DNA from: Schizochytrium sp. TIO01
Taxonomy: Eukaryota > Protista > Bigyra: Labyrinthulomycetes
Reading direction: 5' to 3'
DNA: 64,000 nt
Assembly (NCBI GenBank): GCA_004764695.1
Contig: SMSO01000004.1
Span: 1,798,001 to 1,862,000, forward strand
Within the stretch, counting starts at the first letter, position 1; every line of letters starts with the position of its first letter. A program made the translations under genes and the position numbers. Shown here one piece after another: positions 1-64,000 of this stretch. The notes below the pieces were generated by a model. It ran no database searches and had not been told where the DNA came from. It saw nothing but the letters and a program-made list of their open reading frames with translations.

Positions 1-2
1 GC

Positions 3-890
3 GGCTATGGCGGCTACGATGGTGCCGGAAACGATGGTGGCTTTATGAATGATGGGAACGATGCTAGCCAAGGTTCACCTTCCTCAAAGCGGAGTAAAAT
101 TGAGTACCTAGTTCCCGTTACGATTCGTCAAATGATCGAGGCTGTAGAGGTGCCTGAGTCAGGTTTTTCGATTGATGGTAGGCCCGTGAACAAGATCTGC
201 TGTGTTGGTAAGGTTATGATGTACGTCAAGAAGCAATCAAACTTCGAGGTAGAAATTGAAGACTCCACTGGCAACTTTCGTGCGCAAAAGTGGTTTACTG
301 GTACCGGCGAAGAGGTAGCTGAGTACCCCGTAGGTTCCATGGTCATGATCCATGGTAACTTGCGCTCATTTGGAGGCAAGCGCAATCTGAGCGCGTTTTC
401 TGTGCGACTTATTGAGGACTACAACATTCTGACACACCACTTTCTCGAAGCCATGCTCACACACCTTCAGGTTACTCAGGGACCTGTGAACAAGGCCTTA
501 CGCAACGCTGTTGCTGGAGGCGCCATGATGCAACAGCAGAACCCTGCAGATAACTATGGTTCATCACACAGCGGCATGGACTCCTCCTATGGACAGTCTG
601 GCCTTGACCCATCAATGAATATGGGCCAATCTTTGACTAGTGCTAATGTCAATGCCGGCCAGGGTGACGGTGGTGACCTGCCTGCGCAAGCCCTCCGCGT
701 CTTCAATACGCCGGAGGCCGCTGAACTTGAGGAAGGCTACACTCCAGAACAAGTGTTGCAGATCATGCAGGGTCAAGGCTCCAGTGTGAACATCCAGCAG
801 ATTATCAATGCCATCTCTGTGCTTACGAACGAGGGTCACCTCTATTCTACCATCGATGACAACCACTACAAGTCAACTGGTGAGGGCTAG
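3..890 (+). CDS. RPA2: Replication protein A 32-kDa subunit (RPA2/RPA32), 5'-truncated by the window edge
   Basis: The frame is open from nt 3 (GYGGYDGAGNDGGFM..., a typical Gly/Tyr-rich RPA32 N-terminus). It contains an OB fold (LVPVTIRQM...IEDSTG...VMIHGNLRSFGGKRNLSAFSVRLIEDYNILTHHFLEAM) and a C-terminal winged-helix motif (LTNEGHLYSTIDDNHYKST). Confidence 0.93.
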   Translation, partial: GYGGYDGAGNDGGFMNDGNDASQGSPSSKRSKIEYLVPVTIRQMIEAVEVPESGFSIDGRPVNKICCVGKVMMYVKKQSNFEVEIEDSTGNFRAQKWFTGTGEEVAEYPVGSMVMIHGNLRSFGGKRNLSAFSVRLIEDYNILTHHFLEAMLTHLQVTQGPVNKALRNAVAGGAMMQQQNPADNYGSSHSGMDSSYGQSGLDPSMNMGQSLTSANVNAGQGDGGDLPAQALRVFNTPEAAELEEGYTPEQVLQIMQGQGSSVNIQQIINAISVLTNEGHLYSTIDDNHYKSTGEG

Positions 891-1516
891 AAGACAATTA
901 CCTCTTGATGTCCCCAAAAATGTTTGCCAGCCAAACATTGCTCTACCTAGGTTGTGATTCTTCCCATACCTCTTGTCCCTTATACGAACCCCGTCAAATC
1001 ATTCCCTTACGCGCGGCAGCTGCATGTGGATGAGAAGACAGAATATAGGTGCGGATACACCTCCAAAGTAGCGACGGGCCAAAATTAAGATTATTGTTTC
1101 TCACTTACTCTTCTCACTTGCATTTGCAGAAGCATTAACAACAACATTAACCAGAGGTTCTTGTAACAGAATACGCTGCAAACAACTATATCGACTCGCA
1201 TCAAGCAACACCATGAGCAGCAAAATAACACCACTACCTACATAAAAATAACTACTTCAACAGAAATATTTTTGTTTGATCAATTACATGCTATACACCC
1301 ACACCTAAAAAGTTGGACGAAATTTTATGTCTCAACAAAAACTCAGTTGGTTTATATAAATAATCCACACATAGGATCGCATCTCCGGTTCAGGAATGAC
1401 TATTATCTACTGTCTGCAATGGCACAAGTTACTGTTTTAAGCCAACCTGTTCTTCCTCTCTATCAATCTAAATGTGGTTGCCCCGTGAACGAGGTTAGAT
1501 CACTTACACTTCATCC

Positions 1517-4500
1517 TCATTTGCGTTTCGAAGCTGCTGTGGAAAACCCAAAGGGTCTTGTTGGGGTAGCTCCTGTGCTCGGAGTAGGCGCACTAGTTCT
1601 CCTAATACACTCTGCTCTCTCATGAAGCTCACGGTCCTCTTCGCGTATTTCTTCCCCACAACCTAATGAGCACAAGACAATGCGTTTAGGACACTCACGT
1701 CGCTCGTGCCGCTTTAATTTCTCCGCCGGCATCGTAGCGTTACATCCGAGACCACACCATGCAATGCGTTTTCGGCATTCATATTTTTCGTGTGTCTCTA
1801 ATTCATCAAACGGCATCATTTTTGGACACCCAACACGACAACATACCAGTCGTTTGGTGCAAGAATAACGTTTGTGGTGATCTAGTAGCGCGAGTGGAAC
1901 TTTTTCACCACATCCTGAACCACAGGCAACAAGTCTCCGGTCACACTCTTCCTCTAGGTGATATTGAAGGTGCTTTTGCCTAAGACGATCATCAAGACCG
2001 GCCTTGGGACCATCAAACGTGTTCGAGAGGCGACACCCATTGTTTGGGCACCACACAATACGCTCAGCACATTCTGTATCCATGTGGCGTTCCATATCTG
2101 CCAGAGGAACCTTCAAACGACAGCCCAGCTCACATTTTACAAAACGTCGTTTGCACTCTGACTGTAAGTGATTTTTGAGATTCTGTGCTTCTACAAAGTC
2201 TTTGCAGTGGTTTGGGCAGTCAACGGGCCGCCTCGGGCATGCTTTAAGCTCATGGGCAAAGCGATCCTTGTATTTTGCACCTTCTTTACACTTCCATCGA
2301 CAAGGCACAATCCTTGAACTACAACGCAATTGCTCATGACTATCACGAAGTCGTGCGACCAATTCTTTTCCACAACCGGGAATTCGACACCGGACTAGGC
2401 GTTCAGGACAAAGCTTGCGGCGGTGCTCAGAATATTTACACCAAGGAAGTACTGCTCCGCAACCATTCTCACATGTTTGCGCACGCATTGGACAATCGGA
2501 CTTGTCATGCACATGCATTTTTTCCAAAATCACCATTTCGTTGCATCGAAGACAGGGAATTCGGCGTTTTATACAGCAATAGTCAACATGCCATTGCTTG
2601 GTGCATGCTTTGACATCACTAGCTCCGCATCCATTTGGGCAAGTCTCTGGCCGTTGAGGGCAAATACTCGTCATGTGTTCTTTCAGCTCTTCTGCCCACA
2701 TACCAGTTATGCCACATTTATATGGACATTCAACTATGCGCTTGGGACACAGATGATTTTCATGATACACAACGTAGTCAGAATCCTTCTCCTTCTCAAT
2801 CTCTGCTCTTGTCATCGTGCGTGAGAAGAATGACTTTGGTAAGACACGAAGCTTGGCTCCGCAGCCCCATCCGCAAACAACCACTTGGTTTGCTTGGCCG
2901 CGTTGAGCAACAGCATCTCCAAGATTGCCATATTTAACTTGTGCTAGTTGTCTAACAACTTCCACAAAGTTACTCCCACGAGCCCTTTCAATGGCTGTTT
3001 TCCCATAGATATCTTGGCGGTTTAAGTCTGCACCGTGCTCCAACAAAAGCCTGCACGCCTCCCATTTGCCGGCTGCTGCAGCATGGATGAGTGCTGTTTT
3101 GCCATCTTGTAAAACTTGATCGGGAATGGCACCTCGCTTCAAAAGGGCTTCCATAACGTTTATTCGTCCGGCCTTACTTGCCATCGAGAGTGGTGTGTGC
3201 ATAATGTGCGTTTCGCGATTTACATTCGGCGATTTATTGGGCAAATCCAGTAGCAACTCAACAGCAAGAACCTGCTCATTGTCTTTATTCACAGCTTCTG
3301 TGCCTCTCCAGGAAGCATAAGTGAGTGCGGTATGACCTTCTGGTGTTTCGTAGTCTATGGTTGCGCCTGTTTCAACAAGGAGAACGATTTTCTCGAAGTC
3401 CTCGACAAGAATGGCTTCTCCCATGCTCTTATTGAGCTTTCGCATCTTATCAATTTCCTGTTCTCGCTGCTTCTTTTGAAGTGCTTGCTCGCGCAATGCT
3501 TCACAATGCTCAATATGCTTTTGTTTCTCTCTTTCAACGAATCGAAGGGTGTCTTCATTTGCACCAGACTTATCCCACCCGACGCCGTGTTTCCAAGAAA
3601 AACACCCTTGATATTTAACACCTGCTTGGGCTACATCTAGTGTTGTCTTCACGGGCTTGCGCTCCTCCGGGAGTTCTGTAATTTCGTGGCCTAACAGTTG
3701 CAAGCGTAGAATTTCTTCCTCTGGAAGCTCTTCAACTGCATAGATAGTTGGATGCCCACGTTTAAATCTCGCATTTATATGATTCCATGGTGTTGGAAAG
3801 CGATACGGAATAGGTCCCACAGGGAATACAGAACTCTCTCGGTGAATACGGGCTCCCCGGAGTATCAAAAGCCGAGCGCACTCATAATGACCATTGTAAA
3901 TAGCATGTGAGAGAGGAGTTCGGCTAGTTTGACGCCAATGACGGTGCTTTGACGCAAGCTTCTTCACTTGGAAAAGAAAAATCAAATCTTCGTTCCGAAA
4001 TTGGCTTGCAAGAGCGCGTGACCATGGTGGGCGGTGCTTTCTTCGCAAATAGTGCTTGACAACAATCTGTGCGAGCCTGATTGCCACATCGCGATGCTCG
4101 TCTTCGTATTCGACAGCAGCACCGCGCTCTAAAAGTAACTCTACAACGCGGACATCACCATACATAGCCGCCCATGACAAAGCACAGTGACCAGCGGATG
4201 ATCGGGCAGATAGAAGTCGAACACAATTGAGTTGAGAGCGTGTATCCTTCAGAGTCTTTGTTTTTTCATCAAGCTCGCTAACAACATCCTCAAGGGGGAC
4301 TGACGCTGCCAAGACTTTGCTTTCCGCGAAGCGACACTGATGGCTAGCCTCATCTACTTTCAGCTGAAGCTTATTTAGTGCAAGTCTTAAAGCGCTTATC
4401 TCTTTGCGATTCGGTAGCAACACCGCATGTACAACATGGTGTTTGGTTGCAGCTGCATGTGCCCATATATTCATGGCATCAAGCAACTTCAAGCGACCCG

Positions 4501-7500
4501 AGCTATCGCTATCATTATCTTGGTCATCTTCTAAATTCTTTTGTTCTTGTTGTCTTGACTGAGGTCTTTTGCTGTTTTGATGGCCCTTTGCGCTTTCTTG
4601 AGAATCAGGAACATGTAAGCTTGTAGCCATTGCACACATAGCAGCAAAGCTTGACCCATTTCTTTCGAGTCCTTGATCGATCGCTTCAATCAAATTCTTG
4701 CTTCGAGCGACCGCCATGGCATCTATTCGACCATTGTTTAGAATCATTAGCAGTCTTCTCTTCAGATTCTGATCGCGCACTAACTGCTGACGACCAATGT
4801 TCCAATAGTTATTGATCACAATACTTGTTCGAATAGTATCCCGTTCCTTCAACGGTTCAATATTCAAGAGAGTGCACATGAGCTGCATTACTAAGTGCAT
4901 GTCTTGTGTTGGCTCTGTAATTGCATCTAGCTCACGAAAGTCTTCGCGTCCAACGAAATGTAGAGCACGAGTTGCCGCAGACACTAGAGGTTCCATTTCT
5001 TCTGTCTCTGCATAAGTACATGCTTGCTCGAGCTCTGTGATGCGTCCCTCCAAAGACTTGAACTCGTCGAGAAGGTCTTGTAAAATCCTCGAGCGACGTT
5101 CAAATCCAGGCAGTGCAGCAGTTTGCTGAGTTTCTAACTCTTCGCGCATGGTTTCCAGTGTTCGAATTCGCTCATCAAGCTCAATGCACTGGTTGTGCAA
5201 TATTGTCTTTTGATCAGGGAAATGAGGCAATCCCAATGCGAGCAAATTGTCAAGAGGCTCCAGTTCGCATAACATGATATTACGGAACAGAGATGCTAAG
5301 TCACGACGGAATGAGCTTGCCAGTTCTAACTTATCAACAAGGGTTTTATTGCCAAGGCGCTGAGCTAGACCAATAGGCGTCAGTGCATTTTTGCTGGCTT
5401 CATCAATTGAGACGCCATGTTCAATAAGGAATTCAACAACTTCAACATGTCCATGCATGATTGCTTGAAGCAATGGCGTGTGACCTCTAGAGGTTTCGCG
5501 ATTAAGATCAGCGCCCTTTTCTGTTAAAAAATGCAAAATCTCGAGTTGACCGTGCATTGCTGCACGAGTGATTGGTGAATGGCCAACACGGGACTCTATG
5601 GCCAAAATCTCAGCCAACTGCGCTCTTTTACACCTTGCTTCTTCCGCCCGGTCCATGGGTTTATCGTAGGCTTCTCTCGGTAAATTTTCAATCATGGAGA
5701 TGATTGTTTGTGCAAGCGCCAGCTCACCTTTTCCACATGCGTAAGATAAGCAAGACTCTTGATGTTCTTCGCACACGACAAGTCGCGCGGCTCCACGTTC
5801 AATATCACTTGTGAGCCAGGAGCGTAACGATCGTGTGCATGCTGCACTATCGGCACCGCATGGGATCTTGCGATTGTGGCAAACTTGTAGATGACTCTCA
5901 AGTTGCTCAGCTCGAACTATATCGCCACAAGAGTTTGGGCAAACCATAGGTCGTCTTCGGCATTCATGCTCCTCATGATGGCGCCGTCGACTCCACCTCA
6001 CATCAAGACCACATCCTTGTCTGCAATCCTCTACACGATTATCACAAAACTTGACTTCGTGAATTTCCATTTCATCATCAGCAACAAGCTGCCGACAACC
6101 AAGAGGGCACCAGCGCTTTCGTTTGGGGCAAACAGAAGCTTGATGCTTGGCAATTTCGTCTAAGGGAAATGTTTCTCCACACTCACATAGTGTAGGTCTG
6201 CGTGAGCAAGTTTCAACTTTGTGGGTAGAAATTTCTCTGAATGTACATACCTTCACGAGTCCACATTGAGGGCAATCTACAAGGCGGAGAGGGCACTCAT
6301 CATTCTCATGCTTAGGCTGCTCTTCAGCCCACATGCGCTCGATCCCACACCCAAACTGACACTGGACTTCTCGTTTGGGGCATGCATGTTCAAGGTGGTC
6401 TTCCATCTTACGTCGTTCAATATAAGCACCGCATCCAAGTAAGCAACGAACTTTGGCAGCTTCACAATCAACGGTGGCGTGTGTTGGCAAAGCAATCTTA
6501 TCGATCCATTCACCACAACTACATTTCACCTTCTGAAATTGACATTCGGTATTTTCATGGCGCCAAAGGTTGCAATGCAAAGTCTCGGTCCCACAACCCG
6601 GGTTACTACACCTAACAACACGTCGGATACAACCTTGCTGTAAATGGGTATCAAGCTGCTCCTCTTGCATAACCTGGCCACACTGATTTGGACACTGAAG
6701 ATGGCGTTTTGGGCACTCTAAACCAATGTGCTTCAGGCGATCACATGCTTTCATAGTCCCGCAGGTCCAACCCGCAAGATCCATGGGCTCGACATCAGAA
6801 AGAGGCCCGGCTGGGTCACCAAAGATACCTTCAATATGGTTTTTGCCATCGTTGGCTGGTCGAACCGTATGTTTCCCCGAGTCAGCATCAAAAGATAGAA
6901 CAAATCCAACCTGGCGTCCTTGGTCAAAACGAACACGTCTTCCAACATAATCCAAGAGACATGGTAAAACGCGATTTGGGCATGTTCCTGATTCATGCAT
7001 AACGTGAGCTTGAACATGCTGAATTTCCATAACTTCGCTACAACCGAGAGGACATGGTACAGGCCTCCTGAAGCATTCATTTGCTTCGTGTTGGGCCATA
7101 TGTTGGGCTTGTATATCTGGTGTTCCACAATCGTACCGACATTTAATTATGCGCCGTTCACAAAAGTGACATTCATGGACCTGTCGACGATCAAGTGGCC
7201 CGAGTACAATACCACAACCCAGACTGCATGGTTGTTTACAAAAATTATCCTCGTGCTCGTTCCTCTCAACAAATCGAAGACGGAGGCCACACCCTACACG
7301 ACAAGTTACGTAACGATTTGGACACGCATGTGCGCGATGTGCAGCAAGCTTATTCCATTCCATGTAAGATCCACAACCCTCGTGTGTGGATGTGGTTGTG
7401 CACTGGACAACCCGAAGTGGGCAGTCTGAATTTTCATGTTCTGCTAGGTGACGATGTTGTAAAAGTTCTCCGCAACCAAGTCTACATTCGCGAGAACGGA

Positions 7501-9073
7501 ACTCACACTTATGAATTTCATGTGACCCAATGTCCTCCTGTCTCATTTTGACTTTGCAACCTCGATACACGTTACAGCATAGTACAATTCTACGTGAACA
7601 TTCGTGTTCTAAGTGGTGCTGCATCTCTGATGCAGAAACTTGCGCTCCACATTCTCGGTCACACTGAATGATGCGTTTCGGGCAATCCCAATACTCATGC
7701 CTGCTTATTCGATCTACTCGATCTCGGAACCCACATCCATTTTTGCATTCTCTCGGGGCTTTTGCTTGAGCTTCTGACCTAAGACGCTCTTTTCGTGCAT
7801 CAACACGTTGATGTGCCTCCAAGAGAACCTCTTGCACATCGGTATCACCCATTAACTTTGCATACTCTGCAGCATCACGCCCACTAGCATCTTTTGCCAT
7901 TATGAGATCAAGAAAAAAAACTCCCCAGTCTTTGTACTTTTCGACACTATCCATGTCTGTAATCTGAACGTCAACCGCTGTTAGAAGGTCATCACGGTGT
8001 CGCATAGCCAAGTCCAAAGCGTGGTCGATAATAAGCATGGCCACACGACTGTGACCATTGGTGATAGCATACATGAGCGGGGTCTTGCGCTCTTTTAGAG
8101 TACGGTGCTCTAAATCTGCACCTTGAGCAATTAGATTCTGTACTGCATCATACTGGCCACATGCTGCTGCCCAGCTAAGCGCCGAATGACCTCCTGTAAG
8201 GGACGAGAGATTGATGTCCGCACCGTGATGCAGCAATAAGCTCAGGAGCTCAAGGTGGTTCGCTGCTGCTGCGCGATGCAGCGCTGTCATCCCACCTTCA
8301 ATTGTGGTATTTAAATAATACGTATCAAAGTTTTGTACATTTGATTTTTGAAGCTCTTGGGGCTCGTGGCTTTGGTCCAATAGTTTTTGTCGTTCGCGCA
8401 CAGCTCTGTCAAAAGTATGTCTAGATTGCTTACATTCTACAACAAGAGAAAATATTTCTTCGAGGTTGTTTTCGCGTATATGGCTACGGATGATATCTGT
8501 AAGTCTGTTATTCTCTGCAAATATGTTTGCATCAAGCTTTTTCCTACGTGCCATGTCAGCAAGTCGACGGCGTTGCCACCCAAGCTCTGAATTCACAGCT
8601 TCTTCTAGCAGATGTGCGCATACTTTATGACGAGCCATGCGAGCCCAGTCAAGGGCAGAGCGCCCAGCTACATCTTTGCGAAAGACGTCAACATTTTGAG
8701 TATCCAACAAAGTCTGTACAACTTTATCATGCCCACCAGCTGCGGCTTTCATGAGTCCTGACCTTCCAGCTTGGTTAGCGTGGTCTGGAGCAGCTCCATG
8801 TTGTAGTAGTGCTTTCACAACACTAAGTTCCCCTGCGCCGCAGGCCTTAGTGAGTAAGGTTTCTTCACCTGGACATCGCTGATCAGGATCAACTTCGCCA
8901 GCGTCTACCATCCATAGTGCTTCTTCGAAGTCATACCTCGCAACTAGTTGTTCAAACTGCTTTTTCTCCCTAGGTCCTGTTTCGAGCCTCTTTATTGACG
9001 GCGAGCATACTCCATCTCGATTCTGCTCTTCTATGGCAGGGACAGCGATAGTCTCAGCCTCCTCCTCGTGCAT
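1517..9073 (-). CDS. Giant multidomain protein: ankyrin repeats, ~34 TRAF-type zinc fingers in two arrays, and a dynein-stalk/MTBD-like coiled-coil insert
   Basis: Uninterrupted ORF; first ATG at 9073 (the track start at 9154 is TTG). Ankyrin motifs include GMTALHRAAAANHLELLSLLLHHGADIN, GHTPLLQAIMHGHVEVVEFLIEHG and GKTALIHAAAAGKWEACRLLLEHGADLN. Repeated C-x2-4-C-x11-12-H-x3-4-C-(P)xR units: about 20 at ~5850-7750 and about 14 at ~1600-2880. Coiled coil plus MTBD-like segment at ~4220-5215. No RING or MATH domain seen. Confidence 0.9.
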   Translation of the reverse strand: MHEEEAETIAVPAIEEQNRDGVCSPSIKRLETGPREKKQFEQLVARYDFEEALWMVDAGEVDPDQRCPGEETLLTKACGAGELSVVKALLQHGAAPDHANQAGRSGLMKAAAGGHDKVVQTLLDTQNVDVFRKDVAGRSALDWARMARHKVCAHLLEEAVNSELGWQRRRLADMARRKKLDANIFAENNRLTDIIRSHIRENNLEEIFSLVVECKQSRHTFDRAVRERQKLLDQSHEPQELQKSNVQNFDTYYLNTTIEGGMTALHRAAAANHLELLSLLLHHGADINLSSLTGGHSALSWAAACGQYDAVQNLIAQGADLEHRTLKERKTPLMYAITNGHSRVAMLIIDHALDLAMRHRDDLLTAVDVQITDMDSVEKYKDWGVFFLDLIMAKDASGRDAAEYAKLMGDTDVQEVLLEAHQRVDARKERLRSEAQAKAPRECKNGCGFRDRVDRISRHEYWDCPKRIIQCDRECGAQVSASEMQHHLEHECSRRIVLCCNVYRGCKVKMRQEDIGSHEIHKCEFRSRECRLGCGELLQHRHLAEHENSDCPLRVVQCTTTSTHEGCGSYMEWNKLAAHRAHACPNRYVTCRVGCGLRLRFVERNEHEDNFCKQPCSLGCGIVLGPLDRRQVHECHFCERRIIKCRYDCGTPDIQAQHMAQHEANECFRRPVPCPLGCSEVMEIQHVQAHVMHESGTCPNRVLPCLLDYVGRRVRFDQGRQVGFVLSFDADSGKHTVRPANDGKNHIEGIFGDPAGPLSDVEPMDLAGWTCGTMKACDRLKHIGLECPKRHLQCPNQCGQVMQEEQLDTHLQQGCIRRVVRCSNPGCGTETLHCNLWRHENTECQFQKVKCSCGEWIDKIALPTHATVDCEAAKVRCLLGCGAYIERRKMEDHLEHACPKREVQCQFGCGIERMWAEEQPKHENDECPLRLVDCPQCGLVKVCTFREISTHKVETCSRRPTLCECGETFPLDEIAKHQASVCPKRKRWCPLGCRQLVADDEMEIHEVKFCDNRVEDCRQGCGLDVRWSRRRHHEEHECRRRPMVCPNSCGDIVRAEQLESHLQVCHNRKIPCGADSAACTRSLRSWLTSDIERGAARLVVCEEHQESCLSYACGKGELALAQTIISMIENLPREAYDKPMDRAEEARCKRAQLAEILAIESRVGHSPITRAAMHGQLEILHFLTEKGADLNRETSRGHTPLLQAIMHGHVEVVEFLIEHGVSIDEASKNALTPIGLAQRLGNKTLVDKLELASSFRRDLASLFRNIMLCELEPLDNLLALGLPHFPDQKTILHNQCIELDERIRTLETMREELETQQTAALPGFERRSRILQDLLDEFKSLEGRITELEQACTYAETEEMEPLVSAATRALHFVGREDFRELDAITEPTQDMHLVMQLMCTLLNIEPLKERDTIRTSIVINNYWNIGRQQLVRDQNLKRRLLMILNNGRIDAMAVARSKNLIEAIDQGLERNGSSFAAMCAMATSLHVPDSQESAKGHQNSKRPQSRQQEQKNLEDDQDNDSDSSGRLKLLDAMNIWAHAAATKHHVVHAVLLPNRKEISALRLALNKLQLKVDEASHQCRFAESKVLAASVPLEDVVSELDEKTKTLKDTRSQLNCVRLLSARSSAGHCALSWAAMYGDVRVVELLLERGAAVEYEDEHRDVAIRLAQIVVKHYLRRKHRPPWSRALASQFRNEDLIFLFQVKKLASKHRHWRQTSRTPLSHAIYNGHYECARLLILRGARIHRESSVFPVGPIPYRFPTPWNHINARFKRGHPTIYAVEELPEEEILRLQLLGHEITELPEERKPVKTTLDVAQAGVKYQGCFSWKHGVGWDKSGANEDTLRFVEREKQKHIEHCEALREQALQKKQREQEIDKMRKLNKSMGEAILVEDFEKIVLLVETGATIDYETPEGHTALTYASWRGTEAVNKDNEQVLAVELLLDLPNKSPNVNRETHIMHTPLSMASKAGRINVMEALLKRGAIPDQVLQDGKTALIHAAAAGKWEACRLLLEHGADLNRQDIYGKTAIERARGSNFVEVVRQLAQVKYGNLGDAVAQRGQANQVVVCGWGCGAKLRVLPKSFFSRTMTRAEIEKEKDSDYVVYHENHLCPKRIVECPYKCGITGMWAEELKEHMTSICPQRPETCPNGCGASDVKACTKQWHVDYCCIKRRIPCLRCNEMVILEKMHVHDKSDCPMRAQTCENGCGAVLPWCKYSEHRRKLCPERLVRCRIPGCGKELVARLRDSHEQLRCSSRIVPCRWKCKEGAKYKDRFAHELKACPRRPVDCPNHCKDFVEAQNLKNHLQSECKRRFVKCELGCRLKVPLADMERHMDTECAERIVWCPNNGCRLSNTFDGPKAGLDDRLRQKHLQYHLEEECDRRLVACGSGCGEKVPLALLDHHKRYSCTKRLVCCRVGCPKMMPFDELETHEKYECRKRIAWCGLGCNATMPAEKLKRHERRECPKRIVLCSLGCGEEIREEDRELHERAECIRRTSAPTPSTGATPTRPFGFSTAASKRK

Positions 9074-9865
9074 CTCGCTGAGCAATACCAAGTGCGCCAC
9101 ATGCACAAGCTGCGATTTAGTTGACTCTTCGCTGCCCCTTCCCGAATCCCCCAACCCAAGTTTGCCTCACACACGCAACTTATCTATCACTGACCCCTTT
9201 AAACATTCAATACAGTTCATTCCTGTAGCAGCAAATTGAGGAAAGCGGGTATGAATAAGTAAGCATATAAACAAACAAGCCCAAATTGTAGTCATGGCAA
9301 ACTTAATACTATCACTCACACAACAAATCCATATACATATAATGACAGGCATCAGAGGCTTTCATACTATTTACCTCCCTCTCCATCGCTCTCTTCCCTT
9401 ATAATCATTGACTTAGCCTCGCTCAGTTCTATCCTCTAAGTCCTTTCCCCAGAACGGAATCTCAATGCTTTGACGCAGAGTGCCGTTGAGCCGGTTGTGC
9501 TTCTGCGTTATCCTACTATGGAGATTAAGAGTCTTTTACACGTTCCCTGGAGAGGAGCACTAGGAGGGATTAGGCTAATTCTCCTATCTATCTGTCTGTT
9601 AGATTGCTCTTTTCATTCATTAAATGAAAATAGTGATATATAATTTGCTATATTAATTTTATTACGTATAAAGTATTATAGTGTTTCATTTGATTTGTAT
9701 GAGTTTTGGTTCATGGAGTACTATTTCTGGGTTCTGACGGCACTGGGCTGGCAGAGCGGCAAGTGAGAGAACTTTGGGAGGTCCGAAGCCTGTTGGGTAT
9801 AAGGGGCAGTATCAGGCACCTTGGTGAGTGGCTTGAAGAAAGGTTTCCTTGCGCGCTGTGGCAGG

Positions 9866-10174
9866 ATGACGGACAGCGTAACGGAATGGAGGCACATGTG
9901 GGGCGCCAAGGTGAGCGTACCGTGCGATATGGACATGGATCAGCTGAAGAACACCGTGGAAAAAGCCAAAGAAGTTCTGAAAGACCTCTCTCCTGGATCA
10001 GAACCTTCACAGGACCATGCAGCAGAGATCAAGAACTTCTGTGACGACTGCTACGGGAGGAGTTGGCAAGTAGTTGTGGGACGCCACTTTGGAGTTCATG
10101 CCATTCATGACGTCAAACACTTTGCCTTCTTCTACATTGGGGAGGCTGCCGTTCTTGTTCTGCGAACACAGTGA
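9866..10174 (+). CDS. Dynein light chain, LC8/type-1 family (divergent, possibly an axonemal paralogue)
   Basis: 102 aa from the ATG at 9866. LC8 signature: DM...AAEIKNFCDDCYGRSWQVVVGRHFGVHAIHDVKHFAFFYIGEAAVLVLRT, compared with canonical [51 protein letters not shown]. Confidence 0.9.
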   Translation: MTDSVTEWRHMWGAKVSVPCDMDMDQLKNTVEKAKEVLKDLSPGSEPSQDHAAEIKNFCDDCYGRSWQVVVGRHFGVHAIHDVKHFAFFYIGEAAVLVLRTQ

Positions 10175-10863
10175 ATCATGCGATTGCCACCATATTTTGG
10201 AAAGCAAAGCCCATCAGATCATATAACCATAGAATCTTTTATCGATTCTTGTCAACCCGTGGAAATTATGCTAATTCCATCGCGATCTCGCTGGGGCGAG
10301 ACCGCATAATATAAAGTCGTAAATGAAAGCGTATAAAGCTTCAAAGTGTTATCTCAATCGCATGAGCAATATTCTGGGGCACCCTTGCGTGACGAGGATA
10401 GAGCGGATTAAGCTTTTTCGATAACCCCATCCTAACAAAAGACTGCAAACGCCACCTTTGAACGAGCAGATGGGGGCTTGCGAGGGCAAACACAACGTTT
10501 TTAGCAATCACGCCTCCATTCGCAGACCAATATTTCTGTTTTCGATCCCATGCGACTCTCAAAAGAGTAGTTAGTCACTCGTCATATGAAATTCGAAAAT
10601 TCTAAACCACTACGCACGATAATAACAATTGTTTAAAACCCAAGTAAGAATAATAAAAAATATATACTTGTGAATAAAGCTTCTATTAGAGTGCTCTGAG
10701 CAACAAAGTGGGTTAAGTGTGCCATTGGTAGATTGCTTGAGGAATGTTCATTCAATACCAACATCAGAAAGTGAATTAAGCTTGGTATGGCAAAGTGAGT
10801 ACTCTATTTTGCTATCTGCTAGCAAGTTGACGTGTGGGCTTGGTCGTAACATATATGAGTTCT

Positions 10864-12534
10864 TCAATTGGTTTTAATGCGTTTCGTAGAAGGCCGAAAA
10901 AATGAGTCCAAGCGAGCTTGCTGGCCTCTACCCGGTGACACCAAATTCTGCGCAGTTTGTTCATTAGCAAGAGTGCGGTATTCCTCAAGCTTGGTCTTGA
11001 TTTTGTGCATGTTGACATTTCTAGGGCGGATCTTACCATATCGAGCAATATCGCTGTGCGGTTTATCGAAAAGACCAAGGCACCAACCCAAACCTGCGTA
11101 GCTAGGCGGTGAGAGGCCATCAAGCGCAAATTTATCATTTAGATGCACAAGCTTATGCATAGTATCTTCAGCACCATGCGACCATGCGATGATAGCTCGT
11201 CCCCAGGACATTCGACAGTTATTATGTAGTTCACCCGTAGCTTCAAGGAAACGTTGCATCTCATTCCACACTACGCTGTCAGTTTGACATCTTTCAAGTT
11301 CGTCAATTGTGTATTCGGTCTTTGGGTCCCCGGCGTGCTTGTCAAGTGTTGTTCGTGACCACTCTGGGAGTGCAGTATGGGAGTGTGGTGGCTGCGGAGA
11401 ATAGTATGCATGGTTATATGAAACCCCCCTCCACTTATAGAATTCATCAAGATATTTTCTCTTTCCATCGCTTGATGGTAAGCCTTCGAGGTCGCGCGCA
11501 AGGCGGAATGGGCTTACCATACCAAAGTTTAGATATGCCGACATACGAGAGCAGCCGTATTTGAAATGGTGCATGGGATCTGTGCGGCGAGTATGGTACG
11601 TAGATAGACCTTTGGCAAGAAATTGCGCCCAGCGATCATAACCCCTTGTACTGCCACCACGCGAGATGTTGGGAACGGGCTTGACGGTCTGATCAGCACC
11701 TTGGTGGCTTCTGACGTAGGCTTCTATATCAAGAGTTTGAAGGTCATCAGCTGAAAGGAGATCCGGGTTCGATTTGGCATCGGTTACGAAGCCCATGAGG
11801 CCTTTTATGTGCTGTGTTGTCGCCTCTTTAGTATTACGTAGGGGGACCAAGATGTCATCCTCAATAATTTTTGCAGAGGCAATTCGGCTGAAGTGAAGAG
11901 CTTCTTTGCGGCGACCTGATACTGCACGTTCAAAGTGAAATGCGCGTTCATAGTGTTTCCCAGCTACAGCAGCTGGCACGATACATGAGGTGTCAACCTG
12001 CCAGAACTGTTTTGCTGCACCCCGTATCTTAGCCACTACATCTGTAAAGGGTGCTACAAAGGGTTCATCTGTGACTACAAGGCGCGCCTTAGCTGCAAGA
12101 GAGAGGTGCGCCGGTCGTCGACGGCCAGGGTGAGTAACAAGTGCAAAGAACTGAATTTTACCTCCAGATTCTCGCTCAACTTCTTTTGCCATTTCTCGAA
12201 TGCCCTCAAGTGCAAACTGTAGACGGCGAGCTGTAAAGTGCTTCGTTGTATCGAGTACGGGTGCAACCACAACCAGAGGTAATCCTAACTTTTGAGCCGC
12301 CATTCTAGCTGCAAGTAATCCAGGGTTCTCGTGTCCACGCAGCGCAACGATAGGGACATATAACACAAAACCTTCACATGCACTTGTAGCTGGGGACGAT
12401 TTTGGAGATGGATTTTTGGCTACTGCCCGAATCCTCTGCTTAAGAAATGGCACTTCGTTTTCGACGCTAAGTCGGAGGTCTCTTTGAGGGAGCTTCACAG
12501 AGCTTAGTTGCCTGGGATCTTCCTCATGAGCCAT
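10864..12534 (-). CDS. Class II CPD photolyase-like flavoprotein (photolyase/cryptochrome family) with C-terminal PIP-box-like motif and basic tail
   Basis: First ATG at 12534 (the track start at 12606 is GTG). Motifs: VLYVPIVALRGHENPGL, TARRLQFALEG, SRMSAYLNFGMVSP, GELHNNCRMSWG and LNDKFALDGLSPPSYAGLGWCLGLFDKP, compared with class II LNDKYxLDGRDPNGYxGIxWxxGxHDRP. Confidence 0.85.
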   Translation of the reverse strand: MAHEEDPRQLSSVKLPQRDLRLSVENEVPFLKQRIRAVAKNPSPKSSPATSACEGFVLYVPIVALRGHENPGLLAARMAAQKLGLPLVVVAPVLDTTKHFTARRLQFALEGIREMAKEVERESGGKIQFFALVTHPGRRRPAHLSLAAKARLVVTDEPFVAPFTDVVAKIRGAAKQFWQVDTSCIVPAAVAGKHYERAFHFERAVSGRRKEALHFSRIASAKIIEDDILVPLRNTKEATTQHIKGLMGFVTDAKSNPDLLSADDLQTLDIEAYVRSHQGADQTVKPVPNISRGGSTRGYDRWAQFLAKGLSTYHTRRTDPMHHFKYGCSRMSAYLNFGMVSPFRLARDLEGLPSSDGKRKYLDEFYKWRGVSYNHAYYSPQPPHSHTALPEWSRTTLDKHAGDPKTEYTIDELERCQTDSVVWNEMQRFLEATGELHNNCRMSWGRAIIAWSHGAEDTMHKLVHLNDKFALDGLSPPSYAGLGWCLGLFDKPHSDIARYGKIRPRNVNMHKIKTKLEEYRTLANEQTAQNLVSPGRGQQARLDSFFRPSTKRIKTN

Positions 12535-13032
12535 CGTCACAAGCACAACTTGTTTGCAAGGAGGTCTTGATCCCACGTCGAGATCTGTGTTTGATAGCCC
12601 GCCCACAGCAGCTTAGTCGGCCTCCCGTGCCTCTCCGCTATTGAGGCAAGCTCCCTAAAAGGGTTTTAGTTTCTCGCCCTTCCGCTTCGTCTCTGATGTT
12701 CCCGTTGAAGATCTTGCACTATCAGAAAACAAGAACGAAACCAAATAATAAAAAAAGCACAAGTGAAAAGGAAGAAATAAAGTATCTCAGTTTGGGTTCT
12801 AGGAATCTAATATCCTAAAGAGACACGGCCCAGACCGGCATAGAGAACAGCTTCTTCTCTTCTAGAGCAGCATTTGCCTCAGTAGTAATAGGCGCAGGAG
12901 GCTTTCTTTGATTTCCCTATGTCAGTCAACCAATTTGCCATTCGAACTAACAAAGACTTTTGTGCTTTGTCCCTATAATATATTTCTTTCTTCTTCTTGC
13001 CAAGAAAAGCTTTCAAGTTTAGCCCAGTCATA

Positions 13033-13150
13033 GCTCCTAATAAGAGTCTCTCTGTTTGAGACAACTATTTCCTTTTTCATGATGCTCTCAGAGTTTTGCT
13101 CCTAATAAGAGTCTCTCTGTTTGACATAACTATTTCCTTTTTATGATGCT
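13033..13150. repeat. Tandem duplication, 65-bp period, ~2 copies, in the photolyase/WD40 divergent intergenic region
   Basis: gctcctaataagagtctctctgtttgagacaactatttcctttttcatgatgct at 13033 and gctcctaataagagtctctctgtttgacataactatttcctttttatgatgct at 13098. Confidence 0.9.
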
Positions 13151-13262
13151 TTCCGATTTTTGGGCGTAAAAGCGAGAGACCATGAAGCTGACTAGGGGCC
13201 TATATAGTGGAAACCCTGATTCTTCTTTTTTTCCCGTCTCTAACCTTCGGTCGTTATGACTG

Positions 13263-16019
13263 ATGCATTCTAATATTAACTCTACTCCTGCCTTCTCCAG
13301 GTTTGGCAAACCAGAGCAACAACAAAACAGCAAACATCTTCAAAAGCTCGCCGCCGCAAGAGACCTCTTCGACCTGGCACCGTCAACGTTGCCGTCGGTG
13401 CAGCGTTTGCTTGTGTATCCAGGAGGCCACTCACTCTCGCAGCCATCTGCTATGGACTTGAAGCCGTCCGCCTTTCGGCTGCGGCCCCTCGCTGCGCCTC
13501 CCAAGAATCGTCCTGATGGCCTCGCCAGCGTGGCCATCCTTGCCTCTTCTCCGACAACCCACTCTGCCAGCACACGGGTACGCTGGGAGGGTGGTCCAGG
13601 TGGATCGTTGTCTATGGTTGAAACGAACCACATTGGCGTGAGTGAACAAAAACGTGCCTGCTTTGTGGTTTTGAGAAGCTTGGACGGACGCGCTGTGACG
13701 GCGCCAGTAGTGGGCGTAGCAGAGGTGACAGCTTCAGGTCCGCTGGCATTGACATTGTGGCAGTCACATCAGGTTCTGGTTAGCGGGAGGACTCTGAAGG
13801 GAAATGAGGAGTCAGATATAGTGATGCTTGCGATGGAGGCATCGAAAGGACCACTTTCAGGGGCGGTACAGACGATTGCAGCGAATGACGGGATGCTTGC
13901 ATGGGGTACGGATAAAGGCGTTGCTGTTGTCACAAAGGTCGATCTTGAGAATGAAGACGATAGAAAATCACCAAGAGGAGCTGAGATTTTATTGGAGTAC
14001 AGGGAACATAATGCAACGTCTGTGGGATCGGTCGCGTTCTTGCCACGTCAAAGAGTTGCCTTTGGCTTCATGGATGGGATTGTACGTATTTGGCGGATAG
14101 ATCCTGCAAGCCTGGAAACATCGCGGTCCTCAGCCCAGGAGGTAGTGCCAGATATTTGCATTCGCTCGGAACCATGCTGTATTACGAGTCTTGTTGGTTT
14201 GGATCGTGTGTTTACATTACCATCAGTACCTCCATTGCCCACAACAGCTGGATCGAAGATGCTCCAGCCGTTGCTGGTTTCAGGCGCAGAAGACGGCTGC
14301 GTCTTTGTATGGGACCTCCGGCAAGATCAACCAGCCTCGCGTTTGGCTTCTGTTGGGAACTTCACTGGTGACCCAATACACAGCGTAGCTGTGCACCCAC
14401 GCACACATGGACCGAATGAGGAAATTGTAGAGCCTTTGGTTGCTGTAGGCGACGACGCTGGTAGTGTTTGGATATATGCAGGGCCAGAAGCAGCAGATCA
14501 CCGTGCATTAGTTTCTGAACCATGGCGGCTTTTGCACAAATTTGATGTAGGATCGCCCGTGGTCTCTTGTCATTTCTTCGTTGATGGTACATTAGTTGTA
14601 GCAAGCTGCGAGCATGGTGTGCAAGAACATTCTCTCGAGTCGTTGGTCAATCCACTCGCCAAAGAAAAACCTGAATGGGTTGGAGACAGTGAAGAAGGTT
14701 CACCGCGTAAGCTTCAAGGGCACTCTATGGCAGCGGGTAATTCAAATGTGGACTATCTAGAAAGCCAGTATGAAGATGATAACGCCCAAGAGAATCCTCA
14801 ACAAAGTGATACAGTTGACACAGGTAGGGAGAACCATAATGAAGATGGGTTTTTATCTGATAGATCTCATGAGTTTAATGAGGATGTTGAGGAGGAGTAC
14901 AGTTATATCCCAACTACTGTACCAGTCCCTGTCCCAAAACCATTTCCTCTAGGTGCAGACATGAACTATAATGTAGACTCCGAGGTTGAGGGAGAAGAGG
15001 TAGATGATGACGGGTACTTATACGAGGAGGATGATAACTTGCATTATGCTTCAACTAAAGCACACACTAGAGTTAATCCTCAGCACGACATTTCCCTTGA
15101 TCAACACCATGATGATAGAGTTGAGCAGGAGGAAGTTGAAGAAGAGACTATAGCATCACGCGGGTTTGACAGTGACATGCCCTACATAGCACCAGAGGCT
15201 CATGCGAAGCCAGAGTATCCAAGTTTCTCAGAGGAAACTTGCTACGATGGATTTATAGATGAAGACATTCCTCCTCTCCCTTTATCTGCATACCATGAAC
15301 CAAGCCTTCACTCGACTGAGAAGATAAAAGTAGCTTTGGAGAACCTGAAGCTGGTGAACTATGAAGACATTGCCATTGAAAAGGAAGGCAATGCTGTCCC
15401 TGCTGCTGATGGTTCGTCCTCGTCTAGCGTACTGGACACCCGAGAACATGCCCGAGTAGCTACTCAGTCTTTGCATGTGGGCAAACACGAAAGAATGTAT
15501 CAAGATTTGGCTCCATTAGCTGAGACAGACCTAAGTTTGCCTTTACAGCCTCTTTACCAAGTGCGCCGTGCCAAGCCTCAACTTTCTAAGACGTTTCAAC
15601 GCAAAACAATTATGCAACGCCAGCGCGAAGAAATGGAGAAGCATCGTGTCATGCGTCTCGAGCGTCAGCTTCAAGAAGCTGAACTAGGAATGCTTGATGC
15701 GCGAACATCTACAACAACAAAGTCATCTAAACAATCCTCGCGTCGTAGCCCCAAATCACCGCCTTTGGAAGGCGTTGATAGTGATGGTGAAAGCGCAGAT
15801 ATTGGGCACAGGGATCGAAATCATGCTGACCATTCACGCAGCAGATGGGGAGACGCAGCAACGGGAGATGAATACGTGTATACAACTGAGAATATTGATG
15901 AGGATGACGATGCATGGTTACGATCCATGACTCAACGTTGGGCTAGAAAAGAGTTTTACTTGACCAAATCAGCAGATGGCAAAGTTGGCTTTCATCATTT
16001 CCACTCACTGAAACGTTAG
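13263..16019 (+). CDS. WD40-repeat protein with long acidic disordered C-terminal region
   Basis: WD-like repeats (VAFGFMDGIVRIWRI, LLVSGAEDGCVFVWDL, VAVGDDAGSVWIY), then a D/E-rich region and a short coiled coil. The true start may be the ATG at 13452 (MDLKPSAF). Confidence 0.8.
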   Translation: MHSNINSTPAFSRFGKPEQQQNSKHLQKLAAARDLFDLAPSTLPSVQRLLVYPGGHSLSQPSAMDLKPSAFRLRPLAAPPKNRPDGLASVAILASSPTTHSASTRVRWEGGPGGSLSMVETNHIGVSEQKRACFVVLRSLDGRAVTAPVVGVAEVTASGPLALTLWQSHQVLVSGRTLKGNEESDIVMLAMEASKGPLSGAVQTIAANDGMLAWGTDKGVAVVTKVDLENEDDRKSPRGAEILLEYREHNATSVGSVAFLPRQRVAFGFMDGIVRIWRIDPASLETSRSSAQEVVPDICIRSEPCCITSLVGLDRVFTLPSVPPLPTTAGSKMLQPLLVSGAEDGCVFVWDLRQDQPASRLASVGNFTGDPIHSVAVHPRTHGPNEEIVEPLVAVGDDAGSVWIYAGPEAADHRALVSEPWRLLHKFDVGSPVVSCHFFVDGTLVVASCEHGVQEHSLESLVNPLAKEKPEWVGDSEEGSPRKLQGHSMAAGNSNVDYLESQYEDDNAQENPQQSDTVDTGRENHNEDGFLSDRSHEFNEDVEEEYSYIPTTVPVPVPKPFPLGADMNYNVDSEVEGEEVDDDGYLYEEDDNLHYASTKAHTRVNPQHDISLDQHHDDRVEQEEVEEETIASRGFDSDMPYIAPEAHAKPEYPSFSEETCYDGFIDEDIPPLPLSAYHEPSLHSTEKIKVALENLKLVNYEDIAIEKEGNAVPAADGSSSSSVLDTREHARVATQSLHVGKHERMYQDLAPLAETDLSLPLQPLYQVRRAKPQLSKTFQRKTIMQRQREEMEKHRVMRLERQLQEAELGMLDARTSTTTKSSKQSSRRSPKSPPLEGVDSDGESADIGHRDRNHADHSRSRWGDAATGDEYVYTTENIDEDDDAWLRSMTQRWARKEFYLTKSADGKVGFHHFHSLKR

Positions 16020-17510
16020 ATTATTCTCATAACGAAGGACTATTGCAACCCTGTCTTTTTGATTGTAAAAAAGGATGCAGTGCCAGACAGGATGACTATC
16101 TATCAAATATTCTTTGTAGAGTTCTATGCTGCGCTCGCGACCAAAGTTAGACAATTTCAGCTAAGAGTACTCGGAACATTTGAGTATCATTCAGCTGTAG
16201 AGAGAGAGTTCATGCGGTACCATGATTTAGTTAGCCATTTACTGTTATTTTGTACTTGCATTCTCTTCAAAAGTACTCAAGAATATTGTACCCTTTCACT
16301 GACAAGTGATTTTTTTTTTTCTTTTTCTGCGTGAATGTAGCACGAAATCAACTACATTTAATTATATCTATTACAGAAGAACCTAACAAACAAGAACATG
16401 TATATTTGTCCACATTTCACGTGATTATGTTTTGTACTATTTAAGAAACATCACAAAAGAAACAAATAAAGAAACAAACAAATAAACGCACGCGCGGTAA
16501 GAATTATGATTTTTAAAATCAATATAGGAGCTATTTTTAACTTGCGTGCACGAGCAACTATACGAAAAACTCAAAGGAGAGGGGCAAGGTCGAGAATAGA
16601 AGAGATGGATGAAATTTATAATAAGTGTAACGTTTTTCTTGATTACATTGCAATCAATCTAAAAAGTTCTTAGAGCAGTTAAAGGATATATCGGTACTTC
16701 AACAAGCCATAGGAGACAGAGATGGAGACACGAGGACTTTGGATAATATGTATCCATTCACGGACTTAACTCACGCACTGGAGGTGTGGTGTTCCCCGTG
16801 GATGGAAGTACACAAAGTACCTCTTTCCCGTGCAGTTGTTGAAGGTTTTCATAACATAAAATGAGAAAATCAAAGAGAGTTTTTGTTTCTCTGGCATTTT
16901 CACGAGGGAGAAAGCCAAAGCAAACATGAAGGCAGTTGTAACAAAAGGGTTGGCGGAATTTGAGTCCTTTGTGGCGAAGAGCCAACAGTCAACTAACAAA
17001 CCCAAAATATAACACATGGTCGTCTATATGTCTATTCAATGAAGGGTAACACTCTTTCAAAACAGGTCTTTAACTTGCTTTCTAGCAACTAGAAAGGAAA
17101 GCTATAGTAGCCAAACTTTTGTACTGCGAGTGTGTCAACGACAATGTGAATTAAGACGGTTGGGGTTTGTCTTCGAAAGTAAAAAGAGGATCAAATGAGA
17201 AAGAACGGCTCTGTGAGGAGTCTTCATTTCCAATGTACATGATGCAGTGTTCTTTAGAGAAAGGGTCATCGATTGGCAGAGGGAGCACGCCTGGAATTGA
17301 AAGAGCAGTGGACAAAGGTCATGTGGAAAAGATTTATAGCTTGCCGGTAAAACAGATGGCAAGAAGGGGAGAAAGTAGCAGGTTCACAGAATCGCCTCGA
17401 AGGCAATCAATACACTATTAGCACCGAACAAAGCACGTTCCATTTGACTCTTCTCCTTGGTATGCTTGAGTTTTAGACATCCTCTGCAAGTGAATGTCTC
17501 TAACTCCAAA

Positions 17511-19907
17511 TTAGAGATAGGGGGACTGGAAGGTAGTCGTAGAGGTGCCCTCGGCGTGTGTGATGCCGTATACTGGAACTGTTGCTGCAGAGACACGTAG
17601 AGGTGTTCGTGTGATGTGCTCACTCTTTGAGCGGGATATCATCCGCTTTTTATCAGCACGCAGACGAGACTGATCAGGGCGTTGAGCAGCAGCGCGTTCG
17701 GCAGCTGCCGCAAGAATTTTATCACGGTCATTAACCTCAGGAAGGCTAATAAATTCATCGTCTTCCTCTCCAAGACCTGACGGTGCGCGAGTACGTTTTG
17801 ATTTCACAAAGAAAGAAGCCATGCTTGATTTCGCACGACGCAAAAGGTGATGAGACCTTGGGTGGCCCATAGGACCTACATTCACGGCGTCTTCCTGGTC
17901 GACAAGAGACTCGGCAGGGTCTTGTGAGGATGCGTAGGATCCTCCAGACGATGTGCGGCGGTAGCCACGAACAGTACCAGCGCGTACATTTGCGACATAA
18001 TTAGCTGCTGCAGATGGGGTTGATCCAGAACTAGCAGTGAAGGGAGATGACATGCCAATGCAAGAATCATCCTTGGCAGGAGAAGGCCACACATAAGGCG
18101 TTGGTCCGGGCCCTGTCTTTGGTGTAAGCAAGAGCGGCCCAGCAAGCAGGCTATCAAGGGTTGCCATGCTAGCCTCATGGCGCTGCGACTCACCAGACGA
18201 TGCGCGGCGTTTGTTGAATGTAGTTGAACGCATTGTTGGAACACAAGGAGATGAAGATGATGAGGAGGAAGAGGAGGAAGAGGATGATGACAATGTGTGC
18301 GGGTGCATTCTCGTCGCCCGGGGTGGTCTGCTAGCATTGTTGGTGTTAGTTGGTGCGGCGGGTGACATCATGGACTGTGTCAAACCAGCGAACTGAGCAG
18401 CCGCCGCAGCGTAGACATTGCTGGTATCCTGAGGATGGTTGGGAATGAAGTTTACATAAGATGGTGCCCCCTGGCCGCTGGAAGAGTACTGTTGTTGCAT
18501 GGCGGCAGCTGCAGCAGCTGCCGAGGGTGGGAGTGACAGGTAAGTGCTGCTTGCTGCAAGAAAAGATGAGATCGAGAAATTTGCAGGCAGTGAGCGTGGT
18601 CGTTGTGCCGCATTTGAGAAAACAGATTGGGGGATTGATGCAGAGGGGTTTCCAGGTGCGAGAGACATTGAGTTCATAAAAGATCCAGAGGCTGCTGCTG
18701 CAGCAGCAGCTGCCGCTGCAGCCGCAGCTGCCGCTGCAGCCGCAGCTTGTTGTGGCATTGTGGAGTTTTGACATGAAGTTGGCAATTGATAATAGCGAGA
18801 TGAGAATTGGGCCTGTGCAGCCATCATGGCGCGGCGAGCCTGAGGAGACGGTTTATTGGCTTCTTCAAAGGTGCTGCGGTAGCGTACAGTCACGAGGTAT
18901 TCGGGCATAGCCTGAGCTTTGTCGTAGACAACAACCATGTGCATTTCTGAGGATCGACTCGAGAAAGGTCCACCCATAACTGAGTCGTGTAGCACGTGAC
19001 CAGATGCGACGAGAGGAGGAGGGCGTGTGAGTCTCTGGTTGATAGTGTTTTTCATATCGTAGACGTTTCCGAGCGCTACTCGAGCCATCACAATCTGGCG
19101 AGGGCGCAAGAGAGCAGCTTCTTCACTTTCAACCATGCTTTCGAGCTCCTCTCTTGTGAGGTGGCTTTGCTGGGGCAGATAGGCGTAGTTTTTGGCACTG
19201 TAGTTTGGTGTTGTACTGAAATAGCTGCCACATCCATAGTTGCCGTGTCGTGAGCAGCGAGGATCGAAACCCTCTGAGCCGAGACAGACGAGACTGGGGC
19301 AGGTGCGGCCTGTACCGTGAAAGAGGATCTTTTCGTTGACGCCATTAAAGTAAGGTTTCTTGGACATGCGCAGTTTGAAAGAATTATATTGTTCTTGAAG
19401 GTATTCGTTGTGTACAGCTTGCACGCGCGTGACTTCGAGGTGCTCTCCGCACTGTCCCACAACAAATCTCCATTGTTGCGAGTCACGGGCGAGGTCGACG
19501 TAGGCAGGGTGGTTTCCGACGCGGGCGATGATGTCTCGTTTGTGAATGTTTTCGATGGCGCCTGCAAGAGACTCGTATGAAACACGCAGGCTGAGTTCTA
19601 CAAGGGCTCTCTCTAGATTTGTTGGGTATTGGTTATCGCGCGGGTAAAGCCGTGTCCCTGACTCTTGCAGGAGGTCATAAAAGATGGGGGCATCATAGCC
19701 GACACTTTCGTATAGTTGATCAATCTGTTCATGGTTCACCATTGGGTCATTCTTAAGCTCTCTTACAAGCTCGCTCAGCTTGGTAGTGCAGTAAACTTTT
19801 TCATTTGCGGTCAAGCTTTCTGCAAGCTCATTATGGTCTACAAGACTCGCGAACGTACGCGATTCGAACCCGAACCCGCTATCTGTGTCCATGGCGCCCA
19901 GCACCAT
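17511..19907 (-). CDS. PARP catalytic-domain protein (probable mono-ADP-ribosyltransferase) with long low-complexity C-terminal tail
   Basis: Motifs NEKILFHGT, YGCGSYFS, MARVALG and VVYDKAQAMPEYLV. First ATG at 19907 (alternative 19892). Poly-Ala and poly-Ser tracts follow the catalytic domain. Confidence 0.88.
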   Translation of the reverse strand: MVLGAMDTDSGFGFESRTFASLVDHNELAESLTANEKVYCTTKLSELVRELKNDPMVNHEQIDQLYESVGYDAPIFYDLLQESGTRLYPRDNQYPTNLERALVELSLRVSYESLAGAIENIHKRDIIARVGNHPAYVDLARDSQQWRFVVGQCGEHLEVTRVQAVHNEYLQEQYNSFKLRMSKKPYFNGVNEKILFHGTGRTCPSLVCLGSEGFDPRCSRHGNYGCGSYFSTTPNYSAKNYAYLPQQSHLTREELESMVESEEAALLRPRQIVMARVALGNVYDMKNTINQRLTRPPPLVASGHVLHDSVMGGPFSSRSSEMHMVVVYDKAQAMPEYLVTVRYRSTFEEANKPSPQARRAMMAAQAQFSSRYYQLPTSCQNSTMPQQAAAAAAAAAAAAAAAAAAASGSFMNSMSLAPGNPSASIPQSVFSNAAQRPRSLPANFSISSFLAASSTYLSLPPSAAAAAAAMQQQYSSSGQGAPSYVNFIPNHPQDTSNVYAAAAAQFAGLTQSMMSPAAPTNTNNASRPPRATRMHPHTLSSSSSSSSSSSSSSPCVPTMRSTTFNKRRASSGESQRHEASMATLDSLLAGPLLLTPKTGPGPTPYVWPSPAKDDSCIGMSSPFTASSGSTPSAAANYVANVRAGTVRGYRRTSSGGSYASSQDPAESLVDQEDAVNVGPMGHPRSHHLLRRAKSSMASFFVKSKRTRAPSGLGEEDDEFISLPEVNDRDKILAAAAERAAAQRPDQSRLRADKKRMISRSKSEHITRTPLRVSAATVPVYGITHAEGTSTTTFQSPYL

Positions 19908-20297
19908 TCTGTCGCTGTTGTGAATTCTGTGTGTATGGTATATATATATATATGTAAATTTGAACGTCTGTAGGTCTGTCCCGGCAAGCCTCAAAAGGCG
20001 AAGCTGGTAAGCTTGTGAAGCTGCAGTTCGTTACCAATTGTATCTCCACGAAAATAACGTCCTTCTTGTCTAGGTTTTGTTTGCACAAGAACCGAGCGGG
20101 AAAGTGAGTGAGTGAGTGAGTAAGTGAGCGAGCAGAACAGAAGTGGAGTTGTCTCCAAAGTCTTCAGCAGCCTCCAACAAAAATCAAGGACCTCCGTCGG
20201 CACCTCCCAGTGGTTCTTGTACTGCCCGGAAAGAACTGTATACGTGCCAAATCGATGGAACGAAAGCCACGAGAAGGGGAGAGAGGACCAAGAACGA

Positions 20298-20330
20298 GAA
20301 GAAGAAGAAGAAGAAGAAGAAGAAGAAGAA
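20298..20330. repeat. (GAA)11 microsatellite in the putative PARP 5' leader
   Basis: Direct reading. Confidence 0.9.
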
Positions 20331-20479
20331 GACAGGAAGTAGCGCAGAAAAGAAGGAAAAGCAAGTAAGCACAACAAACAGACGATTGATTGAAGAAAGG
20401 AAAGAAGCAACAACTTTGGCGTCTCCTCCTGAAGTAGGCTTCTATGAGCTTTGTGGGCACGAACTGATTGCGCGAGGGC

Positions 20480-20800
20480 TCTACACGGAGGTGCGTGCGA
20501 GGCTTGGCGAGCGCAAGCGCGAAGAGTCGCCGCGGTCTGTCTGGTCTTCTGCGAGGTGAGCTACAGTAAGCTCTAGGTAGTTCTACTCAGAGGACGCGAG
20601 GGAGAGAAAGGAAGAGGCGGTGGATCCTCGTCCGAGGCGCCTTCTCCAATGCGCGAAGGGCGCTTCGCGGCGCGGCGGGGGGGAGGGGATGCCCTCCGCG
20701 GGCTCTGCCTCCTACCGGCGCGAAGACAAGCTTGCTCGCTGCCGCCCGCCTTGGAAGCGGGCTTGCGGCGGCGGCGGTGGCTCGGGCGCGGCTGTGCCTT
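20480..20800. promoter_or_regulatory. GC/CpG-rich island, probable promoter of the PARP-like gene
   Basis: Abrupt GC-rich block (ggcgcttcgcggcgcggcgggggggagggg, gcggcggcggcggtgg) ~0.6-0.9 kb upstream of the minus-strand ATG, bordered by a pyrimidine tract at 20800-21000. The promoter role is inferred from position only. Confidence 0.4.
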
Positions 20801-23488
20801 GGCTTGGCTTTGCTTTGCTTTGCTTATGCTCTATGCCTTTGCTTTCTTTCTTTCTTTTTTCGAATTCTTTTTATTCATTCATTCTTTTGTCTTTCTTTCT
20901 TTTAGTCTTCTTCCTTTTTCGTTCTCTTTTCCTTTCTTTTCCTTTTCCTTTTCACTCGAATTTCTGTTATTTATTCTTCATTGGTTTCTCTTTTCTCAGC
21001 AAAGTCGAAAGATGCTGCTCATTCAGTTTTCAGGGAAGAATAACGAGACGCAGAAGGAACGAGAGGAGAAGAGAAAGCAGCCCTAGCTCTTTGACTAGGC
21101 CATTCTAGCGGTTGAAGAGAAAACAGAAAGTGAGTGGAAAAGTCCTTTCTTCGCTCCCTCCTAGCAGTCCCTACGCGGTGACTATGTAGGAAGCTAGTCG
21201 CGATTTATCCCATCTGAAAATGAACAGAATAGAATAAAAAAAAATAAAAAATAAAAGTATAACATAAAAACTAAACATTCTCTTCTTCGTTCAAATCACA
21301 CATATTATTTCAGAACAGACCAGAGAGAAAGGAAGGAGGAAAGAAAAAAGAGAGACTTTCAAGAGTTTCGCTGTTTGAATAAAAAACATCTTAAGTAAAA
21401 ACCAAAACAAAACAAAACCAAAACAAGCAGACTAAGCGTACCTATCGAAGTAATAAAATACGCGCCTACGCCCGCCTACTGCTGCCTACTGCTGCCTAGC
21501 CGTGCTTTGCACTTTTAAACTAAACATTAATTTTAAATGAAATCTACCTACCAGACATGCGAGCAGACGAGACACCCATATTCCCTCCCTCCGCGCGCCT
21601 TCTTTTCCTCCTTCTGCAGGCTCAATTGACCTTTCTTTCGAAAGCATAATATACTGCTCGAATGGAGCGGTGGGACGGTCGATCTTCCCGTACTGTAGAG
21701 CAACAGAAAAAGCGAAAGCGATCGCATGAGCAGCGAGGACTTCATTGATTGATTGTCTGCTTTTGCAATCAATCCATCATCAGGCAACCGAAGAGGAGCT
21801 GGAAGCAGCGAAGAGCTCGAAAGGAGAAGAAGGAGAAGAAGTCTCATCAGAGTTTCGAGACGCCAATTCAGACGAGAAATGCAGAGCTCAAAACATTTCA
21901 AAATAAAATAAAAATATAAATGAATATAGATAATTCTTTCCCAAAAAAAAGAGGAGAAAATATTTTTTCAAGTTTTATAAGCAATATAGTTTTGGAAAAC
22001 TGGAGGTGAAGAAACAAGATGAGGTACTAAAATAAACCCTCGACGATTTTTAGGCTTGCGCCAAATAGAAAATTCGAATAGATTTAACACCTACTACTGC
22101 TTTGTTCACTTGTTCCTTGCTTTAAACCTCAGCCTTCTCGGAGACACCTCAACTGGGTCCTCTTGAAGTACCTATGCAAGGAGTCACTTGAAAAAGAAGG
22201 GTTCTCATGAGAAATGAGTTGTTTCAATTAAAGCTCTAAAACTATTTCTGGGTTAACTTGCGCTTTTGGCAGGGAGTAGGTGTTTAGTACTTCCTGCCTG
22301 TTTCCAGACAGCCCTTTGAGAGGGAAAGACGGCTGTTCATTCAAACTTGAGGCCTTTTAAAAGTAGAAAAGTAGAACGCGTGAACGAGTGAATGAATGAA
22401 TGAATGAATGAAAGCTGCCACGGTGTATAAAAACAGTTATTAACAAAACAGCCCGTGTTCTAAATCAAAGCAAGTGGAGTTTGCATGCTATTAATAACAA
22501 GCATAACTTCCCACCTCCTACTGTTAATCTATTTTTATTGATTTTATTTTTCTTCTCGAATTAAAAACAACTTTTAGGACCAAGATGGAAGGCCTCGGAA
22601 GGAGGGAAGGAAGTGGAATGAAAGAGATGTTTCCTCCGCCTTCCTCTCGTTTCTTCAATCTACGAACTAAACTGCCATCAAAGGGAGAGCTTGAGCTTAC
22701 CGCCACTAAATAGGAGTTAGTCAGTTAAGTAGCGCCAGATAGATAGATAGACAAAGAAACAAACAGATACGTAGTGTTTGTAGTAGTAGGTAGGTGCCAT
22801 GTCTACTCCCTTCTTCCAGTTGAATAACGAGATACTTTGTGACATCTTAGAGTTTTCGATAGTGATCCGCGTGCGATTTTTTAGCTGCATTCTTCTAATT
22901 AAAGAGTTTGATTTTGTTAATTATTCTTTAACATCTGTTTTTAATTTCAATTTAAATGTAGTCAAGAGAGAAACTCAACTGAGGTTGCTTAAAGTATGTA
23001 TGCAGATGGAGAAAGAAAGTGAAGAAGTGGTGCACCTTGAAGGGAAAGAGACTGCTCGTACTCTTTAGGTACCTTTAGAGCTCAGAGTATTGTTCTTTCA
23101 CGCCACTTCGTGCGCGTTCTCGCCTTTTCTGCTTCGCCCTACTCTATTGCAGTTTGGTTGATTCGATTCGGCTTTCTGCGTACCTGCGTGGGTCCCTCTC
23201 GCTTGAGAACGAGAGACAGAATTTGATTTTAAAATTGTTTTTACACAATAAAGCGAGATGTGTGTGGTTTCTTTCTCATCTTCTCACTTTGTATCTACTA
23301 TGTTGAAGGAAAGTTAAAGGAAAGGCAGCTGTAACTACGAGTTGAACTTTCAACACCGTGACTAAGCTTATTAGGTAACCTATAGTGTCAAAAGGGAAGT
23401 GATGCTTCTCACTAAAGAATCTCAGGAAGGAGGGCTTAGAGCTTTCTTTCTTGGGGTTTTGGTTTATGATGGTTTGAACACGAAAAAG

Positions 23489-23537
<49 letters not shown>

Positions 23538-23654
23538 ATCTTTCTCAAGATTGTTCGATAATTCAGAGGGGACTTTTAGACAAAAATGACGTAGATAAGC
23601 GCTTTCATTCAGAGGCTTTGGATTACTCACTCACTCACTCACTCACTCACTCAC
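23489..23654. repeat. (GATT)n and (ACTC)n microsatellites
   Basis: GATT run at ~23489-23539; ACTC run at ~23626-23654. Confidence 0.9.
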
Positions 23655-24760
23655 TTGTTGTTTTTATTGTCCGCTGCCGCTGTCGATCTCGTTGTCGATG
23701 ATGTTGTTGTTGCTGCTGCTGCTGCTGCTGTTTATGATTGCATGCATGTTCGTACGCCACGCGATGAAGATTTACCGCAAGAATCCAGAGCAGTGCATTT
23801 GCAACGCATGTTTTGGAGAATTCGCAAGAACCCAGGCTGCCCAAGAGCTATTCAACATCCGCAGACAGAAGAGATTCTGGTTCTTCGGCGGATTCGACCT
23901 TATTCTTCTTCAGAGATTGAGTTCTTCAATTGGCGAAACTCACTCAGCTTAGGTATCACGATACCATGTATGTTGAGTTGAGAATGAAGCCTCGAAAGAG
24001 CAAATATGATAACTGACCATCGCTCGAACAATCGTTCAAAAGAACCCTTGGGACAGGCGGCGCCCTTCCCCATCTTCAGATTAGTAGGTAAGTGCTATTG
24101 CTAAAAAGAAATCAGAATGATCGACAAAGCAGACGAGGTAGCCTCTATGTTGTTTGTAGAAAAGAAAAGCAAAAGAATTTTATTAAAGAAAAAAAAGGAA
24201 AGAAAGAAAGAAGGAAAGAAAGAAAGTAAGTGACCCATGCCGTGACTGCTAATCAGCACTCCAGATTCATGCATCGATACATACTACATTGTGGATAACG
24301 TCTATCACATTTGGGTATGTCTACATATAATTGAAAACTAAACAATTATCTCCAAAGGAAAAAGCATCATCTCTCCGTGGGTACCAAACTTAATTAAAGC
24401 GAGAGCGAGGAAAGGAAAAGGATGGCGCAGTCTTTGATTATATATTTCAAATTTTCATGCCTCATTTAGATTTTTTAAATATTTTGTTTTTCCGATTGGT
24501 CTTGAAAAGAAGAAGACCTCTGAAAATTGATTGATTTCGATTGAAGTAGCGATCGATCGATCGATCGATGCTTTACTCCTCCATTCCATCACCAGTCCTG
24601 GATTGATTACCAGTCATTCAGTCCTCCTGCCATGGCTGAGCCGGGGATACAGGCCATCAGACAGCCAGCACATGTTGCCGAAGCCGCACTCGAGAGACGC
24701 AGTGCAAGCCAGGCAGGCCAGAGAGCAGCACTGCGCAGGCAGGGCCGAACGAAGGAGGCT

Positions 24761-24980
24761 CATTCATTCCTTCATTTATCATTCATTTATTTATTCATTC
24801 CTTCCTTCCTTCCTTCCTTCCTTCATTCATTCATTCATTCATTTATTTATTTATTTATTCATTCATTCATTCATTTATTTACATTCATTCATTCATTCAT
24901 TCATTCATTCCTTCTTTCATTCATTCATTCATTTATTTATTTATTCATTCATTCATTCATTCATTCATTCATTCATTCAT
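24761..24980. repeat. Compound (TTCA/TTTA/TTCC)n microsatellite
   Basis: Direct reading. It generates the spurious FIHS/FLPS ORFs. Confidence 0.9.
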
Positions 24981-25922
24981 CAATTATGACGAAATAAGAA
25001 GAAGGGAAAGGGAAGAAGGGAGTAAAAAATCAAACAAAAAACAAAACGTTTTCATGTATCTGTCTGCTGCTGAGCTATTGATTACGAATAGTTAAACAGC
25101 GAAAGAGGAAAGAGATCAACTGAATGAACAGGTAGACAAGCTGCCTACAGGCATTCTCGACAATTTGATTAATTATCTGATAAGGTAGGTGGTCCCAGAA
25201 GCAATTAGCTGCGTTTTCAGAGATTTGGTTCAATTAAAATACCGAGGAGCGAATAAATAAATACGTCCATTCCTAAAATGCGCTTGCGCTCCTTTTACAA
25301 TCAAAAAGTAGGTCCTTCTACCTATTTCATCTATCTATCCCTACCTACCCACAATTAATACTACCGTACAAGAGCACAAAGAAAGAACAGGCAGGCTTCG
25401 TGGTCTCCGCATTGCCATTCCCGTTCTTCACGTGCGTGATCTTCAAAGACGCTCCTTACCTGCCCCACATCGGCCGCCACGCGTGCATACCTGTTTGCCT
25501 CTGCGCCGCTCCAGCGCTCCGCCCCCGAGTCGTCTCCTTCGGGGTTGGTTTCCATCCCTCCAGTTTCGAGTTCTCAAAATTGACCCCCAAATCGAGACCA
25601 TCGTCGTTCATCCCCCCAACTGCTGCAGTTCTTAGCCCCTCCTAGACACCTAGCTAGCTAGCTAGCTAGCTCTTCGTTCTTTCTCTTTCTTTGTCTTACG
25701 AGCAAAAGAACGAGAGAAAGAACGATAGAACGAAACAAGCCAGCTTGCTGGCTACTTGCTATAAGCAGGTGCCGGCATTCGGCGATCGGCGCAAGCTCGC
25801 GCTGTCCTAGATCCGGGCCGTCATCCGCGTGCAGCGCCGAAGCTTTGAACGACGAGGAGGTGGAATTTAACTTATTCGGCAGTGCCGCCCTAAAAATTGG
25901 AGGCCGCCGGGATCAATGCAAG

Positions 25923-25954
<32 letters not shown>

Positions 25955-27431
25955 ACAGCAAGCGATTGGCGTCTGCAGCGCATATTTGCCGTTCTCTCCG
26001 CTCACGGTGAGAGAGAGAGAACGCGCGTCCCTGCTAGAGGCGGCCTATGTGGGTCCTACTACATGTGGGCTCTTCAGCAGCAAAAGTGAAACGTTTTCAA
26101 CGACGAGGTTGCATTCGGTACTATTGTTGTCCGTAGAAGTTAGTTAGTGGTTAAGAGAATAAGAAACAATAGTGTTGTTGTTCTTTATTCTATTTTTATA
26201 AAACTAATGATCAGAATAAAAGGGGAATAAAAGGAGACAAAACTGGTTACAACTTTTTAATTCAAAAATTAAACGCATCATATATGCCTTATGGAATGGA
26301 AGCCATCGCAGAAAAGGGTTCTTCAATTTGATCGATTGGCGTCGTATCGCTGTAGTTGCTAGTTGCTGACAACCATATGAGTGGGCCTTGTACGGTCCAT
26401 GCCACGGCTGCATGGGTTTTTGCGCTTGTTATCTCAGACCGCTAGGCTTTCCTCGAGCATCCCGGAGGTCTCCTGGTGCAACGACCATGTGTCTGTCATC
26501 CATCATCTTTCAAGATTCTTCCTCTTCGCCCTTTCACAATTATCGTGACCATAGCTAAGCACTACTATACTACTATTACTACTATCAGCAGTAGTTTTAT
26601 CTAATCGAGGTGTGCACTAGCCTTCTAATACGATGGCATTCATACGTTCATGAATTCATTCATGAATGGAGTTCTAGTCCGCGTATTAATTGCGAAGAGA
26701 CCAGAGCCTCGGCGTTCATGTCTTGGGGCTGCGTTGGCCTGAGGAATCCGCGCTCAGGTGACTCAGACCCGCTTCTCGAGGCTGCCGTATTGGCCACGCA
26801 TATGAGCAAGACAACGAACAGGTGCATGCGCAAATAGCGGCCTCGTGCCTCATCGACGTTACGGCAGCCGCACGTGCGGCTCCCAGCTATTAGAATACAT
26901 AGGTAGCAGTAGCAGGTGTTAGCAGATTGTCTTTTCATAGCAGCCGTACTAGCTAGGTATCTAGCACTGGCTAGTATCTCGACTAGAGAAGTAAAGAGCT
27001 TTGGCAAATGCAAAAATCGGCGAGGTTGAACAGATGAGCATAGTTAGAAAAGGCTCGTCTTCATTTGTGCCATATTCTAGACCGCGTCGACTGCTGCTCT
27101 AGCTGTTTAAGACTGAGTGGCAGCCAAAACTTAGAGGATGGCTCTTGTCAGAAACCTTAGTATTTTCCTCCGAATGGCGTTTTGAAGCACCGCATTTGAG
27201 GAAAGAGAGAACGGAAAACGGCCTTTTTTCTTAGAATAAAACAATAAAATAATAAGTTAATAAAATAATAAATTAATAAAATAAAAAAAGCGACAGGTCT
27301 GTCGGCACCTCTATAACTTGTTGGAGCCTTTGTTGCAAAACCTCTCGTGCTTGTCACTAGAAGTCTGCTACTCAAATTTGTAGTATAGAGTAGGTAGGTA
27401 GGTAGGTAGGTACCTAAAGCTGCTCTGAGGG

Positions 27432-27553
27432 ATTGAATTGAATTGAATTGAATTGCGTTGAATTGAATTGAATTGCGTTGAATTGAGTTGAGTTGAGTTG
27501 AGTTGAGTTGAATTAAATTGAGTTGAATTAATTGAGTTGAATTGAGTTGGAAT
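27432..27553. repeat. (GAATT/GAGTT)n pentanucleotide repeat
   Basis: Direct reading. Confidence 0.9.
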
Positions 27554-28167
27554 TCGCCGCCCAGAGCAGGTTGGAGCGAGGAATGAGTTCAGGCGCTGCC
27601 TCACTCATTTCATTGTTTCTCCTCGCCATCTAGGCCTCTTCCCGACTGAATTCAGGACAATCAGCCACTGCAACACTGGTGGCTAGAAAGCAAGTAAGCA
27701 AGTAAGCAAGTTAGTCGCTCGTGGCCTCGGCTGAGGCAGCTGTCTCCACCACAGCCGCAGCCCTCGCTAGGAATTCAATCCAACATTTTCACTCCACCCC
27801 TCGATTTCTTTCCATCCTGATATATCTCGTGAACATCGCATCGCAAGGAAGGTATCTTCTGCTCGTGGAGTACGGCGAGCACGTGCATTAGTACCTCTTC
27901 TCGTAAGCTGCGCTGATCTCAAGCGGTGACTGATTGATTCCTAAGAATGCCGCTGCTACGAACTTGAACTCGCCTCGGATTCAACCCGCTCATGCTTCAA
28001 GTTCCTTCTTATTAGCTCACTTCGCGCTGTTCATGGTCCTTCTTCGGTCCTCCTGTACCTGCGTACCTCGCTTATCTGTGGTTATCTTCACTTGCGGAGC
28101 TCTTTCTCGCTTCGGAGCGCGTACAACGGCATGGCCAAGATCATCCATACATCCATCCGTTCATGCA

Positions 28168-28372
28168 TTCGTAGAATTCATAGAATTCATAGAATTCATT
28201 CTATATACATTTCATAGAATTTATGCAATTTATACAATTCGTACAATGCAATTCATACAATTCATACTATTCATAGAATTTATGCAATTCGTACAATTCG
28301 TACAATTTATACAATCCATACAGTTCTTACAATTCATACGATTCGTACAATTCGATTCGTACAATTCATACA
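28168..28372. repeat. Degenerate 9-bp minisatellite, consensus ~TTCRTACAA
   Basis: Units ttcgtagaa, ttcatagaa, tttatgcaa, ttcgtacaa, ttcatacaa; about 20 units. Confidence 0.85.
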
Positions 28373-28909
28373 TCCATCCATACATACATCCATCCATCCA
28401 TACATTCACATGCATACACAGACAGTTCGAAGCCGGTCTAGCGATGCACCTGCGAGCTTGAAGCAGCAGCGCGAGCCGGTTTAAAGACAGGAAGCCGCAG
28501 CCTTGGCTGAAGGAGGTCGTGCACTTCCTCCCGGTACGCGTAGCAAGCTAGCTAGCTGGCCACCTGGGCCAGGGCAGCTGCGTCTGCTGGCGTCTGCTGG
28601 CGGCCTTCCCGACGGCATTCTCGCCGCCCCGCCAGAGGCAACGAAGTGGTTGCTTCGTTTCGGCGGAGCGGGAATGAGTGAACTTGAATGTTGCTGTTTT
28701 CGGTGTTGTAATGGGATGGATGTATTTAATTTAATTATGATCATAATTATAGTTTTAATTTTAATTTTAAAAGGAAGAGAAAAAGGAAGGAACGAAGCGT
28801 CAGTCAGTGAATAAATAAGGACTTCCTCTACCTGTAGAGGAAGTAGGCTTCTCTCTTTCTCTCCCTGCATTCGCTGGATTAGAAGAGTATGAAAATAATA
28901 CTTTTGATT

Positions 28910-29032
<123 letters not shown>

Positions 29033-32000
29033 AGAAGCCACCTGCCGTTCCGTGGTTAATATAGCAACAACAACAACAACAACAACCACAACGCAGCTTT
29101 CTACGAAAAACGGGTCTTCTTCTGCGATGATGCCGTTAGTGACACAGAGAGAGGCCTTGAACCAGCGGGGCTAGTTATATATTGAAATACATACAGCACC
29201 AAACAGCGAATCAGGTGAAAGGAGGAAACCCTCGATGTCTGCTGCTGCTGCTGCTGCTGCTGCTGCATTGGAATAGGGTCTGATAGCAGAAAGCCTTCGC
29301 GCGTGCCTTGCTTGTTTGCTCTGACTACTGTGTTGGGGAACACTCTGTCAAACTGAAAAGCTTACAAAACCCAGTCAGGTCTCAGTCAATTCGCTCTCTT
29401 TAGTTGTATTCTTCTTCTTCTAAACTAGGTCTTATTTTCAAACAGAGACGTACTATATTTAGTTTGACCTGGACTGGTCTTCCTTCTTCTTCAAACGTGA
29501 TTCATTATAAGACAAAAAGTGACCTCTTTAGTATTGCACCTGTCACTTTTAATTCTTTAAGTAAGAAACCAACTTAAAAAATGTGAACGAGAATGTTACA
29601 ATGTATATTAATCTATTACATAAAAATAATAAAATAAAATAATAAAATAAAATGAAAAATGAAAAAAAAGGATGAAAAGTGAAATGAGAGAGCTTCTCAT
29701 AATGAGGAGGATGGCGCTTTTATTAGTCAGTTCATTCAAAACAAAACCTTTTTTTTCTCCTTTTTCTTTAGTTTTAACTTAACAGTCGGGAAAGAATGAG
29801 AAACTTGGGGGAATAATGTGACACCACATCTACCAGCTGTGAGAACGATGGATCGATCGATTACTAATGGGTAAAGAAACAAGCAATGAAACAAAGAAAC
29901 AAAGAAACAAAGAAATAAACAAAGAAATAATTAAATAACTAAAGAAATAAATGCATCGATGATCCCGCGGAAGTTGGAGAATTCAAATCGTTCAAGTTCG
30001 CGCACAGGCTCTGTCTCGTGGAAATTGCAATCAAACAATCAATCCATCCATCAATCAACCAATCCATGAATCCATCAACACTTCGGCGGGCGCGCTTGAA
30101 GGCAAGCAGGCAGGCAGGCAGAGCAAGCTCGAATGCGGGCCTGAGAACGCCTCAATTTCAAGTGCCAGGCTGAATCGAACAAGTCCATCCAATCCAATCC
30201 GTCAGCCATTCTTTCAAGAGCCTCGACCAGAGCGCTGCCAGCAAGTGCCAGGCCAGACAGAACCGGCACGGCCACGGCCACGGCCACGCAGCACATGTAA
30301 AATGTAAATGTTCATGGTTCTTGACGGCCATACGCACGCACGCACGTACTTGGCAGAGGGCAGAAAGCTGGGACTTTTGGAGAAGAGCGAGCAGCGCTGA
30401 CAGCAGAAAGCGCACCTCTCTTGCTAGCGCGCGGCATCGACGATGGCGGCATTGACGATGGCGTTCTTAGTCGATGGCGTCTAAGACGGACCTAAGAGCC
30501 AATGCCGATTGAGATGATGAGGCGCCGGCGGTCCGTTTACTTTACACATTCATTGCCTCTGCCGTCAGTTTACAGTGCGTTGTTTTGCCGGTACAGCAGG
30601 CATTCATTCAGCTTCCGCTGCTCGCCTGCTTGCTTTGCTGCGCGGGTCCTTTCGGGGTTGGCTCATGGACGGTATCGGCTTGGAGACCTCGTTGCCTGAG
30701 TTCTTGGACACGCAAGCCCGGCTTGCTTGCTGTTCGCCATGGTGCAAAAGCAGAGCAGGTTGGCGACCTCTGACGAAGAACAAGGCCCATGTCACCGCCA
30801 CCGTCTCTGTCTCTGTCTCTATCTGTGTGTGCGCGTGTGTGTGCGCCACTCAGCGGTTAGATCTCGTCTAACGACTCCATTTTAGTTTCACGGCCTACTC
30901 AGCTAGCTGCTTCTTGGGCAAAGCGTAGACTAGCACTTAGAGCGGGATGGCGCACGTGCGTTTTTGTTAACCCTCTAGCTAGCTAGAGGCGCGAGTCTCC
31001 ATTATGAATCGCCGTCATGATGTACATCAGAATACAGCTCCTTCTTCAATCTAATAGGCGACTTGAGACTTTCTGAAGAGACCTCTATCGACTGCGCTAT
31101 GGATTCATGCATTCATGCATTCATTCATGGATTCATGCATGCATTCATTTATTTATTTATTCATTCATTCATTCATTCATTCAATGAATCAATCGTCGAT
31201 TTAGTCACTCCTTGATGCTCATTGGAGCGCGCACTCAAAACTGAGTTTCGAAGAGAAAGCCACTTCCCCAAGCATTCAGAGCTCTCTCTAACTACTTAAT
31301 GCCGACGACTGACTGACTGACTGACTGACTGACTGTCTGTCATGTCCGGGAGGATGGGGCGTTGGACATATCATCCAGCATGCTGCTGCTGCTGCTGCTG
31401 CTGCTCTTCTCAGCTGTGACCTCGGAGACGCCTGCAGCCTATCTATCGCAGTTCCAACCGGTGGAACTGATCAGCTCTCCACTCTCGAGTCCTCTAACCA
31501 TTGCCCTCCCTTCTTCTGCTACCTCGACCATCGTCATGGAGCGCTTCTTAGCAGGCAGCAAACAAACTGTCCTCCTTCGCGTTCTCAACGTCTTTAGTCC
31601 TCTGTGGGAGGAAGGTACACACCCCTCATCCTTCCCGTGGTAATTAGTAATCGAGGCACAAGAGGCACAAGAGGCAGCAGCAGCAGGAACAGCAGTAGCA
31701 GGCGAAGAGGCGATCTCTGCGTTTCTGATTTCGTTTCTCAGCGAGGGGCTGTTCTTGCGGTCTGGAAGGTACTCGCAGGCGAAAGTGAAACGTAGGAATG
31801 ACGCCCTCGGAGAGTCCTAGCCTGGATGTGCTCCCGCTCCGACTGACAGTCAGAGTTTGTCGCAAGCTCGCGAGAAGATGTGAATACCACCTATAGTGCA
31901 TATGAATTTTGTATTTTGTTCAACATTTATATACATATATGCATGTTTAATAAATTTATTTAAAATGTGTTTTTAATTTAACATTTGTTAATACTTTTCA

Positions 32001-32354
32001 TTAATTTAAACAAAAATAAATAAATAAAATAAAATAAATAAATAATTAAATATACGTGTGTGCATAAATAATATCACGAAGAAGAGAGAGGGCGATGAGG
32101 AAGCAAAAAGGAATTAGTTCGCACTCGTAGCCTACTTTGTGGAGCTCCTTTCTGTAACGCTGCGCAGGCCCACCTCTGGGGCCAGCTCGCTCATGAGGAG
32201 TTTGGGTTTCTGGGCAGCCACGGAGAGGTGCAAAAGGACGCTCGCTGGCTGGGAGACCACTCCGAACGGATACGGACAACTTACCGCCCACCCGCGCGGG
32301 CACTGTCTGGCCCTGTGCTCCTCCTCCTCCTCCCGGTGGATGTGTAATTCATTT

Positions 32355-32453
32355 GATCATTCATTCCTTTGTTCATATTGATTGATTGATTGATTGATTG
32401 ATTCATTCATTCATTCATTCATTACTTCGTTCATTCATTCGATCATTCGATCA

Positions 32454-32485
<32 letters not shown>

Positions 32486-32535
32486 CATTCATTCATTCAT
32501 TCATTACTTCGTTCATTCATTCGATCATTCGATCA

Positions 32536-32591
<56 letters not shown>

Positions 32592-32665
32592 CATTCGTTC
32601 ATTCGTTCATTCGTTCATTCATTCGATCATTCATTCCTTTGTTCATATCGATTGATTGATTGATT
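32355..32665. repeat. Higher-order repeat of (GATT)n-(CATT)n blocks, ~80-bp unit
   Basis: The unit tcatattg(attg)n(attc)nattacttcgttcattcattcgatcattcga is repeated. gatcattcattcctttgttcatat occurs at both ends (~32355 and ~32625). Confidence 0.85.
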
Positions 32666-33443
32666 GGTTCATTCGTTCATTCTTCTGGCAATGTCTCGAT
32701 TGGCCTTTGATGCAACCAACTGTAAAATGTGCCATGATTTCGAGATCGAGCAGCGTAGATTTGACGCTCGGAGTGACCTCTCGACCTGGGGATGATGAGG
32801 ACCTCCAAGCGGCGGGAAGAGCAGCCGCTCCACAAGCGCTGAGCAGGCTCGTCCAGGAGACAGACCCATGCCGGCGCTCAGACATCGGCGCGGCTCCAAG
32901 ATAGATAGATCCCTGTGAGGCTCGAATTTGCGCCTGCCTCCCGTTCCTCTTGTTGCCTTGCCTGAGGTCGATCGCCCTCCACCTGCTGCCGCGCAGCTTT
33001 GGCGAGGCATTCTGACTCCTCCCTCTCGCAAGCTTTTGCCGCTGCCCGGGACCGGCGTGCAGAGCGTGGATGGAGCGAGCGAGCGAGCAGGCAGGCAGGC
33101 AGCTGGCCGCCCAGGCATACCGTTATGGGTTGAGCTGGGCGCCTGAGTTTGAAGATCCTGTGCATTTGAAACTCTGATTTGAACCAACTCGTGGATCTTG
33201 GCGAAGGCATTTCCAACGATTCGCCGTTTGCGGTGCCGCTCTTGGAGATCGTGCGCAACAGGCCGCATAACTCAGAAGAAACCAACCGCCAAGCGCATCC
33301 CTGTTTGCGCTGTAGCATAAGCTAGGTACCTGCCCACGCAGCTGCTCAAATCGACTTCGGGAGCGGCGGCGAACTCCTTGGTTTTCCTGGACGCTCGAGC
33401 GACACCTCTCCATGAGCGCCCAGAAATTCAGAAGCTAAGCTAA

Positions 33444-33511
33444 GCAGAGCAGAGCAGAGCAGAGCAGAGCAGAGCAGAGCAGAGCAGAGCAGAGCAGAGC
33501 AGAGCAGAGCA
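33444..33511. repeat. (GCAGA)~13 pentanucleotide repeat
   Basis: Direct reading. Confidence 0.95.
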
Positions 33512-35353
33512 CTCAGTCACTACGGCGGCGCTCGTCTCCATCATTTCCGTTTCGGTTTAGATTCAACTCTCGTAGATGTAGATGACAGACAAACTCACTC
33601 TCACTCACTCATGTAAAGAATGGATGAAACTTCAAAATTCAAATTCAATCTCATTATGGGTACTAATTATCCGTACCTAGTAGGCACAGAAGCAGCTGCT
33701 TAGGCAGAGAACGGCGAGAGAACGCCTACTAGGTTTGGCTAAGCCCCGCTAGTAGCAACCTCCAGCTAGCTGCACTACGAACATTCGAAATGGTTAAATG
33801 AGGCCTCCTCTTCTTTCATCAGACATGTATGGATCACGAAAATCCAGCTTTGAACTTGCGTCATTCACTTCTATCGCAACTTTGGCGAGGCGTGGAGGTA
33901 ATTGCTTGTTGAAGTGGGCTGAAGGAAATAAATTCGTTTTCTACATCGACGAATGGTGCTGAATGCAGAAGTTGAGGCTGGACCACCAGTCGCGTTTTCA
34001 GCGTCAACGGGTGTGCTCCTTGGCTCAGGTTGGCGGCACAGATGGCAAAAATGGTCACGGGTTTGCTTCTTCACGACCCACCGTTCGTTCGCTCGCCAGC
34101 CTCTGTAACTTGAAACACAGAATAGCAAAACGCAACGACTCGCGAAAACAAATACGCTACGATCGTGCGGGTAGGCACAGCCAATTTTATACCAAGCAGG
34201 AATGACAGATTGATTGATTGTCCACAGCCGATACAGCATACTTTCGATTTGGAGACGATTCCAGGCTCTCTGTCTTGTGACGCCCGGCAGCGCCAGAACC
34301 AAGAAAAGGATGTTAATTTTACACCTCGCTCCAGGCCAATACATGCAGCCTCGCAAAATTCTGCGCCTGCCTTGATGACATGAGTTTCAAGATTCCGCAT
34401 CTTGAACTTGTGCACGCTGTTGCTTAGTACTACAGGTGCGACCATCAATCTATCTTCGTTCATGTGTGTGCGCTCTTGCTGGCAACAGACATAAAGTAGT
34501 TGTTTGCTTTTAGGAATTCTTTAAAATCTGCGCACATGCAGGGGTCATGTTTATGCAACAGCTTGGCGTCAGCGAGCTTCCACTACCCACCCTTGACCTG
34601 CACGGGCGCGAGATTCCTTGTAAGCTGCAGAGAGCCCTAGATAGCTAGCTAGCTACACCGCGTGCCTGAAAACCCGCCAAGCTTGGAAACGGTCTGCCTC
34701 TAAGTTGTTTGTCAAACGATGCATGCAACATCCATCAGTCAGTATTCCTCCGTTGGGCGCCACTTGCTGACCAAACCAAATCAGCCTGCCTGCCTGCCTG
34801 CCTTCTTAGCCTCGGCAAGCATCGGTCGGCTCTGCCGCTTCGGCCCCTCCATCTCCAGCAGAGCACGCGTCAATCTTGTCCTCCTTTGAGCGAAAGAACT
34901 CCGGACTTCAAGATGGTCAAATGAACCGCCTACGACGCTTCTTCGAGGCGTGAGGCATGTGACGGGAGCTGTGCAGAAGATACCTCTAGAGCTAGCTGGC
35001 TGGCTGGCCACCTAGCAGACAAGAAAGCAGCAGCAAGCAAGGCTCGGGAAGAGGAGGAGGAGGAGGAGGAGGAAGAAGCGAAGTGAGCGCACAGCAGGGT
35101 TGGAGCAGCGCTAGCTAACTCGGCTATGGCTGAGGTTTTCTTTCTTCGGCTGAACCGCAGAAGCAGAAGCTTTTAACGTCACGGTGTCTGCTGCTGGAAA
35201 CAGACAGCAGAAGAATTGCTACTGCGAAGCAGTAGGTAGCAGCACCACCTCCCTTGGTGTTCCTGCAGTGTATTTTATTATGTAGACAACGCTTCTTTGA
35301 ACGAAAGTATAGAGAGCAAATGGTTCATTTGTTTTTATAAAAATAAATTTAAG

Positions 35354-35698
35354 ATATATCATATTCGAAGTAAATTTAAATACACATTTTAGTAAATTTA
35401 GAAAATTAATTATACATCCAACTTGCGAAGAATGATCGAGGAGGTCGCTCTCGGCGTGGGTCTTTGCATCAAAATAGAAATAGACAGCTAGCTCAGACAA
35501 ACAAGCAAGTGCAAGTCGTCGTCCTTCAAGAGCGGCCAAGAGAGCTAGCTGTTTACTTGTCTACGTGTGAGCGTGGCCCATCATCGTTCAAGTTGGTGGT
35601 TTGCATCTCCTCAGCAGAAAGAAAGAGCCTGAAGTACTTAGGTACGCATATATCATATTCGAAGAAAAAAATTAAATACACATTTTAGTAAATTAGAA
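35354..35698. repeat. Pair of ~50-bp AT-rich direct repeats bracketing a ~240-bp GC-richer segment
   Basis: atatatcatattcgaagtaaatttaaatacacattttagtaaatttagaa (35354) and atatatcatattcgaagaaaaaaattaaatacacattttagtaaattagaa (35648). Confidence 0.85.
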
Positions 35699-37697
35699 TA
35701 TTTAATTAATATTTAATTAATAATCATCTTGAAAAAAAGAAAAGAAAAGAAAAAAGCATTTTACACGATATATATATATAATTTTTTTAAAAGAAGGATG
35801 CTTTATTTATTTATTTTAATAAAAAGTAATTTGATTAAAAAGAGAAAGTCTAAGCTCCTATGTAGTAGGGATTCTCCTCTCTTCCGCTCGAAGTGAATGC
35901 AAGCGCAGTAAATATTCAAGTGTTGCAGCGAAAGCAAGCAAAAGCGAGCAAATAAAACATGGCGGTCCACACGCGTGCTTTATTGGACTCATTACTCGAG
36001 GTGGGGAGGTGGGTATTCTTTCACAGCAATGAGGTCTATACTTACTACCTAGCAGGTATGTATGTAATGTAATTCGAAGCACAAGAATTCAAGATCTGTC
36101 CTAAATTCCGAAACTCGTTAACGGTGCCTGCAGCTTTCTTGAGACGGCGGCAAAGAACTCGACGGGGTCCCTGGGGAGGCAGTCACCTTGTCGCTTGCTT
36201 GCCTGCTTGCCTGCCTGCACCCGGTCTCCAAACGCACTCGAGGCGTCTCTTTGGCTTTCAATACACCAATCAACCAATTGTACAATCAATTGTACAATCA
36301 ATCAATCAATCAAGCTCGCGCCTTGCCCTCGATGCGAGCAACCCCCGGGTCATGCTATCAAGGCACAGTGAGATCCTTCCTTTCCCGCGGGTTTTCAAAA
36401 GTCTGCTCGCTTGAACTAAGAGAGAGTCAATCAAATGCACGCACGCACAGCTCGAGCGAGCATGCCGGTGGACTGCCCCGTTTTGGAGCGATTCGACCTG
36501 TCGAAAGGACGTAAATGCTCGCTCGCTCGCTCGTTTCGTGGAGTTGCACATGAATGATGTTGCAGTAAGTAGCTGAGCTGCGTCCTCTCTCGTGCCGGAT
36601 TTTCAGCAGGAGGATGGATGAGAACTGCGAGGAAGAACTTGTCAGGCAAGTCCAAGATGCCAGGACTGGGAGTGCACCACTTGAAGCGAGCCACTCCACG
36701 TCACTCACCTCAAGCGAGGGATAGCATTATCTACGTCTTGCGGAAGCAGCGCACTGGTGCTACGGTTGAACCGACTGTGGCGGTCATCGCGGTCGTCGTC
36801 ATCTTCAGGGGCGCGGTAGAAGAAGTAGTATCAGTGCTAGGCTGCAATTTAGAGCTGTCAGCAAAGATGTTCTCAAAGATTGACGTTTCTGGCTAAAATG
36901 TGGGTCAAAATGACGAGAAAGCACAGCGGGCGTCCGGCATCTTCACAATCGATCGGAGCCCCGGGCGCGGACTCAGCAACAGAGTCCACCTCGATCGAGC
37001 TATGGCAGCCGAGCTGTTCTCCGTGGAGCTCTGCTGGAACGAACAGATTCCTGCGGCCCAGCACAACGAGATGCGCTGCGAATGTGCATATGATAGTTCT
37101 GCTTGACCTGAACTTGAACTTGAAGACCTTGAAGCACTCGCTTGTTATTCTCTAGAGCACGCGCCGAGCGCTTCGAAAGACCTCCGAGTCGATCTCACCT
37201 CTGAAGATGGCGAGCGAACTGGCTGATCGAAAGGAGGACAGCGAGCTCAGGTGTCCCATAAAACCCGCGCCGCCCTCCCTCGACGGCCAACTGCGGCTCC
37301 GTGCGTGAGCTAGCTGCTCGGCCTTCGGTCCCGGGCCTTCGCAGTCCTCGCGCGCCAAGTTCGCTCTTCGTTTTGGGCGCTCAAGATCTTCATCTCCACC
37401 GGCATTGTGGGGGAAGAACCCTAAGAAATCAGTCCCTGTGAAGCAATCGCGTTCTGTCCTGTCTGTCCATCCTCCAATGCATCGACCTGCTCGACACTTG
37501 AAGAGGCTCGATCTATCTCCCGTTCGACCATGCGAGCATGTGTCCATCCGTCCACTCCCGTTCACCCTCACCGTCGATCGGAAGACTGCCACCATTGCTG
37601 CCGCCTGCAGCGCCGCAGCCGATGCCACGTTCCTCATCCAGATCGAGATCGAGCCCAGCAATCGCTTCAATGATGTGAAAGCGAACTGTGTGTGTGC

Positions 37698-38030
37698 GTT
37701 TGTTTGTTTGTTTGTTTGTTTGTTTGTTTGTTTGTTTGTTTGTTTGTTTGTTTGTGTATGTGTGTGTGTTGTGTTTCAAACTTCTCTTCTCGCGTTGCCT
37801 CTTCCAACCACATCCAACATTGGTCTGTCTGTCTCTCTTTGATTGATTGATTTGATTTCAAATCGATCGATTAATTTCAAATTCAAATTGATTGATTGAT
37901 TTCAAATCGATCGATTGATTTCGAATAGATTGATTGATTTTCAAAAACTGACTGATTGATTTTTTAAAAATTGGTCGATTTCAAATCGATCGATTGATTC
38001 TAAATTCATTGGTCGACTCATCGATTGATC
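37698..38030. repeat. (GTTT)n tract followed by a degenerate ~21-bp palindromic repeat
   Basis: GTTT run at ~37698-37753; gatttcaaatcgatcgatt recurs three times, with variants, in 37839-38030. Confidence 0.8.
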
Positions 38031-39689
38031 GTCTCCGCCTTCGACCCTCCCTCCAATCATTGATATCTGCGCCGTTCTCTGCTGCCTTCCCCAAACTGCA
38101 ATCGTGATAGCTTTTCCAGCTTTGCTTGTGAGAGTGAGCAAGCAATCCTGTGAGTGAGCGAGTGCGCGGCCCAACCGCCGCACCCATCAGCAGAAGTCCG
38201 AGCCAAGCTTCGAAGGGATGAATGAATGCCGGGCTGAGTCCAGACCGATTGGTCCACGGGCCCGACTTGAGCGGCCCGGCGAGGATATTCTGCCAAGCCA
38301 TCATCATCATCGTCCCATCATTCGTCACCATTGCCACCATTCATCACAGGTCGGTCATCCATCCATGCCTCCATGAATCATCATCATCACAGGAATCGCG
38401 GTGAAGCGAGAGCTTAGGTGCTCAAGTCTGACTTGGCTTGCGTGGAGACGGAGTGCTCCGCCGCGTTCACGCAGAGCTTGAAGGGCCTCGTTGTTGCAAA
38501 CACGCTCAGGCTCTCGGACGCTGTAATTTGAAGAGGGGTGGAGAGCGCGACGGAGGCACTGATCGCAGGGCACTCACTCCCAGCACAAACACAGGCGGCG
38601 GCGGCGAGCCCAGCGAGGCCAGCGAGCTATAGCTTCCTCGCTTGCTTCCTGTTGATCTATCTGCCCGTCACGAAATTATCCAACGCGAGAGGCCGCGTCT
38701 CCAGGCGAGGTAACAACTATGTCTGCCTGCATTTCTCCACGCCCGGGCCTGGGAAAAGCTTGGGGGCAGCGCTGTCGATGACGGGCTACAGAAGCAATCT
38801 CGCGCGGAACATGGCGGACGACCTCGATCTTGGGATGCTTGAACCTCGATTTCGACCTCGATCTTGAAATCGTGCATGGGTTCCAAATCAATCAATCCAT
38901 CCATCCATCAATCAATCAATCATTCGCTCGTTACTCTAGCTAGAGAAGCGCTTCCGCTACATGCAGCGGCTCAAGCCTGAGCAAGGAAAGAAGTTGCGGG
39001 GCTCGCTTCCTGAAAGAGCGTCACACGCGCCGCAGGTTGGGCAGTCGTAGACAACACAGCAGCGTCTGCTTCCTTGAAAGTCTCCAACTCTGCAAGGATC
39101 CTCAGTTCTCAGTTTGTGTTTAGTTTATAGTTGATTCGAAAGAGACATTAGCTTAGAAACAAGAGAACCAAGTCAGCCATGGCTACTACGTTAGCTGCGT
39201 TAGCTGCGTCAGCTATGGGGGAGGGAGGTACTTACTACTCTGGAGGTGGGTTGGTTGACAGAGGGTATTTCATGTCATGCCCAGGAGTCTGTAATGCTGT
39301 AATGAGCGAGAACAGGTAGGTAGGTAGGTATATTATACCTGGGAATTAGTAATACAACACAATTGGGGTTGAGAAGAGCACCGCCAGCTTTGTTGAAACT
39401 TTGTTGTTGAAACTTTGTTGAAAAGTGCGCTAAGTGACGGAGTTGCACAATCGCAAGATGGATGCAAGGTGGCTAGTCTTATCCTCTTGAAGAGTTCTGG
39501 CTTTGGGGTCTCTCATCGCGGTTTTGATGCGTAGGAAGTTCATGTTATGCGTGATCAATGACTTCAGAAGAGAGTGCAAGGCCATTGTATGACTTGTAGA
39601 GGTAAGAAATATTGTATTTTAATGTAATATTGTTTTTAAAACATTGAAAATTATAAATTATAACAAAGAGATAAGTTTTTTTGTATTTT

Positions 39690-40054
<365 letters not shown>

Positions 40055-43000
40055 CAAATAAACCATGAACTGTGATAGATATAATAAAATTGATTACGCG
40101 ACTTTTGATATTTAAAAGTAACAACCTTTAATTATAAACTAAGCAAACATAAATGTTATAAATAAATATATTACAATATTTAGATTAAAACGAGAGAAAT
40201 AAGAGTTTCGTTGTAAGGGAGTCAGTCATTTAAAATCTAATATTTAACCTGACCTTACGTTATAAGATATTTACAAATGTTTTAAAACATGAATGAAAGA
40301 TGTACAAATAAACTCATTTGGTATTTTAAAATATATATTCAAAATACAGTTTTTTCATCATCATCATATGATATTTATCAAGCTAAATGTTTTTAGTAAT
40401 AATAGTTATTTCATGAAAGCCTTCTCTACCATTTCAGACCTCCACATTGTGGGGTTGAAGCCTCTTCAAAAGGTGAGGAATGCTGATTTCTTGCGCTTGT
40501 ACGCGGGTTTGTTCTGGCATCCAAGTCACCACTTGGCCGCGCATGGCTCACGTTCTCAATTTTAGCGAAACAGGCAGGCCCCGGGTGAGGCAGAGCTGGA
40601 CCGGGGCCTGAGTTGATGAGTAGTAGCATGTGTATCGGAACAAACTGGTTGAAGATCGATCCAAAAATAAAATACGTGCCACTGATTGAAAGGAAGGCAG
40701 GAAAGCGCGGCCATCGTTTATGAACAAAACGCGCCAATATCTTTCTTCTTCTCAAAAAGGCCAACGATCAGAAGTTCCTGTGGCCGCTGCACCTGAGGCG
40801 GCTCGAGAGTTATCGGCCCCATCCCAGCCACGACACAGTTTGAGTGACTAGTTTGAGTGACCTTTCTGCGTCAAGCCGCCAATATAACCAACCCACTACT
40901 GCGCCGCAGCTTTGTTTTCAGAGTGAAGACAATCGTTCACTTCTCAATTAACGCCTGCGAGAGGTGCTTTCTCGATCGCTCAATCGCTCAATCGCTCTGC
41001 GTTCGCTGCCAAGGCCACCATCCAAAGGCACTGATGCCACCAGCACCTTGAACGCTATAGTTACGGATTTGACCAATCAGCCAGTTCAGACCAAGACGAA
41101 CTTGGAGCGAGGCATGAAGATGAAGACAGCAGCAGACCAACCAACCAAAGAAACAAACAAAGAAACAAACACCTCCAAATCTCCGCATCCGTTTGGTACA
41201 ACTTTTCGGGGCAGAATGCGAACTTCGGATGGCAAGGTTAGCCAGCATCAATCAGGCTGATCAGCACGGCACCCATCCACGTTGTTGGAATCGCCAGCGG
41301 GCGAAACCTGAGACCCCGCCCTGCGCGTAGTACTGCTGGCTCCGAGCCTGCGGTAGCGAGTTCCCTTCCACGACTCTGTACGGTTCTGCGCCTCCTTCCG
41401 GTGTGGATGGAAGCCGCTCAGCGAGCCTGGTGCTAGCCTCTCGTAGGCGCTCTCTATCGATGCCAGGAATCACAAGAGTTCGAGGAGATCAAAGCAAAGC
41501 AAAGCTGCTGCTGGTGCTTGGAAGATGAAGAAGAGACGCGGGAAAGCAGCCACGATGCAAGCGCACTCCCGAACCGAAGAACCTGAAGAATTGATCCATT
41601 CATTCATTCATTCATTCATTCACTGCCCGAAATCAACGAAGCATGTCTGACAGAGATCATGGCTGGCTGGCTGGCTGGCTGGTTGGCTGGCTGTGCTGAG
41701 CATCCGTCCAGACACGGAAGAGCGAATGACTTGTCTTTGCTGGTACCCTCGTCAGCCTTTGACTAGCTAGCTGAGCACCTAGCTAGGTACCACCTGCAGC
41801 TATAGAAGCACGAGTTGGAGTTCCTGTACAGAATTCTGCTTCAGAATCCCAGAGTGGTCGTGAAATTCGCCCTCCACGGCGGCGGCAAGCGAGCAATAAC
41901 GTCGAACAAGTAGCGCAACGGGTTGTTGGCTTGTAAGCGTAAAGACGGGGCAAAGCATCTGAATGAATTTTAATTGAGCATGATCTCGGCTGCCTGCCCC
42001 GGTCGCGGAGATGGCCAGCATCTTGAAGGTGGGATCGAAGGAGCAAATCTGCAGTCCCGCTATGCCAGTGCTGCGAGTGAGCGCCAGAAGGTTTGGACCA
42101 TGCCGGTGATGGGCTTAGGTACGCATTCCAGATGCCCGCCGAGTGTCCGCTCCCTTCAGCTGGCCAGCCAGGCAGGAGCATGCGAACGTCATAGTCGAAG
42201 CTGCAGCAATTCAAACCTCTAGCTTTCCGGGATCTCCGCAGAGGCCGAGATCCTCGAAGATCTGGCCAAGTGGCGGCGCTTCCGTGCTCCACTCCAGGTC
42301 AGGTCGCATGAAGGAGTGAATGCTCAAGCCTCTAACACCGTCGTCGTTGTCGTCGTCGCTTGGAGAGGAAGTAGGGAAACGCGGTGTCGCACGCCAAGCT
42401 GAGGGTTCAGGAATTATCGGCTGTTTGGCTTCGTAAAGAACCGCCCCAGAAGGGCAAATCGTCGCTGATCCAATTTGATTCTTCAACGAGCCGACGGAGG
42501 AATGAATGAATACGCGCAAGACGCACTGTAGATCCCAGCCCACTTCTCAGAGCTTGGATTTGCGGCAGCTACTGACGTAGTTCGCGTTAGCCACGGGCGG
42601 CGTGAGGAGGAATCGTACGCATGGGCGCCGCTTCGAACCCTCGAAATCTCTCTGCTTGCATTTTCAAATTTCAAAACCCCGGCTGGAATTTCGAAGATGC
42701 TCAGGATCCATCCCCAAAAGCCCGGCAGCGAGCGATTTCTTTCGAGCGAGAGAGCACACGCCACAGCAGCAGGCCCAAGCGGCTCTCCAGAAACCTGCAG
42801 ATCGTCCTCTGGTCTGCCGTGTTCTTCAGTGCGTGAGCGAGCGAGTGCTGCGCGAGCGCGAGATCTCAAGAAGCAGCACATTCCACAGACCCATTGATGG
42901 AGAATTAATTGACCGCAGATCATGCATGCATGAGCCGAAGAGAAGACTAACCACAGCAGGCCTAGTGGCACCCTATGCATAAACCTAGGGGTAGAGGTGC

Positions 43001-44874
43001 CACGTGCCACATGAGGGAGTGAGCCGCCAGGACCTCCTTAATTAAGCTCCTCTTACGTAGTGAGTAAGAAAGAAAGTAAGTAAGTAAGTATCGTATCCTT
43101 CAGGCCTTTTATTAAGCCGTGACAATGGTCATTCATAAATGCTACCTACTTCCTTATGTAAGTAGCCATGCCTCCCAGTAAACAATATTACCTTTGGGTT
43201 AGTGTTCTGCGTAGTAAGTGGATAAATTCGATGATTCTTATTAGTTTTCGAAAAGAAAAGAAAAGGAAAGACAAGATATTTGACTGAGATTATATCGAAA
43301 TAGCGATCGATGTTTGTGTACCTTGAATTTCAAGACAATATTATCATGGGGGTCTCGCATTTGCAGCGGCAGACCAAGAGGCATTCCGATAAGTCAGTGG
43401 AGTGTTTGGAGCTGATTTTCTCGCGCTCGCCTGGAATGTGGCTCAAAGTCCGCACTGCTCCTGCTGCGCGTCTGCTTTTGCTTGCTCTCAGGCGTTGCAG
43501 CTTAGCATTTCAGCAGATCGAATGACACGAGGATCACGATGGCTTCTGCTTCGTGATGACAAGAGACTGGAGACCATCCCATGTTGTCCTCCTAGCTATC
43601 GAAAAATAAAATATGAGACTCCAACCCTAACAGTTTGAATCCTCTCTCCAAAGGAGGGAGAGATGTAAAACTTTTTCTTTTCTTTCGATGGAATAAAATA
43701 CTGCTTTCATATTAAAGTACAACGATCGATTTTTATGACTCGTGGTTAATTCACCCATACAAAAAAATATATAATATAGAGAGTTCTTAATGTCTGAGGA
43801 TTCGAGCATTGAGGGCCTTTATTGATTTGCTGACATGCAGCGGAAAGGAGCAAAAGAGGCGCTCCTACGAAGAAGCATATTTGAAAACCACAAATCTTTT
43901 GATCAAAAAAATGCCTTTAAACTAAGAAACATACCTTTATTTTTTTAAAATAAAAAATAATATATGTATATGTTTGATCATTTTCTAAATTAAAAATATA
44001 CAGAAAAAAATAACATAGGTAGTACCATTTTAAAAATCAAAACGTGAATTACAAAATGGAGTGAAAAGTCACTTTAACTTGACTGACTCCCTCCCCCCTC
44101 TTTCTCGTTTTCTTCAATTTTATCATGCTGAGGGATCCTCGCTGAGGTTTCTGATGCATGATGCATGTTGAGCTAGCTAGCTAGCTAGCTATAGCCTCCT
44201 TGACGGTGCCGCTGAGGAGGAGGAGGACGATAGATTGCTCCAGGTTTGTTTGGCAAAGGGCCTTTCCAATGGAGGTCCGGTCCATCGAGAGTGCCACTGA
44301 CCCTGTCTCCCTCACTTACCCACTCGAATGCCTCCTTGTGGCTTGCCCGCTTGCTGCTCTTTTCAACTCGATCTCTCGAGTGTTTGCTATATATAGCGGT
44401 TGTTGGAAACGTCAATGTATTTTAATACCATCATTGTTTTTAATGAATTTTTGCTGTTTTTAAAATGAAAAGTTCTCTGCAGGTGTTTGAAGTTGTCGTT
44501 CAATTTCGATTTTCTATTTTCCTTAAATGAAAATAAATAAACAAATAAACAAATAAACAAATAGTTTATTATTTATTATTCATTTGTTGTTTTGAAATCA
44601 CCTTTGAAGAAGAATGTTTTACTGCCCCTGTTTTCCAAATTTTCAAATCTGCGATACCAAAAAGAGCTATATTCCCAGATTTGTCTTCTAAAAGAACGGC
44701 GCTTTTCAGATAAATTTCTTCTTCTTCGCTCGTCCTTCGGCGCGACTGAAAACTCCAATCGCAGCCAAGTCGGGCGCACAGGCCGAACTTGGAGGGATGG
44801 CGGAGGCACTCCCTACACCTCCTACGCTGCCAAAAGCATGAATGGGCGTACGAGCGAACGAATTCTCACAGGGC

Positions 44875-44884
44875 TGTCTATCTG

Positions 44885-44927
<43 letters not shown>

Positions 44928-45343
44928 GTCTATCTGTCTGTCTATCTATCTATATCTATCTATCTGTCGCACGGATGGACACTCCCACATCATTGAATAC
45001 TGCATTCGCCGCCTTCGTCTTCTGCTGTTTGCTCGAAGAGAATACTCGAGAAGAGAAGACTCTCGAGGAGAGAATGCTCTCGAAGAGAATACTCGAGAAG
45101 AGAAGGCTCTCGAGAAGAAGGAGGCCTTAAGAGGCCATGAATAAACGAGCGACGATGACCGTCTTCAAAAGAGAATATACGCTATATGCACCAGCGAAAC
45201 CAAATGTGAAAGGTGCCGTTTAAATGCAGAACTGAGAAGGACCAGGCGGCAGGCAGCGAGCAAGCAAGCAAGCAGGCAAGCAAGCAGGCAAGCAAGCAGG
45301 CAAGCAAGCAGGCAAGCAAGCAGGCAAGCAAGCAAGCAAGCAA
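44875..45343. repeat. Repeat cluster: (TCTA/TCTG)n, a CTCGA(G)-containing 13-17-bp minisatellite, and (CAAGCAAGCAGG)n
   Basis: TCTA at ~44875-44966; ctcgaagagaatactcgagaagagaag(a/g)ctctcga twice at ~45032-45125; a 12-bp unit at ~45259-45343. Confidence 0.85.
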
Positions 45344-45849
45344 AGTGCAGCGTGTCCACTTGCGTACTGGGTCGCCTCGAGATGGCTCAGCTGAAGAGCG
45401 AAGGCTTTGCAAGAGAGGCCGCTGCGAATTGAGATGGCTGTCGAAAATGGCGGCAAGGAACCTCGGGGGAACCGACACAGAACCCTGTGGCAGAGCGAAG
45501 GAAACCCGAAACAACTCGAAACTCATAGGTCCATCCGTCTTGAAGAAGAGGCGCGCGCGCGAGAGAGAGAGAGAGATCGTTGCGTGCGAAGTCGTGGATC
45601 GAGCCAAGCACACCCCGGGGGACGAGCATTTGCACTCGAGAAGAGGGCCGAGAACTCGAAGGGCCCAGGCGTAGACGGCGATGGATGGCGAGGATGTGTG
45701 AGAATGAATGACATCGCTACACGGAGTGTGAATGTGAGTGAGCGCTTTCCTTCCCATCTCTCAGCTCACACCTAAAACAAAGAAAACCCTATTGACTCTC
45801 TGCAAATAAATGGACTACCGAGTAGTAGGTACTTAACTACTATGCGGCA

Positions 45850-46455
45850 TGAAGGAATGAAGGAATGAAGGAATGAATGAATGAGTGAATGAATGAGTGT
45901 ATGAATAAGTTAATAAAAGAAGAGATGAAGAAATGAAGGAATGAATGTAAATGCAGGAATGGATAAGTAAATAAACGAAGGATGAAGAAATGAAGAAATG
46001 AATACACCAATGAAGGAATGAAGGAATGAAGGAATGAATATGAAGAAATGAATGAAGGAATGTCAATGAAGGAATGCAGGTATGAAGGAGTGAATTAATG
46101 AAGGAATGAATAAATGAAGGAAGGAAGGAATGAATATGAAGAAATGAATGAAGGAATGTCAATGAAGGAATGCAGGTATGAAGGAGTGAATTAATGAAGG
46201 AATGAATAAATGAAGGAAGGAAGGAATGAATATGAAGAAATGAATGAAGGAATGTCAATGAAGGAATGTCAATGAAGGAATGCAGCTATGAAGGAGTGAA
46301 TTAATGAAGGAATGAATAAATGAAGGAAGGAAGGAATGAATATGAAGAAATGAATGAAGGAATGTCAATGAAGGAATGCAGCTATGAAGGAGTGAATTAA
46401 TGAAGGAATGAATAAATGAAGGAAGGAAGGAAGGAAGGAAGGAAGGAAGGAAGGA
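45850..46455. repeat. Purine-rich minisatellite with a 96-bp higher-order unit, ~4 copies, built from GAAT/GAAG tetramers
   Basis: The unit start tgaatatgaagaaatgaatgaaggaatgtcaatgaaggaatgcag occurs at 46035, 46131, 46227 and 46337. The last interval is 110 bp because of a 14-bp internal duplication. Confidence 0.9.
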
Positions 46456-47272
46456 GCCTTTACGGACCACCGCGGCAAAGCCGACACACCATTGAGGACG
46501 CCAAAACCAGCCATAAGGGTCGCATGGCATTCCTGCACGTCCAATTTCTGCAAAAGAGCAGGTACCTACTCACGATGGCGGCGGCAGGCTAAATGGACAT
46601 CAGACAAAAACAAAATTCCGCAAGCAACTTAAACGTCTCAAGAACTCGACCCCCGGACCACCATCGAGCAAATGACGAGGGGTGTGCACTGGGAACACAG
46701 GGAACTTCTTGAAAGAAGTGTTGGCGGAGGGTAATATCGGCACCTTCATGGGGGGAGGTGCGAACTGTTTCGGGACCGGACGCATTTTCAGGCTGGTGAA
46801 GCTCTTCGAAAAGAAGACATGATAAATTACCGCTTGAGCGCTCGCGTCTGAGACAATACCTGCTGGTGATAGATCTATGCAGCAAGGGCCCAAGCTCATA
46901 ATCTCGGGTAGCACCAGCGGACGAGAACAACATTTATTTGTCCGTCTGGGAAGACTTGAAAACAACACTGATCTTTAGGCTGACAAAGGTGACCCGCAAC
47001 AAGTCCCAAGATCGCCATTTCGAGCTTGCTGACATACATAAGTTGTCACTTGCACACATCAGGGGTCTAGCGACACAGTTGGCCGATAGTTCAGCACAGA
47101 GAGCGAGGCAGATACCAAAGACCACAAGTGCAATTGAAGAACGTGCGCCAAACGATCAGGTTGACGAGGATCCAGCAAGCAAAGTTACGATCTTATCTGT
47201 ACATTGACCTTGTTATCGCAAGAAGATCCTGGCTGCTTTTGAGTACAGAGACATAGAGGATAGCCAGCAGAT

Positions 47273-48274
47273 ATGGGTCGTCAAGTACATTGGGCTCCAA
47301 CCAAAGCATTCTTTTTAACGTATGAAATCGAGCGTCAAAAGGTGAAAGACAAATATGGCAAAACCTCGTGGAACTACAAACTTCTGAAGTTCATTCACTC
47401 ACACGGTGTGCAAGCGGTCTTAGCTGCGCTTCTTGCCCTCGATGTTCTCGTTCTTATTGCCGAACTTATTATTACAGGTTACTACCCTTCCTGCTCCGTA
47501 ATCCTCGACTCCTGTCTTGCTCTTAACTCTTCTGCTGCAGAGGATTCAGCCACCACGACACACGCAACAAGCCTTGCAACTGAAGATACTGGACAGTGTG
47601 AAGCAGAATGTATAGAGCAACCTCATGGGGTGCACAGAGCGCATGAAGCATTGTTCTGGATGTCGATTTGTATCCTGATCATCTTCGAGCTCGAGTTGGC
47701 CGCGCTCTTTGCTGCTATCCGCCAACTCTTTTTTCGAAATGTTCTCTATGTTTTTGATTTCGTAGTAGTAACTGTTGCATTGGTCCTTGAGACAGTTTTA
47801 CGTGCAGAGCTGGCTCAAGAGGCAGGCGGACTCCTCATTTTTGTGCGTCTTTGGAGGCTCTTACGCGTGGGTCACGGTATCTTCACTGATGTCCATGAGA
47901 TTGACCACACCAAGCTGGAAAAGCTTCGTGATGAGCACAAGGAGTTGATCAAAGAGAATGACGAACTGAGAAAGCAGATTCTCGCACTTGGTGGTCAGCC
48001 TCCTACACCATTTTTGGCAGATCGATCATTAAGTGCGACCAACCTCCAACTTATTGGAAGAAACAAAAAACTTCAGCCCTCAACCCACGAAAATGATTTC
48101 TGTGATGATGCTCAGCGAAATAACTCTGACGACTTCGCAAGTGATGCTCAAGATGGTAGAGGAGGCGGCTTAGATTCCTCGGTACCCGCTGATGCAAATG
48201 CCGACTTCTCAGCAAATACTACCAATTCCCAAACACCTGTTCACGGTGCCTACGGAAGCCTCGCAAACACTTAA
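47273..48274 (+). CDS. HVCN1: Voltage-gated proton channel Hv1 (VSD-only)
   Basis: Four TM segments. S1 carries the selectivity Asp (LLALDVLVLIAEL), S2 has FELEL, S3 has FDFVVV and S4 has the RxWRxxR signature (VRLWRLLRVGHG). A C-terminal coiled coil follows (LEKLRDEHKELIKENDELRKQI). No pore domain. Confidence 0.9.
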   Translation: MGRQVHWAPTKAFFLTYEIERQKVKDKYGKTSWNYKLLKFIHSHGVQAVLAALLALDVLVLIAELIITGYYPSCSVILDSCLALNSSAAEDSATTTHATSLATEDTGQCEAECIEQPHGVHRAHEALFWMSICILIIFELELAALFAAIRQLFFRNVLYVFDFVVVTVALVLETVLRAELAQEAGGLLIFVRLWRLLRVGHGIFTDVHEIDHTKLEKLRDEHKELIKENDELRKQILALGGQPPTPFLADRSLSATNLQLIGRNKKLQPSTHENDFCDDAQRNNSDDFASDAQDGRGGGLDSSVPADANADFSANTTNSQTPVHGAYGSLANT

Positions 48275-48634
48275 GATCTCCTTACTTCACGAATTTGGAC
48301 TGCACAAGCCCACTAAAATCGTATTATCTCGGGAAATGTGTGTGTTCAAAGTTAAATCACCAGGACACTTTCAATCAACATCATATCAGTAGGTGTCACT
48401 CTCTTCTTACTTGTTTTTTTCAATCTGAAGACTTATGGGACAAGAAGCATCAGGGGCAAAATCCCACATTTTGTTAATTTATTAAAAACTTAACTTGAAG
48501 TAAGACAAGCGATTCAGCAATATGCAGAGTATGAGTAACGCATATTGAGACGCATGACGCTTGTAGATTCAATATAGATATCACGAACTCTTGCACCTCG
48601 ATAAGCTATTCTACTTGCCAAAGGTATACCGTCT

Positions 48635-49303
48635 TTATTTGTTCAGATTCAACACCCCAGTCATAGGAAGAATGTATGCAAGCCCCACAGCAACAAGGAC
48701 ACCTAAAACCCAACGCTTGATCAGACGACGACGCAGTGCAGCGGTGACCAGAATTGCTGGCACCCGGAATCGAGCCTTACCTTGCTTCGCATCTTCGAGT
48801 GTGTCGCAACGATGCGCTACCATCGTTAAAATGGCAAACATCTTGCCAAATTTGGATGGTCGAGTTGTCATGGTCATCTGCGTATTCAAGAATCCCAGCA
48901 AGCCCCTTTGTCTCCATATCTCCATCAAGAGTGTATCTACAAGCTCGCGAAATGCACCAGAACCACGGGCCTCTGGTCGCACGCCCATAAGCCAAACATT
49001 AACTACTACACGTTTCGAGCTTGCCATTCCCGGTACCACATTATTCACCCAGCAATCGTGCTCACCGAAATCCGTCTCATCTTCCTCCTCTATTTTCTCG
49101 TGTTTGTCACACCCAAGATCCTCTTCCACGCGTTCATGTGCAGCAAGGAACCCTTCCGGACTCGCCAGCGCCCAGCTCTGCCCCGGTCTCATGCGTTCTC
49201 TCCAGGCCTTCGCATCTACCTTGGACCCATTAAATACAGCTTCATAGGCATCTTCAAAGGCGTCTGAAGGGTTTTCTCCCCGGGTCTTTATCTCCATACT
49301 CAT
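48635..49303 (-). CDS. GNAT-like acetyltransferase-fold protein with C-terminal transmembrane anchor
   Basis: First ATG at 49303. Acetyl-CoA motif A-like VWLMGVRPEARGSGAFRELV. Basic stretch RRRLIKR followed by hydrophobic WVLGVLVAVGLAYILPMTGVL at the C-terminus. Confidence 0.6.
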   Translation of the reverse strand: MSMEIKTRGENPSDAFEDAYEAVFNGSKVDAKAWRERMRPGQSWALASPEGFLAAHERVEEDLGCDKHEKIEEEDETDFGEHDCWVNNVVPGMASSKRVVVNVWLMGVRPEARGSGAFRELVDTLLMEIWRQRGLLGFLNTQMTMTTRPSKFGKMFAILTMVAHRCDTLEDAKQGKARFRVPAILVTAALRRRLIKRWVLGVLVAVGLAYILPMTGVLNLNK

Positions 49304-49820
49304 TTTCACCTCTCTCCAAGATGTCGTATTCGAAGCAGTTCTTGAACTCCTCACCAAATATAGTTTTACTCCCCTCGTCGCTCCTTGCCAAGGCACTTAC
49401 AATGGTCTAGTATCCCAAACTCCTTCTTCGCAAGTAGCCTATACAGCAGTTTAAGTAGACTTTGTGATATTGTTCAAGTAGACTTTTAAGTACTGCAAGA
49501 GATTCATTGCAAGTGTTAATGTTATTCCGATAGGTAGTAGCTAACTAGGCATACCTCTAGAGTCCCTCTTGAGATAAGAACGATGTTTTAAACATGAAAG
49601 AACAAAGGAATAATAGGAGGAGGAAAGGAGAGAGAGCAAGAAAGCTCTGGCGCAAAAGGTGCAAGTGAGAAATACGTGTGATAAAGTAGAGGGTATAAAG
49701 TAGGTTATAGATATGCAAGTAGACTATTTATTCATAGCTGACTTTTGAGAAGACGCCTGAAATGCAGCATAGAGCAGTGCTCGCAGGAGCAGAAGACGAA
49801 TTGAGCTCCAATCAGAAAGT

Positions 49821-50945
49821 ATGTCGTGGACAACCTTTGCGCTGCGTAGCGCCGCTCTCGGCCGCGGGAGGCTGGCAGGTGTCAATGCTGCCCGTCACGT
49901 CGGTCTTCAGCCAATCACTGGTATCCGTAGTGGCCTGATCCGCGCCGCTGGCGAGTCTAGGTGGCTGGCCACAAGCTCATCCCCGGAAAGCGCCACTAAC
50001 CTCAGCTCCAGCACTGTGACTCCGAGCTCTCCTGCTGCTGCGAACAGTACAGCTCCCACTGCTAAGTCCTCCCAGGTCGTTGACAAGGAAGGTGATATCA
50101 TCGTTGACCGTGCAGGGGAATCGTGGATCGCCAAGATTGACAGTGAGACTGGAAAGCTCTTCTACTACAATGAGAAGTCTTGGGAATCTCGCAACGAGCG
50201 CCCGCTCACTGCCCAAGACTCCGACTCCACATCTACACCGGCTGAGCGTGTGAAGCCCGAGTATGCTACTGACTGGCACGACCCTCAATACCCTGACTGG
50301 GTTCAATACATTGAGTTCCAGTCCAAGCGCGCTTACTACCACAACTTTGCCACAGGTGAGACCACTTGGTCGCCGCCTGATCAGCCAGAACTGGATGTGT
50401 TTAAGAAGGAGATCGAGGAAATGGCCACCAAGCTCACGGCGGTGCCAGATTCTGTGCCTTCTGCTCCGATCGGAAAGCGCTTTCTGGCCGGCGTCGTGGA
50501 CGCAGGAGCCTCTTTTGCAGCTGGATGCGCATTTGGCACGCTCGTGTACCTCGATATTGGCAACCTTATGGGCGCTGGTGCTTCCGTCAGTTTGTCAACA
50601 TGGGCTCTTTTTATGGGCAGGGATATGATCTTTGAGCGCGGAACCCGATCGCCTGGTAAGCGCCTACTCAAGCTTGAAATTGTGCGTACTGATGGCCAGC
50701 TTCCTTCCCGCTGGAACAACTTCTTTCGCCAGATCTACCTCCCGGTCTACCTTGGCTCTGTGTACTTGATGCCATACATCTTCTTCTTCTCCGCGGCTGA
50801 TCTGGGCGCCATGATGTTCACGTCTAAGCGCCAGCGCCTCGGTGACTTTATTGCACAGACTCGCGTCATCAACGAACAACCTGACCGTGAGTTCCGCCTT
50901 GACGAGAAGAGTCGCATTGACGACGAGGATGACGCCAAGGAGTAA
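49821..50945 (+). CDS. Putative mitochondrial WW-WW-RDD membrane protein
   Basis: Arg/Ala/Ser-rich, nearly acid-free N-terminal presequence. Two WW-like domains (WIAKIDSETGKLFYYNEKSWESRNERP; WVQYIEFQSKRAYYHNFATGETTWSPP). RDD motifs APIGKRFLAGVVD, SPGKRLLKLEIVRTDG and QRLGDFIAQTRVI. Confidence 0.8.
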   Translation: MSWTTFALRSAALGRGRLAGVNAARHVGLQPITGIRSGLIRAAGESRWLATSSSPESATNLSSSTVTPSSPAAANSTAPTAKSSQVVDKEGDIIVDRAGESWIAKIDSETGKLFYYNEKSWESRNERPLTAQDSDSTSTPAERVKPEYATDWHDPQYPDWVQYIEFQSKRAYYHNFATGETTWSPPDQPELDVFKKEIEEMATKLTAVPDSVPSAPIGKRFLAGVVDAGASFAAGCAFGTLVYLDIGNLMGAGASVSLSTWALFMGRDMIFERGTRSPGKRLLKLEIVRTDGQLPSRWNNFFRQIYLPVYLGSVYLMPYIFFFSAADLGAMMFTSKRQRLGDFIAQTRVINEQPDREFRLDEKSRIDDEDDAKE

Positions 50946-52147
50946 GATCTTCACAATCGTCTCTGCTGCTGCTTACCCTCGTATAGGTTATTTCAGCTAG
51001 CCACCCCTTGCTTCTAGCCATTTTTGGAGAATTCATTCCACTTCCCCTTTTCTCCAAATGATTTGGTTATACCAGGATGCCTGATGACAGAAAGTCCTTT
51101 GCATCGTATCCACAGAACCATCTTCCCATCTCTTGTCTCTGAAGCTTAGGCCCTTTTAGTTTTGGTCTCTCCTCCATCGCACGCGCTATTCAAACTCTGC
51201 CTGTACTTGTGAGATTCCGTGCTCATCACATATGCTGCGTTATCATTTCGTCATCATCACCACCTGCTCTTGTGCCAGCTTCTGTTTGCAAAATCCTCGT
51301 CCTGGGCCGCGGCGGGTTTTGCACAAGAAGAAAACAAAGAGGCAAGATTTAGTCTACTCACTCACTTTCTCTCTCCTAAACAAGCCACTTCTGCATGTAA
51401 CTCCTGATCACGAAGACGTGTGAGTTAGTGGCAATCATCGTTCAGTGTGTTTTGTTTCTCTCTATTGATAACACCCGTTTCCATCACAGACAACAGCAAC
51501 TACCAGATTCTTTTATGAAAACATACATCACAAGCATTTGAGCTTGTTTTTAGAAAAAAACACTCGATCGCTACGTTACTTTGCTGTTGCTGATGATTAA
51601 AACCACGGCACAGTGAAAAAACAAAAAAAACAAAAAAACAAGACATTCATATTTCAAACTCGAAAATAACGAAAAAGTAAACATAGACTATTTTGAAACT
51701 CTTTTTCCTCATGTTTCTTTCGTGTGCACTGCTTTGCGTAATTTTAAAGCACATGAGTCGCGCATGATATCCACTCTCTAAGGAAAGTGATATTATGGAC
51801 ATATCTTGCTTGTCACTGATTTCAGAAAGAATCAAGTCAACAAAGAGAGCATTAGGTGTAGTACTGCACTCATCAGATCGTCTTGCACAAACAAGAAAAT
51901 AAATTGTTGCAAAAATTCATGAAAAGTAGAACACAGAGAAACAACGACCTCCAAGGAAACGATTGATAACCAAATAGAAAAACAAAAGGGGGTTTAACAT
52001 GCGTTTTGCCTGTTTTCACTATGATGTAGGTTGTAGGATTAGAGCTGCTTAAAAAAATGTCGCTGTGTCCAATTTGCTTGCAAGAGTATTTTGTATTGAT
52101 TTTTTTTCTTCTTTTTTTCAGGGTAACGAGTTAGTGCTGCTAATGAT

Positions 52148-54117
52148 TTAGTAGCCATCACGCTGGCGCGGGGCAGCACGAATGGTCGAATCAACACGCA
52201 AAAGAGCCTCACTGGCCTCAGCAGCAGCTAGCAAAACATGCTCCTTGGCCTTAAAGCTCTCAAAGATACCGAGCTCACGCACATCACCAATGGTGCCGTT
52301 AACCATGTCCAAACCCATGGTGTTGCGACCCTCGTGATGGGCAACGCGGAGCTGGCTCACAAGGTCGGCAGAGTCGTAACCACCGTTATCAGCAATAGTG
52401 GCAGGAAGGGTGCGAAGAGCCTTGGCGAAGGCCTCCACTGCAAGAGCCTTCTTACCGGTGATGGTGGGTGCAATCTCATCTACTGCCTTAGCCATGAGCA
52501 TCTCAGCGCATCCTCCACCAAGAGTGACACGGGTCTCCTTAACTGTCTGGGAGAGCACAGCAAGGGCATCGTGCAGAGAACGCTCTGCCTCGTCCAAGAC
52601 GTGGGAGGACGCACCACGCAATACGACAGTGCAGGCCTTACCACTCTGCACACCAGAAAACTTGAGGAAGCGCTTCTCTCCAATCATGGTCTCCTCAATC
52701 AATTCAGCAGATCCAAGCATGATGTTCTCAGGCTGGTCAAAGGTCGAGGTCAGCTCAGCGCCAGTTACAGTGGACAGACGCTCAACACCATCGAAGTCAG
52801 CGTGCTCAATGCACATCACACCGGCCTCGGCAAACAACGACGCCGGCCAGTCGTACACAAGCTGACGGTTAATGAATACATTACATCCAGACTTGAGGAT
52901 CTTCTGCACCTTAGCCTTCATTTTCTGCTTTTCCGCCTCCTCAATCTCAGCCACGGCATCCATAGAGTCAACCTTGACGCGCGAGCCGTAGATCTTGACC
53001 TTATCAGTATCCATAGGGGTGTTCGCAACCATAATCTTGGCCTTCTCGACACGCTTGGGCTGACCAACGCCGATCTTGAGGTCCGCGAGGAAGCCCTCGT
53101 CGAGGAAGGACTGTTCAAGGCTTCCACCGAGCACCTTGATAACTTGGATCAGGTTCAAGTCAGTGCTGCCGCCAAGGCGAAGCACGGCATCAACAGCGAG
53201 GTTGGCGAAGCGGTCCTTATCCTTGTTGAGCAATTTGCTAGAAAGAGTTGTACGGGCAATGTTGAGAAGGTCGGCACGGAATGCTTCCTTGTCATCGGCG
53301 TTATCGACGGCGCTGTCCACAAGGGCCTGGCGAGCAGCGGCCACGGCAAGACGCCAACCGTCACAAATGGTCATCGGGTGAACACGCTGGTGGATGAGCT
53401 GCTCGGCCTCACGGAGAAGCTCGCCGGCAAGAACAACGACAGAGGTGGTGCCATCACCAACCTCGTCATCCTGGGAGCGGCTCATATCGACAAGAACCTT
53501 GGCAGCCGGGTTGTCAATGTGAATAGAGCTAAGAATAGTTGCACCTGTGTCATGTGATCATAAATTACCCATTTTCCATCAGTGCAGACAGGACATTGAG
53601 ACAGTTGTTGATCAATGTAGTTTAAGCAGCAGAATATGCATTTTAAGAATCGTGTGTATGCGTGTGGCAAATCAAGAGCGTTCAAGAGAGTTAGTATTCA
53701 GATTACGCTGATTTTAATCACCCAAGTATCTCCAACCGTCAAAGTCTAAAGATATTCCATTCCACATATGTACTCGGTGAGCACAGACAGAGTAGTCCTT
53801 CCCTATCTCCAACCGGAGGAGCAGATGTAGTTGATTAAAGGACCCTTCGTATTTGCCTCAAAGGATGCCACATTTGAAAACGCGTGTAGACATAAAGAGG
53901 GCCTGAGAGGCTGGTTTCTTGCAAACTTACCGTCATTTGTGATGTTCATGGTGTCCGGGTTGGACATGCTCTGGAGGATCTTGTCCATACCCTTGGGGCC
54001 CAAAGTGGACTTTACGAGGTCGCTGATAGCAATAGCACCCACAAAAGAGCTAAGACGCGAGTTTTCGCCCTTGTCGATCATCGACTCGGCGCTCAGTACG
54101 CTGTTAGGGTCCGCCAT
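52148..54117 (-). CDS. CCT2: T-complex protein 1 subunit beta; exons 54117-53931 and 53544-52148, 527 aa
   Basis: Exon 1 reads ...[30 protein letters not shown]...ITNDG. The GT-AG intron at 53930-53545 (gtaagt...acacag) restores ITNDG-ATIL. Exon 2 has [12 protein letters not shown] and [21 protein letters not shown]. Spliced length is 1584 nt, in frame. Confidence 0.96.
53545..53930 (-). other. Spliceosomal intron of CCT2 (386 nt)
   Basis: GTAAGT donor and CAG acceptor; removal joins the conserved TNDGATIL motif. Confidence 0.93.
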
Positions 54118-56134
54118 GGTCTCTCTCCTTTCGTACGGTCCGACGAAGAAGCACAACTACAAGCACACGAAGAGCGTGAAGTGCAGCGAGGTCTCTCCGC
54201 AGAACAGTTACTGTCGGAGCCGGAGAAGCAGAAGCGAAGTGACGTCGAGCTGCGAAAGCGCTTCAACGTTTGAGTGAATGGATGAACTTTGACTAAACTA
54301 AAAGAAAAAGAAGAAGAAGAAGAATGCGCTCTGTTTGATCGAAAATCCCTTCGGAAGAATCGATCCTTCGCGGCTGAAAGTCTATTGAGAGCCTTGAGGA
54401 CAAGACTTCAAAGCTAAAACGACCCAGCAGGCGGTGCGGAGGGCAGTGGAAGAGGCGAGAACTCGCAGCTTGACCGGTAATCGATCAGAGTCTATAGTCC
54501 GCGCAGCTGCGCCTTCTTGATCCTTTCCATCAAAAAGCATGAGAAAAACTTTTTTTTCACATATCGTGCCCTATCATGGCCAAGCAAAATAAAACAAAAT
54601 CATAATAAAAGAATAATCATAAACTCAGGTAGGTAACCAAACAAACAAACAGACACAGAAATCCTTGCAAAAAAAAGAGATAAAGCAGCAAGCAACAGCC
54701 GTTTATCCCGTCTCTTCTCTTCAAGACAACCATCCCAATCCCCAAGTGAGAAGCAAGCAAGCAAGAAAAGCAAGCCCCTCTTCCCTTCTCTTCTCTCGCC
54801 TCATCTCACCTTATCAATCATAAACAAATTAACGAGAGCCCACAGAGAGAGACTCCTAAGGACCTCTTAACCTTTTGACTAGCAGACGGACAGCCCGCCA
54901 TCACCATTGTCGGCACTACGGGCAACCGTCGATGGCGTTCCAGAAGTTCTGACAGTCTCGAAGAACTATTACCGGACCGGGGAGAGGCTCCTTCAAGGGC
55001 GAAGACACTGGGTCTTGTGTTTCTAACGGGCGAGCGTTAGGCTTTTAATCTTTTTACTACCGAGCTAGGTACAACTGGTATGGGGCCCTCAAGTTGCTTC
55101 TTCGTTTCATTTTGTGTTATGTAGTGAAAAACGTTGGTAGACGCTACCAACGTAAGGATGACCACGATCCGGTAGAAGGACTTCGAGGTCTGGTAGAAAT
55201 GCGTTGCGGAGACAAGTCAGTTCTTGAAAATGTGAACAATTGAGAAGGAGATCCTGTGAGGCTAGGTTAGAACTGAAAATGACGGTAAAATGCGGGGAAA
55301 TTTAGAGTGAATAAGATCACGATGAACTTTTTGTTGTGAAACAAAGCGTCGAGGACGATTTAATTTGCATTTCTTTACTGGTAAATTAGGAACCGGGAGT
55401 CATTTGCGTGGAAGAAAAGATGTTAGATGTTTTTTAGTCTGTGCAGTGTAGACATAGATGTTAGGTATTGAAATGCAGTATCTGTGTGATTAGCTTTTCC
55501 CAATGAAATAAAGCGAAGAAGAGACGCAGTTCACTGCGATCAGATAACCTTGAATCGACCCACACGATAGAGTTTGATGGGAAATTATTTTTGCAACAAT
55601 ATCTGCTCGAGTAAGTTCCATTCTAGCCCATTCCTCTATTATCCTCGTCTTAACAGCTACAGGAAATCATGACCCTGCCCACCATCATCCAGACTCCTAA
55701 AAAAGCCAGCAGCTATTGCGAAGATACCACCTTGATAACAATCATGTTCATGTATCCTTTTCAGGATAATGTAAGTTAATCTTTAATGTGTTTTAGTTTT
55801 TAGATAACTAAAGAATTAATTTGGAAATTCAATTGTGGGAGCGGCTTAATTGTAACCCCCTTAACACAACAATATTGGGAAAGCAGAGAAGCTGGTTCAG
55901 CATTGAACCAATTTTAATGATGAAGGCGCACGTAAATTCCCTCTTGTTTAATCTTTTCTACGTGCCTTCGCACTAGTGACGGCATTATAATATTGTGCTA
56001 AGCAATTCTTGCCACGATGTGGTCAGTCCCACATGGATAAAAATATAACAGAGATATAAGTCTAGACATATGCATGGCAGTATTATTTCTAAAAAAATCG
56101 ATGTTCTAACAATTAGTGTATAGAGGTCAAATGC

Positions 56135-56719
56135 CTAAAAGGCAGTCCGCAGGAGATCAGCCGGAGTAATGTCAAGATGAAACGTAAGAAATATCTGGCC
56201 TACGAAGATGCTAAAGTGCCAAAGCGAGTGGTATACGCTATAGCATTCTTCTTGATGGTGCTTAAACCAAAAGGCGAGGCAGACCAAAAAGAAGGCCATG
56301 ACAACACCAGGGCCCGAAAGCCGCGGGAGCATTGGTGGGGCGGTGCCTGCAAAAGCGACTACAGCAGCAATCTTGTCAGCAACGAGATGCCAGTGCACCT
56401 TTTCAGAGTACAGGTGGTATAGTAGTGACATGCAAGCACTGAAAATGATCGAGCTAGCCGCAAAGTTAAACCCGTTGATGTGATACACGTAAGCAGGGAT
56501 GACCATAATGAAATTAGTCCACATCAGTGCTTCGGTACAGCTCCTACGGTCATGGCAATGCATGTGAATCTGCTCTTCCTTATAGGCGCGCTTAATATCG
56601 CTCCACAATGATGTCATGTTTCCTGTTGCCTCGCGCATTCCATCATGGACAAACTGCTGCCCGCGTTGAAACGCAGACTGATGCCAGACAGTAGCCGGTG
56701 CACTCTGAGACGCACTCAT
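56135..56719 (-). CDS. Small multi-pass membrane protein with CREST-superfamily-like metal-binding motifs (TMEM8/PAQR/alkaline-ceramidase-like)
   Basis: First ATG at 56719. About 5 hydrophobic helices. SxxxH (MSLLYH), Asp (VADK) and HxxxH (YHSLWH) occur in CREST order. Confidence 0.6.
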   Translation of the reverse strand: MSASQSAPATVWHQSAFQRGQQFVHDGMREATGNMTSLWSDIKRAYKEEQIHMHCHDRRSCTEALMWTNFIMVIPAYVYHINGFNFAASSIIFSACMSLLYHLYSEKVHWHLVADKIAAVVAFAGTAPPMLPRLSGPGVVMAFFLVCLAFWFKHHQEECYSVYHSLWHFSIFVGQIFLTFHLDITPADLLRTAF

Positions 56720-58484
56720 TGCAGTTGTCCCGTTTTCTGTTGGGGTTGCTTGACACAATCGAAAGTGCTTTGATTCGTAGCCTCAGCCAATGTGGTGACA
56801 CCCTGTCGATTGGTTTCACCTACAGTTCGTGACACAGTGTCAGTTCCAGTTCTCATTTGATTCTCTCTTTTTCAACCTAGACCCGGTGTGTGATTTTGTT
56901 GTTACAACACCATTAAAGAAACAGGGAGCCTGGCGACTCGAATTAACAACCCACCAGCTAGCGTTATAGCCTGCATAGAGCCTTATTCTATCAAGAACAG
57001 CATGAAGAGCGTGTACTCCACACACAAAAATTGCGCCTCCCCCACTCATTGATTATTATTTTTTTGCGACAGATCTCAGGACAGAAAAACCTGCACTTCC
57101 GTTTCACAAGAATAACCATGGATCTCTTGTGTCTCAAACATAATGGTAGTTCTAGCCCCTGGCCTTCAAAGGATTTGTTTTGCTTGCTCATTGAGCTTTC
57201 GTACTCTAGAGTACAACGCAAGCTAGCTAGCCTCCGTCTCAGCGATGCCGACGCCCTTCGTCTCAGTTCTATGCTTCAGCTACACCCACAAAACAATCCA
57301 ACCCAACAAGCTTAAGAACTCGCAACTTACACAAAAGCTCGCCACCACAAGTTCTAGACGTCCACGCAAGACACATCCAAGTTTGTGTTCTGCGAGTGCT
57401 TTGCAGTGCTTGTGCGCTTGTCGCTTGTCTATTTAGGATGGCTGCGACGAATGCGAATTCCTGTTATATGCTAATGGCTTGCTTTCGCTAGTAAAAAGCA
57501 TAAGAGTACACTTACTTAGAATATCTACTACAGTATTTGGTAGTCGATCATTAGTAGCCATTCTCCTGGTAAGCACTGACTATGTGCGCTGAGCCAAAGT
57601 GCGCAACGCACTTTTATAGACCGAGTTATTTGTGCTCTGATATAATAGGTCTTTATTTAAAAATGGTCCAGCGAATTCATCAATTTCCCCACCCCGTGGC
57701 AGCTTCTCTATAGTTGGCGGACAGCTCGAGATTACTTGCCATTGTACACGGAAGGGTGGAGAACTCGGGCACCCGCACCAAAGCAACCAAGTCAAGGCCA
57801 AAGGATTCAATGGAGAGACAGATGCAAAATAAATTTACAGGCGAAGTTGGAATCTTAATGTCAGACCGAATTGGTGAAGCTTGCAATACCTTCTGAGAGC
57901 TCAGACAGCGGACTATATTCGCGTTTTCGTTGCCATGGTCAACAATGCTCTCGTACGTATTAAATAGTTTTGAAGACGCAGTATTCAAGCTTGTCGGTCT
58001 CAATGAGATAGACGTTTGCTGGAATAAGCCCAAACATCTTCTTCATCAGCATATCACTGTAGTTTTATGATGCTTCTTTTCACATCAAGTTTCTAATTCC
58101 TTGCAAAGGAAACGTCCGTAAGCCATTCTCAAAGCATCAGGACCACGACTTCTCTACGATACCCTGAACCTCGTGACCAAGCCTGAGGAAGCAGAATAAG
58201 AATACCACGCCAAAGCCACTTTTGTAACTGTTATATTCGTTCGTCCCTATGCTAAGCAAGCAAGTAAGAAAGCATTCAATCATTTATTCACAACCGTGCA
58301 GAAAGAGCGTATATTGCACTGTATGGTCTCCCTTACTATGGGGAAAACGATCTATAACCCATTTGTAAGCTTTTACTCTACTGTATGGGGCCAGTAGAAA
58401 ATCGATAAAAAGGCCACTCAAAACGTAATACGATCCCACTCCGTCTCGAGTTTTTGCACGACACTAGACGGAGAACTGCATAGC

Positions 58485-58620
58485 TGCTGCCGAGGCCGCA
58501 GGTAGGCCGTGCAGGGAGGCGCCGCGAAGCAGGTGAGCTCCGGAGGGTGTAGCTGTAGCACGCAAGGCCCTCCAGCACCCGAACCCGCGCTGGGGGGGGT
58601 AAGCGGATCCGCAAAGCTAG
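58485..58620 (+). promoter_or_regulatory. GC-rich island upstream of the kinase, with a possible 5'-UTR intron
   Basis: GC-rich block with donor-like cag|gtagg, cag|gtgag and ggg|gtaag (58599), and an acceptor-like ttgctttgtgcag ending at 59017. Inferred only. Confidence 0.35.
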
Positions 58621-59070
58621 CTGTCCGGCGTTTTGTGCGTACTATTTTAGCCAAATACACATATATCATCTGTGCGTAAATATTAGCCTAGATAGATTGG
58701 TTTGCATGCGCACGTGCATGCACGTGGAGAAGAGCAAACATTTATTGAGAACGCCTTAAGGCACAGCAAATCAAAGGGACTAGCGATATAGTTTAGATTT
58801 TTTAGGTGATTTGACCAAAACTCTGAACAAGAGAGATTGCACGACTTGCTAGAAGAATCGAAATCTAAACTTTTGCGAGGTATTGACCGGAGATCGTGAG
58901 GCCTGAGTAGTTTCTTCGGACTCTACACTATAGTGGGCAGGCGATTTGCATCAGATCCTTAACTGGATTAAACCTAGCTGCACAGGACTTCCAGATATCT
59001 TTGATTGCTTTGTGCAGATCTGCGTCAAGGGGCTTTGAGGAAAGGCCAAAACTTCGCGAGCTGTGAGACC

Positions 59071-62000
59071 ATGGTACACATTCCCGGCCCTAGGGTTGGG
59101 CAAAAGATTAGCGAAAAGTACACGCTCGGAGAGGAGATTGGCCGTGGTGGATTTGGCACTGTCTTCGCATGTCGAAACTCTGAGACTGGTGAGACAGTCG
59201 CTGTGAAACGTATTGGCTTACGGAATCTTAACAAAGAGAGTTTACGACTTATCGAAGAGGAGGTCTCCTTGCTAAAAAAGCTTGATCATCCTAATATTGT
59301 CAAGTACATTGATACTGTGCGCACCAATGACCATCTGCATATTGTTCTGGAATATATGGAGAATGGTTCTCTCGCACGTAATCTTAAGCTATTTGGTGCT
59401 CTGTCGCAAAGTCTATGCGCACTATACATTCGACAGGTACTTAACGGTCTTGCATATTTACATGACCAGGGTGTAATTCATCGTGACATTAAAGGTGCTA
59501 ATATTCTAACTACCAAACAAGGATACGTAAAGCTTGCAGATTTCGGTGTTGCAACTCACACATCTGCCCAAAGTAATGATGTGGTGGGTACACCATATTG
59601 GATGGCACCAGAAATTATTGAGATTTCCGGTCCAACGACTGCTTGTGATATTTGGAGTGTTGGCTGTACAATTATTGAGTTGCTTACGCTTAAACCTCCT
59701 TATTTCGACATTCCGCCAATGGCAGCGCTTTACCGTATTGTGCAAGACGAGCATCCGCCTCTGCCAGAAGGTTTAAGCCCAGCTTTGCGCGACTTTTTAC
59801 TTCTGTGTTTCAAGAAAGAGCCTCGCTTGCGTAGTACAGCAAAAGATTTATTGCGACATCGGTGGGTTCTCAAGACACGGGGCTTACAGCAGCCTCAGTT
59901 TTCAGATGATAATGATGAAGGTGGCGCTCTCTCTAGTGACGGTCTCGAAGACCCTGGTCCCCCGAGTCCTAATGCAGTGGATATGGGTGGTCCTGCAGAA
60001 GCTGTTGAAGACGAAAAGGCTGCCCGAAAGCTTGGACAACGCACGTCTCGAACAAACAAACGTGTTTCATCAGAGCAGAGATCGAGATGGCGTAAATCCG
60101 TCATGAACACCATCCGTCTTTCTGAAGCACAGCGTGCAGCAGGTCTCCTGGAAGCGCAAAACGAACTTGAGCGTAGTAAGCAACAACAACAACAACAACA
60201 ACAAGGCAAGCCTGCTGATGATGCAAGACCATCCAAGGCACACCAGCATAATGAAGAGGATGATGATGATGATGAAGAGGATGATGAAGAAGAAGACTGG
60301 AACAAGTGGGACCAAAGTGACTTGCGTGACGCAGCAAACCGAGGTCGGCAGCAGTCAAAAAAACATTTGGTTGGGACTGGCTCTGGCAAGGTTCGTGGTA
60401 AGCAAGGCGCGGGTGACGAGGAGCGGAGTGCTGAGGCCGATGATGAAGATGACGATGATGATGACGACGACGACGACGATGATGATGATGATTCTGATGA
60501 CCTTGATTTCGGGTTCAATGAGATCCAAGACCCTGAGGCTGGTCAAAAGATCAGAGAGGAGTTTCGTGCGATGATGGGCAGCCGGTCAAGTGGTAAGCAG
60601 TCTTCTACACACAATCAGGTTCACCCGGGAGACTTGAATATGGGAGACGTAGACTTGGATGATTTAGACGGGGCCTTCGGAGAAGATGCAGATGTTAAAC
60701 CTCTTACTCAGGAGCTCAATAAACCAGCACTAGAAAACGGTACTTTAACATTGGAGTCTCGCCTTGCCCGGTTTCGTGAGTCGGATATGGGCGAGGAAGA
60801 CTTCATGGACTTTGGTGTTGGAACCACAAGATCGATTTCATCCCGTACTGACACGGCCGGTTCGGATGTTCTTGAAGTACTTCGTCGGCGAATGACTATT
60901 GCCCAAGACCCCAGTGCTGCCCCTCGTGGCGGTGGTGGTAGTGGAAAGTCTGCAAGCTTGTATGGTAGCCAGCAAGGTGCTGGCCTGGGCGGGCTTGGCG
61001 ATAGCTCGCGCGATGCGGACCCGTTTTTGGACGAATTCTTTGAAGAGGAGGATGATGAACGCGATTTTCTTGAAGACGCTGGGCGCAGCCTGGAAGCTCA
61101 GCACTCTCAGCAGGTGGAAAAACTTATCTCTTTGTTAAGACCTGATCAAGATGACGAGGTTGTTTTGAGTGCTTGCGCAAAGTTGACCACGCTTTTCCGC
61201 GAGCAACCTGCCCAGCGTCGCACTTTGCTAACTCACCACGGCGTCATCCCTATTATGGACATGCTGGAAATGTCGAACACCAAAGTTTTGCATGCAGTTC
61301 TCAAGGTTGTGGGTCAAATTATTGAGAACGACCGAGAGTTTCAAGAACTACTCTCGCTTGCCGGGCTCATTCCTATAGTTGCAAAATTTTGCCGTCCATC
61401 TGTGAGTCGTCCCATCCGTCTTCAGGCAGCATCTTTGGTGCGTCAATTTCTCAAAACTAGTGGGGTCACCCTTCAGATGTTCGTCGCCTGTGGTGGTTTG
61501 CCTGTTCTAGCTGGGCTTCTTGTTCCTTGCACTTCACCAACAGAGACTCCTGAGGTTGCAAGCTTGCGTGCTGCTCTCGGAGTAGGACAACAAGTTCCAG
61601 ATATTGCACTTGCTTGTGTCGCTGTCGAGGGCATCAAGCGTGTGTTTGAACTCAGTGCAATTGGCTCAAGTCGCGGAACCATCCCGAAAAATGATTTCTG
61701 TCGACTTTTTGCAAAAGAAGGTGTCTTGCGGCAGCTTGTGTCACTTCTCGAGCACTGTCGTAGTCCAAAAGGTGAGGCCGAATGCGCTAAACTTGGCTTT
61801 GAGGCTTCGAGCTTGATCACTGATATTTGCGACATGCTTCTGGTATTCTCCCATGGTGATAGCGTAGTGAAGCAGCACTTCGCAGACACAGCAGTACTTG
61901 AGGGTATCCTGAGAACTCTCACACTCGAGGCTCCTTTCTTTCACCAACCTAATCACGGTGCTCTTCATGGTGCAAAGCGTCTTGAAGGGCATGCAGATAG

Positions 62001-63054
62001 CCCGGAGGTTGGGCGGTCTGGAAAGGTAGCCTTGGGTGAAGATGAGATTGGACCTCTTATCAAAACTCTGTTAAAATGCGTGAAGAACCTCTGTATGGAA
62101 CCGTCAGTTCTCGATGCACTGGAAGCGGCCGGGGCAATTCCAACCCTCGTCCCTTTCTTAGCATACTGCTCTTCAATGAGCAAGCTAGCCCGGGAGAAGG
62201 CTGCGATGGCCCCAAGCAAGCATGCAGCACGTGCCTCTGGTAAGAACCGCGGCAACGGTGAGGAACCGAGCCGTGGGCTGCGACGTAATAATTCTTTCGT
62301 TCCTGGTCGACAACTGAGCGCTTCGCAAGAGCAGCTTGTTAAAGAGATTCAAAACCTTGTCATGCTGGCTATGTTCTACCTTTGCCGCCTCAGCCGTTCT
62401 CGTCAAGAACAGGCTGCAATTTCAGGTATCATCCCGTATCTCATGGATGCCGTTGCAACTCGAAGCCCTGTGAAAACATTCGCACTTCAGATTCTCACGG
62501 ACTTCGCTCATACGTCTGACCTAACTCGCGACCAGCTATGGCGTTGCGAAGCACTCGAGTTTTACTTGGATCTTTTGGTCAGTGGGGACGTGTTCTGGCA
62601 AGAGAAGGCCCTAATCTCTCTTGGAGCCTGGCTTACGCATGCCAGTCCAGAAGTGGAACGTGCTGTGTTACGCCCACGCTCGTTGCAATGTCTTGTTACG
62701 TTGTTTCAGTCTGCACAGGGAAGTGCTTTTGAGAACTATGTCAAAGAGCTATTGCTCATGCTGACCAGGAGTGCTAAGCTCTCCGAAGCGATTGGACGCT
62801 CTGGCCTCTTTATGGCTGAGCTTGTGGCTCGTCTTAGCTTTCCAAAGGCAGAGGTTCGAATTAACCTTCTCAAAATCCTCAAGATTATTGGAGAGCATCA
62901 TCAGGACCTCGAGCATCTCGTCCTTGAGCATAACTTGTTTGCTGTGGTATCGAAACTTGCAAAACAAGCTGAAGATGCTCATCGCGTTCTTGTTGTAGAG
63001 ATTGCAAACCAACTTCTCGATGAGTGGAAGGCTGCATTATTGCCTAACTTTTAA
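59071..63054 (+). CDS. STE-group Ser/Thr kinase of the Cdc15/SpCdc7/SepA/MAP3K-epsilon type with C-terminal ARM-like repeats
   Basis: First ATG at 59071. Motifs IGRGGFG, VAVK, HRDIKGANIL, KLADFG, VVGTPYWMAPEIIE and ALYRIVQDEHPPLP. Poly-Q/poly-D linker. The C-terminal helical region has family-typical motifs (LQMFVACGGLPVL, KNDFCRLF, LCRLSRSRQEQAA). Confidence 0.9.
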   Translation: MVHIPGPRVGQKISEKYTLGEEIGRGGFGTVFACRNSETGETVAVKRIGLRNLNKESLRLIEEEVSLLKKLDHPNIVKYIDTVRTNDHLHIVLEYMENGSLARNLKLFGALSQSLCALYIRQVLNGLAYLHDQGVIHRDIKGANILTTKQGYVKLADFGVATHTSAQSNDVVGTPYWMAPEIIEISGPTTACDIWSVGCTIIELLTLKPPYFDIPPMAALYRIVQDEHPPLPEGLSPALRDFLLLCFKKEPRLRSTAKDLLRHRWVLKTRGLQQPQFSDDNDEGGALSSDGLEDPGPPSPNAVDMGGPAEAVEDEKAARKLGQRTSRTNKRVSSEQRSRWRKSVMNTIRLSEAQRAAGLLEAQNELERSKQQQQQQQQGKPADDARPSKAHQHNEEDDDDDEEDDEEEDWNKWDQSDLRDAANRGRQQSKKHLVGTGSGKVRGKQGAGDEERSAEADDEDDDDDDDDDDDDDDDSDDLDFGFNEIQDPEAGQKIREEFRAMMGSRSSGKQSSTHNQVHPGDLNMGDVDLDDLDGAFGEDADVKPLTQELNKPALENGTLTLESRLARFRESDMGEEDFMDFGVGTTRSISSRTDTAGSDVLEVLRRRMTIAQDPSAAPRGGGGSGKSASLYGSQQGAGLGGLGDSSRDADPFLDEFFEEEDDERDFLEDAGRSLEAQHSQQVEKLISLLRPDQDDEVVLSACAKLTTLFREQPAQRRTLLTHHGVIPIMDMLEMSNTKVLHAVLKVVGQIIENDREFQELLSLAGLIPIVAKFCRPSVSRPIRLQAASLVRQFLKTSGVTLQMFVACGGLPVLAGLLVPCTSPTETPEVASLRAALGVGQQVPDIALACVAVEGIKRVFELSAIGSSRGTIPKNDFCRLFAKEGVLRQLVSLLEHCRSPKGEAECAKLGFEASSLITDICDMLLVFSHGDSVVKQHFADTAVLEGILRTLTLEAPFFHQPNHGALHGAKRLEGHADSPEVGRSGKVALGEDEIGPLIKTLLKCVKNLCMEPSVLDALEAAGAIPTLVPFLAYCSSMSKLAREKAAMAPSKHAARASGKNRGNGEEPSRGLRRNNSFVPGRQLSASQEQLVKEIQNLVMLAMFYLCRLSRSRQEQAAISGIIPYLMDAVATRSPVKTFALQILTDFAHTSDLTRDQLWRCEALEFYLDLLVSGDVFWQEKALISLGAWLTHASPEVERAVLRPRSLQCLVTLFQSAQGSAFENYVKELLLMLTRSAKLSEAIGRSGLFMAELVARLSFPKAEVRINLLKILKIIGEHHQDLEHLVLEHNLFAVVSKLAKQAEDAHRVLVVEIANQLLDEWKAALLPNF

Positions 63055-64000
63055 ATTACTTGTGCATTCTTCTGACAAGACTTTGTTTAACCTGTGTGTA
63101 TTTCTCTTTTCCATATAAATAATCCAAAACTGAAAATGAATTTAATCAAGCTAGGTCTCACCGAAAATTGATGTTTGCAGTTTTAGCATAAGATTTTAAT
63201 TTTCCCTTGTGCAACTGATGAAATCCACAACTCATCAGTATCAACACATCATTTTACAACTGAGATTTAACATGGTGTGTTGATGTGCTGTGTTAACTTC
63301 TCTTTCGTGCGATTTGCTACAATCAAAATTAAAGATCAAACTTGAGAATGAATTTTATCTGAACAAAAATTAAGGCGAAGGTATTTTTATGAACCTGAAA
63401 CAAGCTCATTGTGTACATGTACTGCAGGCTCAAATTGCAAAACTCTTTTGAGATTTCAGGGAATGTAGACAAGCGCAGTGCTTTGATATTAGTAAATTTC
63501 AGGGTGCATTGAGCGGTGAAAGGTGCATTTGCCAAATGTAACCGTTTCTTATCAAGTAATGTACAGTATGGCATTATAGTTGAATGTTTCGCAGCAACGA
63601 AGTTGAAGTATATTTAGATCAGACGAGTTGCACAATTAAAAGAAGAAACAATTCTAAACTCAGAGTGTTTTACTTCGTCGTAGCAGCTGCTAGTGCTTCA
63701 TTTAAGCGAAAGATCTTGTCTCTTCTCTTCACTCACTTCTAGCATGTTCCATCTTTTCCTTCAGTGTGCGGATCCAGATACAAATTAATTTTTCTTATCA
63801 AATTTATAGCCTAATTCTGAACTACATACTAAACTGGTGCTCCGATGAGCTTATAAGCCTCTTTTTCTAACATTGCAGGTCAGTTATTCGCCTGCCTTTA
63901 AGTCATGACCTGTCTTGAAATCGTATTTTTCCATACTACTAAGGCGCCTTGAGACACATGACTCCATTCCGCATTAACGATACGTCACTAGAACATGCAT

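Follow-up and report, generated by a model that had tools for sequence, protein, structure and literature searches.

The stalk of dynein and the microtubule-binding domain (MTBD) at its tip are normally treated as parts of a motor, in which the two stalk helices are made to slide by ATP and their sliding determines the affinity for microtubules. The locus described here, from Schizochytrium sp. TIO01, raises the question of whether such a module also exists in a protein without a motor and what it might do there. An earlier note on this DNA had read a dynein stalk pattern at 4220-5215 (aa 1314-1645) of the window, by which we mean the whole stretch analysed (64,000 nucleotides), and the peptides quoted in it were all recovered in the minus-strand frame, with similarities to dynein far beyond chance in phmmer and hhalign comparisons.

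An ankyrin and zinc-finger scaffold protein

The gene is a continuous open frame of 7.6 kb with no stops, in which the first methionine is residue 28 (window position 9073). The frame and the domains that surround the stalk are as follows.

1517..9154 (-): open frame, 2545 aa including the stop, with ankyrin repeats, two TRAF-type zinc-finger arrays and the stalk module
5855..7747 (-): TRAF-type zinc-finger array 1, aa 470-1100 (Pfam zf-TRAF, pattern count)
5219..5767 (-): ankyrin block N-terminal to the stalk, aa 1130-1312 (Pfam Ank 1184-1258)
4106..4204 (-): first post-stalk ankyrin repeat, aa 1651-1683 (Pfam Ank, Ank_2 and Ank_3; DARPin matches in PDB)
1595..2872 (-): TRAF-type zinc-finger array 2, aa 2095-2520 (Pfam zf-TRAF, best stretch 2304-2357; pattern count)

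When the 2545-aa protein was compared with Pfam, zf-TRAF was found in 13 stretches (E = 4.8e-57) and tandem 33-residue ankyrin repeats were matched by Ank_2 in 11 stretches (E = 2.4e-78). The zinc-finger pattern count gave 26 non-overlapping matches, some of them merged, which corresponds to about 30-35 fingers in the two arrays and makes the number of about 34 given in the earlier note reasonable. The protein had also been called motor-less, and this was borne out: no AAA or DHC family was found by Pfam in the 2545-aa ORF, a motif scan of the same ORF gave no Walker A pattern, and the six AAA+ domains, Walker motifs, linker and tail that define a dynein heavy chain motor are not the make-up of this protein. 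Proteins with TRAF-type zinc-finger arrays (zf-TRAF, PF02176) share the tandem fingers with it, but the RING and MATH/TRAF-C domains of TRAF proteins were absent among the Pfam matches of the ORF, the fingers are far more numerous, and ankyrin blocks and a stalk are added. The gene product is a non-motor scaffold protein of ankyrin repeats and two long TRAF-type zinc-finger arrays. It is flanked by two genes on the opposite strand, an LC8 gene and an RPA2-like gene, and since these bound the gene there is no room for AAA modules. No LC8-binding motifs of the TQT type were found in the giant protein by motif scan.

The stalk segment and its relation to dynein

The stalk and MTBD module comprises residues 1315-1649 (window 4208-5212, minus strand) and can be divided as follows.

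4991..5212 (-): CC1, the outgoing stalk helix, aa 1315-1388, 74 residues (AF2, hhalign, hmmsearch against PDB)
4616..4990 (-): MTBD helices H1-H5, aa 1389-1513 (phmmer against PDB, alignment with own dyneins)
4808..4858 (-): H2-H3 'flap'-length segment, aa 1433-1449 (alignment with own dyneins)
4505..4615 (-): low-complexity insert between H5 and H6, aa 1514-1550, family-specific and net acidic (pLDDT <50)
4412..4504 (-): MTBD helix H6, aa 1551-1581, with Trp 1564, ending at the second Pro 1581 (alignments)
4208..4411 (-): CC2, the returning stalk helix, aa 1582-1649, 68 residues (AF2; helix 421-520 of the context model)

Ankyrin repeats lie on either side of the module according to both Pfam and the AF2 context model (671 aa), in agreement with the proposed insertion between repeats. 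The last element of the pre-stalk block is a degenerate helix pair that continues into CC1, and residues 1-155 of the context model superposed on four-repeat ankyrin domains with an rmsd of 1.6-2.0 (VIA-align). Both of the universally conserved prolines that bound an MTBD and both tryptophans expected of a dynein stalk were located, at aa 1389 and 1581 and at aa 1451 and 1564, respectively. The H1-H5 segment begins at the conserved Pro 1389 and includes Trp 1451 and the family-invariant Arg 1455; Pro 1389 (CC1/H1) is invariant in the family, and Pro 1581 is kept in the window protein and its Hondaea orthologue and is absent in the more distant relatives P0003 and P0004. The low-complexity insert that had been noticed within the head could be placed between H5 and H6 and has a net charge of -4 and an identity of 5-8% within the family. 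The parts best conserved within the family are H1-H3 and CC2. H4-H6 of the window protein's MTBD are degenerate: of the 27 MTBD positions with a conservation of 75% or more among the genome's dyneins 10 are lost, mostly in these helices, and H4-H5 are partly deleted in P0003. The conserved H3 lysine position is occupied by an arginine throughout the family, several H1 lysines of dynein are aligned with acidic or neutral residues, and in net charge the head resembles the genome's own DNAH7-type MTBD.

A search with the Pfam MT model (PF12777), suggested earlier as a check, did not give the hoped-for match: the gathering threshold of the model is 24 bits, and hmmscan reported nothing at E<=1 for either the whole protein or the segment, and nothing at E<=0.01 for P0003. 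The homology was visible only by phmmer and profile-profile methods, and given that these gave clear results the missing PF12777 match was not counted against it. All 16 phmmer matches at E<=1 of the stalk segment without its ankyrin flank against PDB were dynein heavy chains at the MTBD, the best being 8glv_JG (1.9e-5) and the DNAH9 MTBD 2rr7 (1.2e-4), and a two-sequence family profile retrieved only dyneins from PDB (hmmsearch, best E 5.2e-9). Against 1.84 billion protein representatives phmmer gave 13 matches, of which three were relatives with Ank and zf-TRAF domains and one was a generic coiled-coil protein; six of the other nine were scanned with Pfam and all were dynein fragments with PF12777 (best E 2.7e-8), the remaining three being short. 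When the family profile was aligned with the genome's 17 own dynein stalks using hhalign, probabilities of 98-99% (E 5e-14 to 2e-17) were obtained across CC1, MTBD and CC2, and in BLASTP H1-H5 matched L009, a DNAH7-type dynein of the same genome, along 112 aa with 29% identity and 55% positives (E 8e-16). As a separate lead only, the top clusters in a protein atlas all carried PF12777, with scores up to 0.89.

Another suggested check, an AlphaFold model compared with dynein stalks by Foldseek, pointed to a dynein stalk. The AF2 model is an antiparallel helical hairpin with helices 31-119 and 267-360 at pLDDT >90, and its top ~20 Foldseek matches were all dynein stalks. Given that the head reached a pLDDT of only 50-70, the MTBD fold rests on homology and not on a confident model. 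VIA-align superposed the model on 8i3j with Z 15.7 (268 of 277 residues aligned), on 3wuq with Z 15.1 and on 5ayh with Z 14.4. Generic coiled-coil hairpins gave Z 10-13 (maximum 13.1) against the same model and this, like the absent PF12777 match and the low head pLDDT, is what one might expect if the likeness to dynein were convergent and the segment a generic hairpin of antiparallel coiled coils whose helical tip is unrelated. We consider such convergence very improbable, however, given that the sequence matches fall in the globular head as well as in the coils, that matches among solved structures are dyneins alone and those among the 1.84e9 proteins are dynein stalk fragments besides the three relatives and the one coiled-coil protein, and that the hhalign probabilities, the delimiting prolines, both tryptophans and the flap length are shared. 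The segment is very probably a dynein-derived stalk-MTBD module.

Compared with the stalk and MTBD of dynein heavy chains (the flap-bearing, single-headed inner-arm DNAH7/DNAH3/DNAH12 type; 8i3j, 6rza, 2rr7, 3wuq), the module has the same order of CC1, six-helix head and CC2, the same proline at CC1/H1, the H3 tryptophan and basic residue, the H6 tryptophan, the H2-H3 flap length and the antiparallel hairpin. The protein differs from dynein in that the AAA+ ring, linker and tail are lacking, the stalk is about one quarter shorter and has no CC2 base motif entering AAA5, and the head, with its degenerate H4-H6 and 37-residue acidic H5-H6 insert, scores below the Pfam model.

Relatives, integrity of the gene and a candidate donor

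A trivial explanation of this architecture would be an artefact, whether a chimeric assembly, a pseudogene in decay or a single ORF called across two transcripts, and no public run containing the locus is recorded as RNA. We regard an artefact as extremely unlikely. The 7.6 kb frame is free of stops, and the protein P0002 of Hondaea fermentalgiana is collinear with it (60% identity over 1835 aa), so that the architecture is not an assembly chimera; the same domain order is found in two metagenome relatives, and the metagenome locus L032 begins some 74 nt ahead of the gene. Independent assemblies from three studies, with contigs of four public runs, were collinear over 3300-9250 with zero joints, single contigs bridging the stalk and its flanks (which speaks to collinearity, not to transcription). 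Strain differences were synonymous in 18 cases and non-synonymous in 8. Within the stalk segment 4 of 6 variants were synonymous, and the two non-synonymous ones, at aa 1505 and 1522, lie in or just before the H5-H6 insert.

The flap of the MTBD has been defined previously (PMC6629372). It is typical of DNAH7-like inner-arm dyneins, and the criterion used for the flap subgroup was that H2 and H3 are separated by an insert of about 13 residues. In this stretch the window family aligned without gaps only with the own dyneins L004-L006 and L008-L010; in the other 11 of the 17 the stretch was lacking or unaligned (gapped, or with differently placed longer inserts in L016 and L017). These six flap-bearing dyneins were exactly the six top-scoring ones, the best being L009, of DNAH7 type. 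When the long paralogues were included in the tree, the family was monophyletic on a very long branch of unresolved position, and when they were left out it joined the flap-bearing clade with a support of 35. Given this weak tree support, an inner-arm origin rests on the score ranking and the shared flap, which point to a flap-bearing DNAH7-type inner-arm dynein as the most likely donor. An ankyrin/zinc-finger scaffold gene has thus very probably acquired a dynein MTBD along with the distal three quarters of the stalk that bears it.

The architecture had also been described as uncharacterised. This held in so far as no published precedent was found, and no description of a non-dynein MTBD was found in the open-access literature, but the protein is not unique, for three more non-motor ORFs of the same genome (L029, L030 and L031) have MTBD heads. 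Like the window protein these are long proteins of the same lineage with a dynein-type MTBD head and no AAA+. L029 combines MTBD, IQ, SAM and Ank, and its orthologue P0019 is the Hondaea 'Ankyrin repeat domain-containing protein 27'; L031 combines MTBD, p25-alpha, IQ, WW and TPR, the head adjoining the p25-alpha tubulin-binding domain. They differ from the window protein in that L029 and L030 reach the PF12777 cut-off and L031 falls just under it (21 bits, hmmscan), in that the flap is absent from L029 and L030 and represented in L031 by a partial flap-length segment, and in that none has a long coiled-coil hairpin, CC2 being covered by the own-dynein HMM only in the window family.

Proposed microtubule tethering and its alternatives

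The module forms a coiled-coil hairpin whose antiparallel strands have about 65-74 residues each and a length of roughly 10 nm; the hairpin exits and rejoins the chain between ankyrin repeats and carries a small helical head at its tip. The ankyrin repeats on its two sides may stack into one continuous solenoid in place of the AAA ring, as the earlier note proposed. This head may still dock on the tubulin lattice via H1, H3 and the flap, and the acidic H5-H6 insert might tune the binding. As there is no AAA+ ring to slide CC1 against CC2, binding would be static and not nucleotide-cycled. The protein could then act as a passive tether that keeps the partners of its ankyrin and zinc-finger arms at a constant spacing from microtubules of the cytoplasm or the zoospore axoneme. 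A similar mounting exists in engineered seryl-tRNA-synthetase (SRS)-MTBD chimeras, in which stalk registry is fixed (PMC6629372). In both cases a dynein stalk and MTBD stand, with no motor, on a globular base unrelated to dynein, and in such a mounting CC1 and CC2 take their registry from the base and not from ATP. The chimeras are laboratory constructs, whereas the window protein is a natural, conserved gene whose registry, and hence high or low affinity, is not readable from sequence.

The best explanation overall, and in our judgement a probable one, is that a captured dynein stalk-MTBD serves as a passive microtubule tether in a non-motor scaffold; that the module still binds microtubules is itself slightly favoured. 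Against this explanation stand the lack of a PF12777 match in the window protein (E<=1) and P0003 (E<=0.01), the head pLDDT of 50-70 and the flap-clade support of 35. The acidic insert beside H6 could also repel the acidic microtubule surface. This family-specific insert, the loss of 10 of 27 conserved MTBD positions, mostly in the degenerate H4-H6, the partial deletion of H4-H5 in P0003, the second proline missing in P0003 and P0004 and the replacement of several H1 lysines by acidic or neutral residues would also be compatible with a dynein-derived module that has lost microtubule binding, being now a rigid spacer with a remodelled head that has some other partner or none. Such a loss is possible but seems less likely: within the head, conservation is highest in the microtubule-facing H1, H3 and flap, the arginine at the H3 lysine position is family-invariant, the head net charge is near that of the genome's real DNAH7-type MTBD, and sister non-motor MTBD proteins combine the head with other tubulin-related domains.

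A more elaborate version of the tether would treat the labyrinthulomycete stalk-MTBD as a reusable microtubule-docking cassette present in at least four unrelated non-motor proteins, which here would form a ligand- or force-gated anchor, possibly doublet-specific in zoospore flagella. Since neither the full hairpin nor the inner-arm flap has been lost, dynein's registry-coupled affinity switch may persist in the window protein, and it could be driven by a ligand on, or a pull on, the ankyrin base instead of ATP. We put this forward as a speculative and rather improbable extension.

These findings suggest that the tip of dynein has been reused as a stand-alone microtubule anchor. A natural, conserved protein with stalk and tip but no motor is nature's equivalent of the synthetic SRS-MTBD chimeras. 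It would mean that the module can fold, and probably function, alone, and it offers a route to asking how flap and stalk registry act when there is no ring. The protein further suggests that thraustochytrids, organisms of biotechnological interest, have a lineage-specific family of scaffolds anchored to microtubules.

The giant gene and its surroundings

The gene under study forms a stop-free single frame of 2545 codons, with the first methionine at codon 28, and other genes bound it at both ends, therefore neighbouring exons cannot hide motor modules. The genes concerned were, in window coordinates:

45-887, plus strand, opposite to the giant gene: RPA2-like gene (RPA_C and OB fold), a neighbour unrelated to dynein
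1517-9154, minus strand: giant ankyrin and TRAF-zinc-finger ORF
9821-10174, plus strand: LC8-type dynein light chain gene (Pfam Dynein_light, E = 7.9e-19)
10864-12606, minus strand: gene for a weakly photolyase-like protein, a neighbour unrelated to dynein

The LC8-type gene lies divergently (head-to-head) about 650-750 nt from the start of the giant gene, and no TQT-type LC8-binding motif was found by motif scan in the giant protein. The Pfam content of the ORF comprised numerous ankyrin repeats (Ank_2, E = 2.4e-78) plus 13 stretches of TRAF-type zinc fingers (E = 4.8e-57) and nothing else of note, with AAA+, dynein-tail, RING and MATH domains all absent, and a pattern scan for Walker A was also negative. 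These results are consistent with the earlier note, which had described an ORF devoid of Walker A/B motifs and an AAA+ ring; all of the peptides quoted there were found in the ORF, the stalk placed at 4220-5215 corresponds to aa 1314-1645, and the approximately 34 zinc fingers compare with about 30-35 by pattern count, arranged in two arrays (aa 470-1100 and aa 2095-2520).

The idea that the ORF might be an assembly chimera was contradicted by two types of data. The Hondaea fermentalgiana protein P0002 (source name 'Ankyrin repeat domain-containing protein 50') is collinear with the window's protein; the two are 60% identical over 1835 aa, and within the stalk the identity is 49-51%. The metagenome relatives P0003 and P0004 have the same architecture. 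Contigs from four public runs in three studies were collinear on window 3300-9250 without any joints, and individual contigs spanned the stalk plus both flanks. Among 26 strain differences 18 were synonymous and 8 non-synonymous; in the stalk segment there were 4 and 2, respectively, both of the latter at the low-complexity insert.

Dynein likeness in sequence and predicted structure

A search with Pfam MT (PF12777), the check proposed in the earlier note, gave no match to the stalk segment at E<=1. When the segment was compared with all PDB sequences by phmmer after removal of the ankyrin flank, 16/16 matches at E<=1 were dynein heavy chains, aligned at the microtubule-binding head (MTBD), with 8glv_JG (1.9e-5) and the DNAH9 MTBD 2rr7 (1.2e-4) as the best. 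A profile built from only two family members retrieved dyneins exclusively (best PDB E = 5.2e-9). When 1.84 billion representative proteins were scanned by phmmer without filtering, 13 matched, three with the same Ank+zf-TRAF architecture, one a generic coiled-coil protein and nine others; a Pfam scan covered the six of these nine that are longer than P0011-P0013, and 6/6 were dynein fragments with PF12777 (best E = 2.7e-8). Finally, the four-member family was compared by hhalign with the 17 clean dynein stalks found in the same genome; the match, at a probability of 98-99% (E = 5e-14 local and E = 2e-17 global), spanned the outgoing helix (CC1), head and returning helix (CC2). At the level of sequence the dynein likeness of the segment is real, given that all lines bar Pfam PF12777 agree.

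In the AlphaFold2 model of aa 1285-1645, for which the family alignment was the sole input, pLDDT exceeded 90 in a pair of long helices, which run over segment residues 31-119 and 267-360, and was 50-70 in the helical head and below 50 in the disordered insert (residues 230-268); both predicted structures were built on a four-sequence alignment. Dynein stalks filled roughly the first 20 ranks when the model was compared with the PDB by Foldseek (8i3j, 4e-5; 3wuq), a comparison proposed in the earlier note, the head being modelled at the lower confidence just mentioned. VIA-align gave Z = 15.7 for 8i3j with 268/277 residues aligned, 15.1 for 3wuq and 14.4 for 5ayh, compared with at most 13.1 for unrelated coiled-coil hairpins, so that dynein stalks lead generic hairpins by a modest margin, which is usual with long helices. 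Taken with the sequence evidence, the near-complete coverage of the dynein stalk structures speaks for a CC1-MTBD-CC2 hairpin with antiparallel strands. The CC1-MTBD-CC2 dynein pattern that had first been read from the window was thus borne out by phmmer, profile, hhalign and predicted structure, and a dynein origin of the stalk-MTBD module is very probable.

The stalk strands are each about 65-74 residues long, and the conserved CC2 base motif, which enters AAA5 in dyneins, is absent from the module. Given this strand length and the missing motif, the module corresponds to approximately three quarters of a dynein stalk, or roughly 10 nm as estimated from residue counts.

Dyneins and other non-motor MTBD proteins of the genome

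In the genome, which comprises 64 Mb in 37 contigs, a search with Pfam PF12777 identified about 18 dynein stalks. Six of these dyneins (L004-L006 and L008-L010) scored best both with the window segment and with the family HMM, and the top one, L009, a single-headed inner-arm dynein of DNAH7/DNAH3/DNAH12 type, matched the segment at 1e-11 by phmmer (Z=1e6) and 8e-16 by BLASTP (29% identity, 55% positives, 112 aa). The H2-H3 segment, aa 1433-1449 in the window's protein, is gap-free and of equal length in the window's family and, among the genome's own dyneins, only in the same six. This flap, which the family thus shares in length with inner-arm dyneins of DNAH7 type, is the segment that lets DNAH7 contact a neighbouring protofilament (PMC6629372). 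In trees the family formed a single clade on a very long branch and joined the flap-bearing clade with a support of just 35, so that an inner-arm dynein is a likely rather than an established donor.

Two observations were made on dynein stalk loci of the genome. L018 (G000:C35:2216361-2217347, minus strand) has an in-frame TAG within its PF12777 match; the gene may be broken, or the TAG may be a sequencing error or lie at the edge of an intron. At G000:C34:2188892-2189880 (minus strand) one stalk is divided between separate ORFs (L013/L020) with abutting PF12777 matches, positions 1-104 and 103-337, which points to an intron, or else a frameshift, where CC1 meets the MTBD.

Three other long ORFs in the whole genome had a PF12777 head and no AAA+:

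L029, G000:C24:2699037-2706812, minus strand: 2592 aa; flap-less canonical head (PF12777 E = 4e-13, aa 661-773) with IQ, SAM and Ank
L030, G000:C34:2640792-2644838, plus strand: 1349 aa; the sole Pfam match is a partial MTBD (PF12777 E = 3.4e-6, aa 546-636)
L031, G000:C33:1531156-1538229, minus strand: 2358 aa; MTBD-like head (PF12777 E = 2e-4) with p25-alpha, a tubulin-polymerisation-promoting domain, IQ, WW and TPR

Motor-less MTBD heads are therefore not peculiar to the window. The L029 family is kept in Hondaea (P0019) and metagenomes. The flap is absent from L029 and L030 and a flap-length segment is partial in L031, whereas it is present in the window's protein. None of the three has a long hairpin, and the HMM of the genome's own dyneins extended into CC2 only for the window's family; thus, among these non-motor proteins, a true stalk is found only in the window's protein. 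A metagenome protein, P0007 (610 aa, on a 2.4-kb contig), has two PF12777 stretches and no AAA_8 match, and may be a fragment or a further non-motor stalk protein with tandem heads.

State of the head and proposed function

The module is a stalk and MTBD of dynein origin, set among the ankyrin repeats of a scaffold that has no motor. Full-text searches turned up no account of an MTBD of this type in proteins other than dynein heavy chains; the MTBD domain is already known, but neither the ankyrin/zinc-finger/stalk architecture nor a use of the domain without the motor is.

The main alternative to microtubule binding is that the head was exapted for some other partner. At 27 MTBD sites conserved at least 75% in the genome's dyneins, the window head was identical at 11 and retained the residue class at 6, and the 10 lost positions were mostly in H4-H6. 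Within the family H4-H5 is variable and in P0003 partly deleted, the H5-H6 insert, aa 1514-1550 in the window's protein, is net acidic with 5-8% identity, and the second delimiting proline is present in the window's protein and Hondaea only. The remodelling at the back of the head, like the acidic insert, is compatible with an altered function. The best conserved module parts within the family are H1-H3 and CC2 (58/36/40% and 65/37/40% identity, respectively, between the window's protein and the other members), and Arg 1455, at the conserved H3 Lys position, is invariant. The constrained elements are thus the microtubule-facing ones, which favours retained binding, to which we would give even or slightly better chances.

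If binding is retained, the hairpin would project the head about 10 nm outward from the ankyrin platform, and the head would dock on tubulin via H1, H3 and the flap. In the absence of a ring that could change the registry of the stalk, the head would bind constitutively or with an affinity tuned by the insert. The giant protein would then serve as a passive tether that links microtubules to whatever the ankyrin and zinc-finger arms bind.
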